Of a DNA stretch of 64,000 nucleotides, positions 1 through 64,000 are shown piece by piece. The stretch lies in the NCBI GenBank assembly GCA_963749075.1, contig CAVVLJ010000016.1, forward strand, positions 608,001 through 672,000, given 5' to 3'. Every line of letters starts with the position of its first letter. Within the stretch, counting starts at the first letter, position 1. The position numbers and the translations under genes were made by a program. This stretch comes from an uncultured Pseudomonadota bacterium (GTDB lineage Bacteria; Pseudomonadota; Alphaproteobacteria; JACZXZ01). The notes under the pieces were generated by a model. It saw only the letters and a program-made list of their open reading frames with translations, was not told where the DNA came from and ran no database searches.

Positions 1-143
1 TCGAAATAGTCCCGGTTCGCCTTGGTCGCGCGCAACGCCTTCTTCTCCGGCAGGAGGTAGTTGCGCGCGTAGCCCGCCTTGACCTTGACCACGTCGCCGA
101 TCTTTCCCAGCTTCTCGATGCGCTCGAGGAGAATCACGTCCAT
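1..143 (-). CDS. rplI: 50S ribosomal protein L9 (N-terminal part; runs off window edge)
   Basis: Reverse-strand translation from ATG at 143: [32 protein letters not shown], the L9 signature; lies downstream of rpsF-rpsR. Confidence 0.97.
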
Positions 144-154
144 GGCACTCGCTC

Positions 155-1114
155 CTAACTTCCCTGCGGCGGCCCGCCGCGACGCGTGAGGCGTTGCCTC
201 AAGCCGGCGGCCTGGTCAATGAATCCGAGCACCGCGATGCCCATGATCGCGAGCCACGACAAGACGACGATGGCGAGCACGAGCGCCACGTAGAAAAGCG
301 TCAGGAGATGCCGGGACGCCCCGCCGCGGCGCGCCAGCGCATGCAGGCAGGCAACGCCGCCGAAGAAATACGGCGTCGCCAGGATAAAGCAGAGATTGCG
401 CCCGGCGAAGCCGATGCTGCCGGGGACGAGGAGGCCGGCCGCGGCCGAGAGCGCCACCGCGGCACCGAGCCAGGCGGGCAGGACCAGCGAAGCGAGCTCG
501 GGGGCGGGGCGAAAGTTCCAGCGGAAGCGCTCCAGGAGACTCTGCGCGAGCGAGGCATTGCCGGCCGTGACGAGAAGCCAGGTGCTGGCCGCAAGGCCCG
601 GCATGATGTCGACGAATGCGTTGATCAGGCGCTCCGCCTCGGGCGAGAGCTGGACGCCGACATCCCGGAAGAGGGCAGCCACGGCGCGCTCGAGCTCGCT
701 CTCGAGCCCGCCCGCGAAGGCCGTGAAATAGAGCATCGCCGCGAGCAGTACAGCACCGGCGTAAAGGCTCAGCCAGACGAGGAGCCGGCCGATCGGATAC
801 CACTCGACCTGCCCGTCCCCATGGCTGCGGTGCAAGGTTCCCTGGCGCGCGAGGAAGAAGGCCGGCACCGCCTCGGTGACCGCGTAATTGCCCGCCGCCC
901 AGGGACCTGCCGCGAGACCTACCGCCAGCGTGCCGATGCCCCCCGCAAGCGCCGCCCCGGTCCAACCCTGCTGGCGGCTCAGGCCGACGAGGAGGAGCGG
1001 CAGCGGCACGAGCAGCACGAAGGCCAGCACGCCGGGCAGTGCTGCCAGGGTCGCAATGTAGAGCAGCGCGCTCGAGGCGCCGCCCGCCGCGGCAAGGAGT
1101 GCGAGTGCCGGCAT
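155..1114 (-). CDS. DUF2232/YybS-family integral membrane protein
   Basis: 319 aa with many hydrophobic segments and a WYPIGRLL motif; sits between rpsR and rplI, the usual position for this family. Confidence 0.8.
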
Positions 1115-1138
1115 TCATCCTGTGCCCGTCCGGCACCC

Positions 1139-1384
1139 CTACTGGATCAGGTAGGGGAGAAGGGCGAGGAAGCGCGCGCGCTTGATCGCCTGGGCGAGCT
1201 CGCGCTGCTTCTTCGTGGACACCGCCGTGATGCGGCTGGGCACGATCTTGCCGCGCTCGGAGACGAAGCGCTGCAGCAGCTTCACGTCCTTGTAGTCGAT
1301 CTTCGGCGCGTGCGGTCCCGAGAAGGGACAGCTCTTGCGCCGGCGGAAGAAGGGACGGCGCGGGCCGCCGCCGCCGGGGGTCAT
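1139..1384 (-). CDS. rpsR: 30S ribosomal protein S18
   Basis: [13 protein letters not shown]...[27 protein letters not shown]...[13 protein letters not shown]. Confidence 0.99.
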
Positions 1385-1872
1385 GACGCGCCTCCCTCGG
1401 GCGCCGGCTCAGGCGGCGCGCTTGGCGCCTCGGGGCGCGGCCGCCGTCCGCCGCCGCCGCCGCCGCCGAAGCGCCGGCCGTCGTCGTCGCGGAAGCGCCG
1501 GCCGCCGTCGTCGTCGCGGAAGCGCCCGCCGCCCTCGCGGCCTTCGCGGCCCTTGCTCTGCATGACGGCCGAGGGACCCTCCTCGAGCGCCTCCACGCGC
1601 ACCGTGAGGATGCGGATGATGTCCTCGTTGATGCGCATGTTGCGCTCCATCTCCTTGACCGCGGCCGCCGGCGCGTCGAGGTTGAAGAGCACGTAGTGGC
1701 CCTTGCGATTCTTCTTGATGCGGAAGGCGAGGTTGCGCAGGCCCCAATACTCTTTCTTGGCGACCTTGCCGCCTTGCTCCTGGATGATCTTGGTGAAGTT
1801 GTCCGCCAGGCCGTCGACCTGGGCGGCGGACACGTCCTGGCGCGCGATGAACACGCTCTCGTAATAGGCCAA
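1381..1872 (-). CDS. rpsF: 30S ribosomal protein S6 with low-complexity C-terminal tail (TTG start)
   Basis: [10 protein letters not shown]...[20 protein letters not shown]; AAGGAG SD upstream of TTG. Confidence 0.98.
1468..1526 (-). repeat. Short in-frame repeat in the rpsF tail ([16 protein letters not shown] x2 plus a partial copy)
   Basis: gccgtcgtcgtcgcggaagcgcc occurs at 1477-1499 and 1504-1526. Confidence 0.85.
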
Positions 1873-1877
1873 ATTTT

Positions 1878-1968
1878 GACTCCTTCTGGCTCATTCGCGG
1901 CCCGGCGCTGGATCGTGCATTCGGCTCGATCAGCCGCCCGGGCCTAGCCGGCGGTGCCGGCAAGGAGC
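1878..1968 (-). promoter_or_regulatory. Candidate S6:S18 ribosomal leader (autoregulatory cis RNA)
   Basis: The mRNA reads GCUCCUUGCC...GAGCCAGAAGGAG-N7-UUG: an anti-SD CUCCUU can pair with the SD AAGGAG, with a CCR just before the SD, as in the described S6:S18 motif. Confidence 0.65.
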
Positions 1969-1981
1969 GACGAAGGCGCGC

Positions 1982-2009
1982 ATATTACACAAAAGCGCCG
2001 GTGGCGCAA
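1982..2009 (-). promoter_or_regulatory. Putative sigma70 promoter of the rpsF operon
   Basis: Minus strand TTGCGC-N16-TAATAT just upstream of the leader. Confidence 0.45.
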
Positions 2010-2059
2010 GCGCCGGTCGTGGCGGGCCGCGCCGGGGAGTCGGTCCCCCACCGCGCGTC

Positions 2060-3056
2060 TCAGGCGCGGCTGGCCAGTCCGTAGAGGAAGCTCAGCACCA
2101 GCGAAGCGCCGGCGCGGCCGGTCATGTCGTCGCGGTCGAAGGGCGGCGAGATCTCCACCACGTCCAGTCCCACGACCTTGGGATGTGCGGCAATGCTGCG
2201 CAGCGCCTCCTGCACATCGCGCAGATCGAGGCCGAAGGGATTGGGTGCCGCCGTGCCCGGCGCCTGGGCCTGGTCGATGCAGTCGATGTCGACCGAGACG
2301 TAGATCGCCTCGCTGCCGTCGCCGGCGATCGCCAGCCCGCTTGCCACGGCCTCCCGCATGCCGCCCTCGCGCAAGCCCCGCCCGGGGATGACGGTGACGC
2401 CCTTGGCGCGGGCATAGCCGGCAAGCTTGGGCGAGTTGCTGAATTCCGCCATGCCGATCTGCACCAGGTTGCGCCCTTGCACGGCAGCGGGCAGCAGCTC
2501 CAGCGCCTTGCGGAACGGCACGCCGCTCGAACTCGGCACCAAGATGCGCTGCGCGCAGATCGTGATGGGCATCGAAATGGATGATGCCGAGCCGCTTGCC
2601 CTCGCCCAGTGCGCGCACCACGCCCCTGAGGCAGGGATAGGCGATGGAATGGTCGCCGCCGATCGACAGCGGGACGATGCCGCGCGCCACCAGTGCTGCG
2701 ATGACGGCGCTCACCCGGTCGAACGTGCCCTGCATGTCGGTGACGTTGACCAGCACGTCGCCGATATCGGCGGCGCGGAAGGCGTCCATGTCGCGCCCGT
2801 CGCTGCTGCTGAACGTCGTGTACCACATCATGGCGCGGCGAACCGCATCCGGCCCGCCGCGCGAGCCGCTGCGAACGACCGAGGCGCCGTCGAAGGGAAT
2901 TCCCAGGAGCGCCGCCTTGAGCCCCTCGAGCGCGCCGTTCCATTCGAGCCAGCCGCCGGCACGCCGCTCGTCGGCGTCGCCCTTCATGGTGTTCACCACG
3001 GTTCCGGGCGCCACCAGGCCCAAGCGCTCCAGCTCCGAGACTGCCGCGGCATCCAT
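2060..3056 (-). CDS. Ureohydrolase (agmatinase/guanidinobutyrase/formimidoylglutamase family); +1 frameshift at ~2530
   Basis: GIPFD, GSRGGPDAVR, GGDHS and DAHHD in ORF 1944..3155; SSGVPF, SVDIDCID, APGT and DVVEISP in ORF 2060..2572; removing one base at 2530/2531 joins them. Confidence 0.88.
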
Positions 3057-3169
3057 GCTGCGTTCCCTCCGCTGCCACTCCTTTGCCGCCTGACGACGCG
3101 GCGGCAGACCGGCGGCGCGACTGCGCTTGACTTCGGAAGAGATCGCAGCAAGCATCGGGTGTCAACAGA

Positions 3170-3188
3170 AGTTTCCCATAAGGAACCT
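3170..3188. promoter_or_regulatory. Imperfect palindrome in a divergent promoter region; candidate operator of the XRE-cupin regulator
   Basis: AGTTTCC-CATAA-GGAACCT (one mismatch); TTGACT on + at ~3127 and TTGACA on - at ~3165 are -35-like boxes. Confidence 0.4.
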
Positions 3189-3237
3189 GCGGGCCGGCGC
3201 ATGGCGGGCGGCCCCGGGAGCATGAGGGAGAGGCGAG

Positions 3238-4662
3238 ATGGCTTGGAAGACGCCAGCCGCCGCGTGCGCCGTGACGGGCGGCATCGCCCAGCCGCCGGCC
3301 GCGGCGTTGGCGCATTTCTATGCCGGACTGCGGGCCGGGGATCTGCCGGAGGTCACGGTACATGCCGTGCGCCGCCATCTGCTCGACACGCTGGGCGCCG
3401 CACTCGCAGGTGCGGCGCAGCCCGAGCCGCGCGCGGTGCTGGGAGCGGGCGAGGCGCTCTACGGCGGGCACGGTGCGGCACCCGTCTGGGGCACCGCGCG
3501 CCGCGTGCCGCCGGGGCTCGCCGCACTGGTGAACGGCACCGCCGCCCATGCGCTGGAACTGGACGATGCCAGCGGCTGCGACCATTCCGGTGCCGTGGTG
3601 GTGCCCGCCGTGCTGGCGGGGCTCACGGCTGCGCCGGGCGCCGGAGCGGGCGATCTCATCGCGGCCATCGTCGCCGGCTACGATCTCGGCCGCCGCGTCT
3701 TGGAGGCGGCGGGCGGCTATGACGCGCACAACGGCGCCGGCTGGCATTCCACCGGGACCTGCGGCGTGTTCGGCGCCGCCATCGCCGTGGCGCGGCTGTG
3801 GCGCCTGCCGGCCGATGTCGCGACAGAGGCGCTCGGCATCGCCGGCTCGTTCGCCTCGGGCAACTGGTCCTTCCTCTCGGACGGAGCGATGACCAAGCGG
3901 CTGCATCCGGGCCATGCCGCTCAGGCCGGGCTGATGGCAGCGGCACTTGCGCGGCAGGGCATGAGTGGCCCCGCCCATGTCTTCGATGCGCCCTGGGGCG
4001 GTTTCCTCGCGGCCTATGCGCGGGAGGCGGCCGAGCCCGAGGCTCTGACGCTGGATCTGGGCGGCTCCTGGCGCATCCAGCGCTCCTCGGTCAAGCCTTA
4101 CGCCTCCTGCCGCGGCACCCATGCGGCGATCGAGGCGGCGCTGGCGCTGCGCCAGGAGATGCCCGCCTCGGCGGTGGCGCGCATCGAGGTCGGCGTGCAT
4201 CCCACCGTCGCGAAGATGTGCGGCGGGACATCGGTGGCCTCGCTGGTCGATGCGCAGATGAGCCTCCCCTATGCCGTCGCCGTCGCCTGGTTGCATGGCG
4301 ATGCCGGCCTGCCGAGCTTCGCCGATGGGGTGCGCTGCAGCCCGGAGGTCGCGGAATGGCTGCCGCGCGTCCGCGTGGTGCACGACCCGGCCGTGGACAG
4401 CATCGTCGCCGCGCGGCTGACCGCGACGCCGCAGAAAGGCGCGCCGCGGACGCTGCGCATCGACGTGCCCGCCGGCTCCTGGAACCGCCCGCTGCCGGAT
4501 GCGGCACTGGTGGCGAAGTATCGCGGGCTCGCGGCGCCGGCGCTGGGTCCGGTGCGGGCGGCGGCGGTGGAAGCGCTGGTGCTCGCCCTCGGCCGGGGCT
4601 CGGAGGCTGCGGCGCTTCCGGATCTTCTCTCCATCGGCGAAACGCGAGGACAAGCGGCATGA
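3238..4662 (+). CDS. MmgE/PrpD family protein (IDS-epimerase/2-methylcitrate dehydratase-like)
   Basis: AALVNGTAAHALELDD, GWHSTGTCG, TKRLHPG, KPYASCRGTH and AQMSLPYAVA motifs. Confidence 0.92.
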   Translation: MAWKTPAAACAVTGGIAQPPAAALAHFYAGLRAGDLPEVTVHAVRRHLLDTLGAALAGAAQPEPRAVLGAGEALYGGHGAAPVWGTARRVPPGLAALVNGTAAHALELDDASGCDHSGAVVVPAVLAGLTAAPGAGAGDLIAAIVAGYDLGRRVLEAAGGYDAHNGAGWHSTGTCGVFGAAIAVARLWRLPADVATEALGIAGSFASGNWSFLSDGAMTKRLHPGHAAQAGLMAAALARQGMSGPAHVFDAPWGGFLAAYAREAAEPEALTLDLGGSWRIQRSSVKPYASCRGTHAAIEAALALRQEMPASAVARIEVGVHPTVAKMCGGTSVASLVDAQMSLPYAVAVAWLHGDAGLPSFADGVRCSPEVAEWLPRVRVVHDPAVDSIVAARLTATPQKGAPRTLRIDVPAGSWNRPLPDAALVAKYRGLAAPALGPVRAAAVEALVLALGRGSEAAALPDLLSIGETRGQAA

Positions 4663-6161
4663 GCCTCCGGCCCGACTACCGCGGCTTCCGCGCCGCCGGT
4701 GCCCGCCTCACGGAGGAGCCGCTGGCGCATCTGGACTTCCACCGCTCCGGCCTGCTCGGCGAATCGATCCACGGCATCCACGCCTTCGACAAGGCGCATT
4801 GCGTCATGCTGACCGAGACCGGCATCGTGGAGCGCGAGACCGGCAAGGCCATGCTCGCCGCCTTCCGCGCCATGGAGGCGGAGGGCATGGAGCAGGCCCG
4901 CACCGAGGCCGACGGCGGCATGCATTCGGGCGAGCATTACCTGATCCGCAAGCTGGGCGAGGCGGTCGGCGGCCGGCTGCACCTCGGCCGCAGCTCGGGC
5001 GACCTCATCGAGGTGGCGCGCCGCCTTACCTTCAAGCGCCACGTGCACCGCATCCTCGCGGCACTGCTGGCCTTGCGCGGCACGCTCCTGGCGCTCGCCG
5101 AGGAGCATCTCGACACCGTGATGCCCGGCTATACCCATGGCCAGCACGCCCAGCCCACCACCTTTGCCCATTGGGTGACGATGTTCGAGCTCGGCTTCGC
5201 CCGCGACGGCGCGCGGCTGCTCTCCTTCCACGACAGGCTGAACCGCTCCCCGGCCGGGGCGGCGATCATGACCGGCAGTGACTTCCCGCTCGACCGCGCG
5301 CGCACCGCATCGCTGCTCGGCTTCGAAGATCCGCTGCCGCACGCCATGGACGCCATCCTGAGCCATGACCTGGAGATGGAATACGCCGGCGTGCTGGCGG
5401 TGCTGGCGCAGACGCTTGCGCGGATCGCCGACGATCTCTTCCTGTGGTCCACCACCGAATTCGCGATGGTGGAGCTGCCCGACCGCTACTGCGGCACCAG
5501 CAGCATCATGCCGCAGAAAAAGAACCCGGACGGGCTCGAGGACATGAAGGGCCTCGCCGCCCAGTCGCTCGGCGTCCTGGTCACCGTCTTCGCGGCGGAA
5601 AAGGGGCCGACGGGCTTCCCCATCATGGAGCGGCGCAACAGCCAGTCGGTGCTGTGGGATCTCGGCCGCGGCCTGGCGGTACGGCTGGAGACCATGGCGC
5701 CGCTGTTGCGCGAGCTTCAGGTGCGCAAGGCGCGGATGCTTGAACTGGCCGGCGCCAACTGGGCGCAGTCGACCGATCTGGCAGCCGCCCTGGTGCGTGC
5801 GGCGGGCATGGACTGGCGCAGCGCGCATCAGCTCGTCGGCGTCTTCGTGCGCGAATGCCTGGCCGGCGGCATAGCACCCATGGCGGCGCGGCCGGCGCAT
5901 CTCGACCGCGCGGCGCGGGGCATGGGCGTGGCGGCGCCGGGCCTCGGCGATGCGGCGTTCGACACGGCGATGGACCCGGCCGGCTTCGTGCGCCGCCGCA
6001 CGCTGTTGGGCGGCCCGGCGCCGCAGGCGGTCACGCGCGAGATCGCCTCGGCGCGCGCCATCCTGGCCGCCGACGCCGATTGCCTCGCCACCAAGGAGAA
6101 ACAGGCGGCGGACGCCTCGGTCCGCCTCGAGGACGCCGTCACGGCTATACTGGAGGGCTAG
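4659..6161 (+). CDS. Argininosuccinate lyase-like C-N lyase (aspartase/fumarase superfamily)
   Basis: LHLGRSSGD, MPGYTHGQHAQP and the signature GTSSIMPQKKNP; ATGA overlap with the upstream gene. Confidence 0.9.
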   Translation: MSLRPDYRGFRAAGARLTEEPLAHLDFHRSGLLGESIHGIHAFDKAHCVMLTETGIVERETGKAMLAAFRAMEAEGMEQARTEADGGMHSGEHYLIRKLGEAVGGRLHLGRSSGDLIEVARRLTFKRHVHRILAALLALRGTLLALAEEHLDTVMPGYTHGQHAQPTTFAHWVTMFELGFARDGARLLSFHDRLNRSPAGAAIMTGSDFPLDRARTASLLGFEDPLPHAMDAILSHDLEMEYAGVLAVLAQTLARIADDLFLWSTTEFAMVELPDRYCGTSSIMPQKKNPDGLEDMKGLAAQSLGVLVTVFAAEKGPTGFPIMERRNSQSVLWDLGRGLAVRLETMAPLLRELQVRKARMLELAGANWAQSTDLAAALVRAAGMDWRSAHQLVGVFVRECLAGGIAPMAARPAHLDRAARGMGVAAPGLGDAAFDTAMDPAGFVRRRTLLGGPAPQAVTREIASARAILAADADCLATKEKQAADASVRLEDAVTAILEG

Positions 6162-6163
6162 TC

Positions 6164-6814
6164 ATGGCGAACCAGGCGAAGGCGGGGAAGGTCCGCGCAG
6201 TGGCCGGCAAGGAAGGGGCCCGCCACGGCGCCGTGGCGGAGCAGCGCAACGTCACCTACCCGGTGCGCGACGAGAAGGTGCGGGTCGGTGCCAAGCTGCG
6301 CGCGCTGCGACAGTCCCGCGGCTTGTCGATCGAGCAGGTCGCCCAGGCCGTCGGCGTGAACAAATCCTTCATCAGCAAGCTGGAGCACGATGCCGTCGCA
6401 CCCTCGATCGCGACGCTGCTGCGCTATTGCGACGCGGTCGGCATCCGGCCGGGCACGCTGTTCGACCCGCCGCCCACCAAGCTGGTGCGCAAGGGCGAGG
6501 GCCGGCCGATCGATCTCGGCGGCCAGCGCATGCGGGAATTCCTGGTCTCGGGCGAGGGGCAGGACGACCTCATGGTGCTGCTCTCGGAGATCGAGGCCGG
6601 CGGCGGCTCGGGCGACGAGCCGTACACGCTGCGCTCCGCCGCCGACTTGGTGCATGTGCTGGAAGGGCTGCTGGAGATGGTGGTGGATGGCGTCTCCTAC
6701 GTCCTCGGAGCGGGCGACACGCTGACTTTTCCGCCCACCCTGCCGCACAGCTGGCGCAATCCGTCGCGCAGCGCGCGGACGCGCGCCATCTGGGTCATCG
6801 TGCCGCCGCCATGA
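6164..6814 (+). CDS. XRE-family HTH + cupin transcriptional regulator
   Basis: VGAKLRALRQSRGLSIEQVAQAVGVNKSFISKLE; C-terminal cupin GDTLTFPPTLPHSWRN. Confidence 0.92.
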   Translation: MANQAKAGKVRAVAGKEGARHGAVAEQRNVTYPVRDEKVRVGAKLRALRQSRGLSIEQVAQAVGVNKSFISKLEHDAVAPSIATLLRYCDAVGIRPGTLFDPPPTKLVRKGEGRPIDLGGQRMREFLVSGEGQDDLMVLLSEIEAGGGSGDEPYTLRSAADLVHVLEGLLEMVVDGVSYVLGAGDTLTFPPTLPHSWRNPSRSARTRAIWVIVPPP

Positions 6815-7010
6815 CCGCCAGCGCCGCGCCGCCGCTCACCCTGCTGCGCGCCGGCGCCGTCTTCGCGCCGCGCACGCCTGCCCAAGGCCGCCTAGCAGGC
6901 CGCGGTCCAATTCTGCCCGCTATGCCGCGGCGGCGCCCGATGCTATGACTGGCTCTGCCGCTCAAGCGCCGAGATCGCCTCGTCAGGGCATGCCGCTTCG
7001 GGGAAAAGCC

Positions 7011-7574
7011 ATGATCAGACTCGTCCTCGCGTTCATCTGCGCCGCGCTTCTCTTCGGCTCGGCCGAGGCCCAGGACATCGCGGGCCAGGCCAAGGAGGCC
7101 GAGGCGCTTGCCGGCCAGGGCAAGTTCGCCGAGGCGATCGAGGCACTCGACGTTGCCGTCGGTGCGCTGTGGGACAAGGCGCCGCTCACGGTGCGCCGTG
7201 CCCTGTGGGTCGCCGATGAGCCCCAAGGCTTCGGAGCCTACACGCCGCGCCTCAACAACCACTATGCGGCGGGCGCCAAGATGATCGTCTATTCCGAGCC
7301 GATCGGCTTCGGCTGGCGCAAGGCCGGCGATTTCTGGAAGACGGACATCGCCGTCGACATGGCGGTCAAGACGCCGGACGGCAAGGAGCTCTTCCGCAAG
7401 GACGGCTTCTCCAAGTTCGAGGTCACCAGCCGCGCGCGCAATCGGGAGTTCTACGCCCGGCTTACCTACACGCTGTCAGGTATTCCGGCCGGCGAGTACG
7501 TGATCGATACCACGATGCACGATGCCGTGAGCGGCAAGAGCGGCACCTTTTCCCTGCCCTTCGTGGTGGAATAG
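7011..7574 (+). CDS. Exported hypothetical protein
   Basis: Signal peptide MIRLVLAFICAALLFGSAEA; beta-rich mature part; coding-like codon usage. Confidence 0.75.
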   Translation: MIRLVLAFICAALLFGSAEAQDIAGQAKEAEALAGQGKFAEAIEALDVAVGALWDKAPLTVRRALWVADEPQGFGAYTPRLNNHYAAGAKMIVYSEPIGFGWRKAGDFWKTDIAVDMAVKTPDGKELFRKDGFSKFEVTSRARNREFYARLTYTLSGIPAGEYVIDTTMHDAVSGKSGTFSLPFVVE

Positions 7575-7620
7575 GCGGCGGCGCGCGCCGGCGGACTGCC
7601 AGGGGCGAGGGGAGCACGGG

Positions 7621-8592
7621 ATGAGCGTCATCCTGGGGAGCGGCGACTTCACCTATCGCGTGGTGGAGCAATGGGCGAGGCTGCCCGAGGGCTGGCGCTT
7701 CGGCGACGTGGCGGGCGTCGGCGTCGACCGCCGCGACCGCGTCTACGTTTTCAACCGCGGCCCCCATCCGATGGCGGTGTTCGACCGCGAGGGGAACTTC
7801 CTCGGCTCGTGGGGCGAGGGTCTCTTCCGCCACGCCCACGGGGTCCATATGGGCCCGGACGATACGATCTATCTGACCGACGACGGCGACCACACGGTGC
7901 GCAAATGCACGCTCGAGGGGAAGGTGCTGCTCGCGATCGGCATCCCCGGGCGGCCGGCACCCTATGCGAGCGGCCAGCCCTTCAACCGTTGCACCCATAC
8001 GGCACTCTCGCCCCAGCTCGAGATCTACGTCTCGGACGGTTACGGCAATGCCCGCGTCCATAAATACGCGCCCGACGGCAAGCGGCTCCTCTCCTGGGGC
8101 GAGTCCGGCGCCGATCCCGGCCAGTTCAACCTCCCGCACAACATCTGCTGCGACGCGGACGGCTGGGTCTATGTGGCGGACCGCGAGAACCACCGGATAC
8201 AGGTCTTCGACGGCCAGGGCCGCTACGAGACCCAGTGGAACAACATGCACCGGCCGAGCGGGCTCTATATGATGCCGGGTAAGTGCCCGATCTGCTTCGT
8301 GGGCGAGATCGGACCCTACCTCGAGTTCAACCGCGCCATGCCCAACCTCGGCCCGCGCATCAGCATCCTCTCCCACGAGGGGAAGCTCCTCTCGCGGCTG
8401 CAAGGCACGCCGCCCGCGGGCACGGCGCCCGGGCAATTCCTCTCGCCCCACGGGATTGCCGTCGATTCCCGGGGCGATCTCTACGTGGGCGAGGTCGCGG
8501 TGACCGCTTGGCCCCAGATCTTTCCCGACACGCCCATGCCCGACCCGTTGCGCAGCCTGCAGAAATTCACCAGGATAGCGCCCGCCCATTGA
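7621..8592 (+). CDS. NHL-repeat beta-propeller (peptidyl-alpha-hydroxyglycine lyase-like)
   Basis: YVSDGYGNARVHKY, PGQFNLPH, YVADRENHRIQVFD, FLSPHGIAVDSRGDLYVGEV. Confidence 0.9.
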   Translation: MSVILGSGDFTYRVVEQWARLPEGWRFGDVAGVGVDRRDRVYVFNRGPHPMAVFDREGNFLGSWGEGLFRHAHGVHMGPDDTIYLTDDGDHTVRKCTLEGKVLLAIGIPGRPAPYASGQPFNRCTHTALSPQLEIYVSDGYGNARVHKYAPDGKRLLSWGESGADPGQFNLPHNICCDADGWVYVADRENHRIQVFDGQGRYETQWNNMHRPSGLYMMPGKCPICFVGEIGPYLEFNRAMPNLGPRISILSHEGKLLSRLQGTPPAGTAPGQFLSPHGIAVDSRGDLYVGEVAVTAWPQIFPDTPMPDPLRSLQKFTRIAPAH

Positions 8593-8641
8593 GCCGTGCC
8601 GTCCGCGCGGCCCTTCCGCTCCCGCCAGAGGATGCCCAGCC

Positions 8642-9373
8642 ATGATCGAGCAGGATGTCGTCGTCACCACCAAGCACGGCAACATGCCGAGCTTCGCCGT
8701 CTCTCCGGAGGGTCCGGGGGATTATCCGCCGATCATCCTCTATATGGACGCGCCCGGCATTCGCGAGGAGCTGCGCAATCTCGCGCGGCGCTACGCCAAG
8801 GCTGGGTATTTCTGCATCCTGCCGGACATGTATTATCGCCTCGGCACGGTCCGCTTCGACATCCCGCGGCGCGACGACCCGATGTCGGGGGTGATCCGCG
8901 CGGCCATGAACCACCTCTCGAACGCGCGCGTCGTCGACGATACCGCGGGACTGCTCGGCTTCCTCGATGCGCAGGAGCGCGTGCGGCCGGGTGCCGTCGG
9001 CTGCGTCGGCTACTGCATGAGCGGCTGCTACATCACGACCGTGGCAGCGTGTTTCCCCCATCGCATCGCGGCCGCGGCGTCGCTCTACGGCGTCAACATC
9101 GTGACCGACAAGGAGGACTCGCCCCATCTCATCGTGGGCGACATCAAGGGCGAGCTCTACTACAGCTTCGCCGAGACCGACCCCTCGGTGCCGGACAACG
9201 TCATTCCCACGCTCAAGGCGGCACTCGACAAGGCAAAGACGAAATACGCGCTTGAGATCATGCCCGGCACCCACCACGGCTTCTGCTTTCCCGAGCGCCA
9301 GGCCTACCACGCGCTCGCCGCGGAAGCGGCCTGGAGCAAGATTGCCGCCCTCTGGCAGCGCGCGCTCGGATAG
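8642..9373 (+). CDS. Dienelactone hydrolase family protein
   Basis: MDAPGIREEL, GYCMSG (Cys nucleophile), HGF. Confidence 0.92.
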   Translation: MIEQDVVVTTKHGNMPSFAVSPEGPGDYPPIILYMDAPGIREELRNLARRYAKAGYFCILPDMYYRLGTVRFDIPRRDDPMSGVIRAAMNHLSNARVVDDTAGLLGFLDAQERVRPGAVGCVGYCMSGCYITTVAACFPHRIAAAASLYGVNIVTDKEDSPHLIVGDIKGELYYSFAETDPSVPDNVIPTLKAALDKAKTKYALEIMPGTHHGFCFPERQAYHALAAEAAWSKIAALWQRALG

Positions 9374-9380
9374 AAGCACC

Positions 9381-10394
9381 GTGCCGCGAGAGAAATTCAC
9401 CATCGGCGTGGCGACGCCGTCCGGCATGGGGCCGGCCTATGCCTATCTGACGCCGGCCTTAGCACTCGGCTACGATCGGGAGGAGGGGCTCGAGTTCGCC
9501 TTCTTCCAGGGCGGCGAGCCGGGTGCCACGGCCGAGAGCCTAGCTGCCGGCGCCTGCGACATCGCCTGCCTCAACACAATCGTGGGCTTCCTCGGGCGCG
9601 AGCAAGGCCTGCCCATGCTGGCGGTCGGCAGCAAGGCGCGGCGCGCGCACCGCTATTTCGCGGTGCTGCCGCAGAGCCCGGCGGCCGCCCTCCCCGATCT
9701 CGCCGGCAAGCGCATCGCCTGCGATTTTGAGCACCTTCATCCGCTAGCCGAGGCCGCGCTCGCGGAGGAGGGCGTGGCAAGCGGCGGCTTCCAATGGGTG
9801 CCCTGGCGCGGCTCGGGCATGGAAGCGCACGGCATGGTCGAGCCGCTCCGCCGCGGCGAGGTCGACGCGCTCTTCCTCATGGACTGGAACGACGGCGACT
9901 TCCGGGCGGAGGGTCTACCGCTCCGCCATCTCCGCTCGCGGCTCCTCGAGCGCATCCGCGTCTCCTCCTGCTACTGGACCACGGAAACCAACTTCGCCGC
10001 TCATGGCGAGCGCCTCGCACGCGGCTTGAGGGCGATCCAGAAGAGCCTGGTCTACTCCTTCGCCAACCCCGAGGCAGCGCTCAAGGCCATGTGGCAGACC
10101 CATCCGGAGACGCGGCCGCCTCCCGCTTCCCACGCGGCCGTGCTGCGCCGCGATCTCGCCGTGCTCGAGGCCTGCCTCGAGCCGATGCGCATCGACCCGG
10201 GCGATTCCGATCCGCGCTGGTGTGCGATCCCGGCCGAGGAGATGGCGGCCTGGCAGGCGTTCCTCGTCCGCTCGGGTGCCATCGGTCCCGGATTCGAGCT
10301 CGCGCGCTGCTATACGACGGCGCTCGTGAGTACGATCAACGATTTCGACGCGGCGCCCATTCTGCGGGCGGCCGCCGGCAGCCCTTTATCCTGA
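9381..10394 (+). CDS. NMT1/THI5/SsuA-like substrate-binding-fold protein, no evident signal peptide
   Basis: ALGYDREEGL, DLAGKRIA, LRRGEVDA and NPEAA patterns; GTG start at 9381 follows the upstream stop. Confidence 0.75.
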   Translation: MPREKFTIGVATPSGMGPAYAYLTPALALGYDREEGLEFAFFQGGEPGATAESLAAGACDIACLNTIVGFLGREQGLPMLAVGSKARRAHRYFAVLPQSPAAALPDLAGKRIACDFEHLHPLAEAALAEEGVASGGFQWVPWRGSGMEAHGMVEPLRRGEVDALFLMDWNDGDFRAEGLPLRHLRSRLLERIRVSSCYWTTETNFAAHGERLARGLRAIQKSLVYSFANPEAALKAMWQTHPETRPPPASHAAVLRRDLAVLEACLEPMRIDPGDSDPRWCAIPAEEMAAWQAFLVRSGAIGPGFELARCYTTALVSTINDFDAAPILRAAAGSPLS

Positions 10395-10409
10395 GGTCAA
10401 AAAGCGCCC

Positions 10410-11423
10410 ATGACCGACCATGCGATCTTTCAGCTCGGCGACATCCGGCTGCAATCCGGCGAGACGCTCGAGCGCGCGTTCCTCGCCTACAAGACCTACG
10501 GCACGCTCGACGCCAGGCGCTCGAACGCGATCCTCTATGCGACGCCCTTCGGCGCCCAGCATAGCGACACCGAGTGGATGATCGGCACCGGCATGGCGCT
10601 CGACCCCGAGCGCTATTTCATCGTGACGCCGAACATGTTCGGCAACGGGCTCTCGAGCTCGCCGAGCAATGCTCAGGCGCCTTACGACAAGGGCCGCTTC
10701 CCCAAGCTCACGCTCTACGACAACGTGGTGCAGCAGCAGCGACTGCTCGCCGAGGCGCTCGGCATCGAGCGCCTCCGCCTCGTGCTCGGCTTCTCCATGG
10801 GCGCGCAGCAGGCCTTCCATTGGGCTGCCGTCTTCCCCGAGCGGGTCGCGCGCCTGGCCGCCATCTGCGGCTCGGCCAGGACCGCGCGGCACAACTTCGT
10901 TTTTCTCGAGAGCGTCAAGGCAGCACTCACCGCCGATGGCGCGTGGCGGGACGGCTGGTTCCCCGAGCCTCCCGTGCGCGGCCTCCGTGCTGCCGCCCGC
11001 GCCTTCGCCGCCTGGGCGCTCTCGCAGGCCTTCTACCGCGAGAAGGTCTACGAGCGGCTCGGCTTCGCCACCATCGAGGAGTTCCTCGAGAAGGCATTTG
11101 ACGCCAACATGCTAAAGCGCGACGCCAACAACGTGATGGCGATGCTGTGGAGCTGGCAACAGGCCGACATCAGCGCCAACGCGCTCTACGGCGGCGATCT
11201 CGACAAGGCGCTCGGCGCCATCCGCGCCAAGGCTTTCGTGATGCCGAGCGAGACCGACTGCTACTTTCCCGTCGAGGACAGCCGCCTCGAGACGGCCCGC
11301 ATGCCCAATGCCGAGCTCCGCCCCATCCCCTCCATCTGGGGCCACCGCGCCGGCAATCCGCTGCAGAGCCCCGAGGACGCCCGCTTCCTCAACGACGCTT
11401 TGCGCGAGCTCCTTGCGTCCTAG
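10410..11423 (+). CDS. Homoserine-acetyltransferase-like alpha/beta hydrolase (MekB/CgHle-type esterase-like)
   Basis: [30 protein letters not shown] nucleophile elbow, D(TDCYF), H(WGH). Confidence 0.85.
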
Positions 11424-11473
11424 CGCCGCCGCGGCCATCATGGCCGCATAAGCCTTTAGGGAAGGGAAAAACC

Positions 11474-12262
11474 ATGACACGGAACGGGACGGTCGCGGCG
11501 ATTGCGCTGGGCGTACTGCTGGCGGCGGCGGCCGCGACGGCGGCGCGGGCCCAGGACGATCTCCTCAAGACGATCAAGGACCGCGGCGTGATGCGCGTCT
11601 GCGACGTGGATTACCGCCCATGGAACATCAAGAATCCCGCCACCAACGAATGGGAGGGCATCAACGTCGACCTCGTGCAGATCATCGCGAGCCAGCTCAA
11701 GGTGAAGCTCGAGCATGTGGATGCCACTTGGGCGACGGTCATCCCCAGCATCCAGACGAAGAAGTGCGACTTCTCCGCCTCCGGCCTCTACGTCTCGCCG
11801 GCGCGCGCCGAGCTCGTGACCTTCACCCAGCCCATCGCCCATGACGGCATCAGTATCTTCGTGCCCAAGGACTCGACGGCCAAGACCCCGGCCGACGTGG
11901 ATCAGGCCGGCAAGACCATCGTGGCGCGCTCGGGCAGCTTCGAGGAGAGCTTCGCCAGGCAGTTCTTCAAGCATGCGACGGTCAAGGCGCTCACCGCCGA
12001 CGGCACGGGCGTCGTCCTCCTCGAGGTCGCCGCCGGGCGCGCCGACGCGGCGATCGGCGGCTACTACGGCAACATGGATTTTCTCAAGGCCAACGCGAAC
12101 GTGAAGGTGCGGCTGCTCTCGGACGAGCTCCTGACCCGCACGCCCATCGCCTTCGCCGTGCCGGCGAAGGAGTATTTCTTCCGCGACTACCTCGACGAGG
12201 TGCTGCTGACCCTCGAGGAGAACAACAAGATCAAGGAGATACTCGCCAAGTGGACGTACTAG
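11474..12262 (+). CDS. Polar amino-acid ABC transporter substrate-binding protein
   Basis: Signal peptide; LKTIKDRGVMRV, EGINVDL, YVSPARAELVTF (SBP family 3). Confidence 0.92.
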   Translation: MTRNGTVAAIALGVLLAAAAATAARAQDDLLKTIKDRGVMRVCDVDYRPWNIKNPATNEWEGINVDLVQIIASQLKVKLEHVDATWATVIPSIQTKKCDFSASGLYVSPARAELVTFTQPIAHDGISIFVPKDSTAKTPADVDQAGKTIVARSGSFEESFARQFFKHATVKALTADGTGVVLLEVAAGRADAAIGGYYGNMDFLKANANVKVRLLSDELLTRTPIAFAVPAKEYFFRDYLDEVLLTLEENNKIKEILAKWTY

Positions 12263-12301
12263 CGCGGGGGCGTGCGCAGCGCTAGAGAGGGAGCCGCGCG
12301 C

Positions 12302-13096
12302 ATGAGCGTCGCCGCTGGGAGGACGCGCACGGCGCGACCGGCCGGCTCCTTTCTTCTCTCCTCGGTTCTGCCGGCGGCGCTGATGCTCGCCCTCTTGGGC
12401 TGGCTCGCGAGCGGGGTGAACTGGTCGTTCGTCGAGAGCCTCGATTTCTCGGTGATCTACACCTACCGAGTGGCACTCCTCGAGGGCCTGCTCAACACGG
12501 TTCTCATCACCACGTTCTCGCTCCTCATCGGCCTCGCCCTCGGCTTTCTCTTCGCCTGCCTCCTCCATGCGCCCGCGCCGCCGCTGCGCTGGCTCATCCT
12601 CGCCTATATCGAGGTGCTGCGCGATACGCCGCTCGTGGTGGCGCTCTTCTGGATCCATTTTGCGCTTCCCGTGGTGACCGGGATCAGCACCACGGCGTTC
12701 GAGAGCGGCTTCATCGCCATGGCGCTGCAATCGAGCGCCTATCTCGCCGACGTGGCGCGCGCCGGCATCCAGGCGGTGCCGCGCGGCCAATGGGACGCGG
12801 CCGACGCGCTCGGGCTGCAGCGCCGCTGGAAATGGCTCGCCGTCGTGCTGCCCCAGGCGCTCAAGATCGTCGTCCCGCCGCTCGCCAACATAGCGCTCGG
12901 CTATTTCAAGGCGAGCTCGGTCCTGGCCCTCCTTGCGGTAGGCGAGCTCATGACGGTGGCGGCGCGGGTCAGCACCTACTCCTTCAAGCCGATCGAGACC
13001 TTGACCACGGTTGGGTTCGTCTATCTCTGCCTCGGCTATTTCCTAAGCTCGCTCACCTACCGGCTCGAGCGGGTCTTCAACAGGAGTCGGAGCTGA
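12302..13096 (+). CDS. Amino-acid ABC transporter permease (HisM/GlnP family)
   Basis: YIEVLRDTPL and the EAA-type loop RAGIQAVPRGQWDAADALGL. Confidence 0.92.
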   Translation: MSVAAGRTRTARPAGSFLLSSVLPAALMLALLGWLASGVNWSFVESLDFSVIYTYRVALLEGLLNTVLITTFSLLIGLALGFLFACLLHAPAPPLRWLILAYIEVLRDTPLVVALFWIHFALPVVTGISTTAFESGFIAMALQSSAYLADVARAGIQAVPRGQWDAADALGLQRRWKWLAVVLPQALKIVVPPLANIALGYFKASSVLALLAVGELMTVAARVSTYSFKPIETLTTVGFVYLCLGYFLSSLTYRLERVFNRSRS

Positions 13097-13097
13097 G

Positions 13098-13760
13098 ATG
13101 ACGTTCGATATTTCCATCGTCTGGCAGAGCCTGCCGGCGCTTGCCGCCGGCGCCTGGCTGACGGCGGCGCTCGTCGTGGTGTCGCTCGCCATCGGCATCG
13201 CCATTGGCCTCCTCGTCTGCGCCGGCACGCTCGGCGGGCAGGGCATGGTGCGCCGGCTCGCCGTCGGCTACGTCGGCCTTTTCCGCGGCCTCCCGGAGAC
13301 GCTCATCATCTTCTGGCTCTATTACTGCGGCCCGCTCATCCTCGACGTCAAGCTCAGCGCCTTCGCGACCGGCACCGCGGCGCTCGCTATCCCCTCCGGC
13401 GCCTATTTGGCCGAGGTCTTCCGCGCCGGCATCCAGGCGGTGCCTAAGGGACACGTCGAGGCGGCGCGCGCGCTCGGGCTCTCCCGCTTCTGGGTCATGT
13501 GGAGCGTGATAGCACCCCAGGCGCTGCGCATGATGATCCCGGCCTTCCTCGGCGTCGTCACCATCCTCATCAAGAATTCCGCGCTCGTCTCGGCGATCGG
13601 CGTCGAGGAGCTGTTCTACCGGGCGACCGTGCTGGCCGGCCGCAACTTCCACCATTTCGAGCTCTTGACCGCCGCCGCCATCGTCTATTTCGCCCTCATC
13701 CTGCCGTTCAGCCTCGCAGTACAGCGCCAGGAGCGGCGCCTCCTCGCCAAGGTCCGCTGA
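13098..13760 (+). CDS. Amino-acid ABC transporter permease (HisM/GlnP family)
   Basis: YVGLFRGLP, AYLAEVFRAGIQAVPKGHVEAARALGL, IKNSALVSAIGVEEL. Confidence 0.93.
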   Translation: MTFDISIVWQSLPALAAGAWLTAALVVVSLAIGIAIGLLVCAGTLGGQGMVRRLAVGYVGLFRGLPETLIIFWLYYCGPLILDVKLSAFATGTAALAIPSGAYLAEVFRAGIQAVPKGHVEAARALGLSRFWVMWSVIAPQALRMMIPAFLGVVTILIKNSALVSAIGVEELFYRATVLAGRNFHHFELLTAAAIVYFALILPFSLAVQRQERRLLAKVR

Positions 13761-13842
13761 CGGCGGACGCGGCGTCCGGCTGTCGCCCGCTTGCCGCAGC
13801 CGCTAGAGTCATGCGCTGGCTCGCAGGACGGGGAGGCTCGGC

Positions 13843-14604
13843 ATGCGCGACGCGGCACCATTGAGCGGGCAGGTCGCCATCGTCACCGGCGCGGCCCAGG
13901 GCATCGGGCGCGGCATAGCGCTCGTGCTGGCGGAGGCCGGTGCGCGCGTCGTCATCGGCGATCTGCAGCAGGCCGGCGGCACGCTCGGCGATATCGCCGC
14001 CGCCGGCGGCGAGGCCGCAGCCATGGCGATGGACGTGAGCCGGCCGGCAGAGGCCGAGGCGCTCGTGGCGCTGGCGCTCCAGCACTACGGCCGCCTCGAC
14101 GTGCTCGTCAATAATGCCGGCATCGACGCGCCCAGCGGCAACGCCTGGGATCTGCCCGATGCGGAGTGGCAGAGGACCATCGACGTCAATCTAAGCGGCG
14201 TCTTCTACTGCTCGCGGGCGGCTCTCGCGCCCATGCTCGGGGCCGGGCGAGGCTCGATCGTCAACCTCAGCTCCCAGGTGGCGCGCGTCGGCCGTGCCGG
14301 CATGTCGCCCGCCTATAACGCCTCCAAGGCGGGCGTCATCGGGCTCACCGTCGCCTTCTCGGCCCAGGTGGCGGAGCGCGGCGTGCGCGTCAATGCCATC
14401 CTACCGGGACTCGTCGAATCGCGCGACTTCGGCTGGTCGCCGGAGCTGCGCTCGGCGCGGGCTGCCGAGTATCCGCTCGGCCTCGGCACGCCGCGCGACG
14501 TGGGCGAGGCGGTGCTCTATCTCGCAAGCCCGGCCGCGCGCTGGGTCTCGGGCTCGCTTCTTCACGTCGCGGGCGGCTACCAGCGCCCGGCGGCATGGCT
14601 CTGA
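13843..14604 (+). CDS. Short-chain dehydrogenase/reductase (SDR)
   Basis: TGAAQGIG, LVNNAG, YNASK. Confidence 0.95.
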   Translation: MRDAAPLSGQVAIVTGAAQGIGRGIALVLAEAGARVVIGDLQQAGGTLGDIAAAGGEAAAMAMDVSRPAEAEALVALALQHYGRLDVLVNNAGIDAPSGNAWDLPDAEWQRTIDVNLSGVFYCSRAALAPMLGAGRGSIVNLSSQVARVGRAGMSPAYNASKAGVIGLTVAFSAQVAERGVRVNAILPGLVESRDFGWSPELRSARAAEYPLGLGTPRDVGEAVLYLASPAARWVSGSLLHVAGGYQRPAAWL

Positions 14605-14616
14605 GACGCGCCGCCG

Positions 14617-15345
14617 TCAGGGCGCCAGGCACTCCGCCGTGAGCGCGACGAGGTCGAAGGATTCGAACAGCTCGTTGTCGAGCGGGCCCGTACGCCAGTC
14701 GCGCAAAGGGCGGTGGCCGCTCGCGATGAGGAAGCGGTGCTCCTTTCCGGCGACTGCCCAGAGCTCGTCGTAATTGACCCACATCTGGCCGCCCGCGGGG
14801 CTCTGCACGATGGACTGCTTGCCTGGCCGCCCGAGGAGACGCTCGAACTCGGCGACGGCAATACCCTTGCCCGCCCTGGCGGCATCCTTCTTGAGGATGG
14901 TCGCGTCCAGGACCGCGAACGGTACTGAGGGTAGCTCGCCGCGGCAGAGATCGCAGCCGCAGGAAATTGTCTCCTGCCAAGCACCGCTCACCTTTTCGTC
15001 GGCATCATAGTCGATGTGGTAGGACCGCTCGTTCGCCGCCGAAAGGCGGTAGATATCGATGCGTCCGGTCTGGCCGGAGCCGGGATAATAGATGGCGGCC
15101 GAGTAGCCGGGCTCGCCGAGAAGTGCGATCATCTCGCTGCGCGCCTTGCCGCGAACCTCCGTCGCAGCCGCGAACTGATGTAGGAGCGCCTCGCGCGACC
15201 AGCTCCGCCCCCCTGTCTGCGGCGTCTGGCGCCAGACTTCGGGCGAGAATTGCGGAGGCGCTTCGTCCCCCCGCCCATCGGCCGAGAGGAGGAGCACCGC
15301 AAGTGGCAGTATGAGAAGCCAGCGACCGGATGCTGCGCGCGTCAT
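14617..15345 (-). CDS. Exported hypothetical protein with two BamE/SmpA-like half-repeats
   Basis: Signal-like N-terminus; GKARSEMIALLGEPG and GIAVAEFERLLGRPG; CGCDLC linker. Confidence 0.6.
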   Translation of the reverse strand: MTRAASGRWLLILPLAVLLLSADGRGDEAPPQFSPEVWRQTPQTGGRSWSREALLHQFAAATEVRGKARSEMIALLGEPGYSAAIYYPGSGQTGRIDIYRLSAANERSYHIDYDADEKVSGAWQETISCGCDLCRGELPSVPFAVLDATILKKDAARAGKGIAVAEFERLLGRPGKQSIVQSPAGGQMWVNYDELWAVAGKEHRFLIASGHRPLRDWRTGPLDNELFESFDLVALTAECLAP

Positions 15346-15547
15346 GAGTCCGCTCTCCGCCGGTGGTGGAGCAACTGGCGTCGGGTAAGGCCCGCCGGAG
15401 GACGATCATAGCCAACTCCGTCCTCTCACCGAAGCGTGACCTGCAAAGTACCCGAGCTTGCCGCGTTGACGCTCCGATGGACGCGTCCTAGTGTCGCGAG
15501 ATCGGGACGAGCTCGATAGCTCCTGGCAGGGGGCCGGAGGGGCGGGC

Positions 15548-16342
15548 ATGCAAACGACGTACGAGACGATCCTCGCGGAGATGGTGGGACCGGGCCTGCT
15601 GCTCGTGACGCTCAACCGGCCCGAGGTCGGCAACGCCAAGAACACCCAGATGGGACGCGAGCTCCTCGCCCTCTGGAGCGGCCTCATCGCGGAGCCGGGC
15701 GAGGTGCGCGCCGTGGTCCTCTCGGGTGCCGGCAGGCGCATCTTCTGCGCCGGCGGCGACCTCAAGGAGCGCAACGGCATGACCCAGGCGCAATGGCAGG
15801 CGCAGCACGAGATCTTCGAGCGCTGCTATTGGGCGCTCCTCGACTGCCCGGCGCCGGTCATCGCTGCGGTCAACGGCCACGCCTTCGGCGGCGGCATGGA
15901 GATGGTGCTGGCCTGCGATTTCGCTTATGCCGTGCGTACCGCGCGCTTCGCCTTGCCCGAGGTCACGCTCGGCATCATGCCGGGTGCCGGCGGCACGCAG
16001 CTCATGCCGCGCGCGGCGGGCGAGCGCCGCGCCAAGGAGATCATCCTCACCGGAAAGCCCTTCAGCGCGGCTGAGGCCTACGAATGGGGCATCGTCAACC
16101 GCCTCTGCGAGCCGGAGGCGCTCATGAAGGAGGCGCTCGAGACCGCGGCGGCGATCGCCGCCAACGCGCCGCTCTCGGTGCGCCAGGCCAAGAAGTCGAT
16201 GCACGTCGGCCTGCAGCTCGACCTCAAGAACGCCTTCCTCTTCGAGATCGAGGCCTACAACCGCCTGGTGCCCACCGAGGACCGTCTCGAGGGCGTGCGC
16301 GCCTTCAACGAGAAGCGCAAGCCCGACTTCAAGGGACGGTAG
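15548..16342 (+). CDS. Enoyl-CoA hydratase/isomerase (crotonase) family
   Basis: FCAGGDLKE, IAAVNGHAFGGGMEMVLACD, PEVTLGIMPGAGGTQ. Confidence 0.95.
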   Translation: MQTTYETILAEMVGPGLLLVTLNRPEVGNAKNTQMGRELLALWSGLIAEPGEVRAVVLSGAGRRIFCAGGDLKERNGMTQAQWQAQHEIFERCYWALLDCPAPVIAAVNGHAFGGGMEMVLACDFAYAVRTARFALPEVTLGIMPGAGGTQLMPRAAGERRAKEIILTGKPFSAAEAYEWGIVNRLCEPEALMKEALETAAAIAANAPLSVRQAKKSMHVGLQLDLKNAFLFEIEAYNRLVPTEDRLEGVRAFNEKRKPDFKGR

Positions 16343-16345
16343 GTA

Positions 16346-16375
16346 TTGCTTGCGGCGGGGCGTGTCGTATATATT
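16346..16375 (+). promoter_or_regulatory. Putative sigma70 promoter of the lower-GC two-gene insert
   Basis: TTGCTT followed by TATATA/TATATT at 16-18 nt spacing, in an AT-rich patch. Confidence 0.45.
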
Positions 16376-16459
16376 AAAAGTAGAGATTCCCAGATGGCGA
16401 CATGGGTCGAAGCCGTTCCTGCGGGCTCGACCAATGAATATCGATGAGAGGAGTGTGGC

Positions 16460-16774
16460 ATGACGGTTCCGGACGCCATGGGCAAAACGACTGAAGGCGG
16501 CCCGTCCTTCGCCGAAAAGTCGCAGGCCGTACTGCAGGCGCTCAACGCCCCGAAATATGATTGGCGGACTGTTCGCGGCATCTCCTTAGAGACGGGCCTC
16601 GACGCTGCCGAAGTCATTGACATCTTGGCGCAGCTATCCGAGGACGATCAGGTCGTGAAATCGAACGTCCCCTCAAAGGAGGGGGTGGATTTATATACCG
16701 CGCGCCAAAGATTCCGCGAGAAAGGAAAATTCGGCGAGAAGTTGCTGGGCGCAATCAGAAATCGAGCGGTGTAG
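16460..16774 (+). CDS. Small winged-helix-like hypothetical protein
   Basis: ALNAPKYDWRTVRGISLETGLDAAEVIDIL is HTH-like; AGGAG SD; lower GC than flanks. Confidence 0.7.
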   Translation: MTVPDAMGKTTEGGPSFAEKSQAVLQALNAPKYDWRTVRGISLETGLDAAEVIDILAQLSEDDQVVKSNVPSKEGVDLYTARQRFREKGKFGEKLLGAIRNRAV

Positions 16775-16789
16775 TGCACCAACGGTGGG

Positions 16790-17122
16790 GTGAGACGCGT
16801 GCTCGAGGCAATACGGCCCTATATCAGCCAAGCTGTGATTTTGGCATTCCTCGGCGGCATTGCCCTTGATGCGCTGAATATCTGCGAGCTTCAGAATGTG
16901 CCGAAAGAGAGGCGGCCGAACTTCAAGGACGTCCTGTACTGGCTTCCATATATATTCTGGCCGATTTTAGGCGGATTTCTCGGTTACCTGTTCGATGATG
17001 ACAGGGCGCCGCTTAGCAAGATCGTCGCCTTTCAAATCGGATTGTCGGCGCCGTTGATCCTGCGCGCGCTCGCAAACGCTGTTCCTTCCGGAGTCCGCAA
17101 CGAGCTTCCGCCCGGCGCGTAA
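16790..17122 (+). CDS. Small 3-TM hypothetical membrane protein
   Basis: Hydrophobic segments AVILAFLGGIAL, YWLPYIFWPILGGFLGYLF and IVAFQIGLSAPLIL; lower GC. Confidence 0.7.
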   Translation: MRRVLEAIRPYISQAVILAFLGGIALDALNICELQNVPKERRPNFKDVLYWLPYIFWPILGGFLGYLFDDDRAPLSKIVAFQIGLSAPLILRALANAVPSGVRNELPPGA

Positions 17123-17139
17123 CGGCCATCGCGGCAGCG

Positions 17140-18348
17140 TCAGACAAAAGTCGCGTCCGCCTCGAGGCCGAGGAGGTGCTTGCCCACCGTCTCGAAGTGG
17201 GAGCGGCGGCCCTGGAGCTGCTGCGCCACGGTGTGGATGTCGCGGAAGCGGCGCTCGAAGGCGTTGCTCTCGAAGATCGCGGTGGCGCCGGCGGCGTGGT
17301 AGGCGGCGTCCGCCACGCGCACCGCCTCCTGGATGGCGTGGGTCGCGGCGAGACGGATCGCCATGCGCTGCTCGAGGGTGACGAGGTTGGCGGGCTCGAC
17401 GGCGCGCCAGATCTCGTCGAGCGTGCCGAGGAGATACATGCGGGCGCCGCGCAGCCGCGCCTCCGCCTCCGCGATCTCGCTCTGCACCACGGCGCTCAAG
17501 CGCAGCTTGCTCTTGTAGCCGCGCGGCGTCTTCTCGGCCGTCAGCGCCACGAAGGCGTCGAGCAGGCTGCGCGCGAGCCCGAGGGCGACGCAGGCGAAGC
17601 CGCAGGCGAAGATGCTGTTGCTCGGCACGGCGTACAAGGCGCCCTGGTAGCGCCGCTCGGACTGCTCGTCGCGCGCCACGCTGTAGGCCGCCGGCACGAA
17701 GAGGTCGGTGAGCCTGTAGGCGTCGCTCGCCGTGCCGCGCAAGCCGATGACGCGCCAGATGTCGCTCATCGGCGCCTCCGCCGCGGGGAACAGCATGGTG
17801 CGTCCTGCTGCCGTGCCGTTGGCCGCGCGCCGCTCGCTGCCGTTGGCCTCGAAGATCGGGCAATAGGCGCCGAGCCAGGTGGCGTGCCGCCCGCCGCTGG
17901 CAAAGGCGAAGGAGCCGCTCACCTTGTAGCCGCCCTCGACGGCGACGGCCCGCGCGCCGGGCCCGGGCCCCCAGGCGAGCACCGCCTTGCGGTCGCGCGC
18001 GAAGATGTCGCGCGCGGCCTCCGGCGGGAGGAAGGCGGCGACCATGGCGCAGACGCCGTTCTGGCAGAGGCACCAGGCGGTGCTCGCGTCGTGCTTGGCG
18101 ACCGCCTCGATCACGCCCACGAAGGCGGGCGGCGCCAACTCCGCACCTCCGAACGGCCGCGGCAGGAGCAGGCGGAACAGGCCCGACTCGTAGAAGGCGG
18201 CGAGCAGCGCCTCGGGGAGCCTGCGCTGGCGCTCGATCTCATCGGCCGAGGCGGCGACAAGCGGCAGCAGCGCCTCGACCTTAGCGGCGATATCCGCCAC
18301 CGCGTGGCGGGGCGCCGCACCCTCGGCCTTGAGCGCCTCAACCGTCAT
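17140..18348 (-). CDS. Acyl-CoA-dehydrogenase-fold flavin-dependent hydroxylase (HsaA/C2-HpaH-like)
   Basis: SGLFRLLLPRPFGGAE, DASTAW, FASGGRHATW, GLRGTAS, FERRFRDIH; start MTVEAL at 18348. Confidence 0.88.
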   Translation of the reverse strand: MTVEALKAEGAAPRHAVADIAAKVEALLPLVAASADEIERQRRLPEALLAAFYESGLFRLLLPRPFGGAELAPPAFVGVIEAVAKHDASTAWCLCQNGVCAMVAAFLPPEAARDIFARDRKAVLAWGPGPGARAVAVEGGYKVSGSFAFASGGRHATWLGAYCPIFEANGSERRAANGTAAGRTMLFPAAEAPMSDIWRVIGLRGTASDAYRLTDLFVPAAYSVARDEQSERRYQGALYAVPSNSIFACGFACVALGLARSLLDAFVALTAEKTPRGYKSKLRLSAVVQSEIAEAEARLRGARMYLLGTLDEIWRAVEPANLVTLEQRMAIRLAATHAIQEAVRVADAAYHAAGATAIFESNAFERRFRDIHTVAQQLQGRRSHFETVGKHLLGLEADATFV

Positions 18349-18349
18349 C

Positions 18350-19228
18350 TTATCCGCCGTGCGCCATCGACCACGCCCAGGCGTCATGCCCGGGCGCGTA
18401 GTTGCGGTTGCTCTGCGCCGGATTGCGGTTGACGAGCGGCCGGCCGTAGAGCGGATGGCGCATGCTGCGCACTTCGTGCTCGAGGGTATGGAGCGGCTTG
18501 CCGTTCTCCGGGTCGACGATGTCCTGGAAGCGGTATTCGTGCTCGTCGGTCTCGATGGTGATGAGGCCCCTCTCGAGGAGGCGGCGGTAGGGGCCCGAGA
18601 AGTCGGCGAGATAGATCTGGATATGGTGGCCGTCATAGGCCGCGAGCGCGCCGCCGCTCTCGCGGAAGATGAGCTCCTGGCGGTAGCCGACGGCAACGCG
18701 CGCGTGGCGGCCGTGCTCGTCCTCGCCGACGCTCGCCGGCGCCTTGATGATCTGGCGGTAGAAGCGCGCGATGCCGTCGGCGGCACCCGGCGCCACGTCG
18801 AGCTCGACATAGGGCATGCCGAGCGAAATACGGCCGAAGCGCTCCTCGGGCTCGTGGCAGCGGATGACATTGCCCCAGGGCGAGGTCACCTCGACGAAGG
18901 AATTGTGCTCCTTGACGGCGAAGCGGGTGCCCTTGAAATGCTTGCGCACGGCCGAGAGGCGGGCGAGCAGCGCCTCGCGCTCCGGCAGCACGAGGCCGGT
19001 GCGCCCGCGCAGCACCTGGGGCCTGCCGGTCGGCAGGTGGAACTGGCTGCGGCCGACGTTGATCCACATGTTGTCGATGCTGGTCATGATGTAGGGATCG
19101 CGCGTCAGCCCCATGCCGCTCACGTAGAAGAGCGTCGCGATCTGCTGGTCGGGGATGCGCACGTTGAGGTGCTCGAGCCCGACGATATTGCCGAAGTCCT
19201 CCGCCTTGCGGTCGAAACGCTGCTCCAT
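18350..19228 (-). CDS. VOC/glyoxalase-superfamily hypothetical protein
   Basis: LEHLNVRIPDQQIATLFY...GLTRDPY, QFHLP, HHIQIY; abuts the hydroxylase gene. Confidence 0.7.
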   Translation of the reverse strand: MEQRFDRKAEDFGNIVGLEHLNVRIPDQQIATLFYVSGMGLTRDPYIMTSIDNMWINVGRSQFHLPTGRPQVLRGRTGLVLPEREALLARLSAVRKHFKGTRFAVKEHNSFVEVTSPWGNVIRCHEPEERFGRISLGMPYVELDVAPGAADGIARFYRQIIKAPASVGEDEHGRHARVAVGYRQELIFRESGGALAAYDGHHIQIYLADFSGPYRRLLERGLITIETDEHEYRFQDIVDPENGKPLHTLEHEVRSMRHPLYGRPLVNRNPAQSNRNYAPGHDAWAWSMAHGG

Positions 19229-19374
19229 CGGGACCTCCAACCTCGTGCCCGGACGCGCCGGCGCTTCGCGGCTGTCAACGCGCTCTTGCCGGGCTCAATA
19301 GTAGGAGCCCAATCGGCGACTGTCCATCGCCCGCCCGGGGCTCAAGTTATGGGATCGCCGCCGTTGCGCCGAGC

Positions 19375-20571
19375 TCAAAGCCTTCGCGGGATGTGGCGGG
19401 TCAAGAGCGCGAGGCCGAGCATCATGACGCCGCCGGCTACGAACACCGAGGACAGGCTGAAGAGCGAAAGCAGCACCGAGAAGACCGCGGGTGGTGCGAG
19501 CTGCGCCACGTCGCGGTAGCTTACGAACACGGTGGTCATCTCGGCACGCTCGTAAGCGTGCACGGCGCGCAGGAAGAGCGTATTGCCGGCCCCGTCGAGG
19601 ATCTCGGCAGCCAGCGCCGCGAGCACCAGCATGGCGGCGCCGATTGGCGGCAGGACGACGAGAAGGGCGGCGATGAGCGTGAAGAGGCCGGTCAGCGCAT
19701 AGCCGGCGAAGAGCAGCCGGCGCAGGCCGTAGCGCCGGCCGAGCCAGCCCCAGAGCGGCACGCTCCACATGCAGGCGGCACCGAGCGACACCATGGCGCC
19801 GCCCGTCTCGGCGCCGAGATGGGAGGTCACCGCGAAGATCGGCGCATAGACGAAGAACATGCTCCACCAGCCGGCGCGCCCGGCGGCGAGCACCCAGGCG
19901 AGGCTCAGGCGCGGCTGGGCGAAGAAGCGCCGCAGGTAGCGCACGGGGTTGGGCGGCGGGCGGTGCATTGCTTGCAGAACCGTGTTCTCGCCGAACCGGA
20001 TCGCCCAAAAGAGCGCTAGCAGGAGGAGCGCCGCCACGCCGGCGATGGCGTAGGGCGCCGCCGCGGCGGCCTTCTGCTGCAGGTAGACGCCGAACCATGG
20101 GCCGAGCGTCCAGGGTGCCGCGGAGGCGAAGATGCGCGTCGGCTCGAAGCGCCCGAGCTCCTGGCGCGGGATGTGATCGAGCACGTAGAGGCTGAGCGTC
20201 ACCTCGGCGCAGGCATAGGCGAACGTCATGAGCGTAAGCCCGAGGATCAGGCCGCTCAGCGTCTCGAGTGCGAGGAGGGCGGCGGCGGCCGCCATGAGGA
20301 GGGTGCCGATGGTGAACACGAAGCGGCGGCGGAGCACGCGGGTGAGCCAGGGGATGCCCAATCGCCCGACGAGCGCTGCGAGGCCTACGGCGAAATAGAG
20401 CAGGCTCACCGCCCAGGCGCTGCCGAGCAGCCGCAGCGCCGCGAGCGGCACCACCGTGAGCAAGATGGTTTGCGCCACGGCAAGGAGGACGAAGAGGCTG
20501 GCGAAGAGGACGACCTTCCGGCGTGCCAGTGTCGCGAGCCAGGGCACGGCGTGTGCGCTGCGAAGAGTCAT
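19375..20571 (-). CDS. MFS transporter
   Basis: About 12 hydrophobic segments; WGWLGRRYGLRR motif-A-like loop. Confidence 0.88.
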   Translation of the reverse strand: MTLRSAHAVPWLATLARRKVVLFASLFVLLAVAQTILLTVVPLAALRLLGSAWAVSLLYFAVGLAALVGRLGIPWLTRVLRRRFVFTIGTLLMAAAAALLALETLSGLILGLTLMTFAYACAEVTLSLYVLDHIPRQELGRFEPTRIFASAAPWTLGPWFGVYLQQKAAAAAPYAIAGVAALLLLALFWAIRFGENTVLQAMHRPPPNPVRYLRRFFAQPRLSLAWVLAAGRAGWWSMFFVYAPIFAVTSHLGAETGGAMVSLGAACMWSVPLWGWLGRRYGLRRLLFAGYALTGLFTLIAALLVVLPPIGAAMLVLAALAAEILDGAGNTLFLRAVHAYERAEMTTVFVSYRDVAQLAPPAVFSVLLSLFSLSSVFVAGGVMMLGLALLTRHIPRRL

Positions 20572-20662
20572 GAAGCGGCGATCCACCCGCTTGTGTTTGC
20601 CCAGCGGTTATGGTTGTTTTCCCGGTATTGAGCTAGCACTGCTCGCAAGGGAGTATGTCGAC

Positions 20663-20959
20663 ATGGCGACCAGCAAGACACAAGCGACCGTGACGCTCAA
20701 GCACATCTCGGCAGCCCTCGCCGACTCGCACGGCATGGCGAAGAAGCAGACCGAGAGTGTGCTCACGGACATGGTGGGGCTCCTGGTCAAGCATCTCAAG
20801 AAGGGGGACCGCATCCGCATCGCCGGGCTCGGCATCCTCCAGGTGAGAAAGCGCGCCGCGCGCATGGGCCGCAATCCCGCGACTGGCGAGGCGATCAAGA
20901 TCAAGGCCAGCAAGAAGGTCGCCTTCCGCGCCGCCAAGGACCTCAAGGAAGCCGTCTGA
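20663..20959 (+). CDS. HU-family DNA-binding protein
   Basis: LKKGDRIRIAGLGILQVRKRAARMGRNPATGEAIKIKASKKVAFRAAKDLKEAV. Confidence 0.96.
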   Translation: MATSKTQATVTLKHISAALADSHGMAKKQTESVLTDMVGLLVKHLKKGDRIRIAGLGILQVRKRAARMGRNPATGEAIKIKASKKVAFRAAKDLKEAV

Positions 20960-20976
20960 CGCCGTTCGCCTTGCCT

Positions 20977-21015
20977 CCCCGAACCGGCCGGGCAAGCCGG
21001 TATGGGGATTTTGTT
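20977..21015 (+). terminator. Possible intrinsic terminator after the HU gene
   Basis: TCCCC..CCGG...CCGG..GGGGA stem followed by TTTTGTT. Confidence 0.45.
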
Positions 21016-21046
21016 GCGCTGCTTTTTATTGCCATACCATATACTT

Positions 21047-21081
21047 CCCCTTCCCGGCTGAGGGGGAGGATTAGGGAGGGG
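21047..21081. repeat. Intergenic C-rich/G-rich palindromic element (REP/CIR-like), degenerate copy
   Basis: ccccttcccggctgagggggaggattagggagggg resembles the elements at 23426 and 51678. Confidence 0.6.
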
Positions 21082-21105
21082 CAGCGCAGCAAGCGGGGCC
21101 GGGTC

Positions 21106-21945
21106 TTAAAGCGTCGACTCGACGATGCGGCGCAGCTCGGGCGTCACCTCCGGGAGTATGCCGAACCACGCCTGAAAGGCGGGGCGCGCCTGGTGCAGCA
21201 GCATGCCCAGGCCGTCGACGGTCGGGTTGCCGCGCCGCCGCGCCGCGGCAAGGAGCGGCGTCTCGAGCGGAATGTAGACGATGTCCGAGACGACTGCCGC
21301 GCGCGGCAGTGCGGCGAGCGAGAGCTCGAGCGGCGGCTCGCCCGCCATGCCCTGGCTCGTTGTATTGACGAGCAGGGCCACGTCCGCGAGGGCCGCCTCG
21401 CGCCCCTGCCAGGGCAATGCCGCGACCGGCGGGCCGTAGTCGTGCGCGAGCGCCTCGGCGCGCGCATCGCTGCGGTTCAAGACGCGGATCTCCCTGGCGC
21501 CGCGGTCTGCCAGGCTGGCGACCACCGCGCGGGCGCCGCCGCCGGCGCCCAGCACGGCGATCGGACCCGCGTCGGCGCGCCAGTCGGGCTTGGCCTCGCG
21601 CAGGCTCTCGATGTAGCCGAAGGCGTCGGTATTGGAGGCGGCAAGCGTGCCGTCCGCGCCGACCACGATGGTGTTGACGGCGCCGATGCGGCGCGCCAAC
21701 TCATCGACCCGGTCGGCGAGCCGCAAGGCGGCTTCCTTGTGGGGGATGGTCACGTTGCAGCCGGCGAAACCGAGCGCCGCGAGGCCCTTGAACGCCGCCG
21801 CGAGATTCTCGGGTCTAACCGCGAGCGGCACGTAGCTTCCCGCGATGGCGTGCCGCTCGAGCCAATAGCCGTGCACCATGGGCGAGCGCGAGTGGTACAC
21901 CGGCCAGCCCATGATGCCGGCCAATCCGAAGGTCTTTGCCGTCAC
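21106..21945 (-). CDS. aroE: Shikimate dehydrogenase
   Basis: HSRSPMVH, GCNVTIPHKE, GAVNT, NTDAFG, GAGGGARA, DIVYIPLETPLL, GLGMLLHQA. Confidence 0.93.
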   Translation of the reverse strand: MTAKTFGLAGIMGWPVYHSRSPMVHGYWLERHAIAGSYVPLAVRPENLAAAFKGLAALGFAGCNVTIPHKEAALRLADRVDELARRIGAVNTIVVGADGTLAASNTDAFGYIESLREAKPDWRADAGPIAVLGAGGGARAVVASLADRGAREIRVLNRSDARAEALAHDYGPPVAALPWQGREAALADVALLVNTTSQGMAGEPPLELSLAALPRAAVVSDIVYIPLETPLLAAARRRGNPTVDGLGMLLHQARPAFQAWFGILPEVTPELRRIVESTL

Positions 21946-22134
21946 GGAGTTGAGCGCCCCTGTCGCCCGCGCAAACGATCGCCGCTGCCGCCTCAGTCGA
22001 ACGCGGCGCCAAGCGCCCGCGGTTGGCGGACTGTAGCACGGAAGGCAGGCAGCGGCGACACGGGGAGCGCCGCCCGGCCGATGGACTCAGGCCGCCGCAG
22101 CCGCTAAATTCGCACTTTCGGTGGGGAGCTCGGG

Positions 22135-22704
22135 ATGGCGCTCGATCCGCAGCGGCTCAGGGAGATGCAAAGACCGGCCGGCTTGCCCTTTCGCATCGGC
22201 AAGATCGGCCACATCGTCCTCAACGTCGCCGATCTCGAGCGCTCGGTGCGCTTCTACACCCAAGTGCTCGGCCTCAGCGTCTCCGACGTTTATCCCGAGG
22301 AGATGGTGCCGGGCGGCATGGTCTTCATGCGCTGCAATGCCGACCACCACGGCTTGGCGCTGGTCGGCTCGCTGAAGGGCGCCTCGGCGAACGTCGAGCT
22401 CAACCACTTCGCCTTCGAGGTCGCCACCCTCGACGAGGTGCTGCGCGCGCGCGACCATCTCAAGAAGCTCGGCGTGCCGATCGACTTCGAGGGACGACGC
22501 CGCGCCGGCGTGCAGATCGCCGTCGAGTTCCGCGACCCCGACAACCATCGCGTCGAGATCTATTGGGGCATCGACCAGGTCGGCAGCGGCGGGCGGGTGC
22601 GGCCGCCCGGCGAATGGAAGTGGGCGCACAGCATCAAGGAGGCGCTCGCCGACCCGGTGCGCGGACAGGACACCACCCTTCACGACGGCACGCCACGCGA
22701 GTAG
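22135..22704 (+). CDS. VOC family protein (glyoxalase/extradiol-dioxygenase-like)
   Basis: IGHIVLNVADLERSVRFY, DHHGLAL, LNHFAFEV, FRDPDNHRVE. Confidence 0.88.
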   Translation: MALDPQRLREMQRPAGLPFRIGKIGHIVLNVADLERSVRFYTQVLGLSVSDVYPEEMVPGGMVFMRCNADHHGLALVGSLKGASANVELNHFAFEVATLDEVLRARDHLKKLGVPIDFEGRRRAGVQIAVEFRDPDNHRVEIYWGIDQVGSGGRVRPPGEWKWAHSIKEALADPVRGQDTTLHDGTPRE

Positions 22705-22756
22705 TGCCGCCCGCCGCATACCAGATTCACAGCACGATAAGTGGGAGGATGCTGCC

Positions 22757-23392
22757 ATGATGAAGCTCTACTTCTCGCCCGGCGCCTGCTCGATGGCGTC
22801 GCACATAGCCCTCGAGGAGACCGGCGCCCCTTACGAGGAGCAGGCCGTGGCACTCGCGAAGGGCGAGCAGATGACCGAGGCCTATCTCAAGATCAACCCG
22901 CGGGGCAAGGTGCCGGCGCTCGCCGTCGACGGCGCCGTGCTCACCGAGAACGTCGCCATCCTGACTTACCTCGGCATGGGGTTCCCCTCGGCGAAGCTGC
23001 TGCCGCGGGACGCCTTCGAGGAGGTGCGCTGCATCTCGACCATGGCCTGGCTCTCGAACACGGTCCACCCGTCCTTCACCCACATCTTCCGGCCCGAGCG
23101 CTTCGCGGCCGACGCCGCCACCCACGCCGCCATCAAGGAGACCGGCCGCAAGGCGTTCTGGGCCAACCTCGAGGAGATCGACGGGCTGCTCAAGGGCAAG
23201 GAGTGGATGATGGGCGGGCACTATAGCGTCGTCGACCCCTACGCGCTCGTCTTCTACGGCTGGGGTAAGCGCATCGAGCTGCCGGTCAAGGAGCTCGCCA
23301 ACTACACGGCCTGGAAGGACCGCATGCTGCAGCGCCCCGCCGTCCGCCGCGTGCTCGAGCGCGAAGAGAGCGTGCTCCTCAAGGCGGCGTGA
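22757..23392 (+). CDS. Glutathione S-transferase (beta class-like)
   Basis: MKLYFSPGACSMASHIALEE, INPRGKVPAL, LTENVAI. Confidence 0.95.
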   Translation: MMKLYFSPGACSMASHIALEETGAPYEEQAVALAKGEQMTEAYLKINPRGKVPALAVDGAVLTENVAILTYLGMGFPSAKLLPRDAFEEVRCISTMAWLSNTVHPSFTHIFRPERFAADAATHAAIKETGRKAFWANLEEIDGLLKGKEWMMGGHYSVVDPYALVFYGWGKRIELPVKELANYTAWKDRMLQRPAVRRVLEREESVLLKAA

Positions 23393-23425
23393 GGGGCGGA
23401 CGCGGATCCAGCAGGCCGAGGCAAG

Positions 23426-23519
23426 CCCCTCTCCCGCTCGCGGGAGAGGGAAGGGGCCCGTCCCGAAGGGATGGGAAGGGTGAGGGAATGCCGGATGTCG
23501 GCGCCATCCCTCACCCTCC
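23426..23519. repeat. Composite intergenic palindromic element (REP/CIR-like) between convergent genes
   Basis: CCCTCTCCCGC-TC-GCGGGAGAGGG hairpin, then GGAAGGGTGAGGG and its near-complement CCCTCACCCTCC. Confidence 0.75.
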
Positions 23520-23569
23520 TACGAGTTGGTTTCCTCCAATCGGCGGCTGCCGGCGCAGCCGCTCTTATT

Positions 23570-24445
23570 TCAATTGCGGCGCCGAGGCGCCCGCTCTGCG
23601 ACGCCGCAGCCTTCGACCACCCGCTCCAGCCAGGCGATCACCGCGGCGATGCGCGCCTGCGGCCTGAGCTCGCGATGCACCAGAAGCCAGATCTCGCGGG
23701 AGAGCACGGGCGCGGCGCCGCTCAGGCGCTTGAGCTGCCGCTCGCGCTCGGCCGCGAAGCAGGGGAGCAGCGATTTGCCGAGGCCGGCGCGCAAGGCCTC
23801 GAGGATCGCTTCCGCGTCATTGACCATGAGCCGGGAGCTGCCGCCCTCCTCGCCGGCCGCCGCGGCGATCCAACGCGCCTGCGGCAGGTCGGCCTGCCCT
23901 TCCTCGTACGTGATCCAAGGGAGGCTCTCCGCGCCCGCCCGGCGCGGGCCATAGACGGCGTAGTCGAGCCGGCCGATGCGCCGCGCCAGCGCCGTGCCGG
24001 CCGTGGGCCGCGCCAGACGCAAGGCCACGTCGGCCTCCCGCCGCGTCAGGCTGAGATTGCGCGGCTCGGCGATGAGCTCGATCTCGAGGCGAGGATGTGC
24101 TGAGTAAAGCTCGGGGAGGGCGGGGATCAGCAAGCGGTTCGCCAGCACCGGCACCGCCGTCAGCCGCACGGCTCCGGCGGGCACGGCGTCGCTATCCGAG
24201 ACGCCGCCCTCGAGCGCCTCGACCGCCTGCTCCATGTCCGCCGCGCGGGAGATCGCCGCCTTTCCCGCCGCGGTCGGAAGAAGGGCTCCCTCCTTGCGGT
24301 CGAAGAGGCGCGCGCCGAGTGCCGCCTCCGCCGCCGCAAGCCGGCGCGCGGCGGTGGTCTGGTTGACGCGGAGCCGCCGCGCGGCACCCGCAAGCGTTCC
24401 CGCGCGCGCGATCGCCAGGACGTAGCGCAGATCGTTCCAGTTCAT
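23570..24445 (-). CDS. LysR-family transcriptional regulator
   Basis: MNWNDLRYVLAIARAGTLAGAARRLRVNQTTAARRL; LTRREADVALR. Confidence 0.95.
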   Translation of the reverse strand: MNWNDLRYVLAIARAGTLAGAARRLRVNQTTAARRLAAAEAALGARLFDRKEGALLPTAAGKAAISRAADMEQAVEALEGGVSDSDAVPAGAVRLTAVPVLANRLLIPALPELYSAHPRLEIELIAEPRNLSLTRREADVALRLARPTAGTALARRIGRLDYAVYGPRRAGAESLPWITYEEGQADLPQARWIAAAAGEEGGSSRLMVNDAEAILEALRAGLGKSLLPCFAAERERQLKRLSGAAPVLSREIWLLVHRELRPQARIAAVIAWLERVVEGCGVAERAPRRRN

Positions 24446-24449
24446 GGCC

Positions 24450-24463
24450 CTGCAATTTTGCAG
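24450..24463. promoter_or_regulatory. Candidate LysR operator palindrome
   Basis: CTGCA-ATTT-TGCAG directly before the LysR start, in the divergent LysR/YciI region. Confidence 0.55.
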
Positions 24464-24548
24464 AATCGAGCGGCGATATCGATTGTTTATTTGCAGGTCT
24501 GCCCATGCTACCTGCAAGCCAGCGGCGAACCCCGCGGGAGGCCAGGAA

Positions 24549-24845
24549 ATGCTCTACGCCGTCCTCTTCACCGACAACGACGAGCATGGCGGTGTCCGCC
24601 AACGGCTGATGCCGGCTCATCTCGAGTTCCTCGCGCAAAACCGCGATCGCATCCGCGCCGCAGGTCCGCTGCGCGACACGGCGGATGGCGCCGCGGCGGG
24701 CGGGCTCTGGCTGGTCGAAGCGGAGAGCGCCGAGGCCGTCGCCGCGCTAACCCGCCTCGATCCCTTCTGGACGACCGGGCTCCGCCGCTCGGTGCGCGTC
24801 CTCGAGTGGTCTCAAGTCTTCGCGGACGGCCACGCCACGACGTGA
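24549..24845 (+). CDS. YciI family protein
   Basis: RQRLMPAHLEFL...AAGPL...GGLWLVEA...DPFW. Confidence 0.9.
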   Translation: MLYAVLFTDNDEHGGVRQRLMPAHLEFLAQNRDRIRAAGPLRDTADGAAAGGLWLVEAESAEAVAALTRLDPFWTTGLRRSVRVLEWSQVFADGHATT

Positions 24846-24944
24846 GTCGCTCGTTCGGATTCGGCATGTGCTGCAGCCGTCGGCAGTCTTTTGGCCGGGC
24901 GACAATGCGCGCGCCGAGCGGCGCTCGAGCGTGGATGGGGCCGA

Positions 24945-25145
24945 TCAGATTTTGGCGGCGAATTTCGGACGCCGCCCCTGAGCGCGAGCGGACGTGGCGA
25001 TCGCCTCGAGGAGGGCGCGCTTCTCGGGCGTGCGCCGGCCACCCGGGTTCGGGGCCACGACGACCGGTCCGCTCCAGCCGAGCGCGGCCTTGCGGCGCTC
25101 AAGGCGCTTCACCTGCTCCTCAAGAGTGATCGCGCGCGACGTCAT
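24945..25145 (-). CDS. Small basic hypothetical protein (possible partner of the nucleotidyltransferase)
   Basis: 66 aa ORF overlapping the 3' end of the upstream NTase gene by 26 nt. Confidence 0.55.
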   Translation of the reverse strand: MTSRAITLEEQVKRLERRKAALGWSGPVVVAPNPGGRRTPEKRALLEAIATSARAQGRRPKFAAKI

Positions 25146-25701
25146 GGGCGTAGTCCCTCAGGAAGACGAGGCCGTAATCGCCGGCCGTTTCGTTCCGGAT
25201 TCCGCGGTCAAGATAGGCTTCGTCGATCTCGTTCGCAAGGAGATAGAGCTTGACGGCCTGATCCAGCATAGCGGGAACGCCGCCGGGGCTGGAATTGAAT
25301 TGCCCCATGCGGTCGGCGATCAGGTTCTCGACGGGCGGCAGTCGGAGCTGATGGCCGTGCACGTCCACCAGGATCAGTCGGCTGCGGTCGGAGCGGCCGT
25401 CGTATAGTTGTCCGCTCACGATCTCCACGCCAATGTCGAAGTCGGGATGATAGAGGCCGCGCAGGAGATGGCCCACGCAATTCTCCCGGCGGAAGCCCAG
25501 CGCGAGAAGCGCCGCCGTGAAGGCGGCCACCGCCTCGGTGACGAAATCGAAGTCGCCAGAGGTCACCGCGCCGCTCGTGAAGAACTCTACCGCGCCGCCG
25601 CCGACCAGGATGGGCCGCGGATGGCCGGCCTTTGCCACCGCATCTGAGGCCGCGGCGCCCAGGGCCAGAGCATGCTCGAACTCCGGGCGGAAGGCACCCA
25701 C
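25120..25701 (-). CDS. Nucleotidyltransferase-fold protein (DUF6036/AbiEii/MenT-like)
   Basis: ILVGGGAVEFFTSGAVTSGDFDF = GG..A-x-DxD motif; ENLIADR; start uncertain (25701 or 25731). Confidence 0.7.
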   Translation of the reverse strand: MGAFRPEFEHALALGAAASDAVAKAGHPRPILVGGGAVEFFTSGAVTSGDFDFVTEAVAAFTAALLALGFRRENCVGHLLRGLYHPDFDIGVEIVSGQLYDGRSDRSRLILVDVHGHQLRLPPVENLIADRMGQFNSSPGGVPAMLDQAVKLYLLANEIDEAYLDRGIRNETAGDYGLVFLRDYAHDVARDHS

Positions 25702-25712
25702 CTTCCGTCTGC

Positions 25713-26120
25713 CTAACCCGCCGACGGCCAATAGAAGGAATGGGAGACGGCAGCTCCGGGGCGGATGTCGACCGCTTCCGTGAGCGTCTTGCCGCCGTAC
25801 TCGACCACCACGTCGTATTTGCCGGGGCTGAGCTGGGCCAGGAAATAGGGTCCGTCGGCGACCGCCTCGAGAAGCGTCTTGCCGCTGCGGTCGATGAGCT
25901 TCACCTTGACGCCGCCCAGGTACTCGCCGGTGTCGCGGGCGACGAAGAGGAGGCGCAAGGAGTAGCTCTGCTCGATGGCGAGGATGGTGTTGCGCTCCTC
26001 CTGGCCGATGCCGCCGCTCACGTAAGCGATGCCGTTCTCCGTGTGGGTCTGCAGCTGCTGCGCGTGGGCGGCGAATGCGAGGATGCTCAGGGTCAATGCC
26101 AGTGCTGCGATCTTGCTCAT
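25713..26120 (-). CDS. Exported carboxypeptidase-regulatory-like (transthyretin-fold) protein
   Basis: Signal peptide MSKIAALALTLSILAFAAHA; YVSGGIG, GEYLGGVKVKL, DGPYFLAQLSPGKY. Confidence 0.75.
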   Translation of the reverse strand: MSKIAALALTLSILAFAAHAQQLQTHTENGIAYVSGGIGQEERNTILAIEQSYSLRLLFVARDTGEYLGGVKVKLIDRSGKTLLEAVADGPYFLAQLSPGKYDVVVEYGGKTLTEAVDIRPGAAVSHSFYWPSAG

Positions 26121-26151
26121 CTCTCCCGTCTCCGGTTGGTGACGGCGCCGG

Positions 26152-29736
<3,585 letters not shown>

Positions 29737-29824
29737 GAGCTACGCCCGCGAGCTGCTGATTAAAGTCATTCTGATATTAGATGTAGCGAGCCGGAGCGCC
29801 CATGGCCAGTGTTGCGAATGGGAC

Positions 29825-29838
29825 TTGCAAAACTGCAA
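29825..29838. promoter_or_regulatory. Candidate LysR operator palindrome (T-N11-A)
   Basis: TTGCA-AAAC-TGCAA in the divergent ABC/LysR region; same TGCA-N4-TGCA core as 24450. Confidence 0.55.
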
Positions 29839-29939
29839 CCCCGCCTCGGGGGGATGGCGTCCGGCCGCTCTCGGCCTCGGCTCTCGCGATTGCCGCTCAG
29901 CCATTCCTTGCATCTTGCGCCGCGTATACTATTGCAAAC

Positions 29940-30851
29940 ATGAAACCCCTGAGGCCGCAGCTCCTGGAGTGGAACGACGTTCGGCTGCTCCTGGCGGTCG
30001 CGAACCAGGGCACTTACGCGGCGGCGGCGCGTCACGCCGGCGTCAGTCTCGCCACCGTCGGCCGGCGGATTCGCCTCTTGGAAAGGTCGCTCGGCACCAA
30101 GCTGGTGGAGCGGCGGCCGGATGGGCACCGGCTTACCGCGCAGGCCCAGGCGCTGCTGCCGGCCGCCAGCAGAATGGCGGCAGCCGCCGGGGACCTCTAT
30201 GCAAGCATTGGCGCCGGGAGTGCGAACGTTCGCATCGTCGCCCGCGAGTGGGAGGCCCTCTTCCTCATCAGGCATCTCGCCGAGCTCAAATCGAGCTTGC
30301 CCGGCATCGATATCGAGATCGGCTCCAACCATTGGCCGGACCTCGCGAGACGGGAGGCAGATCTCGTCTTGACCGAGCATTCTCCGGCCTCTGGAAGCGT
30401 CATTGCCCGCAAGCTGGGGGCCATGTCCTTCGCCGCCTATGCGGGCAGCACCTACGCTTCGGGCGAGCGGCGCGCGTTCAGCGAGGAGCGCTACGCGGCT
30501 TGCGCCTGGGTCGGCTTCACGCCGGCCCACAGCTATTTTGCCGCGGAGCAGTGGCTCGCCCGCCACCGGCCGGATGGCGTGCCGCCGACGCACCGCTTCG
30601 ACAATGCCTTCATGGTGCTCGAGGCCGTGCGCCACGGCAGCGGCCTGGGGCTCCTGCCGGTGTGGTTGGGCGAGAGCGATGCCTCGCTCGTGCGGGTGTC
30701 CCCCGTCTTGCGCGACCTCGTCCATACGACGAATTACTTGATGAACGCCGATCTGCGCGACGAGCCTCGCGTCCGCGCCGTAGCCGACGCCGTCCACGCT
30801 CTCTTTCGGCGCGAGCGGAGCCGTCTCGCGGGGGAGGCCGTCCGCCCGTGA
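29940..30851 (+). CDS. LysR-family transcriptional regulator
   Basis: LEWNDVRLLLAVANQGTYAAAARHAGVSLATVGRRIRLLE; DLARREADL. Confidence 0.93.
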   Translation: MKPLRPQLLEWNDVRLLLAVANQGTYAAAARHAGVSLATVGRRIRLLERSLGTKLVERRPDGHRLTAQAQALLPAASRMAAAAGDLYASIGAGSANVRIVAREWEALFLIRHLAELKSSLPGIDIEIGSNHWPDLARREADLVLTEHSPASGSVIARKLGAMSFAAYAGSTYASGERRAFSEERYAACAWVGFTPAHSYFAAEQWLARHRPDGVPPTHRFDNAFMVLEAVRHGSGLGLLPVWLGESDASLVRVSPVLRDLVHTTNYLMNADLRDEPRVRAVADAVHALFRRERSRLAGEAVRP

Positions 30852-30894
30852 CGGGCGTCCCCGCCGGCCTTGATGCCATCGTTCGCCCGATCGG

Positions 30895-31734
30895 CTAAAT
30901 CATCGGCAAGCTGCGCTTGCGTCCGCGCGGGAAGGCGCTGTCGAGCTCGGCCAGGTCGGCCGCGTCGAGGACGAGGTCGCCGGCCGCCGCATTCTCCGCG
31001 GCGTGCTCGGCCCGCGCCGCCTTGGGGATGGTGAAGACAGCACTCTCGCGGGCGAGGAAGGCGAGTGCCACTTGCCGCGGCGTGGCGCCGTGCTTGGCCG
31101 CGATCGCCTGGAGCGCGCGGCCGCCCGCCGAGCCCGCGCGCGGGAAATTGCCGGAGCCGAACGGGCTATAGGCAACGACGGCCAAGCTGTGGCCAGCGCA
31201 CCAGGGCAGCACCGCATGCTCGATGGCGCGCTCCGCGAGGTGGTAGAGCACCTGGTTGCAGGCGATGCGGCCGGGACCGGCAATGGCGAGCGCCTCTTCC
31301 AGCCCGTCGACGTTGAAGTTGGAGAGGCCCCAGGAGAGAATCTTGCCGCTCTCCTTGAGCGCCTCGAAGGCGGCGATGGTGTCCTTGAGCGGATGGCGGC
31401 CCGGCCAATGGAGGAGATAGCAGTCGAGGCGGTCGGTCTTGAGCCGCTCGAGCGAGCGCTCGCAGGCCTCGAGCGTGCCCTTGCGCGAGGCATTGCTCGG
31501 CCACACCTTGGAGACGAGGAAGAGCCCGTCGCGGCGGCCGGAGATGGCCTCGCCCACGATCTCCTCGACGCGGCCCGAGCCGTACATCTCAGCGGTGTCG
31601 ATGTGGCTCATGCCGAGCTCGATGCCGCGGCGGAGCGCCGTCGCCGCAGCCCGGCTGTCGCGCTCCATGTTCCAGGTGCCCTGGCCGACGACGGCCACCT
31701 TGCGGCCGGTCGGGCCGAATGTGCGGCTTGCCAT
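30895..31734 (-). CDS. Aldo/keto reductase (YeaE-like)
   Basis: GQGTW, IDTAEMYG, LVSKV, DCYLLHW, WGLSNF, AYSPFG, IPKA. Confidence 0.94.
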   Translation of the reverse strand: MASRTFGPTGRKVAVVGQGTWNMERDSRAAATALRRGIELGMSHIDTAEMYGSGRVEEIVGEAISGRRDGLFLVSKVWPSNASRKGTLEACERSLERLKTDRLDCYLLHWPGRHPLKDTIAAFEALKESGKILSWGLSNFNVDGLEEALAIAGPGRIACNQVLYHLAERAIEHAVLPWCAGHSLAVVAYSPFGSGNFPRAGSAGGRALQAIAAKHGATPRQVALAFLARESAVFTIPKAARAEHAAENAAAGDLVLDAADLAELDSAFPRGRKRSLPMI

Positions 31735-32008
31735 GGGGAGCGCCTCCTTTTCCTCTGAGCCGCCCTGCAAGCGACTGCCGGGCGCCGTTTTCTTCGGCGA
31801 TACTCCGCCCCATTCTCGGGAGAAGAGCGGGCCGGCGTCAACCGCGGCACCCCCGCCATGGCGGCCTTGCTGTGGACCGTTCGTTTCATTCCGTCTAGAC
31901 TCGGCCCGAGGGGCGCCTCCCGATCGCAAGGCCGTGCCGAGGCTCGTGACCGGGGCCACGCGTCGCGCCGGGGATGCGTCCGGCGGCAGACGGGAGACGC
32001 CGAGGGAT

Positions 32009-33022
32009 ATGAGCAAGAAGCACTTCGTGGCCGCGGTCGTGGCCGCGGCGCTCGCCGTGGCCGGCCATCATGCTGCGGCGCAGAGCGGCGCCACGGCAGC
32101 CGACAAGGGCCTCAAGAAGATCACCTTCCTCACCAGTTACGTCTTCCACGGCCGCCATACGCCATTTTTCGTGGGCCTCGACAAGGGCTACTACAAGCAG
32201 GCGGGTTTCGCCATCGAGATCGCGCCCGCCACCGGCAGTGGCTCCGTGGTCGCCGCGGTCGACCGCGGCGACGCCGACTTCGGCATGGCGGAGTCGACCG
32301 CGGTGGTGCAGGCCGTCGCGAGGGGCGCCAAGGTCAAGGCCTTCATGGTGTTCATGGACATCACGACGGGCGGGCTCGCCTCGCTCAAGCCCTATCCGAC
32401 GCCGGCATCGATCGGCGCCGCCACGGTGGCCGCCGCGCTCACCGATTCGGCGCGCGTCATCCTGCCGATCATCTACAAGCAGAAGGGCCTCGACCCCGCC
32501 TCCATCCATTGGGAGGCCGCGGATCCCGCCGTCTATTTCTCGCTGCTGCTCGGCGGCAAGGCCGACCTCTTCGCCGCCTCCATCGACGGCGACGTGCCGG
32601 CGCTCATGAAGGTGGCGCAGCCCCAGGGCAAGACCGTGTCGTTCAGCTCCTTCGCCGACTGGGGCTACGACGTGTACGGCTACTTCCTCGTGGCCAGCGC
32701 CGAGCGCATCGCCAAGAGCCCGGCCGAGGTCAAGGCCTTCGCCGCCGCCACCGCCAAGGCGGTGCAGTACTCGATCGCCCATCCCGAGGAGGCCGCCGAG
32801 ATCATGGTCAAGCACAACCCTACCCTCAACTTCGACACCACGGCGGCGCAGTGGAAGCAGTCGGTCAAGGCGATCGAGACGATTTACGAGAAGCAACACG
32901 GCTACGGCGTCGCCACCGACGACCGCGTCCAGCGCACCATCGATCTGGCGCGCCAGGCGCTCAACCTCGACGCGAATCTCGTCCCGGCCGACGTCTACGC
33001 GAGCGGCATGATCGCCAAATAG
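32009..33022 (+). CDS. NMT1/THI5-like ABC substrate-binding protein (orphan)
   Basis: Signal peptide; HTPFFVGLDKGYYKQAG, GSGSVV, ADFG, HPEEAA. Confidence 0.88.
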   Translation: MSKKHFVAAVVAAALAVAGHHAAAQSGATAADKGLKKITFLTSYVFHGRHTPFFVGLDKGYYKQAGFAIEIAPATGSGSVVAAVDRGDADFGMAESTAVVQAVARGAKVKAFMVFMDITTGGLASLKPYPTPASIGAATVAAALTDSARVILPIIYKQKGLDPASIHWEAADPAVYFSLLLGGKADLFAASIDGDVPALMKVAQPQGKTVSFSSFADWGYDVYGYFLVASAERIAKSPAEVKAFAAATAKAVQYSIAHPEEAAEIMVKHNPTLNFDTTAAQWKQSVKAIETIYEKQHGYGVATDDRVQRTIDLARQALNLDANLVPADVYASGMIAK

Positions 33023-33245
33023 CGTCGCCGTGCTGCGGCCGCGGGCGGGCGCGACGCGGACGGCGGCCTTGGGGGCCTGTGACGATGGTCATATTCCGCG
33101 CCGGGAGCCTTGCGCTAGAGGTGGCGACGGCCGCGCCAAGGCCGGTCGCTCCGCCGCGGTGCTCGCAGCGCTGCCGAGGCGCATTGAGGGTGCCATGATT
33201 TGGTGTAGGATGGCGCTGCCGCTAAAAGCACGCCGGGGGTGGATC

Positions 33246-33935
33246 ATGGGCAGCAGGCGTTGGGCCGCCGTGGCCGGCCTTGCCGTCTTCGTCCGCTTGA
33301 CGGTGCCGGCATTCGCCGGCGAGCCCGTGGCGATGGTCGAGGAGGTGACGGGTGCCGCGCCGGGGGTGGAGTTCATGGAATATCTCTCCGAGGGCAAGGT
33401 GATCCATCTCGCTGCCAAGGACACGTTGCTCCTGGACTATTTCCGCTCCTGCGTGCGCGAGAGGATCAGCGGCGGCACCGTCACCATCGGCGCCGAGAAG
33501 AGCAGCGTCGCGGGCGGCACCGTCGAGAGCGAGAAGGTGCAATGCGACGGCGGCCAGTACCGGCTCTCGTCGCGGCAGGCAATGGCTAGCGGCGTCGTGG
33601 TCTACCGCGCCTTGCCGCGGCCGACCGATAACGAGGCCAAGGCGGTCGAGGTCGACCGCACGCTCTACGGCCTGAGCCCGCTCTTCGACCTGGGGGGCAG
33701 TGCCGGCACGCTCGTCGTCGAGCGGGTCGACCGGCGCGGCGAGCGCATCGTGCTCAAGCTCAGGCACTCCGACCTCGTGCGCGGGACGTTCTACGATTTC
33801 GCCGCGCACGGCCAGGCGCTCGCGGCAGGCGGCACCTATCGCGCGAGCAGCAACGGCCGCAGCATCGTTTTCAAGATCGATCCCTCGGCGCAGCCGGGGG
33901 AGGCGGCGCTTGCCGGACGGCTGGTTCGGCTGTGA
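33246..33935 (+). CDS. Secreted hypothetical beta-rich protein with a Cys pair
   Basis: Signal peptide; VAMVEEV...FMEYLSEG...YFRSCVRERISGG...VQCDGG; co-oriented just upstream of the caspase gene. Confidence 0.78.
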   Translation: MGSRRWAAVAGLAVFVRLTVPAFAGEPVAMVEEVTGAAPGVEFMEYLSEGKVIHLAAKDTLLLDYFRSCVRERISGGTVTIGAEKSSVAGGTVESEKVQCDGGQYRLSSRQAMASGVVVYRALPRPTDNEAKAVEVDRTLYGLSPLFDLGGSAGTLVVERVDRRGERIVLKLRHSDLVRGTFYDFAAHGQALAAGGTYRASSNGRSIVFKIDPSAQPGEAALAGRLVRL

Positions 33936-33979
33936 CAGATGCGGCGTCGGCCTAGCGCCGCGCCGCCGGGAGGCGAGCT

Positions 33980-36311
33980 ATGAAACGCCTGGCGTTGCTG
34001 GTTCCGCTCCTTGTGCTCTCGCTGCCGTTGGGTGCTACGCCCGCGGCCGCGCAAGGGAACTTCATCATGCGCTCGCAGACGAACCGCACGGTCGATGCCA
34101 TCCAGAATCAGATCAGGCAGGCGGTGCGGCCGCACCTTGCGGTGCGCAATCCGGCGGGGGCCGTCGAGTCGATCGCCTTGAGCCAGGACGGCAAGCTCCT
34201 CGCCGTCGTCCTTGCCGACAACACGATCCGCGTCTTCGATCTGCAGGCGGGCGTGCAGCGCGCCCGCCTGACCGGCGGCAGGGGCCGCCTGCACGCCGCC
34301 GCGGTGACCGGCGACGACCGCTTCGTGCTGAGCGGCGGCGACGACGGCACGGTCGGCGTGTGGGATGCGGCGACGGGCGCCAAGCTGCGCGACCTCAGCG
34401 GGCACCGCGGCGCCGTGAACGCCATCGTCTCGGCCGCCGACGGCAGCGCCGTGGCGACGGCGGGGGCGGACGGCACGGTCCGCCTGTGGGCGCCGGCAAG
34501 CGGCCAGGCCCTTCGGGTGCTGAGCGGCCACAGCGGTCCCGTGCTCTCCCTCTCGTTCAGTGCGGACGGGCGCACGCTCTTGAGCGGCGGCGCCGACGGC
34601 AAGGCCATCCTGTGGAACCGCGCGGACGGCAAGCCCGAGGAGACGCTCGACGACCACGGCGGCAAGATCGTCGCCGTCGGCTTCGACAACAGCGGCCGCG
34701 GCGTCACCACGGACGAACAGGGCTCCGTGCATATCTGGGGGCAGAGGGGAGCCGGGCCCGCGCGGACCTTCCGCGGCACGCAGCAGGCCGTCGGCGCCGA
34801 GGTCACGGGCGACGGCCGCTACGTCGCGGTGAGCAGCCCCGACGGCCATGCGACGCTGCGCGACATCGAGAGCGGCCGGGTGCTCAAGGAATTCACGGCT
34901 CCCTCCGGCTCGGCGCAAATCGTCGTCGTCGACGTGCAGCGCCAGCGCCTGATCACGGGCGGCGCCGACGGCATGGTGCGCGTGTGGAACCTCGGCAGCG
35001 GCGCCAATCTGGCCCAGATCATCGCCACCTTGGGCGGCTGGGCCGTGCTCGAACTCCCAGGGCCGCTTCGACGGCTCGCAGCAAGGGGTCACCGACGTGG
35101 CGTGGATCGCCAACCAGGCCGCACTGCCGATCGACAATTTTTCGCAGCGCTACTACGAGCCGGGTCTCTTGGCCAAGGATTTCGCGGAGCGCCCTGCCTT
35201 CGCCTCCCAGCCCACGGCGGCGGTCTCCGACGGCATTTTCCTGCCGCCGCAGACCACCATCACGGTGGCGCCGGGCGGGCCCTACCAGCTTGGCCAGGCC
35301 ATCGACGTGACGGTCAACGCCGAGGACCGCGGCGGCAACATCGGCACGATTCGCCTCTTCCACAACGGCAAGCTCGTGCCCGGCGATTTCGCCACCCTGC
35401 ACGACGAAACGCGGAACAACGTCAAGGTGCGCCAGGCGGTCTACCGCGTGCAGCTCACGGCCGGCAGCAACATCTTCGAGGCCCTCGCCGTCAGCGACCA
35501 GGGCATCGACGGCGTGCCGGTGAGCGCCACCGTGACCGCACCCGGCACGCGCGCGCTCCCGACCCTCCATATCGTGACGATCGGCATCAACAAATACAAG
35601 GACGCGAGGCTCGACCTCAACTACGGCGTGCCCGACGCGCTGGCGGTGCTCAAGGCGTTCAACGTCTCGACCGCCTCCGTCTTCGCCAAGATCGTCGAAT
35701 ACCGGCTGACCGACGACGCGGCCAGCCGGCAGAACATCCTCGATCTCATGAAGGGCCTGCGCGGCGTGCGCGCGGACGACGAGGTCGTGATCTTCTACGC
35801 GGGGCACGGCGAGATCTTCAACAACCAGTGGTACCTCATCCCCTACGACGTGAACCTGGCGAGCGACGCCGACGCGGAGCGCAGCAGCATCTCGGCGAGC
35901 GAGCTTCGCGATGCCATCGTCCATATCGGCGCCGAGCGCATCATGATCTTCGTCGATGCCTGCAAGTCGGGCGGCAGCATCGAGACGCTTGCGAGCGCGC
36001 TCGACCGCAAGGTGCTGCGCGAGGTCGCGCGCGAGGCGGGCGTGGCGATCCTCGCCGCGACGCGGCGCGACCAGCTCGCGGCGGAGCTGCCCTCTCTCGG
36101 GCACGGCGCCTTCACCTATGTCGTGCTCGAAGGCCTGGCGGGCCGCGCCGACCGCGATCCCGCCGACGGCCAGATCACCGTGAGCAAGATACTGCGCTAC
36201 TCGATCGAGACGCTGCCGGCCATGACCGAGAAGCTGGGCAGCCTGCCGCAGGTGCCGGTCGCCTACCAGCGCGGCACCGACTTCGTCGTCAAGGCGGGGT
36301 TGGGGGGCTGA
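33980..36311 (+). CDS. Secreted WD40-repeat + Ig-like + caspase (peptidase C14) protein; +1 frameshift at ~35052
   Basis: Signal peptide; WD repeats (GH...SGGDDGTVGVWD, TAGADGTVRLW, SGGADGKAILW, TGGADGMVRVWN); C-terminal FYAGHG and FVDACKSG dyad, GHGAFTY, QVP; deleting one A joins the frames as LDSQGRFDGS. Confidence 0.88.
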
Positions 36312-36336
36312 GCTGAAGGCGGCGAACGCGCGAGCG

Positions 36337-37209
36337 ATGCCCGGCGGCCGTGCGCGCGCGGGTGCGCGGCACCTCGCCTCCGCCCTGATCGCGGCAGAGC
36401 TCGCACTCGGCTTGGCCGGCTGCGCCGCGGCGCGGCGGGAGCAGGCGCTCGCCGAGGCCGAGCGCATCGCGGCGCCCCACGGTCTCAAGCGGCAGCTCAT
36501 CCCGGCGGGCGACTTCACGCTCCTCTCCTATCAGCGTCTCTCTCCCGCCGGCGATGACCGCCTCGTCGTCTATCTCGAGGGCGACGGACTTGCCTGGATC
36601 AACCGCGGCCAGATATCCGACGATCCGACGCCCGAGGATCCGCTGGCCCTGCGCCTCGCGGCCGCGGACGATGCGGCGAGCGTCCTCTATCTCGCGCGGC
36701 CATGCCAGTTCGTCATGGCGAGCCATCCGCGCAACTGCGCGCCGCGCTACTGGTCGACCGCGCGCTACTCGGAGGAGGTCGTCGCCTCCGCCGGCCGGGC
36801 GATCGACCTGGTCGAGGCCGCAGCCGGCAAGCGCAAGCTCGAGCTCGTCGGCTATTCGGGAGGAGGGGTGCTGGCGGCCCTGCTCGCGGCGCGCCGCGAC
36901 GATGTGGTGCGCGTCATCGCGGTGGCGGCCGATCTGGACCTGCCGTCCTGGACCGCATACCATCATTTGACGCCGCTCGCGGAGTCCCTGAACCCGACCG
37001 ACTTCGCGGCACGGCTTGCCCGGGTTCCGCAGGTGATCTTCCTCGGCGAGCGCGACGACGTCGTGCCGCCTTCGGTCGTCCAGCACTACCGGTCGGCCCT
37101 GCCGGCGAGCGCTCCGATCGCGATCGTGCCGCTCGCGGGCTTCTCCCACGACTGCTGCTGGGTGGAGGCATGGCCCGCGCTTCTGCGCAAGGCGCGCGCG
37201 CTACCGTAG
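36337..37209 (+). CDS. Lipoprotein alpha/beta serine hydrolase
   Basis: Lipobox LAGC; YLEGDG, DPTP, YLARPCQ, GYSGGG nucleophile elbow, D(GERDDVV), H(SHDCCW). Confidence 0.85.
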   Translation: MPGGRARAGARHLASALIAAELALGLAGCAAARREQALAEAERIAAPHGLKRQLIPAGDFTLLSYQRLSPAGDDRLVVYLEGDGLAWINRGQISDDPTPEDPLALRLAAADDAASVLYLARPCQFVMASHPRNCAPRYWSTARYSEEVVASAGRAIDLVEAAAGKRKLELVGYSGGGVLAALLAARRDDVVRVIAVAADLDLPSWTAYHHLTPLAESLNPTDFAARLARVPQVIFLGERDDVVPPSVVQHYRSALPASAPIAIVPLAGFSHDCCWVEAWPALLRKARALP

Positions 37210-37222
37210 CCGGGCCGGAAAA

Positions 37223-38587
37223 CTAGAACACGATGCGCAGGTTCGCGGCGGCGACCACGTCCGTGCTGTGGGTGCGTCCCTCCTCGGTCGTGGCGACGAA
37301 GCCCGCCTTGACCTGGTCGGTCAGCTGATAGCGGAAGCCGGCGCCCACGGTCACGCCGAAGCGGCCGGTGCCGTCATGCGGGTCGGTCGTCTCGTAGGCG
37401 AGGGTGAGCGGTATATAAGGCTCGAAGTTGCCCATCGGATAGGCGGCCTCGCCGCCCAGCTTGACCGCGCTATAGTGCACCGTGGTCGGCTGCGTGCCGA
37501 TGAAGGCGGGCGCGCCGTTGTCTGGATTCTCGAGCGCGTAGACATAGCCCAAGAACCCGGTCAGCGAGAACTGGCCGACATCGTAGAAGGCGTTGAAATT
37601 CGTGGCGCCGGTATAGCGGCTCGAGTCGTAGCTCGGCGTGCCGATGACCGCGTTCGACAGCCGCGTGTAGTTGAAGAGCGCGTCGACCGTGAAATGCGAG
37701 CTTATGATGTAGGAGGCATAGGGCCCGAACTGCGCGCCGTCGGCGACGCGCGGTCCGAACATCTTCACGCTCACGTCGGTGCGGACGTAGCCGGCGCTGA
37801 ACCCGACGAGCCAGGTATTTTCGATGTTGTAGTCGACGCCCGCGAGGCCGGTGACGGTGTAGCCCTCGAACGACGAGACCGCGCTGTCGTCGCTGATGTA
37901 GGATCCCGAGCCGTCGACCCAGAAGCCCCACTTGTGATCGGGCGAGCCGGCCAACATGCCGTTATAGATGAGATGCGGCGCCTCCGACTGCTGGTTCGGG
38001 TTTCCCTTGGAGCGGGCGATGTCGCGCGAGATCGACTGGACGCGCGTGGCGATGATCGCCGTCGTCGCATCGACCTGCGAGCGCACGGTCGTCTGCGCAG
38101 CCCCTCTCACGGCGGCCGCGCTGGCGTTGCCCGTCCCCCCGAAGAGCACCGCGATCGGCCCGCATTGGCCGGAGTACGAGCCGCTGCTGGTGATCGTGCA
38201 GTTGAGCGGGCTCGTAATGCCATCGATGGTCTCGGTGCCGATGATGGTCACCGAGTTCGACGTGTTGGAGAAGTTGAACGTGCCGCTGCCGCTGTCTTGG
38301 CCGCTGACGGAGAAAGAGCCCGTCCCGTTCGTGTTGTAATTGACGGTGTAAGTGTCCCCACTGAACGAGCCGGTGAAGCTGCACATCCCGTTCCCGTTGC
38401 AGACTCCGGGGAGGGTCGCCGCCCGCGCGGGGCGATCGGAGGTGCCGAGGACAAGCATGGCGCTTGCGGCAAGGAGGAGGCTGGCGCCGAGCGCAAGACG
38501 CGAGAGGCGCGCCCTTGCGCCCCGGCGCGCCCCGAGTAGGCCGCGCCGCGCCGCGAGATGGCCGGCGCTTCCCCTTGGTCCGCTCAT
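37223..38587 (-). CDS. Autotransporter beta-barrel protein with a short Cys-containing passenger
   Basis: Extended signal peptide, ~90-aa S/G/T/N-rich passenger, linker helix, amphipathic strands (WGFWVDGSG, AGVDY, GFSAGY, PYASY, GAGFRY), C-terminal Phe. Confidence 0.87.
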   Translation of the reverse strand: MSGPRGSAGHLAARRGLLGARRGARARLSRLALGASLLLAASAMLVLGTSDRPARAATLPGVCNGNGMCSFTGSFSGDTYTVNYNTNGTGSFSVSGQDSGSGTFNFSNTSNSVTIIGTETIDGITSPLNCTITSSGSYSGQCGPIAVLFGGTGNASAAAVRGAAQTTVRSQVDATTAIIATRVQSISRDIARSKGNPNQQSEAPHLIYNGMLAGSPDHKWGFWVDGSGSYISDDSAVSSFEGYTVTGLAGVDYNIENTWLVGFSAGYVRTDVSVKMFGPRVADGAQFGPYASYIISSHFTVDALFNYTRLSNAVIGTPSYDSSRYTGATNFNAFYDVGQFSLTGFLGYVYALENPDNGAPAFIGTQPTTVHYSAVKLGGEAAYPMGNFEPYIPLTLAYETTDPHDGTGRFGVTVGAGFRYQLTDQVKAGFVATTEEGRTHSTDVVAAANLRIVF

Positions 38588-38773
38588 GGCTCCCCCCAGA
38601 TTCCAGCGAAACCCGCTTGATATCTAGTACCTAACGCGCCTTTCTCAGTCAACCTCGATTGCGGGACGAGAGAGGCCGCGTTTCCGGCTTGGCCGGGAGC
38701 GGCGGGCAGTATTTGCCCGGAAAACGGCTCGCACCCGGCGCCGGCCGCGGTGCCCCGCCTGTCGGGCGGCGGT

Positions 38774-39054
38774 CTAGAGGGCGGCGAGGAACTGGCGCAG
38801 CCGTTCGAGCTCGTGGTGCAGCGCGCCGCGATCGCCTCCCAGTCATTGGCGCGGCCCGCGCGCTCGATCTCCTCGCACACCTCGGCGAGCACCGCGGCGC
38901 CGGCCATGCGGCTGGCACCCTTGAGGCGGTGGGCTGCCCGCACGCCAGCGCCTCCGGCTGCGAGCGCCTGTGCCAAGCCAAGGCCCGCCAACCGGCGCCG
39001 ATTGCGGCCGGAGCGGCGACGCTTGCTCGGAGGCGTTTCCTGCCCGTCCGGCAT
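38774..39054 (-). pseudogene. Degenerate stand-alone Hpt domain remnant, paralogous to the kinase C-terminus
   Basis: AAHRLKGASRMAGAAVLAEVCEEIERAGRANDWEAIAA, then a frame change to ALHHELERLRQFLAAL*; compare ASHRVKGASRMVGATPLAEVCERIERAGHANDWAAIAA...LRELERLNDYLERL* at ~42905-43082. Confidence 0.75.
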
Positions 39055-39273
39055 GAAGGCTGGCGGTTTCCGGGCCGCCGCGGCGGTACGACTTTGCCGG
39101 AAAGATGGTGCCGTATCGCCGCTCGAAATAGAAGGCGGCCGCAGCGCGCGGCGCCGCCGCCTGCGAATGCAAGCGAGTAGCGACGCGCCATTGCCCCGGC
39201 TTGCACGCCGGGGCGAAGGCCGCGCGGCGCAGCCGGCGGCCGCGGAGCCCGCGATCCCCTCGGCCCGCAATCC

Positions 39274-39301
39274 TTGACACCTCGGGCGGCTCTTATAGAG
39301 T
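39274..39301 (+). promoter_or_regulatory. Putative sigma70 promoter of the hybrid kinase operon
   Basis: TTGACA-N16-TAGAGT upstream of the kinase start. Confidence 0.5.
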
Positions 39302-39353
39302 GGCCTGTACTGGATCACGCGGAAGCACAAGCTGCACCGAGCCTGGGAAGTCA

Positions 39354-43082
<3,729 letters not shown>

Positions 43083-43117
43083 CGTCGCGAGAGGGACCGG
43101 GAGTTCGAGGATGCATC

Positions 43118-44317
43118 ATGGAGATTGAGGTCCTGCGCTTTCTCGTAGCCGAAGATCACGACTTCCAGCGCCGCACGCTGGTGCGCATCCTGACCATGCT
43201 GGGCGCCAAGCACATCGCCGAGGCGAGCGATGGCAAGGCGGCGCTCGAGCTCTTCCGCGACCCCGCCCAGGCCGTCGACATCATCATCAGCGATCTCGAC
43301 ATGCCGGGCATGGACGGCATGGAGCTGATCCGCCATATCGGCGCCGCCGGCATCCCGGTCTCGATGATCCTCTCGAGCGCCGTCGAGCGCTCGCTGCTCT
43401 CCTCGGTCGAGACGATGACGAAGGCATACGGCATCAACCTCCTCGGTGCCATCGAGAAGCCGGTGTCGCCGCGCAAGCTGCGGGCGCTCATCGAGCTGCA
43501 CGAGCCGCCGCGGCCGGCGGCGGAGCGCGCCGCTGCCGCGGCACCCGCCTTCACGCTCGAGGAGATCCGGCACGGCCTGGAGAGCGGCGAGTTCGAGCCC
43601 TTCTTCCAGCCGAAGATCGATCTCGCCAAGGGCTCCGTGGAGGGAGCCGAGGCGCTGGCGCGCTGGCGCCACCCGCAGAAAGGCATCGTCCCGCCCTACG
43701 CCTTCATCTCGCGGCTCGAGGAGAGCGGCCTGATCGACGACCTCACCTGGCTGATGCTGGAGAAATCGGCGCGCTATTGCCGCGACTGGGTGCAGGGCGG
43801 CCTCGACGTCGTCATCTCGGTCAACCTCTCGCTGAAGTCGCTCACCGATACCGACATGGCCGAGCGCGTGGTGCAGATCGTGCGCGGTGAGGGGCTGGAG
43901 CCGCACCACATGGTCCTCGAGGTGACCGAGTCGGCCGCCATGACCGAGGTCGGGAAGGCGCTCGAGAATCTTGCGCGGCTGCGCATGAAGGGCTTCGGGC
44001 TCTCGATCGACGACTACGGCACCGGCTATTCGTCGATGCAGCAGCTCTCGCGCATCGCCTTCACCGAGCTCAAGATCGACCAGTCCTTCGTGATGAGCGC
44101 CACCGAGGTCGAGGCCAGCAGGGTCATCCTCGAATCGAGCCTCGACATGGCGCGCAAGCTCAGGCTGCAGTCCGTGGCCGAGGGCGTCGAGACGCGGGCC
44201 CATTGGGACCTCCTGCGCGAGCTCGGCTGCGACCTGGTGCAGGGTTACTTCGCGGCCAAGCCGATGCCGGCGGCGGATTTCGCGCCGTGGGCAAGGAGCT
44301 GGACGCCGCCCGCTTAG
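43118..44317 (+). CDS. REC-EAL response regulator, c-di-GMP phosphodiesterase (RocR/PvrR-like)
   Basis: EDHDFQR, DLDMPGMDG; FQPK, EALARW, EVTES, DDYGTGYSS, ELKID, AEGVE, QGY. Confidence 0.93.
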   Translation: MEIEVLRFLVAEDHDFQRRTLVRILTMLGAKHIAEASDGKAALELFRDPAQAVDIIISDLDMPGMDGMELIRHIGAAGIPVSMILSSAVERSLLSSVETMTKAYGINLLGAIEKPVSPRKLRALIELHEPPRPAAERAAAAAPAFTLEEIRHGLESGEFEPFFQPKIDLAKGSVEGAEALARWRHPQKGIVPPYAFISRLEESGLIDDLTWLMLEKSARYCRDWVQGGLDVVISVNLSLKSLTDTDMAERVVQIVRGEGLEPHHMVLEVTESAAMTEVGKALENLARLRMKGFGLSIDDYGTGYSSMQQLSRIAFTELKIDQSFVMSATEVEASRVILESSLDMARKLRLQSVAEGVETRAHWDLLRELGCDLVQGYFAAKPMPAADFAPWARSWTPPA

Positions 44318-44326
44318 GCAGCGCCG

Positions 44327-45493
44327 CTAGGCTGCCAGCGCCTTGAGCGCCTCCGAGAGGGCGAGAAAGAGGTGATAGGGGGTGGTCGCCGGCAGCGCCG
44401 TCGTCTGCGGCTCGAGCTTGCGGTCGAGCACTTCGCGCCAGCCGCCGTCCGCGAGGAGATAGTGCGCGAAGAGGAATTCGACGAGCGCGGCGAGACGCGC
44501 GCGCGCGGCGTCGCCCTCCGCCCGCGGCAGCTTGGCGCGCGCGCGCAGCGTATAGGCCTTGATGCGCTCGCACTGCGGCCAGATGCGCTTGCTGTCCTTG
44601 ACCACGTGCCCCTGCCGGTCGAGCGCGTCGAACACGCCGCCATGCTCGGCGTCGACGCCGTGCCGCTCGGCCCAGGCGAAGAGGCGCTCGGCGGCGGGCA
44701 GCATGCGCGCGTCGTGCCAGAAGGCACTGCCCTCGTATATGAGCCAGTACCACTCGAAATGATGGCCCGGCTCGACCAGGTTGCCCGTCTCCGCATGGGG
44801 CCGGCCGCGCTCGTCGAAGAACTCGCCGAGGATGCCGGCCTTCGCGTCGAAGAGGTGGCGCTGGAAGAGCTCGGCGAGCGCTGCGGCCTCCTCCCTGAAG
44901 GCCGGCTCGTCGTTCGCGCGGGCGAGCGCCACGTAGGCCTCGAGGAGATGCATGTGGGGGTTCTGCTTGAGCGTATGGTCGGCGATCGACCAGTCTTGCT
45001 GGGCACGCGAGGCGAACCAACCCGCGGGCAGCCGCAGGTGGCGCCCGAGGAGATGCCCGGTCTCGCGCGCGATCTCGAGCGCCTCGCGCCGGCGGAAGCT
45101 CTGGAAGTAATGGGCGAGGCCGAACATGGCGAAGGCGTGGCCGTAGAGGTCCTTGCCGGTGTCGAGCGGGCTGCCGTCGAGGGCGACGGTGAAGAACCAG
45201 CCGCCGAAGCGGTGGTCCCAGAAGCGCCGCACGAGGTAGTCGTAGATGCGGTGGGCCACGTCCTCATGGCCCGTCCCGGGGCGCAGGCGCGCCGCCTCGC
45301 TGAAGACATAGAGCTGGCGGCCGCACACGGTGAGCCTGCGGTGCTCGAGCGGCGAGGGCGAATGGTCGGCCTCGAGCCGCTCGAAGAAGCCGCCGTGGAG
45401 GCGGTCCCAGCCGTGCTCGGCCCAAAGCGGCAGGAGCTCGCGAAAGAGATAGTCGTCGATCCTCTTGCCGAGCGGCGGCGCAGCACTCCCCAT
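44327..45493 (-). CDS. AGE-family sugar epimerase/isomerase (N-acylglucosamine 2-epimerase/mannose-6-P isomerase-like)
   Basis: GGFFERL, RQLYVF, DLYGHAF, QNPHMHLLEA, EPGHHFEW, WPQCE, YHL. Confidence 0.9.
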   Translation of the reverse strand: MGSAAPPLGKRIDDYLFRELLPLWAEHGWDRLHGGFFERLEADHSPSPLEHRRLTVCGRQLYVFSEAARLRPGTGHEDVAHRIYDYLVRRFWDHRFGGWFFTVALDGSPLDTGKDLYGHAFAMFGLAHYFQSFRRREALEIARETGHLLGRHLRLPAGWFASRAQQDWSIADHTLKQNPHMHLLEAYVALARANDEPAFREEAAALAELFQRHLFDAKAGILGEFFDERGRPHAETGNLVEPGHHFEWYWLIYEGSAFWHDARMLPAAERLFAWAERHGVDAEHGGVFDALDRQGHVVKDSKRIWPQCERIKAYTLRARAKLPRAEGDAARARLAALVEFLFAHYLLADGGWREVLDRKLEPQTTALPATTPYHLFLALSEALKALAA

Positions 45494-45771
45494 GGACACT
45501 CTTTACACGCTCGCCCCAGACGCCGGAAGGCCTGCCAAGCGCGGCGGCGGCCGCCGCCGCCCGCTCGAGGGAGCCGGCTTGTTAGCTCCGGGCACTACCT
45601 GCGCCGGCGGTGGGCGGGACCGAGCGTCCCGCCGTTGGGAGTTCGCTGGCTGCCGCCGCCGCTCTCGCGCTCCGCGTCCCGCCATAGCATACTATGGCGA
45701 TGCGCCAAGGGAAGCGGCCGTCCGCGGCAGTGCCGGCGGGAGAAAGTGCCGTGGGAGGGGAGACGAGGACC

Positions 45772-46827
45772 ATGCCGGGAGAAGCGCGATGGAAACGGCG
45801 TCCCGAGGGATCGACCTGGGGCGATTACGGACCGGACGACGAGCTCGGCCGGCTCAACCTGCTCACGCCGGAGAAGGTGAAAGAGGGCATTGCCGAGGTG
45901 CGCGAGGGCTTGACCTTCTGCCTGAGCCTGCCGCTCGACTATCCGGGGGGCAACGTGCTCAACCCGCGCCGCCATCCGCCCGTGCTGAGGCCCACGCTGC
46001 GCGGAGATAAGCCCAACTTCCTCTACCGCACGGCCGCCGACGACGCGAAGCTCACCGACGTGATCAACGACGACGCGGTCATCCTCCACCTGCAATACTC
46101 CACCCAGTGGGACAGCCTGGCCCACGTCGGCCAGCTCTTCGACGCCGACGGCGACGGCACGCCCGAGGCGGTCTTCTACAATGGCTACCGCGCGGGCGAG
46201 CACATCGTGGGTCCGCGGGACGCCAAGGACGCCGGCGCCGTGGGCGAGGTGCCGGCGCGCTCGACCTCGGCCGCGAAGAAGCTCGGCATCGAGAACATGG
46301 CGGCGAAATGCATGCAGGGCCGCGGCGTGATGATCGACCTCCACGCCCATTTCGGCCGCGCGCGCAAGATCGTGGGCTATGACGATCTCATGCGCGTGCT
46401 AGAGGCCGACAAGGTCGCGGTCGAGTCGGGCGACATGGTGTGCCTCCACACCGGCTTCGCCCAGCTCATCCTCGAGATGGGGAAGAAGCCCGACGGCGCC
46501 GTGCTCGCCAATTCCTGCGCCGCGCTCGACGGGCGCGATGAGCGGCTCCTCGAATGGATCAGTGCCTCCGGCCTCGTGGCCCTCATCGCCGACAATTACG
46601 CGGTCGAGGCCAGTCCGGCGCGCCCCGGCCAGGGAAAATGCGCGCTGCTGCCGCTCCACGAGCACTGCCTCTTCAAGCTCGGCGTCAATCTCGGCGAGAT
46701 CTGGCAGCTGACGCCGCTTGCGGACTGGCTGCGTGCCCACGGGCGCTGCCGCTTCCTGCTGACGGCGCCGCCGCTCAGACTCCCGGGTGCCGTGGGCTCG
46801 CCCGCGACGCCAGTCGCCACGGTCTAG
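45772..46827 (+). CDS. Cyclase-family (kynurenine formamidase-like) protein, non-canonical metal motif
   Basis: WGDYGPDDELGRLNLLT, QYSTQWDSLAH, GRGVMID, HTG, LGEIWQL, APPLRLPGAVGSP. Confidence 0.85.
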   Translation: MPGEARWKRRPEGSTWGDYGPDDELGRLNLLTPEKVKEGIAEVREGLTFCLSLPLDYPGGNVLNPRRHPPVLRPTLRGDKPNFLYRTAADDAKLTDVINDDAVILHLQYSTQWDSLAHVGQLFDADGDGTPEAVFYNGYRAGEHIVGPRDAKDAGAVGEVPARSTSAAKKLGIENMAAKCMQGRGVMIDLHAHFGRARKIVGYDDLMRVLEADKVAVESGDMVCLHTGFAQLILEMGKKPDGAVLANSCAALDGRDERLLEWISASGLVALIADNYAVEASPARPGQGKCALLPLHEHCLFKLGVNLGEIWQLTPLADWLRAHGRCRFLLTAPPLRLPGAVGSPATPVATV

Positions 46828-46846
46828 CGTTCCCGTCCGCATAGCC

Positions 46847-48940
46847 ATGTCCAATGCGAGCCTCAAGGCGGCGCTCGAGCCCAAGTCCGTGGCGATCGTG
46901 GGCGCCTCCGAGAACCCCAACAAGATCGGCGGCCGGCCGGTCGCCTACCTCAACCGCTTCGGCTTCCGCGGCAAGGTCTACCCGATCAACCCGCGGCGCG
47001 CCGAGGTGCAGGGCTTCGCCACCTACGCCGATCTTAAGAGCCTGCCCGAAGTGCCCGAGATGGCGATCGTGGCGCTGCCGGGCGACGCCGCGGTGGCGGC
47101 GGTCGCCGAATGTGCAGCACTCGGGGTCAAGGTCGCGGTCGTCATGACCTCGGGCTTCGGCGAGACCGCGACGGCGGAGGGGCGCGCCAAGGAACGCGAG
47201 ATGGTTGCCGCCGCGCGCGCCCACGGCATGCGCATCGTCGGCCCCAACGCGCAAGGCCTCGCCAATTTCGGCAGCGGCACGGTCGCGAGCTTCTCGACCA
47301 TGTTCATCGAGGAGGCGCCGGCCGACGGCCCGGTCGCCATGTGCAGCCAGAGCGGCGCCATGAGCGTGGTGCCCTACGGGCTCCTCCGCCGGCGCGGCAT
47401 CGGCGTGCGCCACGCCCATGCCACGGGCAACGACGCCGACGTGACGGTGGCCGAGCTCGCCGCGGCGGTGGCCGCCGACCCGGCCGTCAAGCTCCTCCTC
47501 CTCTATCTCGAGAGCATCCCCGATCCCCACCAGCTGGCCGAGGCGGCACGCATCGCGCGCGAGCGCGAGCTCCCCATCGTGGCGCTGAAATCCGGCCGCA
47601 CGGCGGCGGGGCAGCGCGCGGCGCAATCCCATACCGGCGCGCTTGCCACCGAGGACCGCGTCGTCGACGCCTTCTTGGTACAGCACGGCATCTGGCGCGT
47701 GAATGACGTGGCGGGTCTCGTGGAGGCGGCCGAGCTCTATCTCAAGGGCTGGCGGCCGCCGGGAAGGCGCCTCGCGGTCGTGAGCAATTCGGGCGCAACT
47801 TGCGTGATGGCGGCGGATGCGGCGACGCTCGCCGGCCTCGCCATGGCGCCGCTCGCGCCTGCCACGCGCGAGGCCCTCGGCCGCGTGCTGCCGAGCTTCG
47901 CCACCACCACGAACCCGGTCGACATCACCGCGGCCCTCCTCACCAACAGCCGGCTCTTCGGACAAATCCTCCCCATCCTCGCGCGCGACGCGGCGGTCGA
48001 CGCACTCATGGTAGGTCTTCCCGTGGCAGGCGAGGGCTACGACGTGGATGCCTTTGCCACGGACGCCGCCGCCTTCGCCAAGGAGACCGGCAAGCCGGTC
48101 GTCGTCATGGCGCCCCAGCTCAAGGTCGCAGCCCCTTTCAAGGCCGAGGGCCTCGCCACCTTCGAGCTCGAGGCCCAGGCGATCGCGGCCCTGAGCCAGT
48201 TCATCCGGCACCGCGAGCTCATGGCCGAGGTGCGGCTCAAGGCGCCGCCCGTGCCGGTGCCGCCGTTGGCGAGCGGCCCGGGCCGCGCGCTCAACGAGGC
48301 GGAGAGCCTGGCGCTCGTCGCCGGCTGCGGCATCGCCGTCGTGGCGCACGCGCTCTGCCGCTGCGAGGCGGAGGCCCGGGCGGCGTTCCGCAAGCTCGGC
48401 CCGCCCGTCGCGGTCAAAGGCTGCTCCGCCGAGGTGGCGCACAAATCCGAGCTCGGCCTCGTCCGCCTCGGCGTCGCCGACGAGGATGCGGCCATAGCTG
48501 CCTATCGCGACATGGCGCGCATTCTCGCGGAACGTGGCGCGCGCTTCGACGGCGTCATCGTCGCGGCGATGGCGCGCGGCCGCCACGAGCTCATGATCGG
48601 CGCGCACCGCGATCCCGTCTTCGGCCCGGTCGTGATGATGGGCGAGGGCGGCAAGTACGTCGAGGCGCTGCCCGATCTCCAGACGCTCCTTCCGCCCTTC
48701 ACGGCTGCGGACGCCGAGCGCGCCCTCGGGCGGCTGCGCATGGCGCCGCTTCTCGCGGGCGTGCGCGGCGAGCCACCCATGGACAGGGGCGCCTTCGCAG
48801 AGGCCGCCGCGGCGGCCGGCCGCATGATGGCCGGGGCCTCGCCCCGCACCTTGAGCCTCGATCTCAATCCCGTGCTGCTCGGGACTGCGGGGGAGGGATA
48901 TGCGGTGGTCGACGCGGTGGCGATCGTCGAGGAAGTGTAA
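46847..48940 (+). CDS. ADP-forming acyl-CoA synthetase (acetate-CoA ligase family, fused subunits)
   Basis: PKSVAIVGAS, GPNAQG, SQSGA, SHTGALA (phospho-His), NPVD, HKSELG, DPVFGP, DLNP. Confidence 0.92.
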   Translation: MSNASLKAALEPKSVAIVGASENPNKIGGRPVAYLNRFGFRGKVYPINPRRAEVQGFATYADLKSLPEVPEMAIVALPGDAAVAAVAECAALGVKVAVVMTSGFGETATAEGRAKEREMVAAARAHGMRIVGPNAQGLANFGSGTVASFSTMFIEEAPADGPVAMCSQSGAMSVVPYGLLRRRGIGVRHAHATGNDADVTVAELAAAVAADPAVKLLLLYLESIPDPHQLAEAARIARERELPIVALKSGRTAAGQRAAQSHTGALATEDRVVDAFLVQHGIWRVNDVAGLVEAAELYLKGWRPPGRRLAVVSNSGATCVMAADAATLAGLAMAPLAPATREALGRVLPSFATTTNPVDITAALLTNSRLFGQILPILARDAAVDALMVGLPVAGEGYDVDAFATDAAAFAKETGKPVVVMAPQLKVAAPFKAEGLATFELEAQAIAALSQFIRHRELMAEVRLKAPPVPVPPLASGPGRALNEAESLALVAGCGIAVVAHALCRCEAEARAAFRKLGPPVAVKGCSAEVAHKSELGLVRLGVADEDAAIAAYRDMARILAERGARFDGVIVAAMARGRHELMIGAHRDPVFGPVVMMGEGGKYVEALPDLQTLLPPFTAADAERALGRLRMAPLLAGVRGEPPMDRGAFAEAAAAAGRMMAGASPRTLSLDLNPVLLGTAGEGYAVVDAVAIVEEV

Positions 48941-48964
48941 CGGGCATCAAGCGGGGAGGATCGC

Positions 48965-49795
48965 ATGAGCATGAGCCAAAGCGAGAAGGCACGAGCATTT
49001 CGCGCGCTGCACGAGGGGCCCGGAGCGTTCGTCATTCCCAATCCCTGGGATGTCGGCACGGCCCGCATGCTGGCGGCCCTCGGGTTCAAGGCGCTGGCGA
49101 CGACGAGTGCCGGCTTCGCCTTCTCGATCGGCCGCCGCGATGGCGCGGTCACGCGCGATGAGGCGCTCGCCCATTGCCGCGCCATCGTCGCGGCGAGCGA
49201 GCTGCCGGTCTCGGCCGATCTCGAGAAGTGCTTCGGCGACGCACCGGAGACGGTCGCCGAGACGATCCGCCTGGCGGCCGGCACGGGCCTCGTCGGCGCC
49301 TCGGTCGAGGATGCCAGCGGCGATCCGCGGCGCCCGATCTACGATCTGGCACTCGCCGTCGAGCGGGTCGCCGCGGCGGTCGAGGCGGCGCGCGCGCTGC
49401 CGTTTCCCTTCACGCTCACGGCGCGGGCGGAGAATTTTCTTCAGGGCAGAGCCGATCTCGACGATACGATCCGCCGCCTTCAGGCCTTCGCCGCCGCCGG
49501 TGCCGACGTGCTCTATGCGCCGGTCCTGCCCAGTCTCGAGGCGGTCAGGATGGTCTGCGCTGCGGTGGCGCCCCGGCCGGTCAATGTGCTGACCGCCGGA
49601 CCGGCTGCTGCCTCCTCCGTTGCCGAGCTTGCCGCCGCCGGCGCGCGGCGGATCAGCGTCGGCGGCGCGCTCTACCGGGCGGCGCACGGCGCCTTCCTTC
49701 TCGCGGCGCGCGAGATGAAGGATCGCGGAACCTTCAGCTATATCGCGGATGCCGCGTCCGGCGCCGAGCTCGCCGGCTTCATGGCCAAGCGCTGA
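48965..49795 (+). CDS. Isocitrate lyase/PEP mutase superfamily protein
   Basis: PNPWDVGTA, ALATTSAG, PVSADLE, SVED, ARAE, AGADVLYAP, RRISVG. Confidence 0.9.
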   Translation: MSMSQSEKARAFRALHEGPGAFVIPNPWDVGTARMLAALGFKALATTSAGFAFSIGRRDGAVTRDEALAHCRAIVAASELPVSADLEKCFGDAPETVAETIRLAAGTGLVGASVEDASGDPRRPIYDLALAVERVAAAVEAARALPFPFTLTARAENFLQGRADLDDTIRRLQAFAAAGADVLYAPVLPSLEAVRMVCAAVAPRPVNVLTAGPAAASSVAELAAAGARRISVGGALYRAAHGAFLLAAREMKDRGTFSYIADAASGAELAGFMAKR

Positions 49796-49803
49796 GACGG
49801 CCC

Positions 49804-51660
49804 TTACAGGAACCCGATCGAGAGCCAGGGGACGGCGGCGACGATGACGAGGGCGGCGAAGAGGGCGGCGAGATAGGGCCAGATGCGCCCCATGCTCTCG
49901 TCGGGCGAGACGCGGCCGATGGCGCAGGCCGCGTAGAAGCCGACGCCGAAGGGCGGGGCGAAGAGCCCGAGCCCCATGGCGAGGATCACCACCATGGCGT
50001 AATGCACCTCGTGCACGCCGAGGGCGCGCGCCACCGGGAAGAGGAGCGGCCCGAAGAGCACGATGGCGGGGATGCCCTCGAGCACGCTCCCGAGCACGAT
50101 GAAGACGGCGATCGAGATGGCGAGGAAGCCCGCGTGCCCGCCCGGCACCGCCGCCATCATGGTGACGAGCTGGTGCGAGAAGCCCGACTGGGTGAGCGCC
50201 CATGCCATCGCCGTCGCGGTGCCGATGATGAGGAGGATGGCGCCGGAGAGGGAAGCGGTCTCGATGAGGATGGGATAGAGCCGGCGCAAGGGGAACTGGC
50301 GATAGACGAGGATGCCGACGGCGACGGTATAGACGACGCCCACGGTCGACACCTCGGTCGCGGTCGCGACTCCTTCGATGACCGCGGCGCGGATGACGAA
50401 GGGCAGCACGAGTGCCGGCAGCGAGACCACGAAGGCGCGCAAGACCTCGCGGCCCGTGGCGCGGCGCACGCCGCGCATATCCTCGCCGCGCGAGCGGAAG
50501 AAGCACACCGCGACGAGGGCAAGGGCCGCGACGAGTGCCGGGAGGAGGCCGCCCGTGAAGAGTGCGGAGATCGAGACGCCGGTAACCGAGCCGATGGTGA
50601 TGAGCACCAGGCTCGGCGGGATCGTCTCGGCCATGGCGCCCGAGGAGGAGAGGAGGGCCACGAGCTCGCCCGGCTCGGCCCCGCGCCGCTTCATCTCGGG
50701 GAAGAGCACCGGCGCCACCGCCGCCATGTCCGCCGCCTTCGAGCCCGAGATGCCCGAGACGAGATAAATGGCGCCGAGCAGCACATAGGCGAGGCCGCCG
50801 CGCACGTGGCCCAAGAGCGAGGCGAGGAAATCGACGAGCACGCGCGCGAGCCCGGTCATCTCGATGAGGAGGCCCAGGAAGACGAAAAGCGGCACCGAGA
50901 GCAGCACCAGGTTCGACATGCCCTCGTCCATGCGGTTGACCACGATGGTGAGCGGCACGTGGGTGGCGAGCGCCAGGTAGGAGAGCGTCGCGACGCCGAA
51001 GGCGAAGGCGATCGGCACGCCGATGGCGACGCAGGCGCCGACGATCAGCACGAAGAAGATCACGAGATTGAGGTTGCCGATCGAGAGCAGCGCCGGCCGC
51101 GCGAGCCAGAGTGCCGCCGCGACGAGGCCGATGACGAGGAGGGAGCCGAGCGCCTCGCGCACGCTCGAGCGCCCGAAGAGGCGGAAGAGCGCGATCACCA
51201 TCATGAGGACGGCGCCAACCCCGATGGCGAGCACGCGCAGGCCGTCGTGGATCTCGAGCGCCGGCGTGATGATCGCCCATTCGCTCTCCACATAGGCCGC
51301 GGCCGAGGGGATGATCTCGATCACGAAGAGCGCCACCACCATCGCGGCGAGCGTATCGAGCCAGCGCCGGCGCGCGGCACCCGCGTAGCCCACGATCGCC
51401 GTGAGCCGCATGTGCTCCTCGCGGCGGAGGGCGATCACCGCACCCAGCATGGCGAGCCAGAGAAAGAGGATGGAGGCGAGCTCGTCCGACCAGGTGAGCG
51501 GCCGGTCGAAGACGTAGCGCGACACCACGCCCGCGAAAAGCACGATGGTCTCGACCACCACGAGGACCGCGGCCGGCAGCTCGGTGAGCCAGCCGAGCGT
51601 GCGCTCGAACCGCGGGAGCCGGTCGCGCATGATCGGCGCCGCGAAGCTAGTACTCACCAT
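49804..51660 (-). CDS. TRAP transporter, fused small+large permease (DctQM)
   Basis: WSDELAS...HMRL (DctQ); SGISGSKAADM, IPPS, TEVS, PPFGVG (DctM). Confidence 0.93.
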   Translation of the reverse strand: MVSTSFAAPIMRDRLPRFERTLGWLTELPAAVLVVVETIVLFAGVVSRYVFDRPLTWSDELASILFLWLAMLGAVIALRREEHMRLTAIVGYAGAARRRWLDTLAAMVVALFVIEIIPSAAAYVESEWAIITPALEIHDGLRVLAIGVGAVLMMVIALFRLFGRSSVREALGSLLVIGLVAAALWLARPALLSIGNLNLVIFFVLIVGACVAIGVPIAFAFGVATLSYLALATHVPLTIVVNRMDEGMSNLVLLSVPLFVFLGLLIEMTGLARVLVDFLASLLGHVRGGLAYVLLGAIYLVSGISGSKAADMAAVAPVLFPEMKRRGAEPGELVALLSSSGAMAETIPPSLVLITIGSVTGVSISALFTGGLLPALVAALALVAVCFFRSRGEDMRGVRRATGREVLRAFVVSLPALVLPFVIRAAVIEGVATATEVSTVGVVYTVAVGILVYRQFPLRRLYPILIETASLSGAILLIIGTATAMAWALTQSGFSHQLVTMMAAVPGGHAGFLAISIAVFIVLGSVLEGIPAIVLFGPLLFPVARALGVHEVHYAMVVILAMGLGLFAPPFGVGFYAACAIGRVSPDESMGRIWPYLAALFAALVIVAAVPWLSIGFL

Positions 51661-51677
51661 CGCTGAGGCCTGCGTCA

Positions 51678-51715
51678 CCCCCTCCCCCCTTGAGGGGGAG
51701 GGTTAGGGAGGGGGG
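51678..51715. repeat. Intergenic C-rich/G-rich palindromic element (REP/CIR-like) between dctP and dctQM
   Basis: CCCCCTCCCCCC-TTGA-GGGGGAGGG-TTA-GGG-A-GGGGGG. Confidence 0.75.
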
Positions 51716-51742
51716 TGTGGCGCGCATAGATGGCCTGGGATG

Positions 51743-52765
51743 CTACGCCAGCTGCCCGACGGCCTTCTCGAGGAGCGCCCAGGCCTCGGCGCCGTATTTC
51801 TCCTTCCACTCGCCGTAGAAGCCGGCCTTGCGCAGCGCCGCGCGGAACGCCTCGGCATTCGTGTTGTTGAAGATCATGCCCTTGCCTGCGAGATCGCCTT
51901 GCAGCGTGTCGTTGAGATGGCGGACGTCCTCGCGGTCCTTGAGCGCCGCCGCGTTGAAGTTGCGCTCGACGATCTCCTGGACGTCCTTCGGCAGGCGCTG
52001 CCAGGCCTGGCCGTTGGCGAGGAACCAGAAGCCGTCCCACATGTGGTTGGTGATGGCGCAGTATTTCTGCACCTCGTAGAGCTTGGCGACGGAGATGATG
52101 GAGAGCGGGTTCTCCTGACCCTCGACGACCTTGGTCTGCAGCGCCGAGTAGACCTCGGAGAAATTGATGCTCGCCGGTGCGGCGCCGAAGGCCTTGAACA
52201 TCGAGGTCCAGAGCGGGCTCGGCGGCACGCGTATCTTGAAGCCCTTGAGGTCCTCGGGCGTGTTGATCGGGTGCGTGCTCGAGGTCATCTCGCGGTAGCC
52301 GTTGTCCCACATCTTCTCGAAGGAGTAGAGGTTCGCCTTGGCGATCGCCGCGCGCACGTGGGCGCCGAGCGCCCCGTCCATGGCCGGCCACACTTGCGAA
52401 TAGTCCTTGAAGGCGAAGCCGATGCCGTTGATGGAGGCGACGGGCACCAGGGTCGCCAGGATGAGGCCGGAGAGGGTGAAGAACTCGATCGCCCCCGAGC
52501 GCACCTGGGAGAGCATGTCGGTGTCGCCGCCGAGCTGGTTGTTGGGAAAGATCTGGATCTCGAGCCGCCCGCCGGTCTCCTCCTTGATCTTGGCGACCGC
52601 TTCCTGGGCGCGGATGTTCATCGGATGGGTGAGGGGCACGTTGTTGGCGTATTTGTAAGTGAACTCGGCCGCCTCGGCCGGATGCTTGAGAACCGTGAGG
52701 GCGGCAGCACCCGCCGTCGCGACGGCGGCGCTGCCAAGGAACGTTCTTCGGCTGATCTTCGTCAT
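51743..52765 (-). CDS. TRAP transporter substrate-binding protein DctP (Tat signal)
   Basis: SRRTFL twin-arginine; IFPNNQLGGD, DNGYR, DLKGFKIR, EVYSALQTKVVEGQEN, EVQKY. Confidence 0.94.
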   Translation of the reverse strand: MTKISRRTFLGSAAVATAGAAALTVLKHPAEAAEFTYKYANNVPLTHPMNIRAQEAVAKIKEETGGRLEIQIFPNNQLGGDTDMLSQVRSGAIEFFTLSGLILATLVPVASINGIGFAFKDYSQVWPAMDGALGAHVRAAIAKANLYSFEKMWDNGYREMTSSTHPINTPEDLKGFKIRVPPSPLWTSMFKAFGAAPASINFSEVYSALQTKVVEGQENPLSIISVAKLYEVQKYCAITNHMWDGFWFLANGQAWQRLPKDVQEIVERNFNAAALKDREDVRHLNDTLQGDLAGKGMIFNNTNAEAFRAALRKAGFYGEWKEKYGAEAWALLEKAVGQLA

Positions 52766-52885
52766 CGTCCTCATCTCCCGTTATTGAGCGTCATCCTCCA
52801 TGCCGCAGTATCACCGCGGGCGGTTGCGGGCGATTCTATGACATGGTTCCGACGGGTGCGAAAGGGCGATCGTGCGCTTTGGCGC

Positions 52886-53866
52886 TCACTCGCCGATGCG
52901 GAAGCGCTGGCCGAGCCAGGGCATCATGCGCTTGAGCGCCGGCACCGAGCGCTCCTTCAGGACCGCCCGCGCGAGTGCCGCGACGCGCTGCGGCACGCGG
53001 CCGAGCTCGCCCGCGCGCGCGACGAGCCAGATGCGCCGCGCGATCCCCGGCGGCGGCAGCGGGGCGACCTCGACGAGGGCCGGGCCCGGTGCCGCCTCGA
53101 GGAGGCAGAGCGGGGTGGTGATGGCCCAGCCGAGGCCGCGGGCGACGAGCGCCACCACCCCCTCGGTCGTGTCGAATTCCTGGCCCAGCGGGATTTCGAG
53201 GCGGAGCCGCCTCAGGTAGCGCTCGACCTCCTTTCCGGTGAGCGAGCGCGCGGTGTAGCGGATGAGCGGCAGCTCGGCGGCGATGCGCGAGAGGCTCTTG
53301 GCGTCCTCGGCGCGGCAGCCGGCCGGCAGCAGGAGGACGTAGGGCTCGTGGAGGAGGGGCGCGCGCTCGAGGCCCTGGGCGTCCTCGAGCGCATCCTGGG
53401 TGATCGCGATGTCGAGCTCGCGCTTGCGGAAGGCGGCATTGTGCGCGTCGCTCAGGCCGGACCACAGCGAGAGCTGCGCCACGGCGTCGCGCAGCTCGAC
53501 GCCGAGCACGGGTGCCAAGGGTGCGAAGAAGGAGTTGATGATGCCGATGCGCACGAGCGGGATCTTGGAGGCGGCGCGGTCGCGCACCGCCGGTGCGATG
53601 CGCCTCGCCTCCTCGAGGAGTGCCGCCGCGCGCTCCCGCAGCACGCCGCCCGCCACCGTGAGCGCCAGCGGCCTCAGCTTGCGGTCGAGGAGCTCGACGC
53701 CGAAGCGGCGCTCGAGCTCGCGCACCATCTGCGAGACGGCCGGCTGCGTGAGCCCGAGCCTGGCCGCCGCCGCCGTCATGCTGTGCGTCTCGGCGACCGC
53801 GAGGAAGGCGTCGAGCGCGCGGAGATCGAAGGGCAGCGGCCCGGCTCCGGCGAGGGCGCGCTTCAC
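52886..53866 (-). CDS. LysR-family transcriptional regulator
   Basis: FDLRALDAFLAVAETHSMTAAAARLGLTQPAVSQMVRELE; divergent from soxB. Confidence 0.94.
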   Translation of the reverse strand: MKRALAGAGPLPFDLRALDAFLAVAETHSMTAAAARLGLTQPAVSQMVRELERRFGVELLDRKLRPLALTVAGGVLRERAAALLEEARRIAPAVRDRAASKIPLVRIGIINSFFAPLAPVLGVELRDAVAQLSLWSGLSDAHNAAFRKRELDIAITQDALEDAQGLERAPLLHEPYVLLLPAGCRAEDAKSLSRIAAELPLIRYTARSLTGKEVERYLRRLRLEIPLGQEFDTTEGVVALVARGLGWAITTPLCLLEAAPGPALVEVAPLPPPGIARRIWLVARAGELGRVPQRVAALARAVLKERSVPALKRMMPWLGQRFRIGE

Positions 53867-53889
53867 GGTTCCACCATGCGGGCTGCTTC

Positions 53890-53906
53890 CATAAGAAAAA
53901 TTTATG
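53890..53906. promoter_or_regulatory. LysR box (ATAA-N7-TTAT) between LysR and soxB
   Basis: CATAA-GAAAAAT-TTATG dyad containing T-N11-A. Confidence 0.65.
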
Positions 53907-53945
53907 TTACATCCGGAGCCGCTTGCCGGCAAGATCGCGCCCGCG

Positions 53946-55203
53946 ATGTCCCGCTATTCCTTCCTCGAGCTCGCCCGCCAAGCGCTCGCCGGCCACAAGC
54001 ACTGGCCGCGCGCCTGGCGCGATCCCGTGCCCAAGCCGGCTTACGACGTGGTCGTCATCGGCGGCGGCGGCCACGGCTTGGCGACCGCCTATTACCTCGC
54101 CAAGCTGCACGGCATTCGCAACGTGGCGGTGCTCGAGAAGGGCTGGCTCGGCGGCGGCAACACCGGGCGCAACACCACGATCGTGCGCTCGAACTATCTC
54201 TTGCCCGCGAACGCGCATTTCTACGAGTTCTCCCTCAAGCTCTGGGAGGGACTCTCGGCGGAGCTCAACTTCAACGTCATGTTCAGCCAGCGCGGCGTCT
54301 TCAACCTCGCGCACTCGGACGCCCAGCTCGACGCTTACGCCCGGCGCGGCAATGCCATGCGCCTGCACGGCATCGATGCGGAGCTGCTCGGTCGCGAGGA
54401 GGTGGGCGCCATGGTGCCGCTCCTCGACGTTCTCGGAGCGCGCGCGTTTTCCTATAGTCGGCGCGCTTTTCCAGCGCCGCGGCGGCAACGCGCGGCACGA
54501 CGCGGTGGCCTGGGGCTATGCCCGCGCGGCCGACGGGCTCGGCGTCGACATCATCCAGAACTGCGAGGTGACCGGTTTCGCGCGGGCGGGCGGCCGCGTC
54601 GTCGGCGTCGAGACCTCGCGCGGCGCCATCCGTGCCGGTAAGGTCGGCATCGCGGTCGCCGGCCACAGCGGCCACGTCGCCGCCATGGCGGGCCTGCGCC
54701 TGCCGATCGAGACGCACGTCCTCCAGGCCATGGTGTCGGAGCCGCTCAAGCCCGTGCTCGACACGGTCATGACGTACGGCGCCGGGCACTTCTACGTGAG
54801 CCAGTCGGACAAGGGCGAGCTCGTCATGGGCGGCGATCTCGACATGTACAACAGCTACGGCCAGCGCGGCAACCTGCCGGTGCTCGAGGAGGTGGTCACA
54901 GCAGGCCTGCAGCTCTTCCCCTTCATGAGCCGGCTCAGGATGATGCGCCACTGGGGCGGCGTCATGGACATGACCATGGACGGCAGCCCGATCATCGGCA
55001 AGCTGCCGCTCGAGGGTCTCTACTTCGACGGCGGCTGGTGCTACGGCGGCTTCAAGGCGACGCCGGCATCGGGCTGGGTCTTCGCCCACACCATCGCGCA
55101 CGACCGCCCCCATGCGCTCAACGAGGCCTTCACCCTCGAGCGCTTCGCAAGCGGCCATATGATCGACGAGAAGGGCGCCGGCCCCGTGCCCAACGCCCAC
55201 TGA
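53946..55203 (+). CDS. soxB: Sarcosine oxidase subunit beta; +1 frameshift at ~54429
   Basis: YDVVVIGGGGHGLATAYYLAK, GGGNTGRNTTIVRSNY; continues in another frame as FPIVGA...ARHDAVAWGYAR...SQSDKGELV...GFKATP. Confidence 0.92.
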
Positions 55204-55215
55204 GAAGGCTCTCCC

Positions 55216-55488
55216 ATGCTGCTCATCAAGTGCCCCTGGTGCGGCGAGCGCGACCAACGGGAGTTCACCTACGGCGGCGACGCCAAGGCGGCCAGGAGCC
55301 GGCCCGCGGCCGACGCCCCGCTCGCGGCATGGTACGAGTACGTCTATCTGCGCGACAATCCGCGCGGACCGCATACCGAGCTCTGGCACCATACGGCGAG
55401 CTGCCGGCGCTGGATCGAGGTGGTGCGCGACACCCTCACCCACGACATCTCGGCGACGGCGCCCGCCCGCGGCGGGGGCGAGCGATGA
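55216..55488 (+). CDS. soxD: Sarcosine oxidase subunit delta
   Basis: MLLIKCPWCGER...EF...YLRDNPRG..ELWHHTASCRRW...RDT. Confidence 0.95.
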   Translation: MLLIKCPWCGERDQREFTYGGDAKAARSRPAADAPLAAWYEYVYLRDNPRGPHTELWHHTASCRRWIEVVRDTLTHDISATAPARGGGER

Positions 55489-58472
55489 GCCAGCCCTTCC
55501 GCAACCGCGACGGCGGCCATATCGACCGCGGGCGCACGGTCGGCTTCGCCTTCGACGGGCAACGCTACGAGGGCCATCCGGGCGACACCCTCGCCTCGGC
55601 GCTGCTGGCGAACGGCGTGCGGCTGGTGGCGCGCAGCTTCAAGTATCACCGGCCGCGCGGCATCTTCACCGCCGGCCCCGAGGAGCCGAATGCGCTCGTG
55701 CGCATCCTGGGCGGCGGCACGAGCGAGCCCAACGCGCGCGCCACCATGGTCGAGCTCCGCGACGGGCTCCAGGCCGAGAGCCAGAACCGCTGGCCGTCGC
55801 TCGCTTGCGATCTCCAGGCGGCGAGCGGCCTCTTCGCACCGCTCTTCCCCGCCGGCTTCTACTACAAGACCTTCATGGCGCCGCGCGGCCGCTGGATGTT
55901 TTACGAGCGCTTCATCCGCAAGGCCGCCGGCATCGGCATCGCCCCGCGCGAGCCCGATCCGGACACTTACGAGAAGTCCCACGCCCATTGCGACGTGCTG
56001 GTGGTGGGGGGCGGCCCGGCGGGGCTCGCAGCCGCGTTGGCCGCCGGACGGACCGGTGCCCGCGTCGTCCTCGCCGAGGAGACCGCCGCCTTCGGCGGCC
56101 AGCTCAAGGGCCGCCAAGTGGCGATCGAGGAGGCACCGGCGCTCGACTGGGTCGGCTGGGCGGTGGCCGAGCTCGCCGCCCTCCCGGAGGTGCGGCTCCT
56201 CGCGCGCACCACCGCCTTCGGCTATTACGACCACAATCTCGTGGCGCTTGCCGAGCGGGTGGCCGACCATCTGCCGGCAAGGCCTCCCTATGCGCCGCGC
56301 CAGCGCCTCTGGCACGTGCGTGCGCGCGAGGTGGTGCTGGCAACCGGCGCCATCGAGCGGCCGCTCGTCTTCGCCGGCAATGACCGGCCGGGCGTCATGC
56401 TGGCGGGTGCCGCGCGCTGCTACGCCAATCAGTTCGCCGTGCGCGCGGGCAGCCGCGCGGTCGTCTTCGCCAACAACGACGATGCCTACCGCGCCGCCGT
56501 CGAGCTCGCCGGCGCCGGCGTCGCCGTCGCCGCCATCGTCGACGCACGGCCGAATGTCGGCGGCCCGCTCGAGGCGCTGGCGCGCGCCAAGGACATCGAG
56601 GTCATAACCGGCCACGCCGTCGTGGCTGTCCGCGGCGGACGCCGGGTGCGCGGCGTCGCGGTGGCGGCAATCGACGGGCACGGCATCGCGCACGGGCCTC
56701 AGCGCAGCATCGCCTGCGACCTCCTTGCCGTCTCGGGCGGCTGGAGCCCGAGCGTGCATCTCCATTCCCAGTCGGGCGGCAAGCTCGCCTACGACGAGAC
56801 GCTCGCCGCCTTCGTGCCGGCGGAGGCCAGGCAGCGCGCGCGCTCGGCCGGCGCCGCGCGCGGGCGTCTCACCCTCGCTGCTTGCCTTGCCGACGGCTTT
56901 GCAGCGGGTGCGGCGGCGGCGCGCGAGGCGGGCTTCGGCAACGGCGCGGTAGCGCCGGCGCCGCGCGTCGAGGACGAGGGCGAGCCCGGGCTGCGCCCGC
57001 TCTGGGCTGTCTCCGCGCCGGGCCACAAGGGCAAGCGCTTCGTCGATCTCCAGGACGACGTGACGGTGGAGGACATCGGCCTCGCCGCGCGCGAGGGCTA
57101 CGTCTCGGTCGAGCATCTCAAGCGCTACACCACCCTCGGCATGGGCACCGACCAGGGCAAGACCTCGAACCTCAACGGCCTCGCCATCATGGCGCACTTG
57201 CGCGGCACGGCGATCCCCGCGGCCGGCACCACCACCTTCCGGCCGCCCTACACGCCGGTCGCCTTCGGGGCGTTCGGCGGGCGCGAGACCGGCAAGTCCT
57301 TCCAGGCGACCCGCCGCTCGGCCATGCACGAATGGCACGAGGAGCAGGGTGCCGTCTTCCTCGAAGCGGGCCTCTGGCTGCGCCCGCGCTATTACCCGCG
57401 CGGGCGCGAGGACATGCGCACGGCGGCCGCGCGCGAGGCCAAGCACGTGCGCGAGGCGGTCGGCCTCGTCGACGTCTCCACCCTCGGCAAGATCGAGCTC
57501 GAGGGCAGCGACGCGGCCGAGTTCCTGAACCGCGTCTACGTCAATGGCTGGAAAACGCTTGCGCCGGGCCGCGCGCGCTACGGCCTCATGCTGCGCGAGG
57601 ACGGCATCGTGTTCGACGACGGCACCACCTCGCGCATCGGCGAGCGCCGCTATTTCATGACCACGACCACCGCGAACGCGGCCAAGGTGCTCGCCCATCT
57701 CGAATATTACCTCCAGGTCGCGTGGCCCGATCTCAAGGTGCAGGTGACCTCGGTCACCGAGGAGTGGGCGGCGATGGCGCTCGCCGGGCCTAGGAGCCGC
57801 GCGGTGCTCTCGAGGCTCGCCCAAGCCGACGTGAGCAATGCTGCCTTGCCCTTCATGGGCGTGTGCGATTGCCGCATTGCCGGCGTCCCGGCGCGCGTCT
57901 TCCGCATCAGCTTCTCGGGCGAGCTCGCCTACGAGATCAACGTGCCGGCCGACTGGGGCCGCCAAGTGTGGGAGGCCATCATGGCCGAGGGCAGGAGCGA
58001 GGACATCATCGCCTATGGCACCGAGGCGATGGGCACGCTGCGCATCGAGAAGGGTCATCCGGCCGGCGCCGAGCTCAATGGCCAGACCACGCCCGCGGAC
58101 ATCGGGCTTGGCCATCTGGTCAGCAGCAAGAAAGACTTCATCGGGAGAGCGCTCCTGGCGCGACCTGGGCTTCAGGACCCCGAGCGGCCGCGTCTCGTCG
58201 GCCTCACGCCGCTCGACGGCAAGACGCGCATCGCGAACGGCTGCCAGATCGTGGCGGAGGCGAGCGGGACGGGAACGGCGATCGGCCACGTCACCTCGGT
58301 GGCGTCGAGCCCGGCGCTCGGCCACCCGATAGCACTCGCGCTCGTGGCCGGCGGCTTGAGGCGCAAGGGCGAGACGCTCTATGCCAGCTTCCCGATGCGC
58401 GGCACGGTGATGCCGGTCACGGTCGGCGACAGCGTCTTCGTCGATCCGGAGGGGAGGCGCCTCCATGGCTGA
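55485..58472 (+). CDS. soxA: Sarcosine oxidase subunit alpha
   Basis: GDTLASALLANG..RSFKYHRPRG, GFYYKTFM, GGGPAG, EHLKRYTTLGMGTDQGK, DVSTLGKI, RISFSGELAYE. Confidence 0.96.
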   Translation: MSQPFRNRDGGHIDRGRTVGFAFDGQRYEGHPGDTLASALLANGVRLVARSFKYHRPRGIFTAGPEEPNALVRILGGGTSEPNARATMVELRDGLQAESQNRWPSLACDLQAASGLFAPLFPAGFYYKTFMAPRGRWMFYERFIRKAAGIGIAPREPDPDTYEKSHAHCDVLVVGGGPAGLAAALAAGRTGARVVLAEETAAFGGQLKGRQVAIEEAPALDWVGWAVAELAALPEVRLLARTTAFGYYDHNLVALAERVADHLPARPPYAPRQRLWHVRAREVVLATGAIERPLVFAGNDRPGVMLAGAARCYANQFAVRAGSRAVVFANNDDAYRAAVELAGAGVAVAAIVDARPNVGGPLEALARAKDIEVITGHAVVAVRGGRRVRGVAVAAIDGHGIAHGPQRSIACDLLAVSGGWSPSVHLHSQSGGKLAYDETLAAFVPAEARQRARSAGAARGRLTLAACLADGFAAGAAAAREAGFGNGAVAPAPRVEDEGEPGLRPLWAVSAPGHKGKRFVDLQDDVTVEDIGLAAREGYVSVEHLKRYTTLGMGTDQGKTSNLNGLAIMAHLRGTAIPAAGTTTFRPPYTPVAFGAFGGRETGKSFQATRRSAMHEWHEEQGAVFLEAGLWLRPRYYPRGREDMRTAAAREAKHVREAVGLVDVSTLGKIELEGSDAAEFLNRVYVNGWKTLAPGRARYGLMLREDGIVFDDGTTSRIGERRYFMTTTTANAAKVLAHLEYYLQVAWPDLKVQVTSVTEEWAAMALAGPRSRAVLSRLAQADVSNAALPFMGVCDCRIAGVPARVFRISFSGELAYEINVPADWGRQVWEAIMAEGRSEDIIAYGTEAMGTLRIEKGHPAGAELNGQTTPADIGLGHLVSSKKDFIGRALLARPGLQDPERPRLVGLTPLDGKTRIANGCQIVAEASGTGTAIGHVTSVASSPALGHPIALALVAGGLRRKGETLYASFPMRGTVMPVTVGDSVFVDPEGRRLHG

Positions 58473-59073
58473 GACGCTGGCGCGCCGCTCGGCACTCGCT
58501 GCCGTGGCTCACGCCGGCGACTATGGCACGGTGCCCACGAGCGGTCCCGGCGTGGTGCTCGCCGAGCGCCGCGGCTTGGCCATGGTGCAGCTCGCCGCGG
58601 CACCCGACGCTTATGCGAGTGCTGTCGCGCGCGTCACTGCGGCGATCGGCCTCGCATTGCCGACAGCGCCCAATAGCGCCCTCGCGGCGGGCGAACTTGC
58701 CGCCCTGTGGACCGGCCCGGGCAGAGCACTTCTCATCGCCCCCGACGCGCATCCGCTCGAGGAGAAGCTGCGGCAGTCGCTTGCCGATCTCGAGGTGGCG
58801 GTCACGGCGCTTGGTCACGGACGCACGGTGATCCGGCTCTCCGGCAGCCATGTGCGCGACCTCCTCGCCAAGGGCTGCGGGCTCGACTTCCACCCGCGCG
58901 TCTTCGGCGCCGGCAGCGCCGTGCAGAGCGGCTACGCGCACGTCAACGTGCTGCTCCACGCGCTCGACGATTCCCCCACCGTCGATCTTTACGCCGCGCG
59001 CGGCTTCGCCGTCTCGCTCTGGGAGCATCTCCTCGAGGGTGCCCTCGAATACGGCTGCCGGGTCCTCGGATAG
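58465..59073 (+). CDS. soxG: Sarcosine oxidase subunit gamma
   Basis: LPTAPN, LWTGP, LAKGCGLDFHP, RGFAVSLWEHL; overlaps the soxA stop. Confidence 0.9.
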   Translation: MAETLARRSALAAVAHAGDYGTVPTSGPGVVLAERRGLAMVQLAAAPDAYASAVARVTAAIGLALPTAPNSALAAGELAALWTGPGRALLIAPDAHPLEEKLRQSLADLEVAVTALGHGRTVIRLSGSHVRDLLAKGCGLDFHPRVFGAGSAVQSGYAHVNVLLHALDDSPTVDLYAARGFAVSLWEHLLEGALEYGCRVLG

Positions 59074-59081
59074 CGCCGCCG

Positions 59082-60617
59082 CTACGCGCCGGGCCACGCG
59101 GCGTCGCCCACGTCCGCGAGGCTGGTCACCAGCTGCAATTCGCCGCTGCGCAAGGCGTCCGCCGGAGCCAGCGTGAGCCGCTGGAAGAGCCTCTCGGGCC
59201 GCGTCCGCTCGGCGCTGAAAAGCCCGACCCAGGCGTTGCGGCCGCCGCGCTTCGCGAGATAGAGCCCGCGGTCGGCAAGCTCCACGACCTGGCTCCAGGC
59301 GATGAGACGCGGATGGGCCGGAAGGAACGGGAAGCAGGCGAATCCCACCGAGCATGTGGCGGTCAGGCTGAGGCCGTCGCCCAGCTCGAAGGGGCTGCCG
59401 CCGACCACTTCGCGCACCCGCTCCGCCATGCCCTGGGCTTCCGAGCGGTTGACCGCGCGGGCCACCACGAGGAACTCCTCGCCGCCCCAGCGTACCAGGT
59501 GATCGGACGCGCGAAAGACCTCCTTGAGACGGTGGTGCATCTCGACCAGCGCCTGGTCGCCGACGGCATGGCCGTAGCGGTCGTTCACCGCTTTGAAATG
59601 GTCGAGATCGACGAGGTAGAAAATCATATCCGCGGTGGCGGGCAACGGCTGCGTCGGACGCCTCAGCCATTGCTCGTAGTGCCGCAGCGTGAGGGCCACG
59701 TCGGCGTCCATGTATTGCTGCAGGAACCGGCGGTTGCGCATGCCGGTCAGCGGGTCCGTCAGGCTGACCTCCTCGATCGCGCGGTAGGCCGCCTCGGCCT
59801 GCTGCCGCTGCTCCGTGATGTCGCGATAGACCCAGGCCACCGCCGAGAACGGCAGCGTGCCGGCGGAGACTTGTGCGGCATAGCGGATGACGACGCGGCC
59901 GTCCTTGAAATGAAGCTCGTCCGTCCGCGGCGCCGGCAACCGGCCGGCCTGCAGGATGTCGAGGCTGTTGTCGACGAAGCCTTCGGGGACCACGAGCTGA
60001 TCGGTGAACGGCTTGAGGAGCTCGGCCGAGATCGGAGGGCCGGACTGGCGCAGCCGGATGTAGTCGTCGCTGAGGCGCCACATCTCCTTGTATCTCTTGT
60101 TCCAGAAGAGGTATTTGCCCTTCGGATCGGACACCATGATGCCGTCGGGAGAGGCCTCGGCGGTAGCCTCGAGCAGGGTGCGAAACTCGCTGAGCCTGCG
60201 CTCCGCCGCACGCCCCGCCCCGCCCTCGGCACCCGAGCTCAAGCCGCCGATGACGGCGCCGGCGTCATCGCGCACCAGCGTGTGGTGCCAATCGACCAGG
60301 CGCGTCCCGCCGCGGCTAGTCAGCACCGCCGTCTCCATGCCCTGGCTGGTCTCGTGCTGCCCGCCGAGAAAGGCCGCATAGAGCGCTCTTTGCTCCTCGC
60401 GCCCGGCTTCCGGCACGAACTCGTCGAACCAATTGCGCCCGAGGGCGTCTTCCTCGCTCACGCCGAGAAGCTCGCAGCCCTTGCGATTTAGGAGGGCCAC
60501 CCTCAGCGCCGTATCGAGCACGACGATGACGACGCCGGCGATATCGAGGTATCTCCGGGCGTGATCGCGCCGCAATTGCAGCGCCAGCTCCTCGTGCTCC
60601 GCGCGCGCGATGGCCAT
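59082..60617 (-). CDS. PAS-PAS-GGDEF diguanylate cyclase
   Basis: PAS motifs (NRKGCELLG..GRNWF; SPDGI..WNKRY); TDPLTGMRNRR, DLDHFKAVNDRYGHAVGD, RASD I-site, GGEEF; start MAIARAE at 60617. Confidence 0.9.
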   Translation of the reverse strand: MAIARAEHEELALQLRRDHARRYLDIAGVVIVVLDTALRVALLNRKGCELLGVSEEDALGRNWFDEFVPEAGREEQRALYAAFLGGQHETSQGMETAVLTSRGGTRLVDWHHTLVRDDAGAVIGGLSSGAEGGAGRAAERRLSEFRTLLEATAEASPDGIMVSDPKGKYLFWNKRYKEMWRLSDDYIRLRQSGPPISAELLKPFTDQLVVPEGFVDNSLDILQAGRLPAPRTDELHFKDGRVVIRYAAQVSAGTLPFSAVAWVYRDITEQRQQAEAAYRAIEEVSLTDPLTGMRNRRFLQQYMDADVALTLRHYEQWLRRPTQPLPATADMIFYLVDLDHFKAVNDRYGHAVGDQALVEMHHRLKEVFRASDHLVRWGGEEFLVVARAVNRSEAQGMAERVREVVGGSPFELGDGLSLTATCSVGFACFPFLPAHPRLIAWSQVVELADRGLYLAKRGGRNAWVGLFSAERTRPERLFQRLTLAPADALRSGELQLVTSLADVGDAAWPGA

Positions 60618-60652
60618 GCCTTCATTTATACCACAAAAGAATGTAAATCTAT

Positions 60653-61591
60653 TCAGGTAAGGGCCGCAAAGAAGCCCTTCCCCGCCATCGCCTTGAGCGC
60701 GGCACCGGCCTCGCGGCCGATGCGCAGGGCGTCGCCGTGGGGGCCGCTCACGGCCGTGCGATGGATGGCGCTGCCGTCGGGCATGGCGACGAGACCGCGG
60801 AGCGTGAGCTCGCCGCCGCTTGCGATCACGGCGAGCCCGGCGATGGGCGTGCGGCACGAGCCCTCGAGCTCGGCGAGCATGGCGCGCTCGGCTGCGACCG
60901 CCAAAGCGCTCGGCGCGTGGTCGAGAGGGACAAGCCAAGCCCGCGCGCGCGCGTCGTCGGCGCGGATCTCGACGGCGAGGGCGCCCTGCGCCACCGCGGG
61001 CAGCATCTCCTCCGGCTCGAGGATGCTGCGCGCGGCATCCTGCCTGCCGATGCGGCGCAGCCCGGCGATGCCGAGGATGGTGGCGTCCGCCTGGCCGGCG
61101 CCGAGCTTGTCGATGCGCGTCCCGGCATTGCCGCGGAAGGGTACCACCTTGAGGGCGGGCCAGCGGGCGAGAATCTGGGCCTGGCGGCGCGGCGAGCTCG
61201 TGCCCACCACGGCACCCGAAGGCAGCGCTGCGATGCGCTCGGCGTGCGGCGAGACGAAGGCGTCGCGCGGGTCGTCGCGCTTGAGGATGCAGGCGAGCTC
61301 GAGGCCGCGGGGCAGGAAGCCCGGCACGTCCTTGGCCGAATGCACGGCTATGTCGATGCGCCCCCCCGCTAACGCCTCCTCGATCTCCTTGATGAAGAGG
61401 CCCTTGCCGCCGATCTCGGCGAGGGCGCGGTCCTGCACCCGGTCGCCCGAGGTCTTGATCGCCACGATCTCGATGGCGCCCGCCGCGGCCAGCGCGGGAT
61501 GAGCCGCCATCAGCGCGTCGCGCACCTGGTGCGCCTGGACGAGCGCCATGGGGCTGCCGCGCGTGCCGATGCGGAGAAGTGCGGTGGCCAC
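60653..61591 (-). CDS. hemC: Hydroxymethylbilane synthase (porphobilinogen deaminase)
   Basis: LRIGTRGSPMAL, TSGD, GGKGLFIKEIE, VHSAKDVP, GTSSPRR, RGN, LPAVAQGAL, LEGSCRTPI. Confidence 0.96.
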   Translation of the reverse strand: MATALLRIGTRGSPMALVQAHQVRDALMAAHPALAAAGAIEIVAIKTSGDRVQDRALAEIGGKGLFIKEIEEALAGGRIDIAVHSAKDVPGFLPRGLELACILKRDDPRDAFVSPHAERIAALPSGAVVGTSSPRRQAQILARWPALKVVPFRGNAGTRIDKLGAGQADATILGIAGLRRIGRQDAARSILEPEEMLPAVAQGALAVEIRADDARARAWLVPLDHAPSALAVAAERAMLAELEGSCRTPIAGLAVIASGGELTLRGLVAMPDGSAIHRTAVSGPHGDALRIGREAGAALKAMAGKGFFAALT

Positions 61592-61743
61592 GGCCGAACC
61601 TCGATCCTCGCGAGCCTTGAACCGCCCATTGATCGGGGAGAACCCGCGCAAGATCAAGTGGCAACTCAGGATCTTCGCCTTCGCTGCAGCCTCGCCGCGC
61701 GGGCGCCGATGCGCTATGAGTGGGGCAAAACGGGAGGGATGGC

Positions 61744-62700
61744 ATGGCGCTCGCAAAAGGCACCAAGGTCGCGGTCATAGGCGCAGGCCTGATCGGCCGC
61801 TCCTGGGCCATCGTCTTCGCGCGCGCCGGCGCCGAGGTGGCGGTCATCGACGCCGACGAGACGCTCGGCCGCGCCGCACTCGGCGAGGTCCGCCGCGGGC
61901 TCGAGGTCCTGGCGGAAGACGGCCTCCTCGAGGAGGCGCCGGCAGCAGCACTCGCGCGCGTGAGCCTGGCGCCCTGCCTGGCCGAAGCGCTGGCGGGCGC
62001 CGCTTACATCCAGGAGAGCGTCGCCGAGACCCTCGAGGCCAAGCGTGCGATCTTCGCCGCGCTCGACGAAGTGGCAGGGCCGCGGACTCTGCTCGCGAGC
62101 TCGACCTCGAACATCCCGGGCTCGCAATTCATGGAGGGGATCAAGGCCCGCGCCCGCGCGCTCGTGGCGCACCCGGTCAACCCGCCGCACCTTGTGCCGC
62201 TCGTCGAGCTCGTGCCGACGCCCTGGACCGGCCCCGATACGGTCGCCAGCGCCAAGGAGCTCTTGGCCTCAGCGGGCCAGGTGCCCATCGTGCTCAAGCG
62301 CGAAGTCGAGGGCTTCATCCTCAACCGCCTGCAGGCAGCGCTCGTGAGCGAGGCCTTCCGCCTCGTCGAGGACGGCTATGTCTCGACCGAGGACCTGGAC
62401 AAGACGGTCAGGCACGGCCTCGGCCTGCGCTGGTCCTTCATGGGCCCGTTCGAGACCATCGACCTCAACGCACCCGGCGGCGTGCGCGACTATGCGGTGC
62501 GCTACGGTGCCGCCATCCGGCGCCTCGTCGAGCAGCAGGCCGACCCGCGGCCCTGGCCTGAGAGCCTGATCGAGCGCATCGAGGCCGAGCGCCGCGCCCT
62601 TCTCCCGGCGGACAGGCTCGCCGAGCGCGCCCATTGGCGCGACCGCCGCCTGGCCGCGCTCCTCGCCCACAAGCGCGAGCAGGAAGCGAGCGGACGCTGA
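61744..62700 (+). CDS. 3-hydroxyacyl-CoA dehydrogenase family (lambda-crystallin/L-gulonate or carnitine dehydrogenase-like)
   Basis: GAGLIGRSW, QESVAE, SSTS, HPVNPPHLVPLVE, GFILNRLQ, GLGLRWSFMGPFET. Confidence 0.92.
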   Translation: MALAKGTKVAVIGAGLIGRSWAIVFARAGAEVAVIDADETLGRAALGEVRRGLEVLAEDGLLEEAPAAALARVSLAPCLAEALAGAAYIQESVAETLEAKRAIFAALDEVAGPRTLLASSTSNIPGSQFMEGIKARARALVAHPVNPPHLVPLVELVPTPWTGPDTVASAKELLASAGQVPIVLKREVEGFILNRLQAALVSEAFRLVEDGYVSTEDLDKTVRHGLGLRWSFMGPFETIDLNAPGGVRDYAVRYGAAIRRLVEQQADPRPWPESLIERIEAERRALLPADRLAERAHWRDRRLAALLAHKREQEASGR

Positions 62701-62709
62701 GTCCGCGGC

Positions 62710-62738
62710 TTGACACGTTGTCCGCTACAAGAGACAAT
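62710..62738 (+). promoter_or_regulatory. sigma70 promoter of the TA operon with an overlapping inverted repeat (operator)
   Basis: TTGACA-N17-GACAAT; TTGTC (62718)...GACAA (62733) dyad; GTG start 6 nt after the -10 box suggests a leaderless mRNA. Confidence 0.65.
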
Positions 62739-62743
62739 CCGCC

Positions 62744-63036
62744 GTGATCAAGGTTCGGCAGACTGACGAGTTCGCCGACTGGTTTGCGAGAGCTGAGAGG
62801 ATCGCGAAGCTCGCGCCCGCATCACGGTTCGCATCCGCCGCTTGTCGCTTGGCAACGCGGGTGACGTGAAGCCGGCGGGCAGCGGCGTCTCGGAAATGCG
62901 AATCGACTACGGCCCCGGTTACCGGGTGTATTTCGTGCGGCGCGGCGACGCGATCGTGATCTTGCTCTGCGGCGGCGACAAACGGACGCAGGATCGCGAC
63001 ATCGCGCGCGCCGTCGAACTGGCGCAAGAGGTTTGA
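62744..63036 (+). pseudogene. RelE/ParE-superfamily addiction-module toxin (HI1419-like), frameshifted at ~62790-62800
   Basis: MIKVRQTDEFADWF, then in another frame DREARARITVRIRRLSLGNAGDVKPAGSGVSEMRIDYGPGYRVYF...LLCGGDKRTQDRDI; net +2 nt. Confidence 0.85.
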
Positions 63037-63047
63037 GAGAGGGCGAT

Positions 63048-63329
63048 ATGGCTCGCAAGACTCGCCGCTGGGATGCTGCCGATACTCTGAAGACCAAGGA
63101 GGATATCGCCGCCTATCTCGACGCCGTGCTTGAGGACGGCGACCCAGATTTGTTGAAGGCTGCGCTGGGCAACGTCGCCCGCGCCAAGGGCATGACCGAG
63201 ATCGCCCAGGCCGCGGGACTCGGCCGAGCCAATCTCTACAAGGCGCTGTCGCCTGACGGCAATCCGGAGTTCGCGACTGTCGCCAAGGTTCTGCGCGCGC
63301 TCGGCCTGCGGCTCACAATCGCCGCCTGA
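63048..63329 (+). CDS. Addiction-module antidote protein (HI1420-like HTH antitoxin)
   Basis: WDAADTL...[11 protein letters not shown]...[15 protein letters not shown]...[24 protein letters not shown]. Confidence 0.93.
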
Positions 63330-63475
63330 ACGGCGGCCGCCTTCTCGAGCGTAGCGCATATTGTGCTGCGACCGTCGATGCCACTCCCGCTCCGTTCCTG
63401 GGTTTGACGCGAGCCTATGGCGCGGACGAGAATGGCGCCCGCCGGGCCGCACCGCGGCTGTGGCGGGGGAGGACC

Positions 63476-64000
63476 ATGGCGCGCCGGCTGATCGACATCT
63501 CGATGCATCTGGAGAACGACGTGGTCTCGGACCCGCCGGGCTACGGGCCGCGCATCGAGTACTTGACGCACCGCAATACCGCGGCCGACGTGGTGAAGTT
63601 CTTCCCCGGCCTCAAGGAGGAGGACCTGCCCGAGGGCCAGGGCTGGGCGATCGAGTGGATCCGCCTCATGACGCACAACGGCACCCATCTCGACGCGCCC
63701 TATCACTTCCATGAGACGATGAATCGCGGCGAGCGCGCGATCACGATCGACGAGGTGCCGCTCGACTGGTGCCTGAGGCCCGGCGTCAAGCTCGACTTCC
63801 GCCATCTCGCGGACGGCCACGTGGTGAGCGCCCGCGAGGTCGAGGCCGAGCTCGCGCGCATCGGCCACGCGCTCGAGCCCTTCGACATCGTGCTCGTCAA
63901 CACGCGCGCCGGCAGCGCCTACGGCCAGGCCGACTACGTCTCGGCCGGCTGCGGCATGGGCCGCGAGGCGACGCTTTATCTCCTCGAGCAGGGCGTGCGG
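63476..64000 (+). CDS. Cyclase-family (kynurenine formamidase-like) protein, partial at window edge
   Basis: Own translation from ATG at 63476: [13 protein letters not shown]...[13 protein letters not shown] (HxGTHxD)...DIVLVNT. Confidence 0.92.

Follow-up and report, generated by a model that had tools for sequence, protein, structure and literature searches.

An autotransporter gene and a WD40-caspase gene are conserved neighbours in soil alphaproteobacteria, despite rearrangement of the locus. From our genome surveys, alignments and structure models, we tentatively propose that the secreted WD40-C14 protease makes up a conserved envelope pair with the autotransporter, in whose barrel lumen an N-terminal tag helix of the protease is lodged, a leading reading that we would sooner doubt than assert. 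The stretch of DNA analysed here, which we call the window, comprises 64,000 nucleotides (positions 608,001 to 672,000, forward strand) of contig CAVVLJ010000016.1 from assembly GCA_963749075.1, which represents an uncultured Pseudomonadota bacterium (GTDB Alphaproteobacteria; JACZXZ01). The host of the locus is an uncultured soil alphaproteobacterium.

The gene pair in the window and in other genomes

The caspase gene lies on the plus strand. As judged by eye from the translation, it starts with a signal-peptide-like segment (residues 1–24, 33980..34051) that has a basic n-region, a hydrophobic core and an AxA-like end (...PAAA, then QG), so that the helical peptide of interest indeed follows a probable signal peptide, as originally predicted. 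No cysteine is found at this end (...TPAAAQGN...) and a lipobox is therefore absent. Translation, conservation and models delimit the next segment as a polar amphipathic helix, the tag (residues 25–52, 34052..34135), which encloses positions 34061–34129. It is followed by a WD40 beta-propeller part (34136..35051; PF00400, E 1.1e-40) in the frame of 33980 and by a middle beta-rich region with a Peptidase_C14 (caspase) domain (35053..36311; PF00656, E 7.2e-12) in the frame of 35097, the Pfam match to the latter covering about 35574–36152 (residues 192–384 of P0007). The NCBIfam caspase subfamily domain NF047832 matched the protein with E 6.7e-20, below its cut-off. H608 and C660, which we take from known C14 family motifs to be the catalytic His-Cys dyad, are invariant columns among 50 caspase homologues, and the enzyme is therefore probably active.

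The change of frame is caused by a single extra base at 35052 (35052..35052, plus strand), a one-base insertion relative to the orthologues L026 and L023 in the DNA alignment. A contig from run X1 does not contain this base and shows no other differences over 34834–35400, and a contig from run X3 likewise has no extra base at 35052. Because the base is missing from the contigs of two public runs, the frameshift is probably an assembly artefact. The idea of one WD40-caspase protein was thus borne out as to its WD40 and C14 domains, while in the window as assembled the gene is split by the frameshift at about 35052.

Downstream on the same strand lies a gene for an alpha/beta-hydrolase with a lipoprotein-like N-terminus (36337..37209; PF00561, E 6e-06), followed on the minus strand by a gene for a small classical (type Va) autotransporter of 454 aa (37223..38587), assigned from its PF03797 match, its AF2 model and its superposition on NalP. 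The order of the autotransporter and caspase genes varies by lineage: in the window the two genes converge, and in L029 they run in the same direction, 13 bases apart. In 12 of the 25 autotransporter-centred loci of our two collections, the autotransporter adjoins a match to caspase or WD40; these include L023–L026, L029, L032, L034, L035, L037, L046 and L044, the last with a WD40 N-terminus alone at the contig end. In a class-wide sample, 10 of 401 genomes, belonging to 8 genera, contained a WD40-caspase match. In the window's genus, in G046, G121 and G405 (0.4–0.7 kb) and in G016 (4.9 kb), the caspase has a PF03797 autotransporter at a distance of no more than about 5 kb, and the genomes with such neighbours have only one to three PF03797 matches each. 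These genome surveys confirm that the two genes stay linked across distant lineages with differing gene order. The hydrolase accompanies the caspase in L023–L026, L029, L032, L034, L035, L037, L046 and L061, and that of the window is 48% identical to the product of the gene 3' of the L029 caspase. No autotransporter was found in the examined stretch around the caspase of G191, nor, with the autotransporter-family profile alone, near the C2 caspase paralogue of G000. An order-level genome search gave no additional genomes outside the family, and a tblastn search of plasmids with an Azospirillum homologue gave one distant match only.

The linker helix of the autotransporter and the tag of the caspase

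Autotransporter barrels hold an alpha-helical linker of the same chain. The autotransporter of the window matches the Autotransporter beta-domain PF03797 over residues 222–408 (E 2.4e-12; 47.6 bits against a cut-off of 26), and its AF2 model has 12 strands at residues 220–453. The barrel, residues 220–454 with the end ...NLRIVF, is encoded at 37226..37930 (minus strand) according to Pfam, the AF2 model and superposition. On NalP (1uyn), the model superposes with Z 29.4 and rmsd 2.3 over 260 residues, its residues 156–454 being aligned with NalP 786–1084. Superposition of helix and barrel as one unit on the translocators of NalP, EstA, EspP, Hbp and AIDA-I, which contain a helix, gave Z 26–29 and rmsd 2.3–2.6; the aligned range begins at residues 149–156 for helix-containing NalP, EstA, pre-cleavage EspP and AIDA-I, against 177 with cleaved EspP (2qom) and 214 with BrkA. 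The modelled helix spans residues 153–193 (38009..38131, minus strand), with 10-residue block means of pLDDT of 86, 89 and 80 over residues 161–190. On the basis of this model, the segment of residues 166–188 (38024–38092), expected from the sequence to be the helix preceding the barrel, is part of the lumenal pre-barrel linker helix. Its R169 is invariant in 15 members of the autotransporter family, and every autotransporter examined retains its own helix in cis.

The N-terminus of the autotransporter shows, by eye, a hydrophobic stretch and AxA-like sites. Residues 61–144 (38156..38407, minus strand), about 85 residues, are modelled as a short beta-rich passenger with a pLDDT of about 52–67, and Pfam matched no passenger family in the protein. 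The autotransporter relatives of G046, G121 and G405 are passenger-less, and in the mini-autotransporters of G046 and G121 the helix comes directly after the signal peptide. NCBIfam contained no specific family for the autotransporter, for the hydrolase or for the CarboxypepD_reg-like protein discussed below.

The caspase helix is near-identical among the genus orthologues. An alignment of 50 caspase homologues reaching to Azospirillum shows conservation of at least 90% for R30, Q32, A39, P50 and L52, which supports the original prediction, and the mean conservation of the helix is 0.63 versus 0.55 for the protein as a whole. The motif was also expected to be kept in homologous pairs, which does not hold exactly for all of them, as the L029 caspase reads QGQ where the others read RSQ. 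In the AF2 model of an intact orthologue (mean pLDDT 88.3), the WD40 region (residues 51–356) forms repeated four-strand blades with a pLDDT above 90. Residues 14–44 all have a pLDDT under 50, including the helix at 25–44; in this monomer model the helix is thus unplaced and does not pack against the rest of the caspase.

CarboxypepD_reg-like proteins unrelated to the caspase begin with the same module, as do the short secreted proteins P0167–P0169. Since it also starts such unrelated small secreted proteins, the caspase helix is, by sequence comparison, a portable tag of about 25 residues. The tag profile, run against 1.84 billion representatives, gave 17 matches at E up to 0.001 and no autotransporters among them; one of the 17, P0159, is a repetitive protein and was taken as spurious. 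The CarboxypepD_reg-like carriers surfaced in phmmer searches of the six-frame ORFs of the genome with the two short peptides, in which neither partner was listed at E up to 500. Their genes lie on contigs C17 and C14, and the only two PF03797 matches of the genome are on C16 and C21. No barrel gene was found beside them, their neighbours being genes for Ysc84, an MlaC-like protein, a peroxiredoxin, an Exo_endo_phos nuclease/phosphatase, an HD phosphohydrolase and an MFS transporter.

The original prediction started from a match between two 23-residue peptides, FIMRSQTNRTVDAIQNQIRQAVR in the caspase (34061–34129, plus strand) and TTVRSQVDATTAIIATRVQSISR in the autotransporter (38024–38092, minus strand). 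Translation placed both at these positions with 6 identities and no gaps, and the ungapped alignment has a BLOSUM62 score of 24. Among 324,000 ungapped comparisons of 23-mers between the caspase and the autotransporter, 47 scored at least 24 and 1,671 had at least 6 identities; the top-scoring unrelated windows of this pair reached 35 versus the 24 observed, and all 200 of 200 caspase shuffles attained the observed score. Local alignment of the two segments gave p = 0.16 (2,000 shuffles). The match is thus no better than chance for the pair of the window, a possibility that had been acknowledged from the outset.

At the level of families, the likeness of the caspase helix to the autotransporter linker is weak, as judged from sequence profiles. 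When an HMM of the linker (15 autotransporters) was run against 38,210 ORFs of the genome and six caspases, the best matches other than autotransporters were the caspases of three genus orthologues (E 5.5e-4, 2.3e-3 and 0.037; best background match 14.2 bits), and the caspase of the window itself ranked 52nd (E 32). The alignment extends to the end of the caspase signal peptide (AAAQG versus G-t-s-q-G). The hhalign comparison of the whole caspase and whole autotransporter alignments returned one match, pairing caspase 22–49 with autotransporter 161–188 (P 0.012, probability 3.6%). In the reverse direction, an HMM of the tag run against the genome did not list the neighbouring autotransporter at E up to 200 and placed the autotransporter paralogue 13th (E 11). 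On 17 autotransporters, the tag HMM gave empirical p values below 0.03 for five (2.5e-4 for the paralogue, 0.0097 to 0.028 for the rest) and of 0.15–0.46 for nine, the other 3 being unreported, and with an HMM of the caspase N-terminus (50 sequences) autotransporter linkers scored at most 8 bits. Co-variation of the paired helices, one of the checks suggested with the original prediction, was not significant: over 8 lineages, cognate pairs were not significantly closer than non-cognate ones (permutation p 0.066), and the shuffle p was at least 0.08 in 5 of the 8 cognate pairs and 0.058 in that of G046.

Modelled docking and alternative explanations

For modelling of the complex, the barrel of the autotransporter (residues 200–454, own helix removed) was combined with the 36-residue N-terminus of the caspase. 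This check of the prediction came out in its favour: ipSAE was 0.93 in three of three runs versus 0.01 for the best control, the controls being unrelated 36-residue proteins and not amphipathic helices. In a calibration that is only rough, since own alignments were used, the mark was reached by 58 of 80 solved complexes and 2 of 110 mismatched pairs. The runs share at least 92% of contacts, and the pLDDT of the partner is at least 79. The modelled peptide lies in the barrel lumen with its N-terminus outward and contacts lumen-facing residues of most barrel strands, its residues 10–14 at the mid-barrel positions 326, 328 and 349 and its residues 20–21 at the periplasmic strand ends (223, 225, 252, 260, 290–292, 300–304 and 451). 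The score may reflect the model's memory of solved autotransporter barrels that contain a helix. Docking of the caspase helix in the barrel is, as far as the model goes, plausible but unproven.

The mechanism that we propose starts from an envelope gene pair of autotransporter and secreted WD40-C14 protease, which the lipoprotein-like alpha/beta-hydrolase would join in closer lineages. The tag resembles the autotransporter linker helix and would most likely sit in the water-filled lumen of the 12-stranded barrel, its N-terminus facing outward and its C-terminus the periplasm, in the same orientation as a native linker. The body of the WD40-caspase would then hang under the outer membrane. We infer this docking in cells from the model, and likewise both what a tethered protease would do and how the cis helix of the autotransporter would yield; the latter could make room during BAM assembly, after cleavage or by displacement. 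More broadly, small or passenger-less autotransporter barrels might serve as outer-membrane sockets for a portable plug tag. The WD40-caspase, the CarboxypepD_reg-like proteins and very short proteins would insert the tag in trans and be tethered under the outer membrane with a surface-exposed N-terminus, resulting in a type-V-derived form of anchoring or trans-envelope signalling in which helix exchange could switch the protease. We regard this generalization as speculative and on balance unlikely.

Several observations count against docking in trans. A retained cis helix, as in every autotransporter examined, should outcompete a helix supplied in trans; tag genes on contigs that have no PF03797 match (C17, C14) speak against a pairing of tag and barrel; and the absence of R-S from the L029 caspase is unfavourable to the docking reading. 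The chance-level match of the window's pair and the weak profile scores likewise count against a likeness of the helices. It is a serious, if still doubtful, possibility that the genes are functionally linked and the helices are not. The caspase helix would then bind another protein, its own copy or its own WD40 or catalytic domain, and the link between the genes could consist, for example, of a protease acting on the autotransporter passenger, or of a passenger or barrel that senses a signal. The likeness would be that of generic polar amphipathic helices, and both helices do show the i, i+3/4 hydrophobic spacing common to any amphipathic helix. The non-significant co-variation of cognate pairs, the presence of the tag on proteins encoded far from any autotransporter and the autotransporter's possession of its own helix agree with such an explanation. 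Against it, the linker HMM places the three orthologue caspases above all 38,210 background ORFs, the sole hhalign match between the whole-family alignments pairs exactly helix with helix, and the complex model is confident where the controls fail. The very polar character of the helix, as inferred from its sequence, would also suit a water-filled lumen better than a membrane surface.

Relatives of the C14 protease family cut after basic residues, which raises the further explanation, in our view improbable, that the protease recognizes or cleaves the shared R-[SA]-Q, cutting the autotransporter within its linker and thereby freeing the passenger, the tags being substrates or pseudo-substrates. 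Arg and Gln are the most conserved residues in both families (R169 in the 15 autotransporters; R30 and Q32 in the 50 caspases), the invariant His and Cys columns point to an enzyme that is probably active, and linkage of the genes would also suit an enzyme and its substrate. Yet a cut after the tag Arg would take off only about five residues of the mature protein, the autotransporters of G046, G121 and G405 have no passenger to free, and the L029 caspase does not have the Arg. Still less probable, we think, is common descent without present function, by which a signal peptide and helix module was copied from a passenger-less mini-autotransporter and is now a generic N-terminal extension. The position of the helix directly after the signal peptide in the mini-autotransporters of G046 and G121, as in the caspase and the CarboxypepD_reg-like proteins, would fit such an origin, as would the extension of the HMM alignment into the end of the caspase signal peptide; the low hhalign homology probability does not. 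Moreover, the above-average conservation of the helix, with several near-invariant polar residues in the 50 homologues, argues for selection on function. Pure coincidence, with the two proteins functionally unlinked and the helices unrelated, agrees with the chance-level pairwise tests for the window's pair, but the adjacency recurs in several genera with differing gene orders and in genomes that have only one to three autotransporters, and this recurrent synteny leaves coincidence highly improbable.

Significance and comparison with known systems

To our knowledge, autotransporter barrels are thought to hold their own linker only, without lasting periplasmic partners, and we know of no description of the functions of secreted bacterial WD40-caspases. 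In the literature searched, we found no paper on a pairing of autotransporters with caspase homologues or on a linker helix acting in trans. If the docking proposed here is real, a linker-like helix inserted in trans would constitute a new route for anchoring proteins at the outer membrane and a new route for passing information across it. Passenger-less autotransporters, for which no use is otherwise apparent, would then acquire a role, and secreted bacterial WD40-caspases a first cellular context. With a tag of about 25 residues and no more than two or three genes, the system would be small. Even without docking, the pair of autotransporter and WD40-caspase genes and the portable N-terminal tag are undescribed within the literature searched.

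The closest structural relatives are the type Va translocators NalP (1uyn), EstA (3kvn), EspP (3slj), Hbp (3aeh) and AIDA-I (4mee), which, like the autotransporter of the window, have a 12-stranded PF03797 barrel and a preceding helix. The position and polarity proposed from the model for the caspase helix are those of the native linker. In these translocators the helix belongs to the barrel's own chain, whereas here a separately encoded protein is proposed to supply it, and the passenger of the window's autotransporter is by contrast tiny (about 85 residues). In the TpsB (type Vb) protein FhaC, the N-terminal plug helix H1 occupies an Omp85-type barrel and can leave it, and helix plugs can thus be mobile. 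FhaC differs in that its helix acts in cis, in a barrel of another family, and exchanges with a secreted substrate and not with a look-alike helix.

A separate protein segment in a barrel lumen is known from the complexes of RcsF with OmpA, OmpC and OmpF, in which the N-terminus is outside and the C-terminal domain is periplasmic (PMC4942254); for the caspase, such an arrangement is predicted by the model. The lipoprotein RcsF is hosted by general porins or by OmpA, whereas the caspase lacks a lipobox, its segment is helical, and its putative host is an autotransporter barrel with a plug of its own. The pair AtaA-TpgA provides a case of a periplasmic protein that is stably complexed, via its N-terminal part, with the transmembrane domain of an autotransporter, and its authors report this pairing from a broad spectrum of species (PMC12523085). 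There, TpgA-N is a BamE-like alpha-alpha-beta-beta-beta domain bound to the trimeric (type Vc) barrel in an A3B3 complex, and thus unlike one helix inside the lumen of a barrel that is monomeric. Prokaryotic orthocaspases and metacaspases with WD40 repeats (PMC3501461, PMC2853523) likewise combine the C14 His-Cys dyad with these repeats; compared with them, the caspase of the window is distinguished by its predicted secretion, its conserved N-terminal helix and its autotransporter neighbour.

Resemblance of the two helices

Both peptides of the original prediction are present, letter for letter, in the translated window. The first (34061-34129, +) lies directly C-terminal to a signal-peptide-like N-terminus in a protein of WD40 repeats and a Peptidase_C14 domain (33980-36311, +; the caspase), and the second (38024-38092, −) spans residues 166-188 in a protein of 454 residues that carries an Autotransporter beta-domain (37223-38587, −). 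The pair has 6 identical residues and scores 24 with BLOSUM62, a value matched or exceeded by 47 of the 324,000 ungapped 23-residue windows between the two proteins (top score among unrelated windows, 35) and reached in 200 of 200 shuffles. Local alignment of the two segments gave p = 0.16 (2,000 shuffles). The observation is real, yet within chance, which the prediction had itself allowed as possible.

At the family level, the verdict on likeness beyond chance depends on the test chosen. When an HMM of 39 linker columns from the autotransporter family was run against the genome's full set of 38,210 ORFs plus six caspases, three genus orthologues of the caspase ranked straight after the two autotransporters (20.8, 18.8 and 14.9 bits; E 5.5e-4, 2.3e-3 and 0.037), with the top background ORF at 14.2 bits. 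The window caspase ranked 52nd (E 32), those of loci L046 and L037 ranked 20th and 42nd, and the caspase of the Stellaceae MAG locus L029 was absent from the matches of this search. When hhalign compared the caspase and autotransporter alignments in full (804 and 431 columns), the single match paired caspase 22-49 with autotransporter 161-188 (P 0.012, probability 3.6%). Autotransporter linkers scored low with HMMs of the caspase helix, the top local match usually falling inside the linker. Two cognate pairs, g1 and L046, exceeded shuffles (p 5e-4 and 0.0025); the G046 pair gave 0.058, and p was at least 0.08 in five of the eight. The anticipated pair-specific co-variation was not borne out, since cognate pairs did not clearly exceed non-cognate ones (p 0.066). 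The sequences thus suggest a weak family-level likeness centred on R-x-Q...T...I...I, from which neither homology nor co-variation of caspase helix and linker is demonstrable.

Autotransporter fold and gene neighbourhood

The AlphaFold2 model of the autotransporter (alignment of 15 family members; mean pLDDT 68.5, confident in helix and barrel) comprises a short beta-rich passenger (residues 61-144), a long helix (153-193; pLDDT block means 86, 89 and 80 across 161-190) and 12 strands (220-453). Its top Foldseek matches were autotransporter translocators. VIA-align superposed it on NalP (1uyn) with Z 29.4 and rmsd 2.3 Å over 260 aligned residues (model range 156-454); EstA, pre-cleavage EspP, Hbp and AIDA-I gave similar values with ranges beginning at 141-151, and the range begins at 177 for cleaved EspP (2qom) and 214 for the BrkA beta-domain. 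Because the model superposes on solved autotransporters over this range, the segment is placed, as originally proposed, inside a helix predicted to occupy the barrel. R169 is invariant among the 15 members, and V172, R182 and R188 are nearly so. In every testable feature the protein is an ordinary type Va autotransporter, and it accounts for one of two PF03797 matches in the genome, the other being a paralogue on contig C21.

Four further genomes of the genus likewise have the autotransporter gene close to those for the caspase and an alpha/beta-hydrolase. In L029 the order on one strand is autotransporter, 13 bases, caspase and hydrolase (48% identical); L046 has the same order, and L037 is arranged otherwise. 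A caspase or WD40 match adjoins the autotransporter in 12 of 25 autotransporter-centred loci from two collections, most of the remainder being short contigs or paralogue-type autotransporters (e.g. L028, L040, L042). In a class-wide sample, WD40-caspases occurred in 10 of 401 genomes (8 genera), and these genomes were searched with Pfam for PF03797 autotransporters. One lay 0.4 kb from the caspase in G046 (L066:10886-11845) and G121 (L063, about 7785-8700), 0.7 kb in G405 (L060:10594-11871) and 4.9 kb in G016; G191 carried its autotransporters on contigs other than the caspase's, none was found in G152 (81% complete), and the caspase contig of G172, 4.8 kb in all, is too short to place one. 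The G046 and G121 proteins consist of signal peptide, helix and barrel with no passenger, and that of G405 has merely a short stretch ahead of the helix. As caspase-bearing genomes hold only 1-3 PF03797 matches (four in G172), an accidental origin of this repeated adjacency in differing orientations is very unlikely; the loci include kin and are not independent, so no formal p-value is attached.

The hydrolase (36337-37209, +), with a lipoprotein-like N-terminus (...LAGC...), accompanies the pair in closer lineages and was not found beside it in G046, G121 or G405. It is separated from the autotransporter gene by 13 bases in the window (37209-37223), versus about 2.3 kb in the genus loci L023-L026. 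Three ORFs lie upstream of the autotransporter: one with an Hpt domain (38584-39354, −; E 2.7e-9), one for a large hybrid histidine kinase (39201-43082, +; SBP_bac_3, PAS, HisKA, HATPase_c, receiver, Hpt) and one for a receiver-EAL protein (43118-44317, +). The first overlaps the beginning of the second, so either call may be wrong.

The caspase helix as a portable tag

One extra base at about 35052 puts the caspase gene into two frames; its genus orthologues lack the base and are unbroken (793 residues). A contig from public run X1 equals the window over 34834-35400 except that it lacks the extra base, as does a contig from run X3, and the frameshift is probably an assembly artefact; X1 is possibly the window's source sample, so its contig lends this reading no independent support. 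The same gene on metagenome contig L032 carries a one-base deletion, distinct from this insertion. Among C14/WD40 fusions the caspase is an ordinary member except in being secreted and tagged. Paralogous WD40-caspases at L006 (G004:C242) and L008 (G002:C498), whose open frames span 1478 and 885 residues, have long N-terminal regions with proline-rich linkers in the tag's stead.

The helix (34052-34135, +) is almost invariant within the genus and recognisable in all autotransporter-linked lineages and in most of 58 inspected homologues of 600-900 residues, as far as Azospirillum. Each of R30, Q32, A39, P50 and L52 is conserved in at least 90% of 50 aligned homologues, and conservation of the helix window is 0.63 versus a protein average of 0.55 (rank 151 of 750 windows). 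Judged by its distribution, the tag is a portable module. It also directly follows the signal peptides of two small CarboxypepD_reg-like proteins of the source genome (C17:1168462-1169109, −, equal to L019:8001-8564, phmmer E 2e-4, tag HMM E 1e-14; C14:27809-28543, +, equal to L020:8001-8735, phmmer E 0.77, tag HMM E 6e-12), where it is kept in closer relatives and absent from distant ones; no autotransporter gene lies near either. Next after the C17 gene comes one with a Ysc84 domain. In the C17 product (P0009) and in P0010 and P0011 the signal-peptide end is seemingly duplicated ahead of the tag (LLGW...AQAQ twice), this stretch being single in P0012 and P0013. Searching 1.84 billion representatives with the tag profile gave 17 matches, mostly caspase-family proteins or fragments; three were short proteins of signal peptide, tag and short tail. 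These (P0167, P0168 and P0169; 93-110 residues, the tail of P0167 rich in proline and tyrosine) would, if complete, be free-standing tags.

In the model of an intact orthologue (mean pLDDT 88.3, pTM 0.85), residues 14-44 fall below pLDDT 50, though 25-44 are helical, and values exceed 90 from residue 51 onward. A conserved helix left unplaced on its own protein in this way is what one expects of a partner-binding segment.

Docking model and interpretation

We modelled the helix-less barrel (residues 200-454, family alignment) together with the 36-residue mature caspase N-terminus (six-lineage alignment), the very pairing that the original prediction had proposed to model. The predicted complex was confident, with ipSAE 0.93 in all three runs against 0.01, 0.01 and 0.00 for controls, contact agreement of at least 92% and partner pLDDT of at least 79. 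In calibration of the method, 58 of 80 solved complexes passed its threshold, as did 2 of 110 mismatched pairs, counts that are only rough here because of the custom alignments. Peptide residues 1-26 contact alternating, lumen-facing residues on strands all round the modelled barrel. The C-terminus of an autotransporter is periplasmic. Read from the strand order of the model and this topology, peptide residues 20-21 lie near the periplasmic rim and residues 10-14 higher in the barrel, so that the N-terminus would point outward and the C-terminus toward the periplasm, like the native linker. The propeller, starting about six residues further along the chain, would hang below the barrel.

Our best reading, tentatively held, is that the protease tag docks in the barrel lumen as part of a conserved envelope module. 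The main obstacle is that the autotransporter carries its own helix in cis, so some room-making step is required: the barrel might assemble around the foreign helix, or space might arise by cleavage or displacement. The closest rival, almost as probable, accepts the functional link and regards the helix likeness as generic. Helix-filled autotransporter barrels are already among solved structures, so the complex model may have passed simply by accepting a plug; its controls were unrelated proteins rather than other amphipathic helices. That the shared R-[SA]-Q is a cleavage site is unlikely. That the module was copied and has no present function, a reading to which conservation across caspases is opposed, is rather improbable. 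Pure chance, which would suffice for the pairwise score and leave the recurrent adjacency unexplained, is very improbable. The in-trans helix idea is supported in part, by independent evidence that was out of reach of the original prediction, and the case merits experiment.

In the literature searched, we found no report of an autotransporter/caspase pair or of a linker helix supplied in trans. RcsF-porin complexes are alike in topology to the proposed interaction (PMC4942254), and in AtaA-TpgA, too, an autotransporter barrel has a periplasmic partner encoded in its operon (PMC12523085); both differ from the proposed docking in the element used and the place of binding.
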